A DNA stretch of 64,000 nt from Octopus vulgaris. Its lineage: Eukaryota. Both the position numbers and the translations under genes were made by a program. The stretch spans positions 18,352,001-18,416,000 of the forward strand of contig OX597826.1 in NCBI GenBank assembly GCA_951406725.2. Direction: 5' to 3'. Numbering within the stretch: the stretch's first letter is position 1; every line of letters begins with the position of its first letter. Shown piece after piece: positions 1 through 64,000 of this stretch. The notes under the pieces are model-generated. The model ran no database searches, was not told where the DNA came from, and saw nothing but the letters and a program-made list of their open reading frames with translations.

Positions 1-461
1 GGAACGCAGTGTAAATAACGGACAGAGTCAAAACTATTGAAAAGGTTGCAAGACGCAATGAAAACTTGAGGAAAATAAAAATAAGAAATAAGTGGAAATT
101 TTACCTGTGAATGTGTTAAATTATAAGGCACAAAAAGAAAATGACTCTTCCCAGACACAACAGAATAAGTGAATAAAATAACATTGCAAAATTCTAGTTT
201 CGTTTGGGTACCCCCTCATATAGATATATATGTATATCTTTTATTTTTTACTTGATTCAGTCATTAGACTATGGCCATGCCGGGGCACCACCTTGGAGAA
301 TTTTTAGTGGAATGAATCAACCCCTCTACTTTATCTTTTTTAAAGTCTGATACTTATTCTATCAGTTTCTTTTGCTGAGCTGCTAAGCTACAGCAACATA
401 AATAAACCAATACTAGTTGTCATGCAGTTGTGGGGACAAACACAAACACACACACACACAT

Positions 462-515
<54 letters not shown>

Positions 516-518
<3 letters not shown>

Positions 519-815
519 TCACAAATCCTTTCAGGTAAATGGCCTTGCTCAATCTGTAGAAAAGGTGTAAGTAGAAACTCCATAAGATGTACCCAGTGTA
601 AGCCATAGACACATAAGAGGTGCAGCAATATCAGAGGAAGGTTAATGGGGAAAATAGCCTTTGTGTGTGGAAGATGCACAGGTACAATAAACACAGAAAA
701 TGTACAGAAAATAGACTCCATCAACTGCCACGGGTGTGAGCTAGGGGTAGTAGATAGCTTCTGTTATCTAGGTGACCAAGTTAGAAGCAGGGGTGGATGG
801 TTTGAGAGTATGGCT
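516..815 (+). mobile_element. RTE-clade LINE fragment with PHD finger
   Basis: SGKWPCSICRKGVSRNSIRCTQCKP*THKRCSNIRGRLMGKIAFVCGRC...VVDSFCYLGDQ. Confidence 0.8.
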
Positions 816-829
816 ATTCTCACAGCCAT

Positions 830-2060
830 ACTCAGTTCAACATTGTTAACTTTTATCCATCAATTTCAAAAGAGTTATTGATGAAGGCACTTTCCTTTGC
901 TAAGGGCTTCACAGATATTAGTGATAGTGGTGTTAGAGTTATCATGCATGCCAAGAAGATGATGCTGTTCAGCAAAGATTCAACATTGATGTAGCTATGG
1001 GAGCATATGACATAGCTGGTGTCTGTGATCTTACTGGGCTGTACATGCTGGACATCTTAAGGAAGAGGTTTCCTTCAATCCCCTTCAGTCTCTACAGAGA
1101 TCTCCCTAGCCATCTCTAGAGGAGCCAACAGACACATACCAGATAGACTTAGAAAGAATCTAATTAGTGCCCTAGGCTCAATGGGACTCAAGATCACCAT
1201 TGAGACTAATCTCACCACAGTAGATTTCTTAGATGATAGTTTTGACCTGGGCTCTGGTACATACAGGCCCTATCACAAGCCAAACGAGAGACTGCATTAT
1301 ATTAGCACAGTCTTCTGCCACCCCCTATAGTTTTCAAGAACCTAGTGAAGGTGTAAGCAAGAGGATCTCGAATCTGTTCTGTAGCCAAGATATCTTCAAC
1401 ACCGCTACCCCCTGCAACAATGAGGTACTGGCATCGAGTGGGTTTAAGGACTGCATCTCCTACATGCCAGGCTCTAACACCCAGAAAAATAAGAGCTGCA
1501 GAAATATTGTTTGGTTTGCTCCCCACTTCTCCCAGACTTGTGTGGGGAGGATTTTCCTTTGATTACTAGATAAACATTTCACACACACACAGATACATGC
1601 AATTATTTAACAGGCACAACCCAAGAGTCTCCTGTAACTGTGCACCTAACATAAAATGCATTTTAACAAGTGCCCACAATACAAAGGAGGAGGCAGGTTG
1701 TTCTTACAGAGTATATAGTAACTGTCCAGTAGGATGTCGATGCGAAGCTGAAGGAGTCATCTATGAAGCTACGGTGACACCTAGATCTGTTATCTGTATT
1801 ACCAGCAATGTACCATCCAACAGCAATATTAGCAGCTTAACCAGATCTCACACCAGTACAATCGCCACAGCCAGAGATGATGACCAGTCTGGGACCAGCA
1901 TCATAGAGGACGTAACCAATGACCCCAGTACCACTGCCACAGATGATGAACAAACCAATATTACAGACACAGACAGAGTGACTAGCCCCATACCATATGT
2001 TACCACCAGTCCAATCCCCATACCTAAGACGATGACCAATCCAGGACCAGTGACACAGTG
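830..2060 (+). mobile_element. Degenerate Naiad-type Penelope-like element (RT core, linker, start of GIY-YIG)
   Basis: Broken frames give QFNIVNFYPSISKELL..., IDVAMGAYDIAGVCDLTGLYML, SLYRD, VDFLDDSFDLGSGTYRPYHKPN, RNIVWFAPHFS and CSYRVYSNCPVGCRC...GVIYEATV; colinear with the 53.8-54.7 kb element. Confidence 0.85.
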
Positions 2061-3188
2061 TATACATGCTGTTTACGTCCCCATAACTTAGCGGTTCGGC
2101 GAAAGAAACCAATAGAATAAGTACTAGGTCTCATGCTCCTGTTTGTTCCTCTGTCTGTGTTTTGCATTTGCTGACCAACTGTTATTGCTCTGCCTCCTCA
2201 TTGGCTACTTTCTCTGGCTTCTTGAATATCTCTCTTGTGTTTTTTTATGAGGGGTCACGTTTTTAATTCAATTATTTATTATAGATTTAGCTATTATTCT
2301 ACTTAAATCTATTCCTTAATCAAGTTTCTTTTATTATGTTATTGTGCTGTGTGGTTTACTATATATATATAAACACACACACACACGCACACACACACAC
2401 ACACACACACATACACACACACACACATGTCATCATCATCATTATATCATTGTTTTAGTGTTCTGTTTTCCATGCTTGCAGAGGTCACATGAAATTTGAC
2501 CAGATACTCTTTCTGTTGCCAAATTTCACCTATTTCTAAGCAAGGTAATATTTCGTCATGGTCTGACGGCACTATGATTTAGCATCAGTGGTTACTGAAG
2601 AGGGAGGGACAAGAGTGGTAAGAACCTAAAGAGGACCAAGGCTATCCCACATGTATGGGTGGGAAGTTTAGGAGGAAGGGAACATGAAAACAAAACAGAA
2701 CAAAAGAAATAGATGAGGGTGATGAGTTCCTTAGAGAGAGTCATTGAAAGAGTGGCATGGGAGTTGTGGAGGATAAGCGAATGAGACCAGAGGTTGTTGA
2801 GGTAGGAGAAAACCTGTTTGGGGAGAATAGTGTGAGAAAAAGAATCAAAGTGGGAGAGATGGCAGGCGGTGGGTAGGAGAACAAGCATCAGAAGTGGTGA
2901 GACAAGAGATATGAATAATAGGGTGGGGATTGGAGCAGAGAGCTGGAAGAGAGAAGATGAGTGATGAGGATGATTTAGTACAGTCTTTCATATAGAGCTG
3001 CAGGCATGGCATAGGTGCGGGTGTGGCTGTGTGGTAAGAAATTTGCTTCCCAACCACATGGTTCCAAGTTTAGTGCCATCTGTGAGGCATCTTGGGCAAG
3101 TGACTTCTACTATAGCCTCAGGCCGACCAAAGCCTTATAAGTGGATTTGGTAGACTGAAACCAAAAGAAGCCTATTGTGCCTATTGTG

Positions 3189-3222
<34 letters not shown>

Positions 3223-3654
3223 TATCTGCGTTTGTCCTCCACCACTTGACAACCAGTGTTTGTGTGTTTACATCCCTGTAACTTAGTGGTTCAGCATAAA
3301 GGACCAATAAAATAAATATCAGACTTAGAAAAAGAAAATTAGTACTGGGATTGATTAATTCAGCTAAAATTCCTCATGGTGGTGCCCCAGCATGGCCATA
3401 GTCTAATGGCTGAAACAAGTAAAAGATAAAACCTAGTCATGGTATGGTGGTGGTGGGGGGGGGGGATGGTGATGATGATGGTGGGGGTAACCATTCATAG
3501 TTTGTGAGCTTCATAAGTGATAGTGGGATAAGAGATGGAAGGTTATGAATGATCGTGGAATGAAATGATGGAGATGAATGGGGAAAATAGGTGAAAGAGA
3601 GGAGGTGAACAGCCGGAGGATGAGAAAAGGGTCATGGATACATACAGGGAAACA

Positions 3655-4309
3655 TATGTGTGTGTGTGTGTGTGTGTATGCATGCATATATCCATCCATA
3701 CACAACACATACACAGTGCATATATTCATAAACTACCTGCATATACAGACATGAATACAATACATACATACATCCATACACACATACAATACATATACAT
3801 ACATGGATACAGTACATAAAATACATATACATACATACATATATACACATGCACAAATACATACAATATATACTTATATGTACATGCATGCATACATACA
3901 AATGTCATACATACACATATACACACACACATACATACATACATACATACATACATACATACATACATACATACATACATACATACATACATACAGCACA
4001 TAAAATACATATACATATATACACATGCACAAATATATACAATATATACTTATATGTACATGCATACATACAAATGTCATACATACACACACACACATAC
4101 ATACATACATACATACATGTATACACATGCACAAATACATCCAATATATACTTATATGTACATGCATACATACAAATGTCATACATACACATATACACAC
4201 ACATACATGCATACATACATACATACACACATACATACATACATACACACACGCACATACATACATACATGCATACATACATACACACATACATACATTC
4301 ATACATGCA

Positions 4310-4343
<34 letters not shown>

Positions 4344-4523
4344 CATACGTACATACATACATATATACACACATACATACATACATACATACATACATAC
4401 ATACATACATACATACATACATACATACATACATACATACATACATACATACATACATACATACATACAAATGTCATACATACACATATACACACACACA
4501 TACATGCATACATACATACATAC

Positions 4524-4554
<31 letters not shown>

Positions 4555-4660
4555 TACATACATGCATGCATACATACATACATACATACATACATGCATA
4601 CATACAAATGTCATACATACACATATACACACACACATACATGCATACATACATACATAC

Positions 4661-4691
<31 letters not shown>

Positions 4692-4763
4692 TACATACAT
4701 GCATGCATACATACATACATACATACATACATACATACATACATACATACATACATACATACA

Positions 4764-4794
<31 letters not shown>

Positions 4795-4795
4795 G
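3655..4795. repeat. (TACA)n/(CA)n compound microsatellite with higher-order repeats
   Basis: Recurring blocks ATACACATGCACAAATA...TACTTATATGTACATGCA (3x) and ACAAATGTCATACATACAC (5x). Confidence 0.95.
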
Positions 4796-5798
4796 TTAAC
4801 TGTACATCGGTAGCCCTGTATATACCAATGCATTACAATGTCTACCTTCTGTATCTGAATAAGGTCACTACTTTTGCCAGTTTATGGAAACATCTAGACA
4901 TTTAAGTGCCTGCTTTTAACTTTTCTATTATTCACCACTGAGAGATGTGATGGTATGTCAATGTTTGCCACTGTTTTTAAAATATTGGAGAGTTGAGAAA
5001 TAACTCTCTTCTAGGATTAAATAACAACTAAAACAGGTTTATATATTTTTTCCTTTAATTTAAAGTATCATTTGAATTCAGTACAACTTATTAACACTGT
5101 TCCTTGGAAATTCCAGCAGTAAAATATTCTTTCTTGTGGTTTCTATCTCCAATGAGTTATATAAAGTTTTTATCGAAAAGAAACAGGCCAAAGTGAGACG
5201 AAGCTCGATATCAATAACAAAACGAGATATCAACCCTTTTTCAACCTATCATTGTACAGATTTAGAAAGCTGTGACTTAATAGAAAGGATACAGACTGAA
5301 ATTGTTACCAGCTGAAATACAAAGAACTTTATAGTTCAAAGATTTGACTAACATTTGTGAAATACAAATATATTTGAAGTTTGCTGAAAAAGTATAAAAC
5401 ATATTTTGCCAAGTTTTAGCACCAGTTCATAAAACTTGGCATCTCTCTGAGATTTTAGTGTTTTGTTAAAAAGCAATTAAGGAGTTTAGCGGAGAGGGCC
5501 AACATGTGATGTGGTACTGAAGGTGCCATAAAAACATGCTTTAACATCCTAGTCTCTTTACTGAACAAAGACACCAAAGAGATAATAGCTGGAACATTGC
5601 AGAGGTTTTGAATTTAAAACAACATCAAAGAAAGATAACTTTGGATTGCTACCAATAGTGACTATGATTCATTCAATGTGGAAATATTTTGAAATGTAAT
5701 AAATAAAGAATGACTATGGAGAACAACCACCCTATTAAGATAAAGCTGGTTTTGTTCAGTTTTTAATCAATAAATGTACTTGGTGAAATTAGTTTTAC

Positions 5799-5924
5799 CT
5801 AAACAAGAAAATCCGTCAGCAGCAATTGTATATGCGTCTTTTGGGCAAGTGCATTTGAAAGATCCAAACAGGTTTACACATCCCATACTGCAGCCACCAT
5901 TATTCGATTCGCACTCATTGATAT
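5799..5924 (-). CDS. Calcium-binding EGF exon (4th of 4)
   Basis: Minus strand: tttcttttgaag|AT ATC AAT GAG TGC ... TGT TTA G|gtaaaa; 126 nt, phase 1-1. Encodes (D)INECESNNGGCSMGCVNLFGSFKCTCPKDAYTIAADGFSCL. Confidence 0.92.
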
Positions 5925-6737
5925 CTTCAAAAGAAAATAAAAATAATAATAACAATAATGATAATAGCAATAATAATAACAACAGCAAAATAAAAACAAG
6001 ATATAAAAATGTATAAGCAACAGACCAGAACACATTTCAGCAGTGAATGCAAGACATTTCAATAGAAAAATGGCAAAACTACAATTCTAAGGGTCTGGCA
6101 ATGTGACTAGATATGTTCCAGAAAACTGTTCAAGTATTTAGCATATTGATTTTATCATTACAACATTGAATGCACAAGGGAAGGTGAGAGAAAGAGAGAG
6201 AGGGAAAGGGAGAGGGAGAGAAAGAGAAGAGAGAGAAAGAAAGAAGTAAGAGGAAGGTAGGAAGGAAAAGAGAACTATATCAAAGAAATTCCTGGCAAAG
6301 ATCATTGGTTGAACTTTGTCATTTAGGGAAGATACGATTACCAATATTCAAGGAATCTGCTATTAGCCACTGATGCCAGCAGGTTTTTATGTACTGTTAA
6401 TAAGTGACAGTATAAAAATGATTATATTAACTATATAAAATCATGATTTATGTGTTATATACACCGTTAAAATGTACTTTACAAAATGGCTGTTCTCTAT
6501 GAATAAAAATATCTTCTTGTAACACAGAAGCAAAATATGTTATCTGTTACCAGATTTATAGGCTCTTCTTCCTTTCTTCCAGCCATACAATCTGCTGTTC
6601 ATATATTCTGCCTCTCCTGTGAATTCAACCTCCTAAACCTAAGACTCCAAGTGGAGGGTAGACGTATATATAAGTGGAGGCTAGATGAGTATAGCAACTT
6701 AGTTGGCTTTCGTTACTCAATCTCAACATTGCTTTTC

Positions 6738-6782
<45 letters not shown>

Positions 6783-7587
6783 GTTTAACGTCTGCTTTCC
6801 ATGCTAGCATGGGTTGGATGATTTAGCTGAGGGCCGGCGAACCAGATGGCTGCACCAGGCTCCAATCTTGATCTGATAATATCAATAATGATAATAGCAA
6901 TTATCCTTCCTTCTGATAATATATTTAACATTAGTCTTTAGTATCACTAGTTAGAAATATAACTTTAAACTACCAATATCATATCACCAACACTGCCATG
7001 ATGATCATCAGACACCATCCTGACATTTTCTGACTCACAACAAACTTTAATCCACTGAACAATACTCCTGTCACATTGAAACTAGTGAAGTTCCTTCAAT
7101 GACCAACATCCTGTTCAGCAGTCAGAATAAAATCTGAACTTTGATTAATAAACTATCTTACAGGAAGATCTTTAAACTTTAGTTCATTATCCCATTACAT
7201 CTTCCCTCTATCCACCTCATACCATTTTAATGAAATTACTTCTCTTTCAACTAATAACATGCATTATAATGTGTTTCTTTCACTAAACCAATCACACAAA
7301 GATTACAAGCAACCCTTTATGCTGGGGAATGTTGCCCTTTAAAAATGCATTCTCCCCCTCACAATACACTAAGGTATTTCAAACCTCAACATCAATATTA
7401 TTCATGATTCCCTCAAAGAACCTGGACACTGTGAGCTTTGTTCTTTTTTTCTTTGAAACAGTACAAAAATATAATCAACATCAAAATCATTGCTTCTGTT
7501 ACCAGCAGAAAAAAAAACTGGCTACAGGAGTGGCTGTAGGGTAAGGAAGTTTACTTCCCAACCACAAGGTTCCAGGTTCAGTCCCAC

Positions 7588-7765
7588 AAGAAGAAGAAGA
7601 AGAAGAAGAAGAAGAAGAAGAAGAAGAAGAAGAAGAAGAAGAAGAAGAAGAAGAAGAAGAAGATGTTGTTGTTGTCATCGTCGCTGCTGCTGCTGCTGCT
7701 GCTGCCGCTGCCACTATCACCACTGCCGCCAGTACAATCACTGCTGCTGTTGCTGTTGTTGTTGA
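7588..7765. repeat. (GAA)n followed by (GTT)/(GCT)n trinucleotide mosaic
   Basis: Direct reading; it follows a 5' SINE-A fragment at 7526-7587. Confidence 0.95.
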
Positions 7766-8224
7766 GCAGCATTCAGGTCTGCACTGATTGAAAAGACTCA
7801 TCCTCAAAAGGAGTCTAGTCATGACCATTCCATCAAACATCCCAGCTTCATATACCTCATGCTATATTACCAAATATAGACTTTGAAATCAGACTTAAAG
7901 ATGATAAGATGTTATTTAAGAAAAAGTTGGTTGCTATTTCTAGCCTGTTGAGCATCCACCAAAGCATCTCCTTGTGAACTCCTCATTTGTTCAAAACCTG
8001 GTTTGAGGAAATTTCTTCCTCAAGTTTGTTGCACACTTGAACACAGCTTCCTACCATTGTGGGACTATTGAATATGTATGGACATCTTTTGAATAGTCCC
8101 CTTATCATTGTGTCACTATTCAGTGCTTATGCACATCTGTTTGTGTAGGATATTTATTTGTACATGGTCATCTGTTTAAAACTGCTTACCAATTTTAGTG
8201 GGGTAACTCAAGGCAGAAAGACAT

Positions 8225-8631
8225 CTCTTTTCTCTCTTTTACTTGTTTCAGTCATTTGACTGCGGCCATGCTGGAGCACCGCCTTTAATCGAGCAACTCG
8301 ACCCCGGGACTTATTCTTTGTAAGCCCAGTACTTATTCTATCGGTCTCTTTTGCCGAACCGCTAAGTGACGGGGACATAAACACACCAGCATCGTTTGTC
8401 AAGCAATGCTAGGGTGACAAACACAGACACACAAACACACACACATATATATATATATACATATATACGACGGGCTTCTTTCAGTTTCCGTCTACCAAAT
8501 CCACTCACAAGGCTTTGGTCGGCCCGAGGCTATAGTAGAAGACACTTGCCGAAGGTGCCACGCAGTGGGACTGAACCCGGAACCATGTGGTTGGTAAACA
8601 AGCTACTTACCACACAGCCACTCCTGCGCCT
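8225..8631 (-). mobile_element. tRNA-derived SINE family A, young full-length copy
   Basis: Head AGGCGCAGGAGTGGCTGTGTGG...GGGTTCAGTCCC, internal (TA/TG) tract, (AAAAGAG)-type tail. Other copies at ~240-460, 3012-3428, 30535-30935, 43170-43555, 47245-47470, 59690-60210 and 63770-64000. Confidence 0.88.
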
Positions 8632-8943
8632 GTTTTTTTTTTTTAATTAATGTAACCAAGTTACAGGATCTCTTTTTACTGTATTAATATCATCTTTAGC
8701 TTTGCATTGTATCTATTATTACATTATCCCTCCTCTTTATATCCTGTGTCATAATTGTATTATATATTATTACTACAATATGTTATTAGTTGCTTTTTAT
8801 AATCATATTGTATACCTATATATCTATCATATATGAAATGTATGAATTGTTTTTTACCATTTGGCAATACATACCAAATACATATACACCACGTGCGCAC
8901 ACACACACACACACACACGCACACATACACACACACACATAAA

Positions 8944-9904
8944 TGAGGGGAAGTCAAAAATTATCCACACTTTCACCATAACATATCTTTATTACTATCA
9001 CACTGCCTTCTGTGCATGTGTACTTATAGTTCGTACTATTGTGGTCACATGATCAACGTTTGAGCCTAATCATGCCATTTTCTTTCTGGCTTTACAGTGA
9101 AATCGTGGTCATCCACTAAGAATGTGCATCAATGAAGAACAAAGAGAAGGGATCCAATTTCTCTGGTTGGGAGATTGTGTCACGTACTGAAATTCATCAG
9201 AGGCTTTGAGCACAATTGGTTAATAGTTTCAACAGTCTGGGCTTTGGCGTTTGGTGCAAATTGCTGGCTTCAGTTTCTTGACCAGCAAAGCACTGTATCT
9301 TGCACTATTGATTGTATACCCCTTTTCCAGGTAATCTTCCAGTATAGGCCCTTTTGAGTGCCAAAAATGGGTTAGCATCACCTTTCCTGTGGAAGACTGA
9401 GTCTTGAATTTCTTTGTAGCTGACAAGCCAGGATGTTTCCACACCACACTCTGTCTTTGAGATTCTGCCTCATAATGATGGACCCACGTTGCATCTCCTG
9501 TGACTATTCTGCTCAAAAATTCCTCACCCTCATTGTTGTAGTGATTGAATAAATGTTGGAAAATCTCAAGATGTTTGCACTTGTGCTCCGCAGTAAGCTC
9601 TCTTGGCACCCATCTTGCATAGACTTTATGGAAGCTGAGCTCATCGTGGATGATTTTCAGCCTCTGACACATTTTCCAGCCAGAGAAATCAGATCACGGC
9701 TCTTTGTTCTCCTTTGATGCACATTGCTAGTGGAGCAGCCACGATTACACAGTAAAGCCAGAAAGAAAATTGGTGCAATCAGACTCAAACTTCGATCACA
9801 TGGCCACAATAGTACCAACTATGAGTATGCATGCACAGAAGGCAGTGTGATAATAATAAAGATATGTTATGGCAAAAGTGCAGATAATTTTTGACTTCCC
9901 CTTG
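8944..9904 (-). mobile_element. Rearranged mariner element with long (~230 bp) inverted arms
   Basis: ORF 9229-9672(-) has WVPRELT, IVTGDATWVHH and GKVMLT mariner motifs. Termini read (c)GAGGGGAAGTCAAAAATTATC; arms are 8944-~9172 and ~9672-9904. Confidence 0.88.
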
Positions 9905-9939
9905 TATGTGTATATATATATATATATATATATACATAC

Positions 9940-10680
9940 AGGACAGATAAATCTCCCGCAATACTGTCAAATTTTACTCAGTAGTCACATAGACTATTGC
10001 GCTAGAAATACAAATCCAAAATTTCGTATATTCCCTTTTTATCAATGTAAAGACAGAATCAACAAGGAGAATTTTTTATTTAAAAATTCCAAATGCTTCT
10101 TAATATACAAACTCCTTTTTCTAGCATCCTGTCTGACAAAAAATTGATATAAGCATCCTGTTTGACAAAAAAAATCCTGCATTCCAATTAAAGAGTGTAA
10201 AATCCACAGAATTGTCACTCCTTATTCACAGGAACTGAATAACTCCCACCCCATTTCCTGTTTTGACACATAAAAATCCAACCTTTTCAAACAACACACT
10301 TCACTTAAACACATACATCCTAATCCTCCAAAGAAGTTTTTCCAAGGATTAATATTGAAATCTAAAAGCATAAAGACTCTACAATGTATTGGTATACTTA
10401 TTTATTAATTTTTGTATATATAAATTATTTTTTTTTGAAAAAAACATTGTAAATTTATTTTTTCCCCTTCCTCAATTAAAAAAAAAATTTTTTTCCATTT
10501 CCAAATCTTGAAAATTTGCCTTGCAATGAAAGCCAGTTTGATTTCTTTTTTCTTTTTTAATTTTTCATACACCCGTTTTTTATTAAAATTTACTTTCAAT
10601 TTAGCATTCTGCCTTATTATAATTTTTTCCTCTCCTACCATTCCTCCACATGCGGTTAACACAACCCCACCAGTTACTGA
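9940..10680 (+). mobile_element. PLE 3' fragment (GIY-YIG C-terminus, Neptune-like) between microsatellites
   Basis: QINLPQYCQILLSSHIDYCARNTNPKFRIFPFYQCKDRINKENFL resembles the PLE endonuclease C-terminus (SxHxxxC...FxIFPFY...RxxKExxF). It starts right after (TA)n and ends at (CA)n(TA)n. Confidence 0.6.
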
Positions 10681-10685
10681 TTTAT

Positions 10686-10915
<230 letters not shown>

Positions 10916-11181
10916 TCTAATATAATAAATGCGCAAACTAATTTCTGTGTGTCAGTGTGTCACACTTAAACCCCCTCTCTCACTATTCAATGATACTATT
11001 ACTATTCCTTATGATAGCGTGAGAGTAGGCATTGATACGGTGAGAGTGGTGGCAAAGACAGACAAAGAGAAAGAGAGAAAGAAAAAGAGAGGGGGAGAAA
11101 GAGAGAAAGGGAGTTGATGATGTTTTATTAAAAGTAGAAGTGTTGATGGTGGCAGTGGGAGTAATAATAAAAGAGAGAGAA

Positions 11182-11213
<32 letters not shown>

Positions 11214-11216
<3 letters not shown>

Positions 11217-11550
11217 GGCGCATGGCTCAGTGGTTAGAGCATCGAGCTTACGATCATGAGGTTGTGAGTTTGAATCCCAGACCGGGCTACATGCTATGTT
11301 CTTGAGCAAGACATTTTATTTCACATTACTCCTGTTCACTCAGCTGTAGAAATGAGTTGCGACGTCACAGGTGCCAAGCTGTATTGGCCCCTTTGCCTTT
11401 CCCTTGGATAACACTGGTGGTGTGGAGAGGAGAGGCTGGTATGCATTGCCGACTGCTGGTCTTTCGTAAACGACCTTGCCCAGACTTATGCCTTGGAGGG
11501 TAACTTTCTAGGTGCAATCCCACGGTCAGTCATGAACGAAGGGGGTCTCA
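11214..11550 (+). mobile_element. tRNA-derived SINE family C (second copy 36340-36620)
   Basis: A box TGGCTCAGTGG, B box GTTTGAATCCC, central CTTGAGCAAGACA domain. Confidence 0.85.
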
Positions 11551-12572
11551 ATATACACACACACACATATAAAATACACTTTAATTGAAATAAAGTTTCT
11601 CCAAAATTAAACACATCTAATATAATAAATCCTTTCTACTGGAAGCACAAGGCCTCAAATTTTGGGGTAAGGGATTAAGTTGAATACATCGACCCCAGTA
11701 TATAACTGGTACTAATTTTATCGACCCTGAAAGGATGAAAGGCAAAATCAACCTCATTGGTCTCATTTTTGATCTGTTAAATATCTCTATGTTGCCTCTC
11801 TCATTTCTTTGTTTCTGCCATGGGGTAGCCATGCATCTTGGTCTTTTGCAGTGTTCACTCCCATCATCTATACCAGAAACCTTTCTTCTGTACCTGAAGC
11901 CGTTCTTCTGTATCAAAAACCTGTGTCAAAAGCGTTTTTCTCTCCCTCTCTCACCATCAGTACCAGCACACTATCAATGACAGTATCAGGATATTATGGA
12001 AATCATGCCAAAGCAGACAACAGAGCCAGGTACAGTTCTCTGGTTTGCCAGCTCCTTTCAAACCATGCTAGCAAAGAAGACAGATGTTAAATGATGGTGA
12101 TGATGATATCTATATATTTAACCAATCAAAGAGCTGGGGAACATTTCAAAGTAACGAGCATGTGAAATATCATGTATGAGTTTGAGAAAGTTCCATCATA
12201 ATTAAAGTTGCATTCTTGAAATATTTCCCCAATTTTGCTGACTAATCTGTTTTTTATTTTTTAATATTCCTAAGCTTTGATGTCTTCCTGGGTCTACCTC
12301 TTCTGCAGGTTCCCTCCATAATTAGAGATCAGCACTTCTTTATGTGGTTGTCCTGATCCATATGTATCACATGACCATAATAGCACGATCCTCTCTCTTG
12401 CAGTATGTAATATCTTTAATTGCACAGTATCTATCATGGATTTATCAAGCAGAATCCAACTTACAGAGTTGTAAGAGTGTGTGAAATGGCTACAATTGTG
12501 TAGATGTGGGTTTAGTTGTTGTTTACCTACAAGACATACATGATGGAAAGTAATTCTAACCATGATGATGAA

Positions 12573-12618
<46 letters not shown>

Positions 12619-12679
12619 TTGATGATGATGATGTTGATGATGATGTTGATGATGATAATGATGATTATCATCATTTCAT

Positions 12680-12900
12680 CATCGTTTAATGTCTGCTTTC
12701 CATGCCGGCATGGGTTGGACAGTTTGACTGAGGTCTGGAGAGCCAGTGACTGCACCAGGCTCCAATCTGATCTGGCGATGTTTCTACAGCTGGATGCCCT
12801 TCCTAATGCCAACCACTCCAAGGGTGCAGTGCGTGTTTTTTATGTCCCACTGGCACAGAAGCCAGTCAGTCAGGCCTGGCATTGATCATGTTCGGATAAT
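12680..12900 (-). mobile_element. SINE family D with (ATG)n tail (also ~6740-6875, 13360-13550, 39520-39590, 51440-51790)
   Basis: Shared 3' end CCAACCCATGCYAGCATGGAAAGCRGACRTTAAAYGATGATG. Confidence 0.75.
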
Positions 12901-13639
12901 GCTTTTTACATGCTACCGGCACAGGATCATTGAATCATTTTTCATACATCTACAATTACTTGTCTGCCAAACATATCCATCCATTTTTAAGATGATAGTG
13001 TTTGAGTCCAGGGAGATTTGGCAGTTATTTTTAGCAAGTTGAGTGACTAAGCAGAGGTTTTGGGTTTATATCAGAAAGAAAACAGAGAGGTTAATGTTGT
13101 GGTGGTGTTCTCTGTGGCTAATCAATGTCAGTGTCAGAACTTAGCTATAAAAGTATAGCTGCAATGGTCATGGGATGTAGCATGAATTATGCCCCTCTTA
13201 TGCCTTGACATCTTTAATTTAGTTGTTGTTGTAGCATAGCTCTGGTGAATTCTGTTTAAGCAGATCTATGGCAACCCACATGGCCAGAACCCCAGTTATG
13301 AAGTGAACTACCATCATCATCATCATCATCATCATCTTCATCACTGTCATCATCATTATCCTTTAATGTCCGTTTTCCAAACTGGTATGGGTTGAACGGT
13401 TTGACTAGAGCTGGCAAGCCAGAGAACTGTATCAGGTTCGAGTCTGATTTGGCTTAGTTTCTATGGCTGGATGCCCTTCTTAATGCCAATTCCTTTACAG
13501 TGTGTACTGGCTGCTTTTAACATGGCACTGGCATGAGTGCTTTTACATGGTAGACACAGGACTCTTCTAGGCTAATCCACTTCACTGAAGGATGCAGCCT
13601 TCACACTTCTGCTGTGGAGAATGGGTCGTTTTGAGTACA

Positions 13640-14390
13640 GCAAGGCACTAGGTATCTTGGTCCTTTGTCATCTTATCCGAAAGTTCAGCATTCTGAGGTC
13701 ATCCTTCAGTACTTCATTCCATGTCTTCCTGGGTCTCCCTCCTCCATGAATTCCATCCATTATGAGTGATCAGCACTTCTTTATGGAACTGTCAGCATCC
13801 ATCCACATCACATGACCAAACCAGCACAGTTTTCTCTCTTGCACACTCCACTGAATTCCTCTTATGCTTAACTTCTCTCTCAATACACTAACACTCTGTC
13901 ACACACATACACTTACATTACACATCCGGTGGATCACACTAGCTTCATTCTTCTCTAGCCTTTACATGTCCTCTGCATTCAGGGCCCATGTCTCACTACC
14001 CTGTAGAATTGCTGTTAGTATGCATGCATCATACAATCTTCTTTTCACTCTAAAGTTGTCAACAGAGTTAAGAACTCTCTGAATTTTCTCCATTCTATTT
14101 TCATTCTAGCAATTACATTCTCTGTACATCTTCCCCTGCTACTAATTAGGTGCCCTAGGTAGCAGAAATTACTCACTACCTCGAAAGAGCCTCTGAGGCA
14201 TTTGAGAAAATCGATTTCCCAAGTATCTGTAGTTTTTATGGCTCCTGTGCACCTTCCACATACAAACACTACTTTCTCTGATAATTTTCTTATTATTCTA
14301 CTGCACCTCTTGTGTGTCCTTAACTTGCATTGGGTACACCACATAGAATTCCCCCATACACCTTTCCTACAAATTGAACAGGACCAGGCT
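13640..14390 (-). mobile_element. RTE-clade LINE 3' fragment with PHD finger
   Basis: ORF 14045-14344(-) CTQCKLRTHKRC...FVCGRC...FCYLGHLISSRG...ARMKIEWRKFRE, followed by GSETW-like and GRPRKTW C-terminal sequence. Confidence 0.8.
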
Positions 14391-14508
14391 AGACTAAACT
14401 ATATCCTAGGCACTGGATTGTTATCTATAATTAATTTTTGAAAGCATAATCTACCCAAATGTTACCTTACTTGCCAATATATGTTCTGCTATTACAGCAT
14501 TTACTTAC

Positions 14509-14634
14509 CAATGCACTGGGACTTGTCTTCACTAAGAACAAAACTCTTTTTACATTTGCAGTAGTAGGATCCAACAGTATTAAAACATTTCCCACCACTG
14601 CAGGCTTTCCTATAACGTTCACATTCATTTAGAT
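14509..14634 (-). CDS. Calcium-binding EGF exon (3rd of 4)
   Basis: Minus strand: tttttgtag|AT CTA AAT GAA TGT ... TGC ATT G|gtaagt; 126 nt, phase 1-1. Encodes (D)LNECERYRKACSGGKCFNTVGSYYCKCKKSFVLSEDKSQCI. Confidence 0.93.
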
Positions 14635-15559
14635 CTACAAAAACAAATAAAAAAGAAATAATCAATATGCATGTGTGTATACCTACCTTCCTACATACAC
14701 GCAGGCATGCATATACATATATAACAGCAGTGTATATATTTTGAGATTTATTATATACAAGTAAACTTCTGACACAAGTGAATGTGATACTATAGTTGGT
14801 ATTTAAAGGAGACAATTTTTTCAAGTTTTCTACAATGAACTAAAAAAGAGAAAAATATGAATAACTTTGTGTACAATATTTTCTTTATATGTTAGATAGT
14901 TTAAATTCCTACTTTTATGAAAAATGCACCAAACAAATAAAAATTTAATTTGAAAGGATCTTGAATTGAAATAGATACCATTTTTCCTGACCTTTTACAC
15001 CAAGGTATTATTGTTATGGTTATTTCTTACAATTTTGCTGTAGTGACATGATCAGAGTAACAAACAGCTTCAGATTTACAAAGAAGGAAAGAATTGTTTT
15101 ATAACAACCACACCAAAATGAAGCTTAAATGGAAGGAAGTAAAATGAATCCATTTAATGATATCTGATCATGTAAGGCAGTGAGCTGCTGGAATCATTAG
15201 CTTGTTGGCCAAAATGTTCAGAGGCATTTCATCCGTTTTTACATTCTGAGTTCAAATTCCACTGAGGTCTTTCATCCTTTCAGAGTTAATCAAATAAGTA
15301 CCAATTGAGCACTGGGGTTGATTTAATTGACTAAACCTCTCCCCCAAAATTGCTGGCCTTGTGTCAAAATTTGAAACCATTATGTCACTATTATACTTTA
15401 AGTATGGCATGACAATAACAATATCTTATTTTTCCTCTGCATTAAATCTAAAGTCTAGTTCCCATATATTAAAAAATATTGTCAATATTCATTTAAATCA
15501 GATTTTAAGTTAGAAACTTCTGTGTCATGGATATGTGATAAAATTAAAATTTTCTGATG

Positions 15560-16250
15560 ACCTCAATCAACAATGATAACCATCACATTTCTCCAGCTTT
15601 TGCTCAACATTAACAGTTGCCAGACAAATCACTGAGACCCACTTTAATTTCAGATAATCCCTTTCAATCTGTCCTTTCAGGTTCTACTAAAGACCTTAGT
15701 TTATATGTCTAGTTTGTAGGAGTCTTGCAACATGGCCCAAAAGCATTTGCAATCAAATATATCAAGTTTGCTCTATTGATGAGTTTGCAGATGCCATGTC
15801 TCAGTGCTAGCAAAGACATTTGTATTGCCTGAGAGTTTACTACTATCCCATATCTTGAGCAGTCAATTGAACACAGCTGAAACTTTCCCCATTTTTTGTT
15901 GAGGTTTATGAAGCTTCCAAGGTAGTTGAAGCTTCTCTTTCACTTTGATTCATGTTCTGCCAACTGCTTTAGCCAACTGCATTTGTCTTTCTACTAACTT
16001 TATGTTAGAGGTATAGATTTAATCTGTAGCCTGGTTTAAGACCACTGCTTGACCATTAAGTATCGTTAGTGCAGTCCACTTTGTTGCAAGTATTTGAACA
16101 AGATCTCCAGTTTGGCGACAATCCACCAATCTTAGAGACTCTGCAAAAATATTATTGGTATTAACCCTCCCCCTCAAAGTAGGTTCTAGAAAATAACTCT
16201 CAAGGTGTTTCCCCAGTCTGATCACAGTCAAATGACTGAAACTAGTGGAA
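15560..16250 (-). mobile_element. Old RTE-like LINE fragment
   Basis: Minus frames give SFNYLGSFIN and ASTETWHL...KLDIFDCKCF. Confidence 0.5.
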
Positions 16251-16643
16251 AACACAGATGTTTAACCCTTTAGCTTTTAAACTGGTTGCATCTGACCCAA
16301 ATACTCTACCTGTTTTATGTACAAACCAGCCAGATCTTGCTTGTCATACTTATCCTATAATGTCATTCTAAAAAATAAACAATCACATCCATGAAATCTC
16401 AAAGCTACACAATAATGCATGAGTAATTCAAAATAATGTGAGTAAAAGAAGCATTACATTTGACAGAATAATCTGAATGCTAAAGGCTTGATCCAGAATT
16501 ATAACAACTAACATTTTATGTAACTATTTTTAAGAGTCTAAATTAACAAAAAAAAAAAGATGGGCTACTCTTTTATATTGATTTTTTCATTTTTTTAGCT
16601 ATCTCTGCAAAGAGTGAAGCTGATTCTCAAGAAAGTCACTTAC

Positions 16644-16769
16644 CTTCACAGGAATGTCGATCTGCTGCTAATTTGTAACCTTTTCTCTCACAACGACACT
16701 TATATGAGCCATGTATATTTTCACATCTGTCAGAACAGCCACCATTATTGATGGAACATTCATCAAAGT
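16644..16769 (-). CDS. Calcium-binding EGF exon (2nd of 4); absent from the ORF track
   Basis: Minus strand: tttttcctccaag|AC TTT GAT GAA TGT ... TCC TGT GAA G|gtaagtg; 126 nt, phase 1-1. Encodes (D)[41 protein letters not shown]. Confidence 0.93.
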
Positions 16770-17086
16770 CTTGGAGGAAAAAACAACAGTGAAAGAAAAA
16801 GACAAAGATCAGATATTATTGGAAGCAATATAACTAAAGATTGTTAGTACAAGTCTCAATCCATCTTTCAAAATTGTCAAAGCAATTAACATTAGTTAAT
16901 CAGTTGGAAAATTGAAGGTTAATCAAAAAGACACAAGAAATAGTGATGACACTAGATCATAGAGCAGAATCGTCTTACACGTAATCATATCTTTAACATT
17001 TTAGTTTCTAATTAAAGTGAGTTTTTAATCAGACATGGCTGGGAAAAATAAACATTTAGTGCATATAATTAGAGTAAAATATAACT

Positions 17087-17134
<48 letters not shown>

Positions 17135-17920
17135 ATTTGTGTGACTGTGTGTGTGTATGTTGTCTAAGTATGTGTGGTGCTGTACGCATGCGCATGCTTT
17201 CAGGAGAATGAGACAAAGCTGCTTTTTCAAGACAAACTTTTCAATAAGTTTTCTTATTTTCAGAAATGATTTAATAATAGATTTAATATAATTTATTGAA
17301 CTTTATGTCACATCAGGCAATGATATACAGATAACTTATATGTTATCGTAAAAAACAGTGATATATTGATAATTGAAGCAGCGATAACTATGTTATTGTA
17401 TCAAGTAGGGATATATATATATATATATTCTGGTATTGTATTTAGTAGAGATATAGAGGTAACAAATATCACATTAAGCATTGATATATACCGAGTAAGT
17501 GTTGTTATATTAAACAGATATATTCAGATAACTAGATATTATAATAAGCAGTGACATATAAATAACTTAATAAATATTAAGCAGTGAAATAAAGGGAGAG
17601 AAAAAGAGAGAGAGGGGGGGATGAGACATACAGACAGACAGAAGACAGAGTGGAGTAGATAGATAGATAGATAGATAGGTTAAACAGTTAAATATAGATA
17701 ACTTGTTCTCATATCAGTAAGTATTTGAGAGTGTTTCTATGGCATGCCTCATTTGTACCACAGGCATCCCTCTTATAACAATAAGTTCTGTTATTGAATT
17801 CTGCACTCACATATATTGTAAAGTATAACCACTAATTTTAAAATACAGTCTGCAATTTTGTCATGATGTTCAGGAAAATTTTAACAATTATAAAAACCAA
17901 AATCATGATGGATATATATA

Positions 17921-19180
17921 CACAGCCATGACACAAGTAAATAGACATCCATAAAACATTGTTTTATGTTTACTTTATCTTGTAAAGATTTATATATTTT
18001 TTTATTAATTGACATTTTTATGTTTCAGGTTCAATATGTGACTGTTTAATCATATCACACACAAAAGAAACCTTGGGACTGTCTGAATTTCAAAGAGGCT
18101 ATATTGTGGGTCACTTTGAAGGTGGACATAGTCAGCATAAGATTGCAGAAAATCTTGGGATCCTGCTTTCTACAGTTAATAGAGTGATTGTGTAATTCAC
18201 CAGAGAGGGGAAGGAGTCTACATCACCTCACCCAGATCAATTGGGGCCTTCTGACAGGACCCTTCTCTTTGTTAAGAGAAGTGTGGAGAATAATCCTCAT
18301 TGCAAGGCCTCTGACATAGCAGAGCAAGTTGATGTCAATCCGAGAACAGCTGTCAGGTATCTCCACAAACTTAGTTACTATGGCAGAGCAGCAAGAAGTA
18401 AGCCACTTCTTTGACTAGCCATTATCAAGCAGAGAAAAGATTGGGTCAGTGAGATGGTGGCAGGACCACTAGCATATTGTGACACTCTGTCATATTCTCC
18501 AATGAGTCCAGATTTGCTGTATTTCCTGACTGTGATCAAGTGTGGGTCTGAAGTCTCTGTGATCAAGGATTTGATTTGAAAAGATTGCAGCCAACAATGA
18601 AACATGGCAGCTATTCTGTGATGGTCTGCAGAGCAATTTGGAGCAATGGTCACTCAGAGCTGGTGGAGTGTGAGGGAAACATAAAATCAGATAAATATGT
18701 GTCCATATTGCAGAAAGGACTCCTTCCAATCTTCTCCAGTGGTAAAATTATTAAAGAAGGCTCTTTATTTATGGAAGATGGGGCTCCTTGCCACATAGCT
18801 AAAATAACTCAAGATTGGTTGGATGAGAATGGCATTAAAAAGCTTCCATGGCCAAATCAGTCACCAGATATGAACCCTATTGAACACCTCTGGAACATAA
18901 TGGACAAGACACTTCATAAAAATAACAAGAAAGCATCTTCAAAGCCAGATCTTTTGAGATTACTGCATGAAACTTGGCCAGAAATTCCTCAAGAGAATAT
19001 TCGTCATCCGATCAGTAACATGCCTAATAGGGTCCTTGCATTGAAAAATGCAAAGGGCATGTCCACTAAATATTAAATATTCACATTATAATGATTAATA
19101 AATAATTTGAATGTATAATTTCAGATTTAAATAAATTTTAACGATTATAATAGTGTCAATTTACTTCTGCCATGTCTGTG
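17921..19180 (+). mobile_element. Full-length but inactivated Tc1-like DD34E transposon
   Basis: ~28-bp TIRs (CACAGCCATGACACAAGTAAATAGACA / rc CACAGACATGGCAGAAGTAAATTGACA) with TA flanks. ORF 18576-19076 has MEDGAPCH...[15 protein letters not shown] with D-x34-E; the HTH region upstream has stops and frameshifts. Confidence 0.92.
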
Positions 19181-19557
19181 TATATTTTAAACCACACCAC
19201 CATCTATACATTACCTTCTCCACCCCAGCAATTCAGATGAGGTTGTTTATCATTGATCTCAATATTCTTGCAACCATTTACTCATTCCCTCCATGCCACC
19301 TCCTCACCTTGTTTGTGTATGCATAAATTCAACTCTCCTGGATTTGTTAGGAAATTTTATGAAACACTACGTCCTTCCCATTTGACACTTTCACTCATTT
19401 CATTTTATCAAACTGTCCAACCCATGCAAGCATTGAAAATGGACAGTAAATGATGACAATGAGGATTTTGTGAACCAAAGTAATACAAGAACTACTTTTT
19501 GCCAAAGCAGATCATCATGTCCTCCTAGGATTCCAATATTTAACTATTCATGTTTAA

Positions 19558-19774
19558 CCCCTTCGTGTTTGAACCAGCCACATCTGGCCAAAATATTTTA
19601 CCTGCTTTATATTCAAACTGGCCAGATCTGGTTCCTTACACCTATCATACAATGTCAATCTAAAAATAAATTACTCCATCAAAATCTTGAAGATATGGGA
19701 TAATGCATGATTAATTCAAAACACTGTGAATAAATAAGCATTACATCTAACAGAATAATCTGAATTCTAAAGGG
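19558..19774. mobile_element. piggyBac-type MITE (other copies at 16266-16487 and, partial, 60580-60730)
   Basis: TTAA-CCC...AAAGGG-TTAA ends; shared internal sequence among three copies. Confidence 0.7.
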
Positions 19775-19805
19775 TTAAAGTTTATCATATTACCCTTATT
19801 CAAGA

Positions 19806-20310
19806 TGTCTGAAAACGGTCACCAAGTGGAAGTGAATGCAGCAATGCAAAAAGGACTGATAAAGGAATGACATCAAATGTTAAATTTGATATTTGACAAT
19901 GGTTTGATGTTGTAGAAAACCTCAGCCATATTGCAAAAATATTAACGCTTGCAATGTTTACTGAAAATAGAGATAAAATTTAGGTCAAGTGGCCAAGCAG
20001 GGAATCAGTAAAGTGGCCTGGACTTTTTTTCTTTTAAATCTGAAATGATGCCTTAAAATGGAACACCTCCCAAGTGTGTTATTCAAGACTAAATTTGCTG
20101 ATAAATACAAGTCATTCAGGTGAAAGCTGAGTTTGTATGAGAATTTAAGGAAAGCTGAAAGGGCTATCAAGCGCTAATCTGAAAAATTTAAGGACAACTT
20201 TAAAATGACAAGTGAAGCTGCTATTAATTCTCCGAAGGATTTGAAGAAAATTTGTTGCTGATGAGGACTATACACCAGAACAAGCATAAAATGTTGAAGA
20301 ACCTGTCTCC
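19806..20310 (+). mobile_element. Degenerate pogo/Tigger transposase fragment
   Basis: KRTDKGMTSNVKFDI*QWFDVVENLSHIAKIL (psq-HTH-like) and NFKMTSEAA...KDLKK/IVADEDYTPEQA*NVEE (compare GYxxEQIFNADET). Confidence 0.5.
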
Positions 20311-21179
20311 CCAGACTTAATGAAGAAAAATCATCATCAGGTTTTCCCAAAATCACCTCAAACTTCTTGTAGGAGGAAGTGCTGTTGGTGCTATGAAGTT
20401 CTGAAATGTGTATCGCTCCCAAAATTATGTTATGTTCAATCTTCCTGCAATTTGGCATTCAAATAGGAAAGTGAGTTTCCTGTTAGGACAAACTTTTCAG
20501 GAACATGAAATCTTGTTGAGTGAAGAATGCTTGCAGCTGCTTTTTAAAAGAGTTATGAAAAAGATTCAGGTTGAGAAATTTGTAAGTGGTTACTTATTAG
20601 GAATAGTTTGGTTCTTTGGTTTCAGAATGTGAAATTCTTTTATTCTATATTCTCTATGTAGATGGTCAATATTAAGATTACATTCAGAAAATTATTCAAT
20701 TTTTAATGAGGAATTTTGAAAAGAAAAAATTATTTTCTAATCACATAACCATTATTAATGACTCATATTTGACAAAATATTTTCTTTTTTTAATTTTCTT
20801 ATCAGCAATAATTAATATAATAATGTATATTGATTTTTCACTAAATTACTGTAACTATTATATTTCATTGACATATTTAATTCCTGGTATAAATCTTGAT
20901 CTCTACTTTAATATATTTATTGTTATTTGGGGAGAAAGGCTGAAGAACATGCCAAGATCAGTGAGATATGATGTTTAGGTTAACTTCAATTGATGTTTAA
21001 TTCGAATTCTTTAAGGTTCATTTTTAGTAGGGAGATATTTGTGGAGATAATATGTAGCATACAAGTGTATGTCAAACAAGAAAGTATCAAAAAACAGGTT
21101 AAGTATGTCCTTCCTGGTCAGGTCATTCAATTTATAGCTACGTAATATATTGATAAGTGTATAACTACTGTACAAGTCA

Positions 21180-23560
21180 GTCAGTGTGTAGCCCTTGTGT
21201 ATGACGAAGGAGAGTTCAGCACAACAGAAGGAAGAGACAACTGGCATTAGGAAGCTGCTACCAGCAAAAGGAAAGTAGGGACCTCTAATCTTAACGGGCT
21301 CCTTCTTCTTAGCCTCTGATAATAACAAACACTTTTCCTCACCAACACTGATTTAAAAGCATGTGGTTGCATCCATGCACCAGACATTGATACTTTCTGA
21401 ATTATGTCAAGATCAAGCAATAAGATAAAAGATATGTTCTTGTCACCAGAACAGCTTTTATTGCTGATGATTGTCGAACAGATCCCCATCTTGTCATCAC
21501 AAGCACAAAGATTAGCATTCTGGACAAACCATGAAACCAACACTCATTACCAGCTCAAAGAAAATATGACATTTCAAAACTTGAAAGCTTAGTAATCAGA
21601 GACAAATATGAAATTATGAAATATCATTGATGGGACAGCAAAAAGGGCCATTAGTTTAACCAAATAGAAGTTCCAAGTTCAGTTTAACAATGACAACAAT
21701 GAAGTTCCTTAAAAAGAATTACAATCAAACATTCAAACACCAATGCCAAATCAAACTCATGGAAATACAAAACCATTAGTATTACAGAAAGCAATGGTAC
21801 TTAGAAACTATTCTGATGTATGCTAGCTAAGAAACTTCTTTGGAAGAACAAGGCAAATGTTTTGTCAGTGGGTTACTTTCTAGCTGCAGACAGCACCAAC
21901 ATCATAACAGAAAGAAAAGCTAATCTCTGATCCTGGAGGGAACATTTTCCTCTCATTGCTGAATCAGAAATGAACAACAGGCGTAGATTCCTTCAGAGAC
22001 ATCCCACATTGTCACAAACAGCAGCAGCAGTGAATGAAAGTACAACTATCATTTTAAAATGAACAGCATGAAGCCTCCAGAACCAGAAACATTTTTCTTG
22101 AATTACTAAAATGTGGCAGACCTTTCAAAACCAGGCTTTTCACTCAAAAGATTTATGAAACTCAAACAAATTTTAAAATGCAGTTATTATCACCTTGAAG
22201 AAAGATCAAAAATCTTGTGTGAATTATTGTGGAAGCATTGCTCTCCATCACAAGAAAATTATTTGCAAAAATCCTTCCAAATCATTTCCAGATCATTGAA
22301 GAGAAGGTTCTTCCAAAATCTCAATGTGATTTTTGAGCCTCCCACAATACAATTAACATAATTTTGAGTGCAAGGCAACTGCAAGGGAAGGCAGAAAATA
22401 ACATAAACCATACTTCTTGTCTTCTATGACTCTGACGGTGTACCAAGAAAGACCATATGGATGGTTCTTCAACCTTTTTGACTACCCAAACCACTTCACC
22501 TCATCGATTCAATCCCTGCATGATAAGTATAACAGGTTGTGTTTCGCATAAAAATAAAATTTCTGAACAATTCCCAGTTATATGTAAATTGAAATACACA
22601 TTTTTTACATACACTTATATATTCATTGTTGGTGCTTGTTGAACTTCTGAACAGTTCAGGTGTTGATATCAGATTATGTGTTGAAGGTAAACATTTTAAA
22701 TATAACCAGATTTCAATTTCTCAACTTTCTAACATCCAACACTTCTCAGGGCTTCAACACAGAACTGACAAAACAGCATGATGTCACTCACGTCAGGAAC
22801 TCCAGAAATCAGTCAAAAACTTCACTGATACATATGATTGTTTTGACCTAAGCGAATATTAAGAATCCTTGTCCAACTTTCTCCAAGATTAATCTCCTTG
22901 ATTTTAACATCACCATCTTCAGTACACCTCTCAACCAAGTAGGCCACTTTCCCTATGTTGGAAGTTTTCTTTCTAACAAATATAGTTCTGAAAAGGATGT
23001 GGAAGATGGAACTGAACCGTCTTGATTCAGTAATTAGAGAACTAGTAAATCAAAGTTCTATTCAATAAAATTGATGCTTGTCAAGCTATCATTTCAATAT
23101 TATTATACAGTCATGAATCATGAATTTTATTGCTGGAACAAAACATCAAAAACCAGAAGAGGACTACATAAGCTAATAAGGATGTCCTAGAAAAAGCCAG
23201 CTGTCAAATCATAGAATTTACCTCATAGAATATTGGTTAGAAGGATCAGAGCATGTGGTTAGAATGAAATAAAAGAAATTTTCTCATCTCATTACAAAGA
23301 CAAATTAAAAATCAACCCCTAAAATGTCCGGAGTTGAGAGAAAAAAGTGGGATACTGAAGCCCAGGACTGTTCCAACTTGTATCACTCTGTTACCATGAC
23401 AACTGACTGTTTTGAAGTCAAAAGAAAAAGAAAAGCTGAAGATCCAACAGCAGCTACTCTCTCCATTAATTCTTTCAGACCATCTTTGGTCCTGCTTGTT
23501 TTGCATGAGTATTGGACTTCTCAATCTTCAGTACTTTCAACAGAATCATGAGGAAACTGA
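21180..23560 (+). mobile_element. Old, fragmented RTE-like LINE (APE endonuclease to C-terminus)
   Basis: GTSNLNGLLLLSL, LTNT, HPCTRH*YFLNYV and DCRTD (APE motifs); HFPYVGS thumb near 22945; KKWDTEAQD...KRKRK C-terminus. Confidence 0.55.
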
Positions 23561-26070
23561 AATTTTCTCTTTATTGAAAGAGGCAATTCTCAGGAACTTT
23601 GACTAATAGAGTTGTTGGTCAAACAACAATAACTACAGGGAACTCACAGTCAAATGCTTGCTCTGATAAAAATAGTAATAAAATTTCCCTCGCATTACAT
23701 GGTCATCTTAAACAAAAAATGTCGCATTAGACGTACTTCTGCATGCTACTAAAACCTTGGCATTATCACGGCTAAAATGTCTGAAGTTTGCTCAATCAGA
23801 ATTCACTTGGAGTCTATCAACCACAAAAACATGGGAGATGATTCCAAAATGCCACACAGGAGATAGAATGGTTGACTAAAGTATTTAGTAAGGATCTGGG
23901 GTAAGACAAAGTCAGAATAAAAAGAGAAGGAGAGGCGAGTGTGTAGAACACTCCACAAGTTACTAGTCATTGTTGTTGTTAATTAGTTCCAAGTCAGCCC
24001 TGATCATACATAACTATGTCACATAGATAATTAGTTCAGTGATTAGCTACGATCCACAGATTTGGTATTCTGTTTTGTTAGGTAGTTAGTTTATGGGAGA
24101 AGTAGAGATGTAAAAAAGAAAGCTTAGTCAATGTAAATAATGGTTTCAATATCTGGCACAAGGCCAGCAATTTCAGAGGAATGGGTAAGTCAATTACATT
24201 GACCCCAGTACTCGACTGTTACTTAATTTATCGACTGCAAAAGGATGAAAGGCAAAGCCGACCTTGGTGGAATTTGAACTCAGAATGTAGAGACGGGCGA
24301 CATGCCACTAAGCATTTTGTCCTTTATGCTGATTCTGCTAGCTCACCGCTTTTGTCAAAGTAAATTATCCTTTCTACTATATGCACAAGGCCTTAAATTT
24401 TGGGGGAAGGAGCCAGTCGATTAGAACAACCCCAGTATGCAACTGGTACTTAATTTATCAACCCCAAAAGGATGAAAGGCAAAGTTGACCATGGCAGAAT
24501 TTGAACTCAGAACGTAGCAGCAGACAAAATACCACTAAGCATTTCACCCGGCATGCTAACGCTTCTGCCAGCTCACCACCTTATGTTAATGTGAATAATT
24601 ATAGCAACCTGAGAGAATACCAGGGGATTATGAAGACAATGATTTGCAGTGACTCTGAGGAATTTTGCTGTTTAGTTTCTATATAGGGAGGTAAAAATGT
24701 AAGATTATTTCCTTGGTACTGTTGAAAGAAGCTAAGTTATTATTTCCAAACTGGAAGAAGTTTACAATGTCTCACTTCATGAAAGGGATGCAAATATGCA
24801 GAGATATCAGGCTTGTATATGAATGTCAGCAGTGTGCAGAATGATAAAAGAGAGTGAAGGATAGCACTGTCTGTATTAGAATATTGTGCTTAAAATAACA
24901 ACAAGTAGGTCATTAATATTCTGGCAGAATGTGAGACAACTTGTCTCAGACACCTCCCCAACAAAAACAGAAAAAACAACAACACTTTTTGTCTTTTTAT
25001 GCAATAGTCAGAAGTGGAAAGGTACTTTTCACAATTTTCAGTGGGGTGTCAAGGACACCCACATAAAGAAAGAAGTTACCCTCAACCCAAATAAAGGCAT
25101 AGAAAATGGTTGCCAAAATAGTGATATGAGAATCACAAACTAAATACTTACTCTTGTTGCATTAAATATGTTAACACTACCATAAAAATATAAGCATGGA
25201 ATTTACTTTTGTTTCTAAAACATGACCAATATTTGAGAAAGAAAAGGTATTTTATGCGAAAGTAGAAATATATTTATAACTGATAGAAAGTTTCTTTTTT
25301 GTTACATTTATACTCTCCATTTTCATTGATAGGTGCAAAGACAATACTAATATAATAGACAAACCCTACCTCAAGCTACTAAATAAAGTTGCAGCACCAG
25401 CACATTACTTTAGTCATAGTCTTAATAAACCACAAGATACCTTAGAAAATTAACAAAAGTCAATTAGCCCTTTGTGAGCAATCAGTTTTTATTTGTTTCT
25501 CCCACTTTACACTGTCATTTTCCATTAACAATTGCTTGTTTCTGAATTTTTCTTCTCCTTTGGGGGTTTTAACACTTCGTATCTGAATATCTTCTTTTAT
25601 TACCCAACAAATATGTTTGTTTCCATACATCTTATCCTGGTTATTTAGTCTATATCTGATTCTATCTTATTTCGTTATTAATTTATTTCTTACCAAAATA
25701 ACGTGTATTTATCTAATATTTCAATTTCTGCAAATTGTTCGCTTTCTCTCTAGATTCTTCCACTATTTTCTTTAACTCTACCCCAATATAAAATTACTGT
25801 TAAAGTAGCAGTATTTAGTCAAGATAATCTAGAGAGATGTACTCATCAATCAATACAACATTTTACAGCAAAAAAAGTTCTCTTTTTAAAATAATGTCCA
25901 GAAAAATAAAGGAATTGGTCATGAAATGTTGTGAATGTTGCATTCATTAGAATTTAGTTCAGAGAGATTTCACTCTAAAATATTTAAATTATTTCAATAA
26001 GGCATTGGGGAGGTCTTCTATAAGGTATGAATGATTCTAATCGTATATTTTTGTTTTGTTTTGTTTTTTT

Positions 26071-26111
<41 letters not shown>

Positions 26112-26829
26112 GTGCTTTATGTTTGTCTTTCTACAAATGAACTGTAACATTCTCTCTGCAACAGTGTCAGGGATGTCCTATTTTTATCTTCTCTATTTCA
26201 GGTAAAATGCTCCAGTTTCACTGTCACCTGTAGTCTAGCTTAGTCACTCTTATCAACACCATTCCAGCCATAACCATTCCGTCCTTTATTCAGATGTAAA
26301 ATATCTAGGATTACAGAACCCAATATGTTCACTGTTTTAAGATGGAAAATATGACTTTGGGAGATGCTGCTACTATTTCTAGCAGGAGTGACCGTAAATG
26401 TTTCCATGTTTGATGGTAAGGCTTTGTTATCAGCCCATACAAAACAATATTGATCTGATATTTCTCTTATTGAACTTTTTTTTACAAATTACTGATTAAC
26501 TATTTGCTCTCTTTTAATGTAAGTATCAGATTAATTAGCTTTAGCTCTTGGGAGACTTTTATGTAGGTATTTAGTCCAGCTTGAAAACAACTTTGTAAAA
26601 AGTAACCAATCAAACTTCTTCCTTTAAACAGCAGCAAAGGAGAAGGAAGTCTCTCATTGATTGTAGCTCATATTGCCATCAAATTTTGGCATAAGGCCAG
26701 CCATTTCAGGGGAGGAGGTTAGTCGATTACAACAAGCCCAGTGCTCAACTGGTACTCTATTTTAGTGACCCTGAAAGGGTTGAAAGGTAAAGTTGACCTC
26801 AGTGGAATTTGAACTCAGGATGTAAACAT

Positions 26830-27310
26830 AGGAAGCAAATTTTCTTGAATGTTCAGAAAGTAGATTGATATCATCTATATTGAAGTGGGCATTGGTAAAG
26901 GTAACAGCAAGTAGGCCATTAATGTATTGAGGAAGGGTGTGACATAAAGCCAACCTGCAGGAGTATGTCAGAGATGACAGAGTGCAAGTGAGTGAGAGAT
27001 CTCTGTCAGCACACAATGCAATGTTACTATTTGACAGAAAGCCATTGATCCAAAGATGAGAGGAAGATGAAGTCTGTAAGCAGATAATTCTGCTAGGAGA
27101 TTTATAATGCCAGATATAGTCAAATGCTTTGTTGATGCCAAGTGCAGCAGCATTGTTTTCATCTAATTTCTTGATGATTAGAGTCCACTGATGAGTAACA
27201 TTGGAAAGCAGGTTTCCAGCAGATCTGGCTCAACAAAAGTTGTACTGTTGGCCATCAGGGAATGAGAGATTCAAGGTATTTGAAAATGTGGCTGTAAACA
27301 AAGCATGCAC
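26830..27310 (-). mobile_element. CR1/Jockey-group LINE RT fragment
   Basis: AALGINKAFDYIWH..NLLAELSAY, WINGFLSN and HTLPQYINGL (degenerate RT motifs). Confidence 0.55.
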
Positions 27311-28213
27311 TGCACTGAATTAGATGCAAAAAATGAAAGCAAATGCAGAGGCAGTTCTGCTTACATAACCATCATGGTTGGAGAGTAGAAGAAAGAAGTA
27401 TTCCTCAAAGTGGCTAAATATTCTTTGGGAAAAAATTCACATTCTCACATTGAATTCACTTATACAGATCTTTTCAAATGGTTTGTCATTCACAGTCATT
27501 GATATATATGATGCAAATATTAAAATATTGCACTCAGATATATTGTAATAATGTCATCAGATATTAGGGTATATCAAATAATTGGCTTTACTTGGATTCA
27601 TATTAAAAGATAATTCAAATTGTTACAGAAACACCACTGCAATATCTTTAGTCTCAGAGAAGATAGGATTTCCGAAGTAGGCACAAAACCAGGTATTTAT
27701 AGGATTGGTGAAATTATGTGATTTTTATATTCAGAAATGGTCTGTTAAAAGATGTGTGGGAAGAGAAATTGCAATCAAAACTGTTTTGCATACTTGATTC
27801 GCTGTGAAGATGCAATAATTCCAGTTAATTGATGTAACTCTGTTTGTATGCGATTATATTGAACAATTTTTTTTAACATCCTGAACCACAACAAAACACT
27901 GCAGGAGGGAGACTTTTATAAAGTTATTCAACACACTAGAAATAACAAGTAAATCTCCCTCAAATCACAACTTACCATTTAATAAAAAAATAAATAAATG
28001 AGGTATTGAATAATGAATGCATTCCTAAATAAACTACACCCAAATATGGAATCGTTATGGCTTGAAAATATTTAATCATAGATTTGCTTAATCAGAGTTG
28101 ACATAAGATGAAGCAATAACAACCATAATTTCTTCAGATAAAGAAAGGCTTGCAAGAAAGAAGACTGAGAAGCAGAGTTGATAGAAGAACAAAAAAAGAA
28201 TCGAGTTCCTTAC

Positions 28214-28342
28214 CATTACAAGAATGTGGATTCCTGCTATCTACATATCCAGCTACTGAACAGTTACATCTGTAAGATCCTGGAATGTTGATACAGCGCC
28301 CAGGACATGGTGTATTCTTTAAAGTTACACATTCATCAATGT
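28214..28342 (-). CDS. Calcium-binding EGF exon (1st of 4 in transcription order) of a multi-exon EGF-repeat extracellular protein
   Basis: Minus strand: tttcacag|AC ATT GAT GAA TGT ... TCT TGT AAT G|gtaag; 129 nt, phase 1-1. Encodes (D)IDECVTLKNTPCPGRCINIPGSYRCNCSVAGYVDSRNPHSCN: six Cys, DxDEC start and CxNxxGSYxC hydroxylation consensus. Confidence 0.93.
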
Positions 28343-31080
28343 CTGTGAAAAAAATAAAATGACAATGAAGAATTATTTTGGAGACAAACCAAGTATCTTT
28401 CATAAATCAAACAATAAAGCATGCCTCATGCAAATAATCCCCATTATTATCAACATCATTTGCAGAAGCAATAAGCATAGCAACAGTAGTAGCCTCAGTT
28501 CAGTCTCTTTTACATGCTGATTCAAAATGGATAGATTTACCAGAGAGATATCCTTCAGCTATTCCTTCCTGTCTTGGTTTCATATCTCTGCTGCTGAAAT
28601 AGTTTTTATTGAACAAATTATCACCATTATTACATGGTGCAGTGGAATCGATTCAATGATACAATGAAGCATCTAGTCTGGTGCTTCATATTTCATCAGT
28701 CAAGTCCACTGGGAGTTAAAATTGTCTTGTATTTCTTCAGGATCAGTGAGTTGAGTAGCAAGGAGGAACTGAAGACAATTCAGTTAATTAAAATATTTTT
28801 CTTCCCAAAAACCATCTTATTTCAAAGCATAAAAACAAATCTTTTGTTATTAGTAGTTTTGTTATTTTCTTGTTTTATTAAGAAATGTCTCGCAGCATTT
28901 CTTCTCTTTATTTCACATTCTGAATTTCAATACTGCAGAGGTGAATTTCCCTCTCATCTTCTCAGGATCAATAAAATAAAGAACGAATGAAGTTGATGGC
29001 ATTAACTAACCTCCTTCTGCAAATTTCAGGACTGATGCCTATGTTAGAAATAATTATTATTACAAGGGTATTAGCTGGCAGAATTGTTTCAGTGTGAAGA
29101 AAAATGCCTTGCAGTTCAGGCTGTAGTTGACACAGCTTTTATCCTTCTAGAGTCAATAAAATAGAGTACCAGTCAAATACTGGGGCTGATGGGTTTGACT
29201 ACCCCCTCCCCCCACTTAAAACTGCTAGCCTAAATTAAAAACTATTATCACTGATGCTGTTGCTGTTAACATTATTATTTCTGGTAGAGGTACCAGGGTG
29301 CATAGCTGGTTCAGGACAAACTCTACAGAAAAAGCAGCCCAGTCAGCCAGGTCTGATTGAAATATGAACAAGGTGCCAGGACATTGCACATGCGTTGTTC
29401 AGTCACCAAATATTTCTAACTTGTGAAGTTATGTTAAACAGCTTTTTTGTTCCATGTAGGACAGATCTGGATATCAGCCAAGTCTACCATGAAGATAGTC
29501 TCACTGTTTTTGCAATGAGGAAGAGTAGGTAGTTTTCCTTTGTCTGGTGACCATGACAGGAAAAGTTAAGATGACCATTTTCTTCAGCCAAGCCCTTATT
29601 ACTGGGAGAGAAAGATAAAAGATGAAAGGGAAGAGTTGTTTTCCTTTGAATTTGCAGAAAAATGGATGTTTCAGAGTATATGAGATTTCTTTATTGATTC
29701 TAGTTTCAGAGTAGCCCAGGATTTATTTAAGAGACATCGATTGCTTAAAGATGGTTATCCTATTTTGGGGACCAGAATCATTACAGAGTTGGAAAAAAAT
29801 GCCATGCAATGCTTCTGCCTCTTCACATTCTTAGTTCAATATTTTCTTTCGTTTTGTCTGTCTTTAAATTCTGAGTTCAAATTCTTCAGGGGTTCACTTT
29901 GCCTTTCATTCTTTTGGAGTTGATAAAATAAGTACCAGTTGAGTACTAGGGTCAATGTAATTCACTTACTTCATTCCTGAAATTGTTGGTCTTGTACCAA
30001 AGTTTGAAACCCTTATTAAAAAGCTATTTAAGCTTTGACAGTCATAAGTGTCCTGCTCAAAAACACAACACAAAGCTACAGGATATGCACAACCCAGTGT
30101 ACAATATTTTATGTGCTTAAAAACTGAGTCCTTCAATAATATTGATTGCAAATTTTGGCATGAAGCCAGCAACTTCAGGAAGTGGATAAGCTGATTACAT
30201 CATCCCCAATGTTCAACTGGTACTTATCCAAAAAGATGAAAGGCAAAGTTGACCTTGATAGAATTGGAACCCAAAACATAAAGACAGATGAAATGCCGCT
30301 AAGCATCTTGCTTGGAATGCTAATGATTTTTGCCAGCTCACCACCTCTCAATAATATTGACAATTTATTCCATTTGGGTGGGAAAAGAAACAACCAACAT
30401 AATACAGGTATTTTTATAAAACCTGGTGCAAATAATGTTACATCCAACAATTTGAAATGAGTAAACACTGAATTAGGTACCATTGATTTATTTCATTTTT
30501 CTATACAAGAAACTATTCAGCTATATACCTTTTTACCTCTTTTACTATTTTCCTTGTTTTAGTCATTAGATTGTGGTCATGCTGGAGTACCACTTTAAGG
30601 AATCTTAGTAGAATAAATTGACCCTGGTACTTATTCTTTTTTTATTTTTCCTTAAGCGTGTTGCTTATTCTACTAATCCCTTTTGCCAAACCACTAAGTC
30701 ACAGAAGTGTAAACATCAGTTGTCAAGCAGTGGTGGTGAACAGCCATAGACACACACACACACACACACACATGCAACAGGCTTCTTTAAGTTTTCATCA
30801 ACCAAATCCACTTCCAAGGCTTTGGTCAGCCTGAGGCTATAATAGAAAACACTTAACCAAGGTGCTATGCTGTGGGACTGAATCTGGATCCTTGTGGTTG
30901 TGAAGCAAACATCATACCACACAGCTACATCTGCATATGAGGAAAAAAAACAATAATTTGTGATCTCCAGGGTTTTTTGAAAGACCCCAGTAGCAAAAGA
31001 AAGATTTGCCACAAAGAATTAAAACCTGCTCAGAAATCTGTTTGCTAACAACCAGCCACATCCCCTGCTCCAGTCAAAAC

Positions 31081-31238
31081 CAGTAGAGTAACTAGTGGGG
31101 TGAAGGTGAAGGGAACAGCCTGCCCTAGGTGGTGTTTTTTTATGGAGTGGCACTTTTAGATCTTCTGTAGAAGCTTATATAGGTGCAGGGGGTAGGGTGT
31201 TGCTGCCCCAGGCAGCACGCACTTTAGCTACACCACTG
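31081..31238. mobile_element. hAT-type MITE
   Basis: TIRs CAGTAGAGTAACTA / TAGCTACACCACTG; 8-bp TSD GTCAAAAC / ATCAAAAC. Confidence 0.75.
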
Positions 31239-31502
31239 ATCAAAACAATTGATATATATATATGTAGTTTTATACATAAGTTTATAGAAGAATATTTATT
31301 TCAAATTTTGGTTCCAGGCCAGCAATTTCAGGGAAGGAGATAGGTTGATTACGTTGACCCCAGTGACCAACTAGAGTCAACATTAGCAACCTGAAAGGAA
31401 GATGATCTTGGAAGAGTTTGAACTCAGAACATAGTGACAGGTGAAATACCACTAAGCAGCTAGTGATTCTGCCAGCTCATCACCTTAATAATAATGATGA
31501 TG

Positions 31503-31553
<51 letters not shown>

Positions 31554-32731
31554 TCCGCGGCCTTCAGGCTAAAACATTTTTAAGGATTTTAGGATTTAAT
31601 AATAATAATAATAATAATAATAATAGCTTCAAATTTTAGCACAAAGTTAGCAATTTTAGTGGGAGGGGCTAAGTCAACCTCAACCCCAGTGCTCAACTGG
31701 CAGTTATCTTATCAACCCTAAAAGGCAAAGTTGGACCCAGTGGTATTTGAACTCAATAATGATAATAATAATAATAATGATAATAATTCTTTCTGCCTTA
31801 GTACAATAAAAGGAAAAGTTGACCTTGGTGGCCTTTGAAGTCAGAATATAAAGACGGATGAAATGCTGCTAAACATTTTGTCCAGTGTGGTGACAATTCT
31901 GCCGGCTTGTTACCCTTCTTTAACACAATACCATTTGTCTCTAACCTCAAATCTGATTTTTATTCAGCCTCCCATCCACCCTTCATAATTTCAAATAGCT
32001 ATCAATTATCTTGCACAGGTGTTGAATGATTAAGTAAGTATATTATGTCAATTTAATTAAATGCTAATTACTTTATGATTATTCCTCAGAATTTTTTTGT
32101 TTTTTTTTTCTACACCCTTACAAAGCTCTATATGTTTGTTTAAATTTATTCAATTTTTTTTCCCATTATCTCTCTGAAGGACCTCTGGGATTTTAATATT
32201 TTAATTAATGACCTTTTAGTAAACTGATTAATATTTTGTTCCTATATTCAAATTTGAATTTTTAAAGAAACACTAATAGACTGGCAATAAGAAAAACAAA
32301 TTATATAGTGATTTGTTCAGACTTGACAGTACCAATTTCTTTTTTTTTTTGAAGGTTAGGAAAATAGAGTTGATTGAAATGACTGTAGTATATTACTGGT
32401 ACTTATTCTGTTGTATCCAGAAAAAAAGGAAAAAGTAATGTTGATTCAAATAGTATTTGAACACAGTAATCTATAACTTGCATTCTGCAGAAACACCTTA
32501 TATATTATGTCGTCATTTCTGGAGATGCTGTTGTACCATTGCATGGCATACAAGAAACAGTAATTAAACATGCTTCAAATCAAATCCTGCGACCTTTTGA
32601 AAATGAACACACTGGATAGTAGAGTCCAAGATACATTGCAACTATATAACACATAGGATGATCAAGCTTAAGTGTCTTTAATCATAAGTCTTCTTGATCA
32701 GAAATATTTGGGGTTTAAATAAGTTTCCCAC

Positions 32732-33141
32732 CTGTGTGGTAAGTAGCTTGTTTACCAACCACATGGTTCTAGGTTCAGTCCCACTGCATGGCACCTTGGG
32801 CAAGTGTCTTCTACTATAGCCTAGGGCTGACCAAAGCCTTGTGAGTGGATTTGGTAGACGGAAACTGAAAGAAGCCCGTCGTGTATATGTGTATATATAT
32901 GTATGCATGTGTGTGTTTGTGTGTTTGTGTGTCTGTGTTTGTCCCCCTAGCATTGCTTGACAACCGATGCTTGTGTGTTTATGTCCCCGTTACCTAGCGG
33001 TTCGGCAAAAGAGACCGATAGAATAAGTACTGGGCTTACAAAAGAATAAGTCCCGGGGTCGAGCTGCTTGATTAAAGGCGATGCTCCAGCATGGCCGCAG
33101 TCAAATGACTGAAACAAGTAAAAGAGTAAAAGAGTAAAGAG
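32732..33141 (+). mobile_element. tRNA-derived SINE family A, young copy
   Basis: Closely similar to the reverse complement of 8225-8620; tail (TAAAAGAG)n. Confidence 0.88.
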
Positions 33142-33752
33142 TATTAGTTTGAATGGAAGTAGTCAAGTATGATTATCATAGGCCAGGGTGGGTGTGTTGG
33201 GGAGGAGTACACCCCCTAAATTTTTGTGGTGGGGGGGGGCTTGCAATGCAAACCCTGAACATCCTGTGTTGAATCCCCTTAGCAAATCTCATTCCTGTGC
33301 TTCCAAAGATTATTTTAAATTTCTTTCTTTTCTGGTTGGAAAGACTTCATTTATAGCAGGCTCTTTAGAAAAGAATGAACATCATTAAATCTCATTTGCT
33401 TTTCTCTACAGATTTACTTTTATAAAAGGATACTAATTTTTAATTCCATTAGCAGAGAAATAAAATTTATGTTTGATGACTAAGTGCCCACTGTCCATTT
33501 TGTCTAATTGAGAAGTGACATTAAATTGAGTCACAAAGTGGTTTAGAACTTGTTGCATTTGCTTCAAAATGTCTTCTGAGTTCTTAATTAGAATATTACA
33601 AATAACAACTGTAAGGCAGAGAGGCAGGAGGAAAACAAGCAATAAAGATACTGTTATTATCATTATTGAAACAAAAATAATGTTTGATTGAACCAAAAAT
33701 ATTATTATTGTTGTTGTTATAACTATTATAGTAGTTACCATCATCATCCTCC

Positions 33753-33785
<33 letters not shown>

Positions 33786-34082
33786 CCACTACCACCACCA
33801 CCACCATCATCACCATCATCACCACTATCATTATCATCAGTATTAACATTATTATAGTATACTTGTAATGTAACTTAGTCTACATGACACAAGAACAGTG
33901 AGTTACCCTCCCCCCACACACACTATACATCACATTATCCTATTAATGTTTAAAATGAAGTTAACAGTTTAAAACATCTTAGATAAATTAAAAAGATTGT
34001 TGATGTCACAAAGCTGAAAACAATTGAAAATATTTTATGTTTTATATATATATATATTAATATAAATGTATATATATGTATG

Positions 34083-34114
<32 letters not shown>

Positions 34115-34168
34115 TGTATGTATGTATGTATGTATGTATGTATGTATGTATGTATGTATGTATGTATG

Positions 34169-34202
<34 letters not shown>

Positions 34203-35275
34203 TGTACGTACGTATGTATATATGTATATATACATATATGTACATATATATCCTTTCTTTCTCCTTCAAATTTTCCAAAATAATGTTTCACAGGTTAGAC
34301 TAGAATTGAAGTATTGAAAAATTGGTTACTATCTTTACGATTGTCTCGATATTTTTACATTCTGCTATTGAATTTAGTTTGCTTGAAATTCGAACTGCCT
34401 TCTATCGGTGAATTAATCTGTTCTTCTTAATAAGTTTGATGGAAGCAAGCCAGGAAACATAAAAAGACTTTGAAATGAGAATAAATTAAATATTTAAAAC
34501 AAATTTTTAAAAAGTTAAAAAAAAAAAATCCAAAACCAAAGAGATTAGAATCATAGAATATGGTTTTGTTGTCTGTATCAGTATTTTCTATTGAACAATT
34601 TCTAAGCTATGAAAATATATCAAATTGTTGTATATATTAAGCTACAACATTAAGCAGAGTCTATTCAGTAGCCTCACAGATTGAAACTAATACAAACACT
34701 CTATATGAATAAAGAAAAAGACAAAAACAACAGCAACAATAACCATATTTTTCAGAAATACCATACACTTGGTTGCTAAGATATATTTAGTGAAAAGCTG
34801 CTTCTCCTCAGATTTTAGTGATTTCTGGAACAAGATGCTTTTGGTAACAAGTGTATTTGAATTCTAAATTGAGAAATTTCCTTTTGTTTTGCTTTTTTCC
34901 CCCCAATTATTTTGCAATTCTTCAGGATGAGCAGTTTAAAATAAAATTTGAAAAGTACTTTTATTTCACATAACTTGCTTCCTAAATCACTTTTATTAAC
35001 AGGATTGCACTGTTTCTTAGTTGTCAATTTGAGGCGTTAGAAGCAGTTGTTGCTCTGCTGAGTGATAGATCTAATCAGTGGCCCAATTTAGTAACACCAT
35101 TTGACCCTCATGTACTTTCCTCATAGTTACGAGTGCTTGTGTGCATTTATCAGAGTTTACTCTATTGCAAGTGTTTAGACCAAGTCTTCAGTCTGAAGAT
35201 AACTTGATACTTAGTGTACTGCTTCCTAATGTAGTAGTTCATGTCATACTTTCTTCAGGATTACATTTCACTTAC

Positions 35276-35309
35276 CCACAAGCAAAGAAAAAAAAAAAAA
35301 GAAATTCAT
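35276..35309 (-). CDS. Candidate first coding exon (hydrophobic, signal-peptide-like start) of the cbEGF gene
   Basis: ATG AAT TTC TTT TTT TTT TTT TCT TTG CTT GTG G|gtaagtg gives MNFFFFFSLLV plus a consensus phase-1 donor compatible with the EGF exons. It is short and partly poly-T, so it may be chance. Confidence 0.22.
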
Positions 35310-35389
35310 AAAACTGCTGTAGCGAGTATTTAAAATGAATGAGTAAAATCAAAGTAGCAGAGGATATGAAACTGAATTCACCAGCAGCA

Positions 35390-36670
35390 CATAGTGGTAT
35401 GATGCTATATAACAGAATATATTGACAATATATAGTGGTATGGTGTTCTACAATAGAATACATTGACATATGTTGGTCTGGTACTATATAACACAATGTA
35501 TTGGTTTCAAATTCAGGGCAGGGCTAAGTTGATTATATCATCCCCCAGTGCTCAACTGGTACTTATTTTATCGACCTTGAATGGATGAAAGGTAAAATCA
35601 ACCTCAGAGGAACTCAGAACATAAAGACAGGCAAAATGCCACCAAGCATTTTGCCCAGCATGCTAACAGTTCCGCCAGCTCACCACCTTATAACAACCTG
35701 TATAACAGAATATATTGGTAACATATAGGGATATTTAGTTACACAACAGAATGCATTGATATATGTTGGTCTGCTACTATATAACACAATATATTAACAA
35801 CATACTGTGCTATATTTCTATATAACAGAATGTATTGATGAAATATAATATCGGTCCCAGCATGGCAGCAGTCAATGACTGAAACAGGTAAAAGATGAAA
35901 GGTATGGAGCCATACAACCATTCATTGGCAAGCACTGCTATGGTGCTATATAACAAAATGTATTGACAACATATCAACATACAGCAGTATGGTGTTATAT
36001 AACAGGACACATTGTCAACATACAGTAACCAGGTGTTAAATAACTGAATTTATTGACAACATATAGTAATATAGTGCTATCGTGCTATACAGGCTGTCCA
36101 TAAATTACCTTTATAATTTCAAAAGTTCAGACAAAAAACAAAATGAAATAAGGATAACTTAGCAGGTTGCATGCAACCAATGGAATCCACATTGAAGTGT
36201 TCTGATGTTCCTAATAAAACTGTTTGTTTGCCTATGCTTTCTGATAAACTCTGCTGAGTTATCCCCTTTCCTTCTTTTTCTTAGAATTTTTCAAATTGTA
36301 ACAATAATTTATGGACATGCAATATAACTGAATTCATAAAGGCACATGGCTCAGTGGTTAGAGTGTCAAGCTTACAATCGTGAGGTTGTGAGTTTGATTT
36401 GCAAACCAGACTTTATTTCACTTTGCTCCAATTCACTCAGCCGTAGAAATGAATTGCCAAGATGTATTGGCCTTTGCCTTTCCCTTGAACAACATCACTG
36501 GTGTGAAGAGGGGAGACTGGTATGCACGGGCAATTGCTAGTCTTCCACGAACAACCTTGCTTTGAAGGGGAACTTTCTAGGTGCAATCATATTGTCATTC
36601 ATGACCAGAGGGAGTCTTTACCCCTCATGTAATTCAATTCATTGACAACTTATAAATAATATGGTGTTAT
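35390..36670. repeat. Degenerate ~35-42-bp minisatellite interrupted by SINEs and a MITE
   Basis: Core TATAACAGAATRYATTGACAACATA recurs more than 10 times. Confidence 0.75.
36090..36322. mobile_element. Tc1/mariner-type MITE
   Basis: TA-CAGGCTGTCCATAAATTA ... TAATTTATGGACA inverted termini. Confidence 0.55.
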
Positions 36671-37084
36671 TTTCTTTGAATTTAGGTTCAAACTTCAACC
36701 TTAATTTTTGTTGCAACTAGTTTTATTTATAACACTTTCAGAAAGCATACATAAATATCACAGCATGGAATTTCTTCTCTCTGTAAATTCTGAGGCTTCA
36801 TTGTTGTCCTTGTTATCAGTATTATAATTATTATCATTATTTTAACTATTAATATTAATGTTATAGGCCCATGTAGTGAGAAATTTTTTCTGATTGCCCC
36901 TTCAAAGCATATTTCACTTCAAGTATTACCAAATGAAACTTTCTTTGAAATACTTGTGAAAAGAACTGCATTTTGCCCAAGGAGGAAGACAACAGGATAA
37001 AAAAAGCTTGCCTTAAAAAAAAGTGACATTATGCAATATTGTTACTGTTGTTGTTATCTTCTTTCTTTTTCTTCGTCTTCTACT

Positions 37085-37141
<57 letters not shown>

Positions 37142-37707
37142 CCTTGTAGTGTAAAGACATCTTTTTTATTCTTCCTTCAAAATAATTTTTATTTCAAGCC
37201 ATTACTGGACAAAATTTTCCATTGAGTATTTATAAAAAAAAACTTTATGTGCCTAAATAGGGGTTGCTCTAGATACCCAGAGTGGACACCAGACGAAAAC
37301 AAAAAGTGGTTTGTTTCACCAACGTAAACTTTTATCTGCATAAATTGCACTTTTCCAGGCCAAATGGCTACTAACTGTTATTATGCCACATGACAAAATT
37401 TGACAATGGCTAAAACAACACAAAATCAAAATACATAACTGAATATAGAAGAGGAAGAAAAGCATGAACACTTTGGTGAACAATTGAGAGCTGAAAATAT
37501 CCTGAATACTCAAATTTGGAAGACAGCAACAACAACAAGAACAATGGTAGTTCTTATACAATTTCAAATATTATGGTTTGTTCATGTGGACTTTGCCTTT
37601 CATCCTTTCAAGGGTCGATAAAATAAGTACCAGTTGAGCACTGGGGTCAATTTAATTGACTTGGCTCCTTCACTTCAAATTGCTGGCCTGCTGCCAAAAT
37701 TTGAAAC

Positions 37708-37773
<66 letters not shown>

Positions 37774-37807
37774 CATCATTATTGTTATTATTATTATTAT
37801 TATTATT

Positions 37808-38361
37808 GAGTGAGAGAGCAGTTCATGCCATCAAAGTGACACTGGGGTAAAATATACGAAGCCCAATATACCCATCATGACTACCCGTCTGATAAGGGTA
37901 CACCAGGCACATGCATCACAACCATATGTGCGCGACATGGTGATCTCATATCCAGATAAACAGCACATGACCTTGCAGGTGGGGCCCAGTTAGAATTTTC
38001 TTCAGGTTGAGTAGCCCATCCCGCTCAAACGGTCCCTGAATAAGGGTTGTTTAAGGATGTTGAAAGAACCACCCATGTTTCCAGAGGTGAATTATTCAAA
38101 CCCCAAAGAATCCCTCTCAACACATGGCTATGATGCTCCCCCACTACTTCTGCTTGTGATCAGAGATGCACATATCGTCAGCCATCAAGGGACATGGTCA
38201 ACTGGTTAAGGTCAAACAACTGACAAGCAAATCTGTGGTATTGAGCAGAATATTTGCTGTAGCCCATCTTTTATACCAAGACAAAACAATGTACATGATA
38301 ACACTTCCAATCAGTTAAGATCAGAAGCCATGAGAGCCACTGCCTGGTACTGCATCAGGGC

Positions 38362-38362
<1 letters not shown>
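37808..38362. mobile_element. ~555-bp non-coding insertion splitting an (ATT)n tract
   Basis: Complex, GC-richer sequence with (ATT)n on both sides and no ORF. Confidence 0.6.
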
Positions 38363-38397
<35 letters not shown>

Positions 38398-39042
38398 CAA
38401 TATCATTATTAATAAGGCGTCAAACTGGCAGAATCGTTAGCATGCTGGGCAAAATACTTAGCAGCATTTCGTCCATCTTTACATTCTGAGTTCAAACTTC
38501 GCTGAGATCTACTTTGCCTTTCATTCTTTCAGGGTTGACAAAATAAGTACCAGTCAAGCAATAGGGTTGATGTAATCAATGTACCCTTTCCCCAAAATTG
38601 TCGGCCTTGTACCAAAATTTAAAACCATTATTATTAATATCAATTTTTTCGCACCGAATCACTTCTGTGACTCTATCGGCTAGCCTTTGTCTTTATTGTT
38701 AAACTGTCAATGATGAGGAACAAATAACTGTCTATCCCTGCGTGATCCCTTTTACAAAATGGACAGTGAATCTATTACTTAAGATCCTGAGTAACTAAGT
38801 CAGCAGTAAAGTCAGAACAATTCTAGCTCACCCCCATAAAACAATGCAGTTTGGCCAGAGTTGATGTAATTTATTGTGACATTATTGCTGAAATCATAAT
38901 GTAATGTTATGCCAGTTTGATTTTGTGTAAAGTCGGTGGTTATTCTAAATCTTAATCAACATTGTCATTATCAACATCATAACATTATGTGTGAATTAGT
39001 AAATAGCCTGTATATTAAACTGATCATTATTTAGATATTATA

Positions 39043-39510
39043 AGGCAGAGAGCTGGCAGAATCATTAGCATGCTGGTCAAAATGCTTAACGGTATTTTGC
39101 CCACAAGGCGGCGAGCTGGTAGAAGCGTTAGCATGCCGGGCGAAATGCGTAGCCGTATTTCGTCTGCCGTTACGTTTTGAGTTCAAATTCCGCCAAGGTT
39201 GACTTTGCCTTTCATCCTTTCATTATCGATTAAATAACTACCAGTTATGCACTGGGGTCGATGTAATCGACTTAATCCGTTTGTCTGTCCTTGTTTGTCC
39301 TCTCTGTGTTTAGCCCCATGTGGGTAGTAAAGACATAGGTATTTTGCCCATTGCTACATTTTGAGTTCAAGTTCTGCTGGGGTCAATTTTGCCTTTCATC
39401 TTTTCAGGATCAATAAAAAAAAAGTACCAGTTGACCCCTGGAGTCAATGTAATCAACTTACCCCTCTCCCTGAAACTGCTGGCCTTGCACCAAAATTTGA
39501 AACCATTATT
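39043..39510 (+). mobile_element. SINE family B, young copy nested in an older copy
   Basis: Head AAGGCGGCGAGCTGGTAGAAGCGTTAGCA...GAGTTCAAATTCC at 39105; direct repeat GGTATTTTGCCCA at 39091-39103 and 39338-39350. Many other family B copies (15174, 24140, 24370, 29770, 30150, 31300-31920, 35503, 38414, 58995). Confidence 0.82.
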
Positions 39511-39853
39511 TAGATTTGGTTCGCCAGACCTCAGTCAAATCGTCCAACCCATGCTAGCATGGAAAGCGGACGTTAAATGATGATGATCATCATCATCACT
39601 ATATTCCTATATTATAAATGATATAATTGTTTTACCTGTTATAAGACTCTATCTAGTTAAGGAGAAATGGGATGTTGTGATGTTCAAGCTTTTTCTACAT
39701 ACAGTAATGGCATGAGCTTTCTACTGAGAATCATAATCACTTAATAGACCACAACTCATTAGCAGCGGACCCGCCTCTTCTCTATCTCTCTCATATAGCA
39801 TGAACAATAGACCATCACAGTCAAATATGAAAATTAAGGCTGCTTTATTTCCT

Positions 39854-39892
<39 letters not shown>

Positions 39893-39931
39893 GTTCTCTC
39901 TCTCTCTCTCTCTCTCTCTGTCACATACACG

Positions 39932-39962
<31 letters not shown>

Positions 39963-40230
39963 GCTCTCTCTCTCTCCGCAACAATAACCATAAAATAAAA
40001 TAATCTAAACATAATCAATTTAAAAAGGAAGTATGCTAAATTAGTTAAACATGTCATAATTGGTCGTAGTTGTAAAAGTAACCAAAGCAGTAATGTTTTA
40101 CTCATCACTTTCAAGAAATAAAACAAAAAAAAATTTAATTTTCTAAATAAGTAAAACAATATCATTGTAGTATCATTGACCATTATTAAAATCATGCTTA
40201 TCGGTGATTGCAATGATGATGATGATGATA

Positions 40231-40262
<32 letters not shown>

Positions 40263-42772
40263 AATCCTTACATTCATTGCTCTCTTTGATTTCATTAACA
40301 CCTTCATCACAGTAATCAATGTCTTCATCAATATCAATATTGTCATCATTCATCACTACTACTACTACTACTACTACATTGTAATCAGAAATTTTTACAC
40401 GCGGCCATAAATATATCAGTCAACAAAAAACTCTCAAAAGCCAATTTAATGCTATTTAAGTGCTTAAAATGTTTTGAAAGTGTTTTTTATTATTTATCAT
40501 CATTAATGTTATTATTGGTGTCTCATTAAGGTTGTGTCAACTTCATAAATGGGACTTGAATGTAGGTGACTTACTTTAGATACTTACTTGTAAACTAATT
40601 TGGTTATTAACTAAGTTTACATGTACTTGGAAAGCTTACAATTCTTCTTCTTCTTCTTTCCTTCAGACTTACAGATGTATTTTGGGATTATTCTGAATCT
40701 TGTTGCTGTTTCTTCAGCTGGATCAATGTGCTTTAACATGAAACCATTTTCCCAGTACATTACTGATATTTAGTTCGTCTAATCCTGGACAGATATTTTA
40801 GGTCAGTATTAGTTAAGATTTGGGCTTGAAAAAATGTAAACCATAAATAGGTTATTGTTACATATTGAAATTGTTATTAACCATAAAGCTCAACCCTAAA
40901 GTTCATTGAAGAGGCTATCTCAGACTATATGAAGTGGTTGGTCAAATTGTGACATCATGGGAGAAGACAATGACTGACTACAAATGATGGTGAAAGGCTA
41001 TAAAGAAAGGGATAAGTGTTGCAGAATCAAATAGGATTAATGGTTAAATAAGAAGAAGAAAAGAGAGAACAAGCTAGAGCAAGATTTTCTGCTCCAGGAC
41101 AACCAACAGTATTTTGCAATATCAGGGTCGATCAGGGTTGAGCTGTCATCATGTGGTTCCATGTAAAGTGATACATCATTGACAAAGTTTTTGTTCATTA
41201 CATTTGGGACAAAAAATCCTTTTCTGCTACAAAGAGTCAATTGCAAATGACAGCTAAGAAGATTAACCATAAAGTCACCATTCCTAAAGTTATCAAAACC
41301 TGAGAATCATTTTCTATAAAAGACATTTGTATAAAATAAATGACACTGACAATGTCATGAGTCTGAAAAGGCAAAATGAAATATTTAAAAACCATTTTGA
41401 TGATTTATTTTGATAAATCATTAGTGTCTCTGCAGTGTGCCATCAAAACTGTAACGATGGTAACAATGGCAGTGCCTATGACAATAATCCCACCAACTAT
41501 GATTATATCTAACAAAACTACAACATGAATAAGTTACTACAAGTAATAATAAAAAAAAAAGAATGCCAAGCACTTTAGGTATCTGTAACATAGTTTCCTG
41601 CTGTTAAGCTATTGAAACAACCTACTAAATGTAGATGACAATTTTGTCAAACAAGAGAAGTAAGTTAGCTTGATGTACAAGTTATATCTAATTTGTACAT
41701 CATCATTGAGTGTTTGATTTGCTACCCCCAAGCACAAATTTACGCAGCTTCAACAGATTGAAGTCATTCAACTACAAAACAGTAAAACACACACATGACT
41801 ATCATTAATAATGCTACAAACTTTATTCTAACTTTTAAAATTGGTGAACAAATACTTGCTACAGAAACAATAAAACAGCTAAACATTTGTTTAGATAGAG
41901 AAACATCTAACGTAGTAAAGCTATATTGCATGCTATCATCTCATTTAACAAGAGTTTTAAATCTAAGATCTAAACATCACCTAGTATATTGAACATTATT
42001 TGGATTACTAAAGCATTTTATTTCATACATTCTTTGAAGACGGCAGTCTCAAGGGATAGAAAGTATTATCCTGTAGAAGGAGTTCAATCTGAATCTAAAT
42101 AATTACACACATACAGATACACATGCACACACACACATGAACAAGCATACACATATATTGATGTATACATATACATTAGATAGATAGATAGATATATAGA
42201 TAGATATGACTATATATACATATGTATATATGTATATATATTCAAATATATGCATCTATGTATGTACATGTTTTTGTGTGTGTCCGTATACACACACACA
42301 TACACGTATAAGCAGACAGACAAATTGACAGACATGCAGACAGATAAAACTCACACAAGTAAAAGAAGTAAAATTATGAGAAGACAATATATGGAGCCAG
42401 ACAAATGAAGTAGATGACTGGAAAAGCATAGAAATATCGTGAAAAAAAGAAACAATTGAAGAAATGTACAATGAAAATAAATTTGCCAGTGGAAGATGTG
42501 AAAGTGAATCTAATGTTTTGGGTGGTGCTGATTATCAAAGAGAAAGAAAAGGAAAGGGCACAAAATACAAGGCACTGAATTTACAATGTCTTTTTACATG
42601 GCATGTCTAGTGTACAATGAAAGCTGGGGAGTGAAATAAAAGGACTGAAATGCAGTCACGGTGAGAGTAAGTGTACAGAGAGAGCGAGAAAAAGAGAAAG
42701 AGAATAAGTGGGAAAAGAGAAGGAGAGAAAGCTGGAAAGGGAGAGGGGAAGAGAAGTGTTGGGGATAACTAG

Positions 42773-42805
<33 letters not shown>

Positions 42806-43440
42806 AGGGAAGAGTAGTTAAATGTGTGATGCTTTTATTTATATTCATGTTAATAGCATGTGGCAAGGAATATAAAGTTTGTCTATTGAGACGTACAGCA
42901 GTTATTTTTGCAATGTCCAGCTAAGAATAGGAATGTTTATACATAGAATACAAACATGCATGCACACATGCACATGTAAACAACACATGTGCACACTAAG
43001 AAACACACAAAACACATTCACAAACTTTAGGGGTTACGTTTGTACATATGTATGATGTCATAGGTTATGTGATAGGATGGATGTATGGTGCAGAAAATGG
43101 GGGTTACCTATACCCAATACGTATGATGTGTTATGATGTGGGGATCTATGTGTGCAGGCATGATGGCTCATAAGTGCAGGTGTGTTTGTGTGGTAAGAGA
43201 TTTGCTCCCTATTGACATAGTTTTGGTTCAGTCACACTGCATGGCATCTGGGGCAAGAACACAAGTATCTTTTACTACAGCCTTGGGCCAACTAAAGCTT
43301 TGTAAGTGGATTTGGTAAACAGAAACTGAAAGAGGCCCAAATGTGTGTGTCTATGTGCTTGTCCCCCACCACCACTTGACAACCAGTGTTGGTTTATTTA
43401 CAACCTCATAGCATAGTAGTTTCGCAAAGATACCAATAGA

Positions 43441-43808
43441 ATAACTACCAGACTTTTAAAAACGAATTAAATATTGGGGGTGATTTGTATAACTAAATCA
43501 TTCAAGGTGGTGCCCCAGCATGGCCGTAGTCCAATAACTAAAACAAGTAAAAAGCAAAGGTAGATTTTAGTAAAAAAAAAAAAGACAGACTTTACAAGAA
43601 AAAGTTTGACAGTGACAGGTAAACCAAAACTTTGAAGTCCCTGTCAAACTTTTTCTTGTAAAAGTCTGTCTTTTTTTTTTTACTAAAATCTACCTTTGCT
43701 TTTTACTTGTTTTAGTTATTGGACTACGGCCATGCTGGGGCACCACCTTGAAGGATTTAGTTGTACAAATCATCCCCAATATTTAATTCTTTTTTAAAAG
43801 TCTGGTAG

Positions 43809-43812
<4 letters not shown>
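43441..43812. repeat. ~175-bp inverted duplication (SINE 3' part plus unique flank)
   Basis: 43441-43616 vs 43637-43812 are reverse complements with few mismatches; 20-bp spacer; ends in (TA)n. Confidence 0.92.
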
Positions 43813-43843
<31 letters not shown>

Positions 43844-43959
43844 ACTTATAAATAAGGGCAAACGAAAAAAGTTTTTTCGTTTTTTTCGTTTGCCCTTATT
43901 TATAAGTTGTTTATGAATTTAACCGTTAAATTTTTTTTTTTTTAAATTTTATCCTATAT

Positions 43960-43993
<34 letters not shown>

Positions 43994-43994
<1 letters not shown>

Positions 43995-44230
43995 TGTTGT
44001 GTCTGGGGAGAGTCATTTTTGTGCCTTATAATGTAACACATGCACCGGTAAAATTTCCACTTTTTTCTTATTTTTATTTTCCTAAAATTTTCATTGCGTC
44101 TTGTAACCTTTTCAATAGTCTTGACTCTTATAAGGCGCAAAAAGAAAATGACTCTCCTCAGACACAACAGAATATGCTTCAACACAAGAAATCATATAAA
44201 GAATCTTGCAAACCAAATCCAAAAATGAAA
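43994..44230. mobile_element. Dispersed repeat with partial inverted duplication between TA tracts; same family as 25-165 in opposite orientation
   Basis: CTGTTGTGTCTGGGGAGAGTCATTTT...GCCTTATAA at 43994 is mirrored by TTATAAGGCGC...GACACAACAG ending at 44170; 43994-44127 is the reverse complement of ~25-163. Confidence 0.7.
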
Positions 44231-45286
44231 TATATATATATAACACATATGTGTATATTTATAAACATGACAATAAAATTATTGTGGGCTAAATAAATAA
44301 GGATGTAAACACATTCGTTCTAAGCTACTGACACAAGGGAAAAGAAGAGAGAGGAAGTCTTCCCACGAGTTGTTTTATGGTTTGTTGACCATTCCTTATG
44401 GAGACATTCCTGACATCCTTCTCCAATAAATAGCATAAGTCAGCCACTATATAAAGCACATGAATATACAAAGTCATTAATTAGGCAAGTAACATGGTGG
44501 ATAGCCTAATCTGCATAATTGTGCTTTGGTTAACTCATCATTAATTTGAACATCACAAAGTGAACTTATTCATGAGTGCTTTATAAAGGAACTGATCCAT
44601 ACCATTGATTGTCTTCTCTGAGGAACCGGTCAACAAATCATGATACAGTCTATAAGGAAACTCCCTCCATTTTTTTTTTTGCATACCAATTGCCAAGAAA
44701 GATTGTGCTTGATTAAACAGTATCTATTTTATGCACAACATAGTGTAAGTTCAAAGGTGAATTTAAACATTATGAAACCTCACTGTAAATTGAATAATAC
44801 AAACATATTCTTTTTGTGCTGTTGAGGAGAGGAAAAATGAGGAGGGCATCTCCTGATGGATCATTCCATGGTTTGTTATTTGCTCCTCAGATAAGATATA
44901 TCTGACTTCTTTTCCAATCATTAGTATAGGTTAGTTGCTATATAAAGCAGACATGAATTAAGCCAGCTTTATAATGTTTAAATTTAAAGGTACAAATATG
45001 CAAATTCAATTATGCCCCATAGTGCTAGTTTACGCAGTACCAACACTAAAGAGGGTTCCATATCCACCATTTGACCCTATGATTCGTCTAGTTATTCACC
45101 AACTACCTTATGATGTCTGTTGGGTACACATCATGTCACCAGCACACAAGGTGTTTTCATGTCCTTGATAAGACAGGGCTAAAAGGTGCTTTTAAATTTA
45201 CAGTGTCCACTTATCTGCCATCGACTTAACAGAGTGTACTTGGTGCAATTTATCATGCTATAAATGTTTTTATCAGTACAAGTACA

Positions 45287-45319
<33 letters not shown>

Positions 45320-45320
45320 G

Positions 45321-45393
<73 letters not shown>

Positions 45394-46039
45394 TTATCTA
45401 TCTATCTGTCTATGTGTGTGTGTGTTTGCATGCATGCATGTGCAGTTGTGTGTCTATAGATGGATATATAGCAGTTTGACTTGGCTCCATAAGACTTGAA
45501 GTTTTATGCAGATAAGATGACTCCATCTCATAAGATATGAGAAGAGTCAGAAATTTGAGACAAATTCAAGATGGCCTTGAGATACTAGACCTTTATTCAT
45601 CAGCTCAGGTCATCTTGTGTTAAAGCTGTGAAAACAACAACAGCTATTTTCTTTGTTTTTAGGCCTACTTGCAAGGATAGGACATTGGCAGGATGCTGGC
45701 TCCACTATGGCAGCAGATTGCAGTATAATACATAAAGTGACATCAGTTCCTTGTATTGGATGTCACACATAGTAGGATGGGATGCTGGCATGGATCAGTA
45801 GCTCAGTTATCATTCAGTAGGGTGCTACCAAATTATGAGCGACAGTCTTTAAATGGGAGTGAGCAGATTTGCTAGGGTTCAGTTAAAATTGAGGCTGGAT
45901 GACCAGTGTGGGTAGGGCCAAAGTCTATTCAGGCAGCAGGGATTAAATTTCATTCCCTTGCAAGTGGGACAGCCAGTCCTAGGGTGGTATATCTAGATTG
46001 TCATCCGTCAGTGGCTTGAAGTTCATTAACAGGGTCCAA

Positions 46040-46185
46040 TTTTCCTGTTTTCTGATGAAAATGTAGTCAATCTGGCTTGTGTTCCCACCAGATTTGATAA
46101 GTTAACTGACTGGTTTCCTGAAGTTAGTATTGCAAATCATAAAGTCGTTTGCATCACAGAATTCCAGTAGCTTTGTTCTATCCAA
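46040..46185 (-). mobile_element. RTE LINE endonuclease fragment
   Basis: RTKLLEFCDANDFMICNTNFRKPVS*LIKSGGNTSQIDYIFIRK. Confidence 0.7.
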
Positions 46186-46257
46186 TGCCATTGACTGTTC
46201 ACCAATACTGAAAAGAGGAGACATATGGATTTAATCCAATTTAATCCAAACACATTG

Positions 46258-46296
<39 letters not shown>

Positions 46297-47988
46297 ATGT
46301 ATGTATGTATGTATGTATGTATGTATGTATGTATACCAACATGCTTCCACATTATTAGATCCTTTAATTAGCTGCAGGATATTTACTCCATTGTGGTACA
46401 TATTGATTGTTTCCACTTATCCACTTATCCACTTTTTCCACTTTTTTCTATTTGATAAGTTTCAGGATGATTATTATTCTTAGTTTATCAACTCTCATTT
46501 CTGCTCAGCTCTATACTCGCCTTTACCTCTAGCTTTCAGGCATTACCATTCATCATTTACCACACAGCATGTATCATTTAATCATTTATCATTTATTGCT
46601 TAGATTTCCATGGCTTACCTCTTCCACCCACCTCTTCCACCTTTTTATGTTATTCACTGTTTAGTTTATTTCTTATTTCATATATTTCACAATACCCTTC
46701 CACAGTCCACACTTTAATTGTATGTTTTTTTCACTTATATTTATATTATTATTCTTTATTTTCATTCTAAATTATTTATCCTATATTTCAGGTCTCATTA
46801 TTATATACTTTATACATGTTTACATTATTATATATTTTGTCATTTTATATCATTATTATTATTATTCTATATATCTGATCTATATATTACTCACCTTATT
46901 TGGAATATATTATTCTTTATAGTATTTTTCATTGCTTTATTTATCAGATCATATATTTTAAATATTATATGTTCATTTGTATTTATATTTCCGTTTTATA
47001 TTACTATTTCATATATCCATTTTATGTGTCATAGTTTTTTTAACTCTTTTATAGTTCCAAATATTTTCAAACACACCTTAAATAGCATTCACTCATCCTG
47101 TGATACATGTATACACACTACAAGATGTCTCCCACCCCTCCCCAAACTTTTCCTAGCCTATTTACTGTCTAGTATAAATTAAATTAATTACAGACCTATT
47201 TTAACAGCAACCCACCCATACCCGCATCATTAACCCTGTATCTTTTATCTTTTACTGATTTCACTCATCAGAATGTGGCCATGCTGAGGCACTGCCTCAA
47301 AGAATTTTAGTCAAATGAATCAACCCCAATCTCTACTTTTATTTTAAGCTTGGTACTTATTCTATTGGTCTCTTTTACCAAACTGCTAAGTTACAGGGAT
47401 GTAAACACACCAGCATCGGTTGTCAAGTGGTGGTGGAGGACAAACACAAACACAAAGATACACACACACACATAGATATATAAACATATGTATATGTATG
47501 TGTGTATGTATATACTTTATCTAAAAGCAGCAGAAATATATTGTTACTCAGAAATAACGTTATGATCAAAACTAGTTAAAGGATATACCTTTAAAAATGG
47601 ATTTGTTTCAAATAATGGTCTTAAGCATGCGATAAACAAAATAAACAAAACAAATGAATTCAATATAAATTCATTCTATTATAAAAAATCGAGGAAAAAC
47701 CTTAAATCGAAGAGCGGATTCAAAATACATATTGTCATTAATTATATATGCAATATAATTCGATTAATACAATTAATATATTAAAATTAAAATATTTCAC
47801 AACAGTATATATGCATACTAAACCAGCAATATACATATATACATCAAAATACACAGATGGATATACAAAGACCACATACATATGCAGATATATATATGTA
47901 AGATGTAAATATATTATTCTATATTACTCTACCTCTGGTATTTGAGTACTCTTTTATTCCACCTTGTTTCACATTTATGTGCTTACTC

Positions 47989-48029
<41 letters not shown>

Positions 48030-48030
<1 letters not shown>

Positions 48031-48583
48031 CATATCTGATATCCTCACTGTAAAATAAGAATGATCTCGTTTGAGATTACAGCCATCTTTGGCTGGTTTG
48101 TCCCTGTTGTGTCCACTGATCTGATTGGTTGGCATGTGGCGCGGTTTGTCTCTCTACTTATTTCGCGCCACTGTGTAAAGCTAGCCAATCATGGCCTTCG
48201 GGTAAGGCCTGCTTCTTTGAGCCATTTTTTCCCTATAAAAAGGCCAACTTTCACTATTCTTCATCTGTTGCTTGAATTGGAACATGGCTGAGCAGCTCTG
48301 TGGTCAGTGACTAGACCTTAAAAGGTCTGGAGTCAAAAGATGAAGAATAGTGAAAGTTGGCCCTTTTATAGGGAAAAAATGGCTCAAAGAAGCAGGCCTT
48401 ATCCGAAGGCTGTGATTGGCTAGCTTTACACAGTGGCATGAAATAAAGTAGAGAGACAAACTGCGCCACATGCTAACCAATCAGATCAGTGGACACAACA
48501 GGGACAAACCAGCCAAAGATGGCTGTAATCTCAAACGAGATCATTCTTATTTTGTCTCTCAAACAGTGAGGATATTAGATATG

Positions 48584-48584
<1 letters not shown>
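48030..48584. mobile_element. Long palindromic (foldback) MITE-like element in (TA)n
   Basis: Arms 48030-48266 and 48338-48584 are near-perfect reverse complements with a ~70-bp spacer; (TA)n on both sides. Confidence 0.9.
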
Positions 48585-48638
<54 letters not shown>

Positions 48639-48643
48639 AATGT

Positions 48644-49389
48644 ATGTGTGTTTATTCAGTGTTTACAATTAACACGGAAAAAAATAATAAATGGAGTTAA
48701 ACGCAGGTGTTATTTAAATACAATATCTAATCATTACTCTACAGTTAGACATATCAATACTGGGCTTAGTAAATTAATCTGGATCGTAATAAACAATTTG
48801 ATTTGGAATGGAATATACTCTCTGTATCTTTTCCATATGATAAAGGTAAATCTTTTTGTCCACTTTGTAACACTGAGATGTAACACTGTTCTCAGAGAAT
48901 TTCCTTGTAAACATATTTATAGAAAGTGTTTATCATTGCAAACATTGGCAGAAACATACCTTTAGTTTCTATAAGTGATTTCTACCATTCTATAAAATTT
49001 GACCGTTGATTGTCTTCTTACATTTCACTTCCATTAAATATATCTCCTTCCATGCCTTTAAGCTTTATTCTAAATCACCTATCGCTCTATATCTCTCCAC
49101 TATTTGTTTTCTGCCAATTTCTTTCTCCTCCTTCCTTTTCTATAAACTACCTTGACGTTGTATCTACTAACAGTTTTTTTTAAAAAAAGCTTGTTAGTGT
49201 TCCCTTCAGCATATATGCAGTCATCACATTCTGTTAAAATGTCTCATTGATGTGTTTGATTTCTTTCTTTCCCTGATGTGAAGATTGCATTGTTTTACAC
49301 CATTTTATTCCTTCTGGAATAATACCAATGATTTCTTCGAAACATATGTCAGAAGTAAAAAGAATTAAATAACACCTGCATTTAACTCC

Positions 49390-49394
<5 letters not shown>
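48644..49394 (+). mobile_element. Short Naiad-type PLE relic (GIY-YIG C-terminus plus 3' UTR) with 30-bp inverted ends between TA tracts
   Basis: 48720-48978 reads TISNHYSTVRHINTGLSKLIW / DRNKQFDLEWNILSVSFPYDKGKSFCPLCNTE / YHCKHWQKH, matching the endonuclease C-terminus of the 54-kb element. Inverted repeat 48688-48717 vs 49365-49394 (29/30). Confidence 0.75.
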
Positions 49395-49423
<29 letters not shown>

Positions 49424-49429
<6 letters not shown>

Positions 49430-49614
49430 GATATCCTCACTGTTTGAGAGACAAAATAAGAATGATCTCTTTTGAGATTACAGCCATCTTTGGCTGGTTT
49501 GTCCCTGTTCTGTCCACTGATCTGATTGGTTGGCATGTGGCGTGGTTTGTCTCTCTACTTATTTCGCGCCAGTGTGTAAAGCTAGCCAATCACGGCCTTC
49601 AGATAAGGCCTGCT

Positions 49615-49620
<6 letters not shown>
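49424..49620. mobile_element. Single-arm copy of the 48030-48584 foldback element
   Basis: Near-identical to one arm; (TA)n on both sides. Confidence 0.88.
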
Positions 49621-49669
<49 letters not shown>

Positions 49670-49699
49670 GTTTCTTTCAGTTTCTGCCTACCAAATCCA

Positions 49700-50790
49700 C
49701 CCAGGCTATCCAGGAAGGGGCCATACCCAATGATTGGTGTAGCAACTTTATAGTCAACTGCTACAAAGGTAAAAGGGATGACTTAGAAGTAATTACAGAA
49801 GTACCATATTAGGGGATCAAGTCATGAAATTTACTGAGAAGCTCATAGCTCAGCTAATTAGGAAGAGGAGTAGCCTGGATGAGATGTAGTTTAGTTTTGT
49901 ACCAGGGAAAAGCACTGCTGATTCTATCTTCCTAGTAAGGCAAACTACAAGAGAAGCATTTAGTGAAAAACAAACCTCTGTACTTAGCATTTGTTGACAT
50001 AGAGATAGCCTTTGACGGGGTTCCTCATTCTCTCATCTGGTGGTTAATGCAGAAGCTAGGGATAGATGAGCAGTTGGTGAGAGCCATACAAGCCATGTAC
50101 AAGAATGCTGTCAGTAAGGTGAAAGTCAGCAATGAGTATAACAAGGAATTGAGTGAGCAGGTAGGAGTTACCCTTGAAAGCTCCTCTATGCTTGACAACC
50201 TTGTTCTTATAGCAGAATCTCTACTAGAATTAGAAAAGAGATTTCAGGTATTGAAGCAAGAACTAAAATCAAAGGTTTAATTTAGCAATTTAGCAAAGAT
50301 CAAAGTGCTAGTAAGTAGGAAGGCAAATAAATAACTAATCCCTTCAGGGAGATGACCCTGCTCATTATGTAGAAAAGGTGTTGGTATAAATTCCATACAG
50401 TGCAAGCTATGGACACATGAGGGTCTGTACAATCGCTGAAAGGTTAACAGAAAAAGTAGCCTTTAAATGTAGCCAATGTACAAGCACAATAAATACTAAG
50501 AATATACAAGAAATAGATTTCCTTAAATGTCCAGGAGATCCTTAGAGATAGTAGATAGTTTCTGTTACCTAGATGACCAAATTAACTGCAGTGGACGTGG
50601 CTCCAAAAGTGTAATTACTAGAAATAAGAACAGGCTGGGCAAAGGATCTCTCCCTCAGAGTGAAAGGCAGACTGTATGATGCCTGTGTACAGACTGCTAT
50701 GCTACATACTGAAGCATTGGCTGTGACTGCAAATGACAAGCAAAGTCTTGTAAGGACTGATGCCAGCATGCTCCACTGAATGGGCAATCT
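49700..50790 (+). mobile_element. RTE-clade LINE fragment (RT, PHD, thumb)
   Basis: IPNDWCSNFIVNCYKGK; KNKPLYLAFVDIEIAFDGVPHSLIWWLMQKLG; PHD remnant near 50340-50480; SLRVKGRLYDACVQTAML. Confidence 0.82.
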
Positions 50791-51271
50791 TCAGGTGTTG
50801 AACCTCATTGAGGAATTAACCAAGGACTGACGCATTTGGTAATTTGATGTGCTTAAGATGACATGCCCAGCTAAGTAAACTCAGACTATACAGGCTTGTT
50901 CGTTATGTTCATCCCCCCACCACACACAAAGTTTGTCCTCCCCCATCCAAATCCCCACAACAACCCATCTTTCCAACACCACTTTCCCCCGCCGTGAAAA
51001 CTACCTGATATATACCCACTCCACTCTGCTTCACATGCCTACCTGCATACAATCACCCTCACTGCCCTCACATATCAACTCATAGAACCCCCTTGAGCCA
51101 CTTCTGTCCCATCTCTAAACATCTCTCATCACACTCTTATAAAACATTCCCCCTCTATCACTCCTTGCCAGTTCACCCTGGCTAATCCACTGAATTACAT
51201 ATACAACATATATTCACTTATATTCATCCTCACTGTAGGTGTCCTAACACATGTCCACCGTATTCTATCTC

Positions 51272-51312
<41 letters not shown>

Positions 51313-51569
51313 CTGCCTTTCTTCCTCTCTGTTTTTATCTCTCCTTTTCAACCAGGGCAGCCATGCACCTCCTCTATCACTTTAACCTCTCAAAAGGTAC
51401 AAAGCTACCTCCCTCAATACTACTGCCCCTCACAGTCAGGAGTCTTTGACTTGCAAGTGACTTGGTGATCCTGCTGGTGCTGGTGCCATGTAAAAAAAGA
51501 ACCCAGTACACTCTGTAAAATGGTCGTCATTAGGAAGGGCATCTGCCAGTGAGGATAATGGATGTTACG

Positions 51570-51603
<34 letters not shown>

Positions 51604-51763
51604 ATATAAAAGCACCCTGTACACTCTGTAAAGTGGTTGGTATTAGGAAGAGCGTCCAGCTGTAGAAATCATGCCAAAACAGACACGGAGCCTGAACAAC
51701 CCTTCAGCTGGTCAGCACCTATTAAACTATCCACCCCATGCCAGCATGGAAAATGGATGTTAA

Positions 51764-51796
<33 letters not shown>

Positions 51797-51798
51797 AT

Positions 51799-51855
<57 letters not shown>

Positions 51856-52041
51856 GCACACAGGGCAAAATGCTCAGTGGCATTTCATCTGTCTTTATGT
51901 TCTGAGTTCAAATGCTGCCAAAGTTGACTTTGCCATCAATCCTTTCAGGGTCAATGAAATAAGTACCAGTTGAGTACTGGGGGGTGATGTAATTGACTTG
52001 CCCCTACCCAAACATTTAAGGCCTTGTGTCAATAGTAGAGA

Positions 52042-52077
<36 letters not shown>

Positions 52078-52559
52078 TCATCATCATCATTTAGGGCCAT
52101 TTTTTGCACACTGGCATCAATCAGATTGAATTTGTTGAAGTAGATTTTCCACTGCCTTTCCTTTTGCCAGCCCTCACCTGTTTACAAGCAAGGTAATATT
52201 TGTCATGGCCAAACATCTATCACAAAAGACTGGAAACAAATGACATGCTCATTTACAACTTCTTGTGGTATCTTGACAAGGGTATACACAAACACACAAA
52301 CACAATGAGTTTCTTTCAGTGACCAACTACCAAATTCACTCAAGGCTTTGGTTAGTCTATGGAAAAGAGTCTGGAACAATAACTATTGGAAGGGACCATG
52401 ATCAATGTGTGCAGAGCCATTGGTCTGACCACTCTCTTGTAATGGCTCAAAGTTGTGGGTTACTTATCAGCACCCCCTGCAACTCCTTGAGGGATTCTAT
52501 CAGTGCTGCCTTTGTATCATTCTTGGATTTCACTGGAGTGACATTGTTGATAGCTTTAA

Positions 52560-52960
52560 GGTACTAGCATCCCAAAGGCTGTGACTCTGCTGGAGCACTG
52601 CCTGTGTTATCACTTCTTTAATGGCCATTCTTATGTTTGACATTGCTGCTTTCTTTTGGGTTTCTTGCAGTTCATCTGAGAATTTGGACAGCAGGAGGTC
52701 AAGTTGTTTCTTGAAAACATCTACCTCCTACTCCATGCAAATTTCTCCGATGTTTTGGCAAGTTATTAAGTAGCTGTGAATCCTTGAATTCCAGTCTATT
52801 GCTGAACATGGGCCTCATTCTAGACAGGATAGCTGGGACCTTTCTAGTTGGTAGCTGGTATATCTCTCAATGCCAAAGTTCGATGCTAACCCCTCCAGGA
52901 TTTTCCATACATATATCACTGCATACTTCTCCTATCTTTGCTCCAGTAGTTCAATAATTA
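52560..52960 (-). mobile_element. CR1-like LINE 3' fragment
   Basis: EKYAVIYVWKILEGLASNFGIE and DVFKKQLDLLLSKFSDE, typical of the CR1-group ORF2 C-terminus. Confidence 0.6.
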
Positions 52961-53129
52961 TAGCTCAATAGTTTAAACCCACCAAGTGACCTTAAATAAA
53001 CTACTCTACTCTGTGCTTATGTTAATTACTCCTTCTTGGAAATGACATGCTGTACTGAAGCTCCAATACAAACAAGAGTGGATAGAGCTGGAAAAGAAAT
53101 AAAATCAGAGAGGATCAGAGAGGGAAAAC

Positions 53130-53644
53130 AACACTGACAAGTTAGCTGACCAGATGTTAGGGGTGATGTGGTCACAGAAATTGTCTGACAGCCATGACTG
53201 GGTTCTCCTGTTAGTGTGGCACAGTACAAAGTCCTGTTCCCAGACATAGGGTCTTCCAACAGCCACCCTCTTGATCCAGGGCAGCACTAATTCCTCCAGG
53301 CATTTGATGTAGGCCTCTGTGTTGAGTCCGAGGCTGTGTGGGAAGATGAATGGAGGCATATCATCACCATCACAAGTTATCACTCCAAACACCCTGATGT
53401 TGACTGGATGTTTGATTTTTATCACTCTCTCTACATGTTCCTATGGGTGCATGTTTGTATTGGAGCTTCAGTACAGCATGTCATTTCCAAGTTTCTGGCA
53501 GAGTGAATTGCATCATGGTGCTATTTTTCTCATAGACAGTGCCCAACTGACCCTACTATACTGTATAGTCAACAAAATAAAAAACAAACAATGCATATGC
53601 ACAGAATTAAAAATATAAAATAGCGACAATTTACCCATCACACC

Positions 53645-53647
<3 letters not shown>
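53130..53647 (-). mobile_element. IS630-Tc1-mariner (maT/DD37D-like) transposon fragment, internally deleted
   Basis: Terminus TA-CAGGGTGTGATGGGTAAATTG at 53647; ORF 53105-53425(-) VFGVITCDGD..PPFIF...YVWEQDFVLCHTNRRTQSWLSDNFCDHITPNIW. Confidence 0.75.
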
Positions 53648-53685
<38 letters not shown>

Positions 53686-53796
53686 GGTCCCGGGTTGAGT
53701 CGGGGTTAACCACAGTAAATAAGGTACTCAATACATAGCAGAGTAAATTAATTTATTATATAGAAGGAGCTTCTACAGGACTAGAACTTAAAAAGA

Positions 53797-54752
53797 ACCC
53801 TCGACTTAAAAACCTCACTTTATTACCCGTACCACAAACCTAATGAATCCCTTAGATATATAGACATTAATTCCAACCACCCCAAAATATATTAGACAAC
53901 CTAGTAAAAAGTGTCTCAATTAGAATATCTAGCCTGTCCGCTACTGAAGATATCTTTAATGCCGCAGCCCCCTATTACAACGAAGCCCTGGCCCGCAGTG
54001 GCTTTAAAGATAAGATCACCTATACTAGTATAGCCCCACGCCAACCCAGGAAAAATAGGCGAAGACACATTAGCTGGTACAACCCCCCCTTCAACCGTGA
54101 GGTCGCTACACCTGTAGCTAAAATCTTCTTCACTCTCCTACAGAAACACTTCCCCACCCAACATAAGTACTATACTATCCTAAATAAGAACACCATTAGA
54201 CTCTCCTACTCTACCACGCCCAATCTAGCCAGGAACCTAGCCAACAACAACGTGAAAAAACTTAATATATCTACTCTTTCCGAGGCCCATCCAACATCCG
54301 ATAGCAATTGCAACTGCCCTGATAAAACCACCTGCCCCCTCAACAACAACTGCCTACAGAGGGACCTCGTCTATACATGCAAGGTACGATCAGGCCCCGA
54401 TGATAAAAGAAAATCGTACATCGGAATGACGTCAAACAGCTTTAAGACCCGCTGGTACGCCCACACACACTCGTTCCGGCGACCTGATAAATCCAACCAA
54501 ACTACCCTCGCCGCCCACATCTGGTACCTTAAAAGGAACTCCATCCCCTTCAAGACCAAGTGGAGACTACTACAGAAGGCGCGTTCGTACACAGGAGGCC
54601 ATACCTGCTGTGACCTTTGCATTTCCGAGAGCCTAGAGATCTTGTTCGCCAAAGGCCATCTCCTCAACAAGATCTCAGAACACTCCCCAAATTGCATGCA
54701 TAAAATTTATGCAAACTACAAGAACTATAGACCCACCCGGCAACCCGATTGA
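53797..54752 (+). pseudogene. PLE ORF remnant: RT thumb, basic linker, CxCx5C zinc knuckle and GIY-YIG endonuclease
   Basis: TLDLKTSLYYPYHKPNESLRYIDINSNHP, one frameshift at ~53885, then an open frame 53886-54752: ...RKNRRRHISWYNPPF...CNCPDKTTCPLNNNC...LVYTCKV...SYIGMTSNSFKTRWYAH...CDLCISE...LLNK...CMH. The W(F/Y)NPP and CxCx5C motifs fit the Naiad clade as I recall it. Confidence 0.88.
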
Positions 54753-54984
54753 CGACACCCCACCCACAAAAACCTCCCAACCCCACCGTTCCCCCAGCAC
54801 CCCCGATTAACTTTCCTCCTAAGACTATTCACAGATTGTATATGTACACTTGTATATATGTATTGTATATATGTATAGAAATGAATGGGTGTTAGTAGGA
54901 ATATACGCATGTATGTGAGTGCGTGTATATGTATGTGTATGTGTATGTACATGTGTATGTGTATATGTGTGGGTTTTTTTTATA

Positions 54985-55043
<59 letters not shown>

Positions 55044-55120
55044 GTATGTGTATGTATGTGTATGTATGTATATGTATGTGTATATATATATGTGTATATA
55101 TGTGTGTATGTATGTGTATA

Positions 55121-55177
<57 letters not shown>

Positions 55178-55512
55178 ATGCTCGTGTGTTCATGTATATG
55201 TAAGTATGTAGAGTTATGTGTATGTGCATGTATGTATGTATATATACATATGTGTAGATAGGTATATACGTGTATGCTTATATGTATGTTTCCGTCTGTA
55301 TAAAGGGTAACTGCATGTGTATATATATCTATTATTTATTATTCATTATTTATTACATGAGTATGCGTTTGTATGCATGTATGTATTTATGTATATAAGG
55401 AGGCGCGTGAGTGTGTATATGTGTATGCATTTGTATAAACATATGTATACATTTATGCATGTATGTGCTTGTGTGTATATGTATGTATATATATATATAT
55501 GTATGTATACAC

Positions 55513-55546
<34 letters not shown>

Positions 55547-55677
55547 GTGTATATGTATGTGTATGTGTATATATATATATATATGTGTAAAAAAATGTGT
55601 GTGTAAATGTATATATATATGTGTGTGTAGGTGTGTGTATATATGTATATATGTATATGTATATAGATATATATATA

Positions 55678-55714
<37 letters not shown>

Positions 55715-56055
55715 GTGTACGCTTGTGTGTTTATGCATATGTAGGTATGTAGAGTTATGTGTGTATGTATGTATATATACATATGTGTAAATAGGTATAT
55801 ATGGGTATGTTTATATGTATGTATCCATCTGTATAATGGGTAACTGCACGTATATATATATATTATTATTATTATTATTATTATTTGAGTATGCATGTAT
55901 GTATATATGTGTATGCCTGTATGCATGTATGTATTTATGAACATAAGGAGGCGCGTGTGTGTGTGGATGTGTATGCATATGTATAGACATATGTATACAT
56001 TTATGCATGTATGTACTTATGTGTATATATAGATGTGCGTGTGTGTGTATGTGTA

Positions 56056-56108
<53 letters not shown>

Positions 56109-56977
56109 ATGTGTATATATGTATGAATGTATATGTGTATGTATATGTATATATATGTATATATATATGTATATGTGTATGTATATGTATGTATGTGTAT
56201 GTATGTGTATATGTATATGTGTATATATATTAATTAGTGTATATGTATGGACTAGTCTTCTGTGGGTGTATTGAGGTATGTATGTGTATGCGTGTATGTA
56301 TGAGTATGTGTGTACGTGTGAGTGTGTGGGCGTGAGTGAGTGCTTGCGTCCGTATCAGTGAGTAGATAGATAAACGGAATCTTTAGATCATCCCTTGAGA
56401 CCGGCTGACCGGTCAAGATAAAAATAAAGATATAAACAAAAGTAGTAGTACTAATAAAATTAAAATAAGAGAATAAAAATGTGTGTGTATGTGTGTGCAT
56501 CTATATGCATGTGTATATATATGTGTGTATGTATATATATGTGCGAGTGTGTATACATATATGTATATATATGTATGTATATGTGTATTTGTGTGTACGT
56601 ACATGGGTACGTGTATATATATGTATATATATGTATATGTATATGTATGTGTATGTGTATGTATGCATATATATATGTATGTATATGTGGGTATGTATGT
56701 ATATGTATAGATATATGTGAATATGTGGGTGTAGATATGTGTATATATATATATATGTAGATGTACAAGTGAGAGTCTCCTTACTTACCTAAAACTCTAT
56801 TTTTCTATTTATTTTTTTATTCTTTTATTTATTCTTTTATCTACTTTACCACCGATTCCTTTGACCACTCCCCTAATAATGACAGTTTTGCGCCATGCCT
56901 ACCCCCAAAAAAGTCCCCCACCACCACCCATTTAAACCTGCCTAAATGTATAAATGCCAAAACAACTCTTGTCTACT

Positions 56978-57028
56978 AGCTTCCTGATGATTTCTTTTGA
57001 ATGAAACAGTTCTAGTCCTGTAGAAGCT
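56978..57028 (+). ncRNA. Type I hammerhead ribozyme in the PLE pLTR
   Basis: AGCTTC-CTGATGA-tTTCttttGAAt-GAAA-CAGttctagtcCTG-TA-GAAGCT. Stem I AGCTTC/GAAGCT, core CUGAUGA and GAAA, short stem II, stem III ACAG/CTGT, GUA triplet; predicted cut after 57022. Confidence 0.85.
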
Positions 57029-57214
57029 CCTTCTATATAATAAATATATATATATATATATATATTTTATAGAAGGAGCTTCTACAGGACTAGAACTGTT
57101 TCATTTGAATGAAATATATATATGTAGAAGCTCCTTCTATAAAATAAATTAATTTACTCTGCTATGTATTGAGTACCTTATTTACTGTGGTTAACCCCGA
57201 CTCAACCCGGGACC

Positions 57215-57257
<43 letters not shown>

Positions 57258-57670
57258 TTCTTTTCTATCCCACTAAAGTGTACTAGGAGGAAAGATTCGA
57301 ACAAGAGTGGATAGAGCTGGAAAAGAAATAAAATCAGAGAAGATCAGAGAGTGAAAGACATAGTTGTGCTAGATGAGCTGGAGTGAAAAATTTTCAGAGG
57401 CGACTGAAAGAATAGGCAGAAGATGAGGAGGGATAAGATAGAAAAATATGTAACCATAAAGTGAAGACAGAGAAAGAAGGACTAGAAAATGACATATTGG
57501 GGGAGAAAGTAAGTAAACAAAGGGGAAATTAGGGAGGGGAAGGGAATATAGAGAGAGACAGAAACTGGCAGAACTTCAAAATACCCCACCAAAAAGTTTG
57601 ATGTCATACATTCATGTGATGTCAAACTTATTTTAATTTCCTCTTTTAGCTTCTCTTTAATCTTTTTGGT

Positions 57671-57724
<54 letters not shown>

Positions 57725-57986
57725 CTTTTCCTCTCTAACATATTGACAGGTAGAAAAAGGGAGGCATTCATCATGAGAGAAATCTAAAGACACAGGGAGA
57801 GCAGATTGACAGTGATGGTTGTGCCAATTTCAAAACTGGAAATATCTCAAACCAGAAAATATTTCAATTTATACTTTCTTTTGCAGTGAAAAGAAGTTAT
57901 GTGGAAGAAATTAGGTCTTTAAATGTCATAATATATTTATATCTTCTGTAATAAACTTTGTTGTGTGTTTATATATACATACATAA

Positions 57987-58021
<35 letters not shown>

Positions 58022-59223
58022 TATAAATGTACAAAGAGAGAGAAAGAGAGAGAGAGAGTCTCATGAACACATCAATATATGTATATATATATACACACAC
58101 ATATATATTTATACACATTCACACACACACACACACACATACATATACCTACATATACTTGCGTATGTATATGCATGCATATATAAATGTATGTATTTAT
58201 GTATGTGTGCGTATATATTTTTACACACGCACAAACACACACACACACACACATACATGCATATGGAGATAAGTTAGGACAATTGTGCTGATGACACCTA
58301 TTTAGACAGAAACGTGCATTTATGCGTGTTTCCTTTACCTATAGACAACAGGCCTGTCCTTTACTTTAGTAGCATGTCAACTCTGTAGAAGTCTTGAATC
58401 ATGAGATTATTTCTTCTTTTGTCATTAAGCTGGGCTCAGTTGTCATTTGGTAATTGTGACACAATCTTTAGAAGTAGAGAATTCTAGATCAAGAATTTAC
58501 ACTGTATGGTATTTGATATATCTGAATTTGCCTCTGTTGTTCAGATACACGTTACTAGCCTCTAAATGCTATTTCTCTTTGTTCATTTTCATATAAGTGA
58601 ATAATTTAGCCGGACAGGAAATATATATGTCTTGTCCAGTTAAATTATTCATTTACATTTACTGTTTACATAATTTTTATCATGTAGTTCAGTGGGGAAT
58701 TAGTTAGCAACACCATTCACATATGAGCCAAAGTAATAGCTGTCAGTAGTAAACTCCACAGATGTTTTCCTTATTCTATGGTGCAAGTCATTCATACAAC
58801 TAACTTTTTATATACAACCTGTTATTCTGGACTGACTTAAATAAACTACTCTGCTCTACGTTTCTATTAGGTATTTCTTCTCTGGGTCATTGTTATTTTA
58901 GATGGTGTGAGCTTGCCAGTAATTTAAGGAAATAATAATTGGAAAATGAAACTTCAAAAATAAAGAGGTTTTTATTGTGTTAGCCTCAATAAGATATTGG
59001 TTTCAAGTTTTGGCACAAGGCCAGCAATTTCAGGAGGGGATGCAAATCAATTGCATCACCCTCAAGCGTTTCACTGGTATTTATTTTATCAACCCCTAAA
59101 GGATGATGGGCAAAGTCAACCTCAGCAAAATTTGAACTTAGAACATAAAGACAGATGAAATGCTGCTGAGCATTTTGCCCCACACACTAATGGTTCTGCC
59201 AACTTGCCACCTTAAATCAGAAT

Positions 59224-59342
59224 GGCTACAGCACCAAGGTTTCCCAAATGGTTACCCGTCTAAGTACGAAGTAGTTTTGATATTGCTTAACTTCAGTGAT
59301 CAGATGAGAACTGATGCATTCAGCATGATACGGCAGAAAAGC
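59224..59342 (-). pseudogene. Full-length degenerate 5S rRNA pseudogene
   Basis: Reverse complement GCTTTTCTGCCGTATCATGCTGAATGCATCAGTTCTCATCTGATCACTGAAGTTAAGCAA...GTACTTAGACGGGTAACCATTTGGGAAACCTTGGTGCTGTAGCC; 119 nt, colinear with eukaryotic 5S including box A (GAAGTTAAGC) and box C-like sequence. Confidence 0.85.
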
Positions 59343-59830
59343 AAGCAAACCTCGATAAAATATTAAAGTAATTTATATAAATATTTTCCTTCTAATAGAA
59401 TTCTTTTTGGATCCAATCCTTCCAAATAGTTTCAATGAAAAGATTAAATGATCTTGCAAGTCTAAATAAAATATATTGATTCCATTTTATGTCAATAAAA
59501 TGTTTGATACCAGTTTTATTTTTGTTTTAAAATGCTGGAATTTTTTATGATAAAGGTATACTAAAACAAACACACATATACATCTGCTAAATTCACTCCT
59601 AAGTGAGTTTCAAATTCTGTGCTTGTGAAGCAAACTTCTTAACAAATAACCAAATATGTCACATCTATTCATGTGTGTGTGTATGTATACTTAGTAAGAA
59701 GCTTGTTTCCCACCCACATGGTCCTGGGTTCATGGAACTTTGGGTTTAGTGTCTTCTACTATAGCTTCAGGCCTACCAAAGCCTTGTTGGTGGATTTTGT
59801 AGACAGAAACTGAAAGAAGTATGTCGTGTA

Positions 59831-59932
<102 letters not shown>

Positions 59933-61260
59933 TGTGTGTGTGTGTGTACATGTGAGTGTGTGTGTGAGTATGTGTGTGTATGTGAGTGCATGTGAGTGTG
60001 AGTGTGTGTGTGTGTATGAGTGTGTGTGTGAGTGTGTGCGTGTGTGTGTGTGTATGTGAGTGTGTATGTGAGTGTGTGTATGTGTACATGTCTTTGTATT
60101 TGTGCTTGTCCTCCACTACTGCTTGATGACTGGTGTTGGTGTGTTTACATCCCTGTAACTTAGCAGTGCAGCAAAAGTGAGTGATAAAATAATCGTCAGG
60201 TTTAAATAGAAAAAGAAGTGATGAGGTCAAATAAAAGATAAAAGATATATTTAATGTGTATATAACTCTACACACAAACATGTATCTTTCGTACACATAA
60301 GAGAAGTGAAGGCTGTGACTTAGGAACAAAGCTAAGGTATTTTATGCAAGGAATTCCATCCTTACCACAACCAGCTGCTGTTATGTGTCAAATCACACAA
60401 ACACATATTTCATACAGGGTGGAGGGTGCAGCCACCTTCAATAAATTACCATACTTTTTCACTGTATGGTAACTAACCGAAAAGAGATTATTCTGGGTCT
60501 GTTTGGTCACCTGAGCTTGCTGACTGTAAATGTATTAAAAGAGCTAGAATGATGCAATGAAGTGCAGGGGATGAGTTAACCCTTTAGCATTCAGATAACT
60601 CCATCAAATGTAATGCTTATTTATCCACTTTTTAAGAAAAAAAATTAACCATGCATTATCTTTTAATTTCAGGATTTCAAAGATGTGATTGTTTGACTTT
60701 AGAATGACATTGTAGGGTAGGTGTGAGAGGTCTCTCTGAGTACAGCAAAAGGTTTCTTTATTGGCTGAAAAACAGGGCCAAGATAGGTATAAGGTGGGTA
60801 AATGTTAGCCCACGTTACACTTTGTCACAGTAGAAAATGTTAAACAGAAGACATTCATCTTAAACTGCTGTTTTATTGGCTTCTTTTATTTAAATTGCTT
60901 TAATGGTTTGTGTTTTTTTTATGTATTATAAAGCAATTTCCAGTCACACATTACATATAGATACAGTGGCCATTGATAATCATGTTTGTAATTTAGTTTC
61001 TTTAATAAATGTACTTAACATGGTGACTCATATAATTATTTAACTCAACTAATAACACTAGATGTAATTTAATTTGAAAAGCTATTTGGTCATTATAGTC
61101 ACAGATTCTGTAGATTTCTTCATTTCTATTATCAAAATTTTGTACCAAATTTATCTATACAAAATATGGAATGTAACTGGTATGGCTGAAACTTACACAT
61201 GAGTAAATACTGAATATGTGTGTGAGTGCATGTATGTGTGTGTGTGTGTGCACACGCGTG

Positions 61261-61325
<65 letters not shown>

Positions 61326-64000
61326 GTGTGTACATATATATATATTCGCCATGATAGATCGCTAGCCACTAAACCTTTTCTATTTTCTCTCCCTGTTTAT
61401 TTCTATGTTCCTTTCAGTCAAAGAGCATTGGCTCGAAATGAAAAAGACTTTCTCACTTCCCAAGCATTAAACTAAAACATCTGTTTGTTGTTTACACAAC
61501 CGTCTTCGTCTTTTGTTTCTTTGTAACTTCTCACTGTATATACCCTTTCCTTAGTAGCCAGCCTTCTTTTCCATATCTATGATGCATCAACTACCTCGTG
61601 CACCTCTTCTATGTCTGAAATCAAAACTTCGCCATGCCTAACACTCACTCCAAACCCATCTTACCCCCAACAATTTTCCTACTCTTGCTCTATTCTATCT
61701 TTTCAGTAGACCATTCTCTAGTCTCTTTCAGCTCTTCCAGTCAGAGCTTGTCACCCACTCCTCACCATTAAAAAAAACTTGTGATGATGGAGGCAGTGGC
61801 AATGGTGGTGGTAAACAGATGGGACAGACTACTTGTGAACAGGTGTATTTGGCAACAATGGTCACTGTTGTTGTTGTTGCTGGTGTAGTAGTGATATTGA
61901 TGGCATTGGTGACAGTTGTTGTTTAGCCCCAGGTCAAACCTGATCAAGCAAATCTATGATGAAAGGTTATTATCTAGAAACTAAATTATTTAAAGTACCC
62001 TTTCCATTTTAAGACAGTAGTGGTGTTTTTTGAGGGAATTTGGTTGCTATTTTGAACAGATCAACCAACTACCCAGAAACTTCCTTTGTTATAAGATCAG
62101 TCATTGTTATTGTTGTTGTTGTTTGACCCCAGATTAGTCTTAGTCAAGAAAGCATTCCTGTTATGAATATTCTACCTTTGAATATCAACTAATACATTAT
62201 CAAGTGTGTCCATTTCTCTTTAATTCGGTAGGATGAAATTTGGGTAGGATTTACTGTTATTTCTAGCACATCAGTCACTCATACTCACACACTGATTTAT
62301 GATGGTTGTTTAGATGGTGGTGGTGGTGGTGTAGTGGGGGGTGGTAGTGTTGGTGGTGATATCACAATCTTAGTAAAAATATGGTTTCTGAGATAAATAC
62401 CATTATCAATAATTCCATGGATTTTTGAGATGCACAACTAATTTTCAAGGTATCTAATTTTATTAGTGATCAGGGATTATGGATTTCTCCAAAGATTTTG
62501 AATTAGATGACATTTAAGATATATTACAATTTAGTTGAAGAATTCTTATTTGAGGCATGTTATGTTTTGAAGTTTAAAGTATTAAATAGACTAGTTGGAG
62601 ACTTTGTAAGGTATAAAAGGCTAATAATGGCTTTATAGTTGAGAGAAAGTGAGATTTGTGTAGTGACACTACTTAGAAACATTGTGCTTAAGTAAGGTAA
62701 CATTTTATGTAACACAGGTTGATGAGGAAGTTGTGTTTGTGATTGGTTAGTTGAAAACTGTAAACAGGCTAATGTAGAATTCAGGGATAGTCAACTCATA
62801 AAATTACTAACTAAACATTGTAGTGCAGATAGAACAATATCACATCAACATACTAATAATTGATTTCCATTTTTTTATTTCCCTGTCGGCATTATCATCT
62901 CTTTATCATATTTATGTACTACCGAAGCAAAGATGCAAAGAATATTTTCAACCACTACAAAGAGAATAATGTAAAAACCATAACGTTATAGTATTAGATT
63001 TTGTTTGTAAATTTCTCTTTTTTTTTTTGAAGGGTGGGGAAATAAATAGTGCTTTAGTGTAGGCTGCTGTATGGTGATGTGGCAGTAGTGAGAAGTTGTA
63101 CTGTTTACACCAGGAATCACAAGATATTCGTGAATATTTAATGAAGAATTGATTGATATTAAAACTGTCTTAAGTGTATAAAAATTAGGAAAATAGATTT
63201 TGGTCAAAACTTAAAATTAAAATGGACGCTGTTTCCTGAAAATCATTTATAATGACAATCTGTAATAAAATTTAGGAAAACAAGAACAAAATAAAAACGT
63301 TTACTCTTGTATTTTGTTTTTAACTTTTATATAAGTATTTATAATTATTTAGCTGGTTAATGAAATCAAAAAGACAAAAACTTTTCAAATAAACTTTTAC
63401 TTCCTGTAATGTAAATAGCACTTGAACTGTTATCACATTCTTTACTGATTTGCTTATGTATCAAGATGCTGACATAACTCACATTAAATGATGTCTTGCA
63501 AGCTATTAGGTGTCTGAGACACCATTGAAGAATTTTGTCTTCATTGTGCAATTCTAAAAACGACTCATTAAAATGAGTTCCAGTGGCTTTCCCTAGGCCT
63601 ATAGCACTACAAGATAACAAAGTTACTGCTTACAACAGTGACCTTCCTCCACTGTGGTATCTATTCAAAGTTATGCAGACAGATTTCAGTGTCTTTGGAT
63701 CAGACAGTCTCCATGACAAGGCGCACTGCCAACTCCTGCACGTCATTGACTCAGCCTCTCAATTTTTAACTTTTACTTATTTCAGTCATTAGACTGTGAC
63801 TATGCTGGAGCACTTCTTTGAAGGGTTTAGTTGAAAATGTTGACCAAGTAACTGTTTTTTTAAGCCTGGTACTTATTCTATCAGCCTCTTTCACCAAACC
63901 ACTAAGTTATGTGGGTATAAACAAACATTGGTTGCCAAATGATGGTTGGGGACAAATACAAACACAATGGCTCACATATACAATGGGCTCCTTTCAGTTT

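What the first reader, a model, noticed from the sequence alone, without database searches (positions are those of the whole stretch)
53682..57218. Young Naiad-type retroelement with DNA-transposon-like 96-bp inverted termini
Seen: termini differ at 1 of 96 bases and both abut (TA)n. The left copy runs 11 nt further, into hammerhead stem III, then joins mid-RT sequence; 53886-54752 is still stop-free. Established: inverted partial pLTRs at 5'-truncated ends are a PLE hallmark. Inference: a recent insertion of a possibly active, TA-targeting family that TIR-based annotators would mislabel as a MITE.
Basis: partly seen in the sequence, partly recalled or inferred. Interest (0 to 1): 0.7.

Follow-up and report, generated by a model that had tools for sequence, protein, structure and literature searches.

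The report
Hydra-clade retroelement with hairpin-marked ends
This is a broken, front-truncated Penelope-like retrotransposon of the Hydra clade (not a Naiad) sitting in a TA microsatellite; its DNA-transposon-like inverted ends are likely the outer ends of two neighbouring insertions, and a small RNA hairpin shared by distant relatives likely marks where copying starts.

Summary
The 96-bp inverted ends (95/96 identical, both against (TA)n), the hammerhead and the open frame are real. The label is wrong. The order RT thumb, CxCX5C linker, C-terminal GIY-YIG, with no CCHH and a canonical hammerhead, defines the Hydra clade; Naiads have an N-terminal endonuclease and no hammerhead. This copy is dead: RT motifs 1-6 are missing and the frame shifts near 53884-53892. 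The right end is composite. The single mismatch splits four pLTR copies 2:2, so the 'TIRs' probably come from two templates, most likely adjacent insertions, and do not date the copy.

New here: the window's tail and 6 of 11 related loci carry a bulged hairpin with compensatory changes. It occurs as a tandem pair, 62-68 nt apart, before the ATG in 4 of 4 intact 5' ends. Six of 8 measurable 3' ends lie 4-6 nt upstream of a hairpin. This suggests two hairpin-set RT start sites that explain the PLE 'tail' and inverted arms (inferred, testable). An unusually long 2.2-kb microsatellite spacer precedes the ribozyme.

The parts
53648..53681 (.). left (TA)n target tract
53682..53788 (-). unit A, inverted arm: pLTR positions -15 to +92 relative to the hammerhead cleavage site (T variant at +16); carries the 69-nt tail and hairpin 1
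53724..53744 (-). bulged hairpin 1 in the left arm (4-bp lower stem, 3-bp upper stem, UU bulge)
53789..53796 (+). junction filler; a 9-nt word spans the junction (53786-53794) and recurs at 53804-53812, as a templated insertion would leave
   Evidence: sequence; interpretation inferred
53797..53883 (+). RT motif 7 to the SNHP thumb motif, in a different frame from the long ORF
   Evidence: (55% to P0013 aa 395-423)
53871..54752 (+). open 293-aa frame: RT thumb, CxCX5C linker (C147/C149/C155), C-terminal GIY-YIG endonuclease (Y168, Y183/G185, R194, H198, E253, N266), CxxC and CxH
54753..56977 (+). 2225-nt spacer/3' UTR, mostly TA/TG microsatellite mosaic, with an old ~310-bp duplication (55170-55480 vs 55711-56028, 83%) and 7 (TA)>=8 tracts
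56978..57028 (+). type I hammerhead motif: 6-bp stem I, 3-bp stem II, 4-bp stem III, predicted cleavage after 57022
   Evidence: same core layout as the Hydra rows of File S2 of PMC8557442 (by eye)
57029..57045 (+). end of unit A: short (tail-less) 3' end at +23, 6 nt before hairpin 1 would start; T variant
57046..57062 (.). (TA)n between unit A and unit B+C
57063..57105 (-). piece B: inverted ribozyme fragment, -23 to +20, short end, A variant at +16
57106..57122 (+). 9-nt sense fold-back (-25 to -17) plus (TA)4 at the B/C junction
   Evidence: sequence
57123..57218 (+). piece C: the right '96-bp terminus', -4 to +92, long (tail-bearing) end, A variant; hairpin 1 at 57156-57176
57219..57246 (.). 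right (TA)n target tract

Best explanation
This is a 5'-truncated, frameshifted copy of a Hydra-clade Penelope-like retrotransposon in a (TA)n tract, next to what is likely a second, tiny insertion of the same family, and the ends of both were likely set by the element's reverse transcriptase starting a few bases upstream of one of two conserved RNA hairpins. Shown: domain order and motifs, GIY-YIG fold of the model, hammerhead motif, four pLTR copies with only two kinds of 3' end (+20/+23 and +92), the 2:2 SNP split, and the hairpin in the tail. Inferred steps: (1) The RT-EN protein binds its RNA at two tandem bulged hairpins that lie between the hammerhead and the ATG. (2) The endonuclease nicks both strands of a (TA)n tract. 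(3) One nick primes cDNA 4-6 nt upstream of hairpin 1 (short end) and the other 4-6 nt upstream of hairpin 2 (long end, with a 60-70 nt 'tail'), helped by UA-rich bases there. (4) The template is uncleaved or circularised RNA, since all four copies span the cleavage site intact. (5) The two cDNAs are joined head to head, giving one inverted arm and a tail at one end only. Unit A (53682-57045, T variant) has its tail on the left; unit B+C (57063-57218, A variant) has it on the right. The two tail-bearing outer ends mimic 96-bp TIRs.
For: Clade: RT before linker/EN in 26 of 29 homologs >=650 aa; DK[TS] in 25, DK[GA] in 0; no CxxC inside the GIY-YIG core in any of the 108 scored sequences, query included; I-TevI Z 9.1, rmsd 2.4 over 89 residues; T4 EndoII Z 7.2; UvrC Z 6.1. 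Two templates: T variant in the left arm and 57008-57045 (38/38 identical), A variant in B and C; B matches the A variant to +20 but the T variant only to +15. Stacking in one TA tract also occurs in L007 (3' end, TA, then an inverted arm matching, by eye, the first L006 hammerhead family) and in this window at 48030-49619; L010 holds a separate B+C-like mini-insert, inverted +5..+55 joined to direct +65..+115 between TA tracts. Hairpin: noted, before the loci were fetched. Strict descriptor: 11 hits in 59.7 kb of loci vs 0.8 expected, max 3 in 40 shuffles; 8 of the 11 lie after a hammerhead or just before an ATG. Lower stem: 43 of 44 cells paired, 3 cells with both sides changed, 1 of 500 shuffles as high. 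In-register upper-stem pairs: 32 vs 9.6 shuffled, 0 of 20,000. Tandem pair 62, 65, 65, 68 nt apart in L002, L003, L005, L007. Ends: gaps of 6, 6, 6, 6, 4 and 4 nt to a hairpin in 6 of 8 measured ends. Two adjacent internal RT start sites that delimit the tail were shown in vitro for a Poseidon element (PMC11167929).
Against: No biochemical test, and only one locus of this family is in hand. Two of 8 ends do not fit: window piece B has a 9-nt gap and the L005 3' end stops at +7, 33 nt short. The 6 fitting ends come from only 4 independent lineages, because L004 and L010 are related families from one bin and L010 counts twice. The positions before the hairpins are AT-rich; restricted to AT/TA-ending positions, chance per end is 0-19% across the references, not 3%. 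A folding-energy test of the hairpin interiors against shuffles was not significant (Fisher p 0.45). The window's hairpin is weak (-1.7 kcal/mol) and ranks 4th-5th of 65 candidates under a model trained on the loci alone. Hairpin 2 cannot be seen in the window, and no such hairpin was evident by eye in Hydra-1_Obim. In the Poseidon study initiation was at a site not homologous to the cut DNA. The 2:2 split rests on one SNP, and B's three A's could be a target imperfection.
Confidence: 0.6

Rival explanations
1. Same Hydra element, but the ends are chosen only by pairing of the nicked (TA)n with UA-rich RNA; the hairpins do another job, such as cap-independent translation of the ribozyme-cut RNA or endonuclease/RNP assembly.
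For: The hairpin pair sits 13-33 nt before the ORF ATG in L002, L003, L005 and L007. AT/TA dinucleotides crowd the positions before the hairpins. A self-cleaved RNA has no cap (established knowledge).
Against: Each tail has 14-29 AT/TA-ending positions, yet 6 of 8 ends fall at a gap of 4 or 6 nt; the L010 short end is not AT/TA-ending but still sits 6 nt before the hairpin, twice.
Confidence: 0.25
2. The whole 53682-57218 block is one complex event (several primings from two RNA molecules, or template switches at one double-strand break), not two insertions at different times.
For: Same family, same polarity, 20 nt apart, no other copy in the window; filler and fold-back at both inner junctions show switch-prone joining; PLE protein is predicted to be a dimer (PMC11167929).
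Against: B+C is bounded by its own TA tracts, has its own short and long end, and matches a free-standing mini-insert in L010.
Confidence: 0.3
3. The right-end pieces B and C are an assembly or read fold-back artefact.
For: 57001-57104 forms a very stable hairpin (-80.7 kcal/mol for 56990-57120) in TA-rich DNA; the frameshift lies in a homopolymer run typical of long-read errors (inference).
Against: B and C share a variant absent from unit A, and C holds 69 nt not present next to it; natural loci show the same layout (L010).
Confidence: 0.06
4. One reading: a Naiad element.
For: (TA)n targeting and inverted partial pLTRs are shared with Naiads; Naiads are listed for Octopus.
Against: Endonuclease C-terminal, canonical hammerhead present, no CCHH, CxCX5C linker.
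Confidence: 0.01
5. A TIR DNA transposon or MITE that captured a PLE fragment.
For: 96-bp near-perfect inverted ends flanked by TA.
Against: The arms are pieces of the PLE's own ribozyme region, of unequal length (107 vs 96 nt), repeated internally; no DDE remnant inside; no free copy in the window.
Confidence: 0.02

Closest known systems
Hydra clade of C-terminal EN+ PLEs (PMC8557442), closest listed member by hand count Hydra-1_Obim
   Same: Domain order, CxCX5C linker, no CCHH, CxxC/CxH at the C terminus, canonical hammerhead near the 3' end, (TA)n targets, 5'-truncated inverted copy at the 5' end (noted there for Penelope-13_HM). Hand count over a 47-aa thumb block: 29 identical to Hydra-1_Obim, 21 to Hydra-1_Ajap.
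   Different: A separate family: its hammerhead differs from every File S2 row (by eye), and it is only about 46-50% identical in the two best tblastx segments to the window's own decayed Hydra-1_Obim-like copy. ORF-to-ribozyme distance is 2225 nt against 86-218 nt in 7 of 7 measurable loci. The tandem hairpins and two end classes are not mentioned in the text of that paper.
Poseidon element PAc of Anolis (PMC11167929)
   Same: Internal RT initiation at two sites, with the tail being the sequence between them; unprocessed RNA as template; AT-rich targets; both strands nicked.
   Different: PAc starts in an AC-rich stem-loop 111-118 nt inside the ORF with a 30-40 nt tail; here the ends lie in the 5' UTR, the tail is 62-69 nt and each start site precedes its own bulged hairpin.
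Pen1_Av of Adineta vaga (PMC3846280)
   Same: 3' pLTR separated from the ORF by a long spacer (0.9-1.5 kb), read there as captured host DNA.
   Different: Different clade; here the spacer is 2.2 kb of microsatellite mosaic, and with one copy capture versus inheritance cannot be told.
Naiad clade (PMC8557442)
   Same: PLE, (TA)n bias, inverted partial copies.
   Different: N-terminal endonuclease, CCHH, no canonical hammerhead: none fits.

Membership tests
Hydra clade PLE | GIY-YIG endonuclease C-terminal to RT | tested here: met
   RT motif 7 and thumb precede the EN; model matches I-TevI at Z 9.1, rmsd 2.4, 89 aligned
Hydra clade PLE | CxCX5C linker instead of CX2-5CxxC | tested here: met
   C147, C149, C155, invariant
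Hydra clade PLE | CCHH absent (no cysteine pair inside the GIY-YIG core) | tested here: met
   one cysteine only between VY and YIG; 108 of 108 scored sequences without CxxC there
Hydra clade PLE | CxxC and CxH flanking the conserved E and N | tested here: met
   C247/C250, E253, N266, C275/H277
Hydra clade PLE | RWK and DKT motifs in the N-terminal RT region | not testable with these tools
   region deleted in this copy; among 29 homologs >=650 aa, RW[KR] in 18 and DK[TS] in 25
Hydra clade PLE | canonical hammerhead near the 3' end | tested here: met
   descriptor hit 56978-57028; fold within 0.3 kcal/mol of the MFE; cleavage not tested
Hydra clade PLE | insertion in (TA)n | tested here: met
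Hydra clade PLE | generally short (<3 kb); descriptive, not diagnostic | tested here: inconclusive
   would be about 4.6 kb if the 2.2-kb spacer belongs to the family; one copy cannot tell
Hydra clade PLE | RT phylogeny with the published reference set | not tested
   references were compared by eye only; the tree holds only unnamed homologs (sister P0155, support 0.97)
Naiad | N-terminal GIY-YIG endonuclease | tested here: not met
   EN follows the RT thumb
Naiad | no canonical hammerhead | tested here: not met
Naiad | CX2-5CxxC linker and CCHH | tested here: not met
Penelope/Poseidon, Neptune, Nematis | CCHH with two cysteines between GIY and YIG | tested here: not met
   contrast the rows of Fig. 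S7
MITE / TIR DNA transposon | TIRs independent of a retroelement, short non-coding interior or DDE transposase | tested here: not met
   arms are pLTR pieces; 3.5 kb; RT-EN remnant inside; no free copy in the window; rest of the genome not available

The most novel reading that the evidence does not exclude
Hydra-clade PLEs carry an undescribed cis-acting RNA signal: two tandem UU-bulged hairpins (RCWC ... UU GWGY RC), 62-68 nt apart, between the hammerhead and the start codon. A dimeric RT-endonuclease binds one hairpin per subunit and primes from both strands of a cut (TA)n tract at a fixed 4-6 nt upstream of each. That one rule would explain the PLE tail, why it is on one end only, the head-to-head inverted arms and the TIR mimicry seen here. 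In addition this family's 2.2-kb spacer would seed seven new TA landing pads with each insertion.
Probability: 0.4. Interest if true: 0.75.

Novelty: new member of a known kind. Interest (0 to 1): 0.5.

Why it matters
The element itself is an ordinary kind of thing: one more family of a clade described in 2021, with the inverted ends that PLEs are known for. What would matter is the hairpin pair. How PLE reverse transcriptases, the sister group of telomerase, recognise their RNA and why they leave tails and inverted arms is stated as open in PMC8557442 and PMC11167929. A short, covarying, position-fixed RNA signal gives mutants and a numeric prediction that the existing in vitro TPRT assay can test. 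It also gives a marker for Hydra termini and non-autonomous derivatives. A practical lesson: identity between PLE inverted arms should not be used to date an insertion, and such arms can pass for TIRs.

Tried and rejected
Pfam: no RT or GIY-YIG match for the 293-aa frame, only a sub-threshold VtrA_C hit, rejected. PDB sequence profile: 0 matches. Foldseek: best E 0.11 to T4 EndoII, not significant alone. Rfam: no hammerhead or hairpin family at gathering score in the window or in 6 loci; the miRNA-precursor hits at 56996-57109 only reflect the inverted repeat and are below threshold. Decay of the ORF: 10 of 59 conserved columns deviate against a median of 3 in 134 homologs (9 of 134 as many), but 6 of the 10 residues are shared with the nearest kin P0155 or P0046, so this is mostly lineage divergence and says little about age. 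Selenocysteine read-through: no in-frame TGA in the retained frame, dropped. Microhomology priming attributed to PMC11167929 from memory: wrong, the paper reports initiation without homology. A covariance model of the hairpin was not built because MAFFT misaligned the 5' strands. Energy test of the hairpin interiors: not significant. The arm has no nucleotide match in the 11 loci beyond 13 nt. Names and sources of the homologous proteins could not be looked up.
Full report
Observation. The window is repeat-rich animal DNA. The left arm continues 11 nt to 53788. A type I hammerhead descriptor finds one site in 64 kb, core at 56984 and cleavage after 57022; 9 of 100 shuffled windows gave any hit. 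Its fold is within 0.3 kcal/mol of the MFE, and an 8-bp hairpin just 3' of the cleavage site competes with stem I when 13 more bases are present. The frame 53871-54752 is open. The RT motif-7 piece before it, 53797-53883, lies in another frame, so the retained coding sequence is frameshifted, and all of RT up to motif 6, including the catalytic aspartates, is missing. This copy is dead.

Clade. The 293 aa found 7 longer relatives among 1170 candidates, 5 among 506, and 8047 representatives at E<=0.001, best 43% identical. In 26 of 29 homologs of 650 aa or more the RT precedes the linker and endonuclease; 25 have DK[TS], none DK[GA], 18 RW[KR]; none of 108 scored GIY-YIG cores has a cysteine pair. 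The AlphaFold model (pLDDT 80.7) matches the three GIY-YIG nucleases I-TevI, T4 EndoII and UvrC as its top hits. PMC8557442 defines Hydra by exactly these traits and Naiad by an N-terminal endonuclease without hammerhead. The element is therefore a Hydra-clade PLE. It is not Hydra-1_Obim, though a decayed copy that resembles that family by eye lies at 806-1800, which suggests an octopus-like host (inference). Formal phylogeny with published references was not run.

Anatomy of the ends. Counting from the cleavage site, there are four pLTR copies: left arm -15..+92 (inverted), body end ..+23, piece B -23..+20 (inverted) and piece C -4..+92. There are thus two kinds of 3' end, each seen twice. 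The SNP at +16 is T in the first two and A in the last two. A mutation after insertion would give 3:1, so two templates are likely. Unit A and unit B+C each have an inverted and a direct part joined head to head, one long end and one short end, and TA on both sides. The 'TIRs' are the two long ends. All four copies span the cleavage site, so the template was uncleaved or re-ligated RNA; PMC11167929 found unprocessed RNA to be the main substrate and PMC4209133 proposed circles.

The hairpin. Reading File S7 of PMC8557442 by eye, I saw the same bulged hairpin in the 3' tails of 3 of 6 consensus sequences and in the window's tail, and noted it before fetching loci. A fourth, Hydra-1_Ajap, has two at its 5' end about 61 nt apart; Hydra-1_Amil is too short to tell and Hydra-1_Obim shows none clearly. 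One scan of genome contigs gave 11 Hydra-type loci in MAG bins, probably animal-host contamination (inference). Eight of 11 have a hammerhead (7, L007). The hairpin occurs after a hammerhead or before the ATG in 6 of 11 (L002, L003, L004, L005, L007, L010); the others are cut by contig ends or end short of it. The strict descriptor gave 11 hits against 0.8 expected; a sequence-only version gave 24 against 7.8. On 11 aligned hairpins (window included; L007 hairpin 1 and the duplicate L003 copy left out) 43 of 44 lower-stem cells pair and 3 show double changes, one being the window's own A-U for G-C. On 14 position-defined sites, in-register upper pairs were 32 against 9.6 (0 of 20,000 shuffles). 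All 4 loci with an intact 5' end have two hairpins, 62-68 nt apart, before the ATG. Against: the energy test was not significant (p 0.45), and the window's copy is weak and ranks 4th-5th of 65 under a model trained without it.

Ends versus hairpins. Eight ends could be measured against a longer copy of the same family. Short ends: gap to hairpin 1 of 6 nt (window body), 9 (window B), 6 (L004 inverted arm), 6 and 6 (two L010 arms). Long ends: 4 nt before hairpin 2 (L003, L007). Miss: L005, 33 nt. Gaps are maximal matches and include any overlap with the TA target. That is 4 of 5 independent lineages. Such positions are about 3% of a tail, and 0-19% of its AT/TA-ending positions. L004 and L010 repeat the window's layout of one short and one long end, and L010 holds a free-standing mini-insert built like B+C. 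The L007 element begins at the base of hairpin 1. The window's long end lies 62 nt after the start of hairpin 1, which predicts hairpin 2 near +97 in the master element.

Mechanism. Shown: clade, ends, SNP pattern, motif conservation. Established for a Poseidon element: nicking of both strands at AT-rich DNA and two internal RT starts that delimit the tail. Inferred: that the hairpins position the two starts, that both target strands prime, and that A and B+C are separate events. My confidence is about 0.97 for the clade, 0.6 for two insertions and 0.5 for hairpin-set priming. The main rival is that UA-rich pairing alone picks the ends while the hairpins serve translation.

Spacer. The ORF and ribozyme are 2225 nt apart, against 86-218 nt in 7 of 7 measurable loci. 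The spacer is 70% TA/AT/TG/GT steps, holds 7 of the window's 23 long TA runs, and contains an 83%-identical duplication, so it is much older than the near-identical ends. Since the ORF has no nearer ribozyme and the left arm ties it to this one, the spacer was most likely in the template. PMC3846280 reports 0.9-1.5 kb captured spacers in Pen1_Av. Inheritance or capture cannot be told from one copy.

Age. The perfect TA tracts and near-identical pLTR copies fit a recent insertion, but no date follows from them. Family activity is untested.

Literature seen. PMC8557442: abstract, sections 3, 6, 11, 12, 20, first part of 13, term search, supplement parts 2, 52, 53, 58, 59 and two supplement term searches; figures not seen. 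PMC11167929: first two of four parts of the text and a supplement term search without hits; its Figs S1-S2 were not seen and may show related structure. PMC3846280: passages and section 6. PMC4209133: first two of four parts. 10.64898/2026.07.22.740005: first of five parts and passages; supplements closed. PMC7229834 and PMC13282606: passages. I found no description of the hairpin pair in searches or term searches. Subscription papers and Repbase reports were not searchable, so absence from print is not established. The Tc1/mariner label for 53108-53440, the twin-priming and templated-insertion terms, and the uncapped state of self-cleaved RNA are recalled, not from a call.

Verdict. Real feature; a new family of the known Hydra clade, mislabelled as Naiad; TIR likeness is a by-product. 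The interest lies in the conserved tandem hairpin and its fixed distance to the two end classes, which makes an open question on PLE priming testable. Interest 0.5.

Noticed in passing
window 806-1800 (+): Decayed second Hydra-clade copy in several frames, RT motif 3 to linker; resembles Hydra-1_Obim by eye; a different family from the finding.
   Followed up: partly
window 48030-49619: Three inserts stacked between (TA)n tracts: a ~555-bp fold-back element with long inverted arms (48030-48584), a decayed piece with a weak Hydra endonuclease match (48773-48880, E 4e-4) and ~27-nt inverted ends, and a second copy of the fold-back arm (49425-49619).
   Followed up: partly
window 53035-53491: Perfect 40-bp inverted repeat (53035-53074 / 53452-53491) around a remnant that looks Tc1/mariner-like by recalled motifs (53108-53440, - strand; no Pfam hit); 53071-53127 is repeated at 57300-57356 (96%), on the other side of the PLE.
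   Followed up: no
window 5770-6036, 14504-14839, 28137-28406 (-): Frames with calcium-binding EGF domains, likely exons of a host gene on the minus strand; whether the PLE lies in its intron was not determined.
   Followed up: no
window 9232-9693 (-) and 18552-19073 (+): Mariner-type Transposase_1 and DDE_3 remnants.
   Followed up: no
window 59223-59341 (-): 5S rRNA-like sequence, 57 bits, with many broken pairs: pseudogene or 5S-derived SINE head.
   Followed up: no
window 57019-57037: An 8-bp hairpin right at the cleavage site sequesters the 3' strand of hammerhead stem I and is favoured by about 1.8 kcal/mol; a possible off-switch.
   Followed up: partly
L001-L011: Hydra-type PLEs with hammerheads and TA flanks sit in GTDB bacterial MAG contigs, one (L005) in a 492-kb contig; probably animal-host contamination, not verified.
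   Followed up: no
L010 64-86: A hairpin-bearing 60-nt piece between TA-rich tracts without a nearby ORF or hammerhead; possibly a tail-only insert.
   Followed up: no

Follow-up and report, generated by a model that had tools for sequence, protein, structure and literature searches.

A type I hammerhead ribozyme in a Penelope-like element of Octopus vulgaris, likely situated at the start of the element's capped RNA

The stretch analysed here, hereafter the window, comprises 64,000 nucleotides of Octopus vulgaris contig OX597826.1 (positions 18,352,001 to 18,416,000; assembly GCA_951406725.2, 2.8 Gb in 227 contigs). It holds two adjoining insertions of Penelope-like elements (PLEs) in (TA)n, the first of which carries a hammerhead ribozyme. 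Positions are also numbered from the ribozyme, +1 being 56978, the first base of stem I, with the predicted cut between +45 and +46. The features of the locus are the following.

53648-53681, no strand: (TA)n target tract, left flank
53682-53788, minus: inverted left arm of the main insertion, carrying the long tail together with the ribozyme's 3' portion, +31 to about +140
53797-54752, plus: 5'-truncated ORF with the end of the RT/thumb, CxCx5C linker and GIY-YIG endonuclease
54753-56764, plus: microsatellite-rich 3' UTR of about 2 kb, part of the element and common to other copies
56765-57045, plus: unique part of the 3' pseudo-LTR, up to the short end (+68)
56949-56954, plus: putative TATA box
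56978, plus: probable transcription start (+1), first base of stem I, from copy ends and TATA spacing
56978-57028, plus: type I hammerhead, predicted cut 57022/57023, from the scan, genome copies and relatives
57019-57037 (+42 to +60), plus: predicted rival hairpin over the cut site and the 3' strand of stem I
57046-57062, no strand: (TA)n between the two insertions
57063-57102, minus: inverted short arm of the second insertion (sister subfamily), antisense to +23 to +64 of the ribozyme region
57099-57218, plus: long-tail arm of the second insertion
57219-57257, no strand: (TA)n target tract, right flank

Both strands of the 64 kb window were searched with a generic type I scan, and the hammerhead at 56978-57028 on the plus strand was the only one found; the chance level, taken from 40 block-wise dinucleotide shuffles, was a mean of 0.025 matches under loose rules and 0 under strict ones. 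The core motif behind such a scan is C3-U4-G5-A6-N7-G8-A9, G12-A13-A14-A15.1 and U16.1-H17, and it is present in the window as CUGAUGA (56984-90), GAAA (57003-06) and GUA (57020-22), together with three helices whose open ends lie at stem I. Stem I has 6 bp (56978-83 with 57023-28), stem II has 3 bp closed by U56991-U57002 and a 4-base loop, and stem III has 4 bp, counting A15.1-U16.1, with an 8-base loop containing CUAG. The U-U takes the place of the usual G10.1-C11.1 pair, which is common, not universal. Coordinates, core, stems, U-U pair and CUAG loop all lie where the original prediction had placed them, and the Penelope-like, (TA)n-inserted context that it proposed is upheld. Rfam, which it had named as a check, returned no hammerhead family at E<=10 on a 101-base stretch around the motif, and no hammerhead among 150 of 186 matches listed for a 6 kb stretch. 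The microRNA-like Rfam matches at 57006-57099 were rejected as a microRNA gene, being hairpin-driven and due to the antisense arm. Site-specific self-cleavage after H17 is predicted for the motif, and the ribozyme itself is real, of a known kind and ordinary for PLEs.

The host of the ribozyme is a 5'-truncated Hydra-clade PLE occupying 53682-57045, and the ribozyme is located in its right-hand pseudo-LTR. The truncated ORF is 92-99% identical in DNA to other copies. In the full copy L041 the order is pseudo-LTR, tail, 722-residue frame, UTR, pseudo-LTR and tail, and the layout is that of EN+ Penelope-like elements, with a single ORF encoding RT followed by GIY-YIG, pseudo-LTRs, a tail and an inverted truncated arm. 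The RT and GIY-YIG motifs were read by eye; Pfam and PDB searches of the element ORF gave no RT or GIY-YIG match, and PF01541 or PF00078 is carried by some relatives. The translations of L041 and L042 contain DKT, the CxCx5C linker, and CxxC and CxH around the endonuclease E and N, and CCHH is absent.

These traits agree with the definition of the Hydra clade in the portion of Craig et al. 2021 available to us (PMC8557442), where hammerheads are described for Penelope-1_NV, Penelope-1_HM and Hydra-1_Obim; the named members were compared by eye from the paper's supplement. Also shared are the C-terminal GIY-YIG, the (TA)n target, which is the insertion target of copies across the window family, the inverted truncated arm and the tail at one end, whereas the element has RWR where the Hydra clade has RWK. 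In File S2, hammerheads with U/U closing stem II occur, as do stems III of 4 bp, and Penelope-1_NV has stem III strands identical to those of the window motif; however, loop III in File S2 has 1-3 bases against 8, and stem II is weaker in the window. Published Hydra-clade elements are under 3 kb, whereas the unit of the window family measures about 4.8 kb because of its 2 kb microsatellite UTR. Since Hydra-1_Obim differs in its ribozyme sequence and, as judged by eye, clearly in its protein, the window family appears to be absent from the list in the part of PMC8557442 covered. Hydra-clade hammerheads in pseudo-LTRs, the U-U closure of stem II, inverted arms and tails are thus already published, and what is unusual in the window motif is the 8-base loop III.

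Two observations concern the body of the element. Its own 3' UTR contains 2 kb of TA/TG microsatellite (L041:5413-7650; window 54753-56764) and, because this UTR includes (TA)n runs like the target, the element may spread both the microsatellite and its own insertion sites. Furthermore, about 55 ORF copies start at the same residue (around 54 of the query) and contain two TAG stops, possibly an amplified non-autonomous deletion derivative. A reading of the family as a non-LTR retrozyme was rejected, because the family possesses an ORF and its short copies take the form of inverted pairs, 41 of them in the census, not of head-to-tail repeats each with a hammerhead.

Ribozymes of the window type number about 7,000 in the genome. 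The core pattern was matched at 7,165 sites and its reverse at 31; of the first 100 matches listed, 97 belong to the element family. The tail anchor has 9,246 matches against 119 reversed. In 129 arms (130 scored, one chance match dropped, the core being fixed in the search pattern that supplied some of the loci), variation in stems and core is only sporadic. The commonly varying sites are +11 (N7), +18 to +20 (loop II) and +34 (loop III), and the chance of five variable sites falling at N7, loop II and loop III is 5.5e-4. Stem covariation among genomic copies had been proposed earlier as a check. Inside the family no compensatory change occurs among the arms compared, because the stems do not vary; between families the stems differ and still pair. 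Related metagenome elements with about 40% protein likeness carry a type I hammerhead in 55 of 77 loci (shuffle mean 0.17), amounting to 69 motifs, 67 of them on the sense strand, and the stems of the 50 distinct ones differ but stay paired, in a scan which itself requires pairing and core. U-U closes stem II in 22 of these 50, and loop III has 0-3 bases in all of them versus 8 in the window, where the longer loop looks like a 6-base tandem duplication with 5 of 6 bases identical. The roughly 50 distinct Hydra-type metagenome hammerheads (L228-L304) would be enough for a new covariance model.

The 5' ends of copies were read from 100 tail-anchored arms, the first listed on contig C1 and chosen regardless of 5' end. 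Twenty end at +1, 29 at +2 to +10, 15 at +11 to +40, 11 at -40 to 0 and 24 are longer, and the one end at +41 to +50, namely at +45, is a chance match. (TA)n is joined directly to +1 in 107 rows (control 0). At 80 distinct places among the first 100 such joints listed, a hand count of the base before +1 gave G in 49, T in 12, C in 11 and A in 8. This G is untemplated, as neither element nor target has a G there; by eye, 9 of the 49 cases could derive from the inverted arm, and at a matched control site (+37), whose rows are mostly chance matches, G stood in 2 of 34. Moreover, a TATA box begins 29 bases before +1 in six of six natural copies from different subfamilies with different spacers. 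Of 46 relatives, 13 have TATAWA at a distance of 30-42 bases ahead of the core, some of the 13 being close kin and the strict motif being absent at that distance from the other 33 (1,000 shuffles: mean 1.9, maximum 7). Contigs from public runs, data in which RNA ends are not visible, have loose ends at +1 in three out of the four runs; the pattern is therefore not peculiar to the assembly, and one joint in these contigs has a single G before +1. Because 5' ends peak at +1, 29 bases past a TATA box and often with an extra G, the element's capped RNA likely begins with the ribozyme.

According to the excerpts available, L1 insertions that are capped and full-length are distinguished by an additional G (PMC11702581), untemplated G and T are present at R2 junctions as well (PMC13000458), and the Penelope of D. 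virilis has a TATA-less internal promoter (PMC2377424). A start at stem I, the extra G and the absence of ends at the cut site were not found for PLEs in the literature searched, which lay outside Repbase, Dfam and most subscription journals, nor in the accessible part of a 2026 retrozyme preprint.

At the cut site itself, no peak of 5' ends was found among copies, although it was looked for in three ways. Arms losing homology within +42 to +46 number 124 (control 5), and the control window +36 to +40 has 84 (control 0); about 17 of the first 100 arms listed for +42 to +46 are fold-backs on a 6-base internal repeat. Joints with (TA)n near +46 number 85 rows against 18 reversed, such fold-backs included. 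As ends are not concentrated at the cut site, the RNAs serving as templates are for the most part uncut, and the ribozyme is likely seldom cut. Some cut templates may exist as rare cases, because a few double insertions end at +44 to +47 on both arms (L092/93, L097/98 and L102/103). Loss of G+46 or G+49 in double-insertion arms (L053-L202; 7 and 13 of 82 versus 1 and 0 of 47) was considered as a scar of cleavage and rejected, as public-run contigs show no such deletion at 2%; these losses are probably assembly errors in palindromes.

The copies have two fixed 3' ends, at +68 and about +140, and each of the 41 short double insertions has one long and one short end. Both arms belong to the same subfamily in 37 of the 41 (random expectation 0.21). 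By analogy with the anole element in vitro, the paired ends fit two start points of reverse transcription, one for each DNA end.

Folding calculations, whose energies ignore tertiary contacts and protein, put the hammerhead fold at -7.3 kcal/mol, whereas the most stable fold of the 51 bases reaches -7.6; the hammerhead fold would thus be accessible, not dominant. The original prediction had credited the motif with a longer stem III than minimal forms and with possible cleavage as a monomer. The first part stands, as the stem III hairpin has -1.4 kcal/mol and closes better than in 48 of 48 relatives (median +2.1, minimum 0.0), but efficient monomer cleavage is not supported, given the missing excess of ends at the cut site and three features of the predicted folding. 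A strand-swapped self-dimer of stem III reaches -12.8 versus -2.8 for two hairpins, and -15.2 in a common loop III variant with a longer palindrome. Stem II has -0.1 versus a median of -4.45 in relatives, 45 of 48 of which have a stem II at least as strong. Stem I has a probability of 0.99 at 51-54 bases, and its probability falls from 0.97 to 0.24 when nine more bases are made and the rival hairpin at 57019-57037 forms, a fall so large in only 4 of 48 relatives. Monomer cleavage is therefore predicted to be possible, not favoured. Published parallels, as far as the cited texts were available, would agree with a weak monomer that is helped by dimerisation or protein: minimal PLE hammerheads are inactive alone and weak as dimers (PMC4209133), an axolotl hammerhead closed by U-U cleaves 22% in an hour as a monomer and much better as a dimer (PMC7229834), and the anole PLE hammerhead cuts only with the element protein, uncut RNA being the main template (PMC11167929).

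The window copy has a further impediment. In the second insertion the long arm has ribozyme positions +30 to +42 replaced by TA filler, with no core and a broken stem III, while the 40-bp antisense arm at 57063-57102 brings the stem I probability to 0.00 in folding calculations once about 110 bases are transcribed. The fold of the window copy is thus predicted to be abolished by its neighbour.

The reading that we favour, at a probability of roughly 0.6, is that the hammerhead makes up the first 51 bases of a capped transcript and cuts slowly, mostly as a dimer, the window copy being blocked by the antisense arm. RNA polymerase II would start 29 bases after the TATA box, at +1, and most of the RNA would stay uncut because the rival hairpin would form about nine bases after stem I is complete. 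Reverse transcriptase would prime both DNA ends in (TA)n from the two start points, +68 and about +140, and where it starts near the RNA 5' end it would run off at the cap, leaving tiny inverted double insertions. The most probable function of the ribozyme would be occasional cutting at both pseudo-LTRs, assisted by dimerisation or protein, which might free a unit-length RNA to be circularised. This is the weakest step; circularisation of PLE RNA after cutting is proposed in the accessible text of PMC4209133. A circle copied all the way round would give back the upstream TATA box, and only more-than-unit copies would regain a promoter, because a linear RNA beginning at +1 lacks its own TATA box. 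A seamless more-than-unit tandem does exist (L227 beside L041, units 99.4% identical). Cutting at both repeats followed by circularisation is our best guess at the simplest route to such tandems, but these can also arise without circles, by read-through or by template jumps, of which a +62/G/+1 joint seen in public-run contigs would be an instance.

Extended to the whole Hydra clade, the hammerhead might be the first structure of a capped mRNA and act as a dimer-gated self-decapping switch, leading uncut RNA to translation and reverse transcription and cut RNA to circularisation or decay. We regard this extension as doubtful; if it holds, the genome itself preserves a direct record of the cap site and of the uncut state, in the form of thousands of tiny inverted insertions.

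The main rival of the favoured reading, which we consider unlikely, is that the ribozyme acts as a brake, stripping the capped 45-base leader from the element mRNA at high RNA or protein levels so that the uncapped RNA decays. Its location at the probable cap end, about 140 bases before the start codon, is consistent with this, as are the favoured dimer, the near absence of genomic copies from cut RNAs, and the fact that hammerhead-free Naiads outnumber hammerhead-bearing families (PMC8557442, in the part available). However, rare cutting explains the missing cut-site ends equally well, and the family still reached thousands of copies.

Less probable still is an efficient monomer ribozyme that cuts the element RNA and, as originally suggested, any plus-strand transcript running through. 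It could draw on the only negative monomer stem III energy in the comparison with 48 relatives, on the intact stem I at 51-54 bases and on fungal PLE hammerheads with a long helix III, which work as monomers (PMC4209133, excerpt). Against it stand stem II near 0 kcal/mol, the dimer energy and the rival hairpin that follows within nine bases, and for about half of the sampled arms the RNA template was unbroken at the cut site and as far as +1 to +10. Cutting of passing transcripts is unlikely at this locus, as the antisense arm is predicted to disrupt stem I and no plus-strand host exon was found in the window. Host exons, of EGF-calcium type, were found on the minus strand only (5770-6036, 14504-14839, 16639-16815 and 28137-28406), and the 76 of 108 candidate frames scanned gave none from 28.4 kb to the window end or in the 40 kb beyond.

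A very improbable alternative is that the fold has a non-catalytic role: its palindromic loop III might let RNAs pair, it might bind protein, or it might help to transfer the short cDNA to the 3' repeat in a strong-stop-like manner. The longer palindrome of the common loop III variant would suit it, the tail is as conserved as the ribozyme, and core mutants of the anole element left insertion in vitro unaffected (PMC11167929, in the text available). However, the core bases are kept across families with about 40% protein likeness, although their presence is a condition of the scan, and pairing of different RNAs is not evident, because the arms of double insertions so regularly share a subfamily. 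Equally improbable is that the +1 peak reflects joining at the self-complementary AGCU of stem I, not a transcription start: of the 27 arms with their end at +1, 12 have a perfect palindrome around it, and such joints can inflate the peak, but the other 15 have none, the direct (TA)n joints show their G excess, a second AGCU at +48 and CUAG at +35 have no such peak, and the TATA spacing is fixed.

Set beside other known systems, as described in the available parts of the papers, the favoured reading finds both precedents and differences. Minimal metazoan PLE hammerheads (Cervera and de la Pena 2014, PMC4209133) share the pseudo-LTR location, the palindromic loop III, thousands of scattered truncated copies and a low predicted monomer activity; the window motif differs in its closable stem III, in its very uniform copies and in lacking G10.1-C11.1, there called highly conserved. 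Poseidon of Anolis (PAc; Frangieh et al. 2024, PMC11167929) likewise starts reverse transcription at two points, which correspond to the short end and the tail, extends both DNA strands and uses uncut RNA as the main template, whereas its ribozyme overlaps the ORF start and that of the window family lies about 140 bases upstream, at the probable cap end. HHR_Amex2 of axolotl non-LTR retrozymes (PMC7229834) has the same U-U at the base of helix II and a weak monomer with a better dimer, the latter predicted here; it belongs to short non-coding tandem repeats with demonstrated circles, whereas the window family is autonomous and its circles are only proposed.

The role of the hammerhead in PLEs is stated to be unclear in the available portion of PMC8557442, and a young, uniform family offers a genome-wide record that bears on it. 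This record holds a start site, a cap-like extra G, two priming sites, one for each end, and almost no cut templates, and the region +1 to +140, the rival hairpin and the long loop III are exact features that can be tested.

Other repeats occur in the window. A 62-base direct repeat, 94% identical (53066-53127 and 57295-57356), flanks both Penelope-like insertions and is not a target duplication. Tc1/mariner transposase remnants lie at 9232-9693 (minus), 18196-19073 (plus) and, recognised by eye only, 53105-53440 (minus), and a LINE-type reverse transcriptase fragment with a weak Pfam match lies at 49939-50277 (plus). Finally, a 5S rRNA match at 59223-59341 (minus) scores 57 bits, above the Rfam gathering score, and has several broken pairs; it is likely a pseudogene or a 5S-derived repeat.
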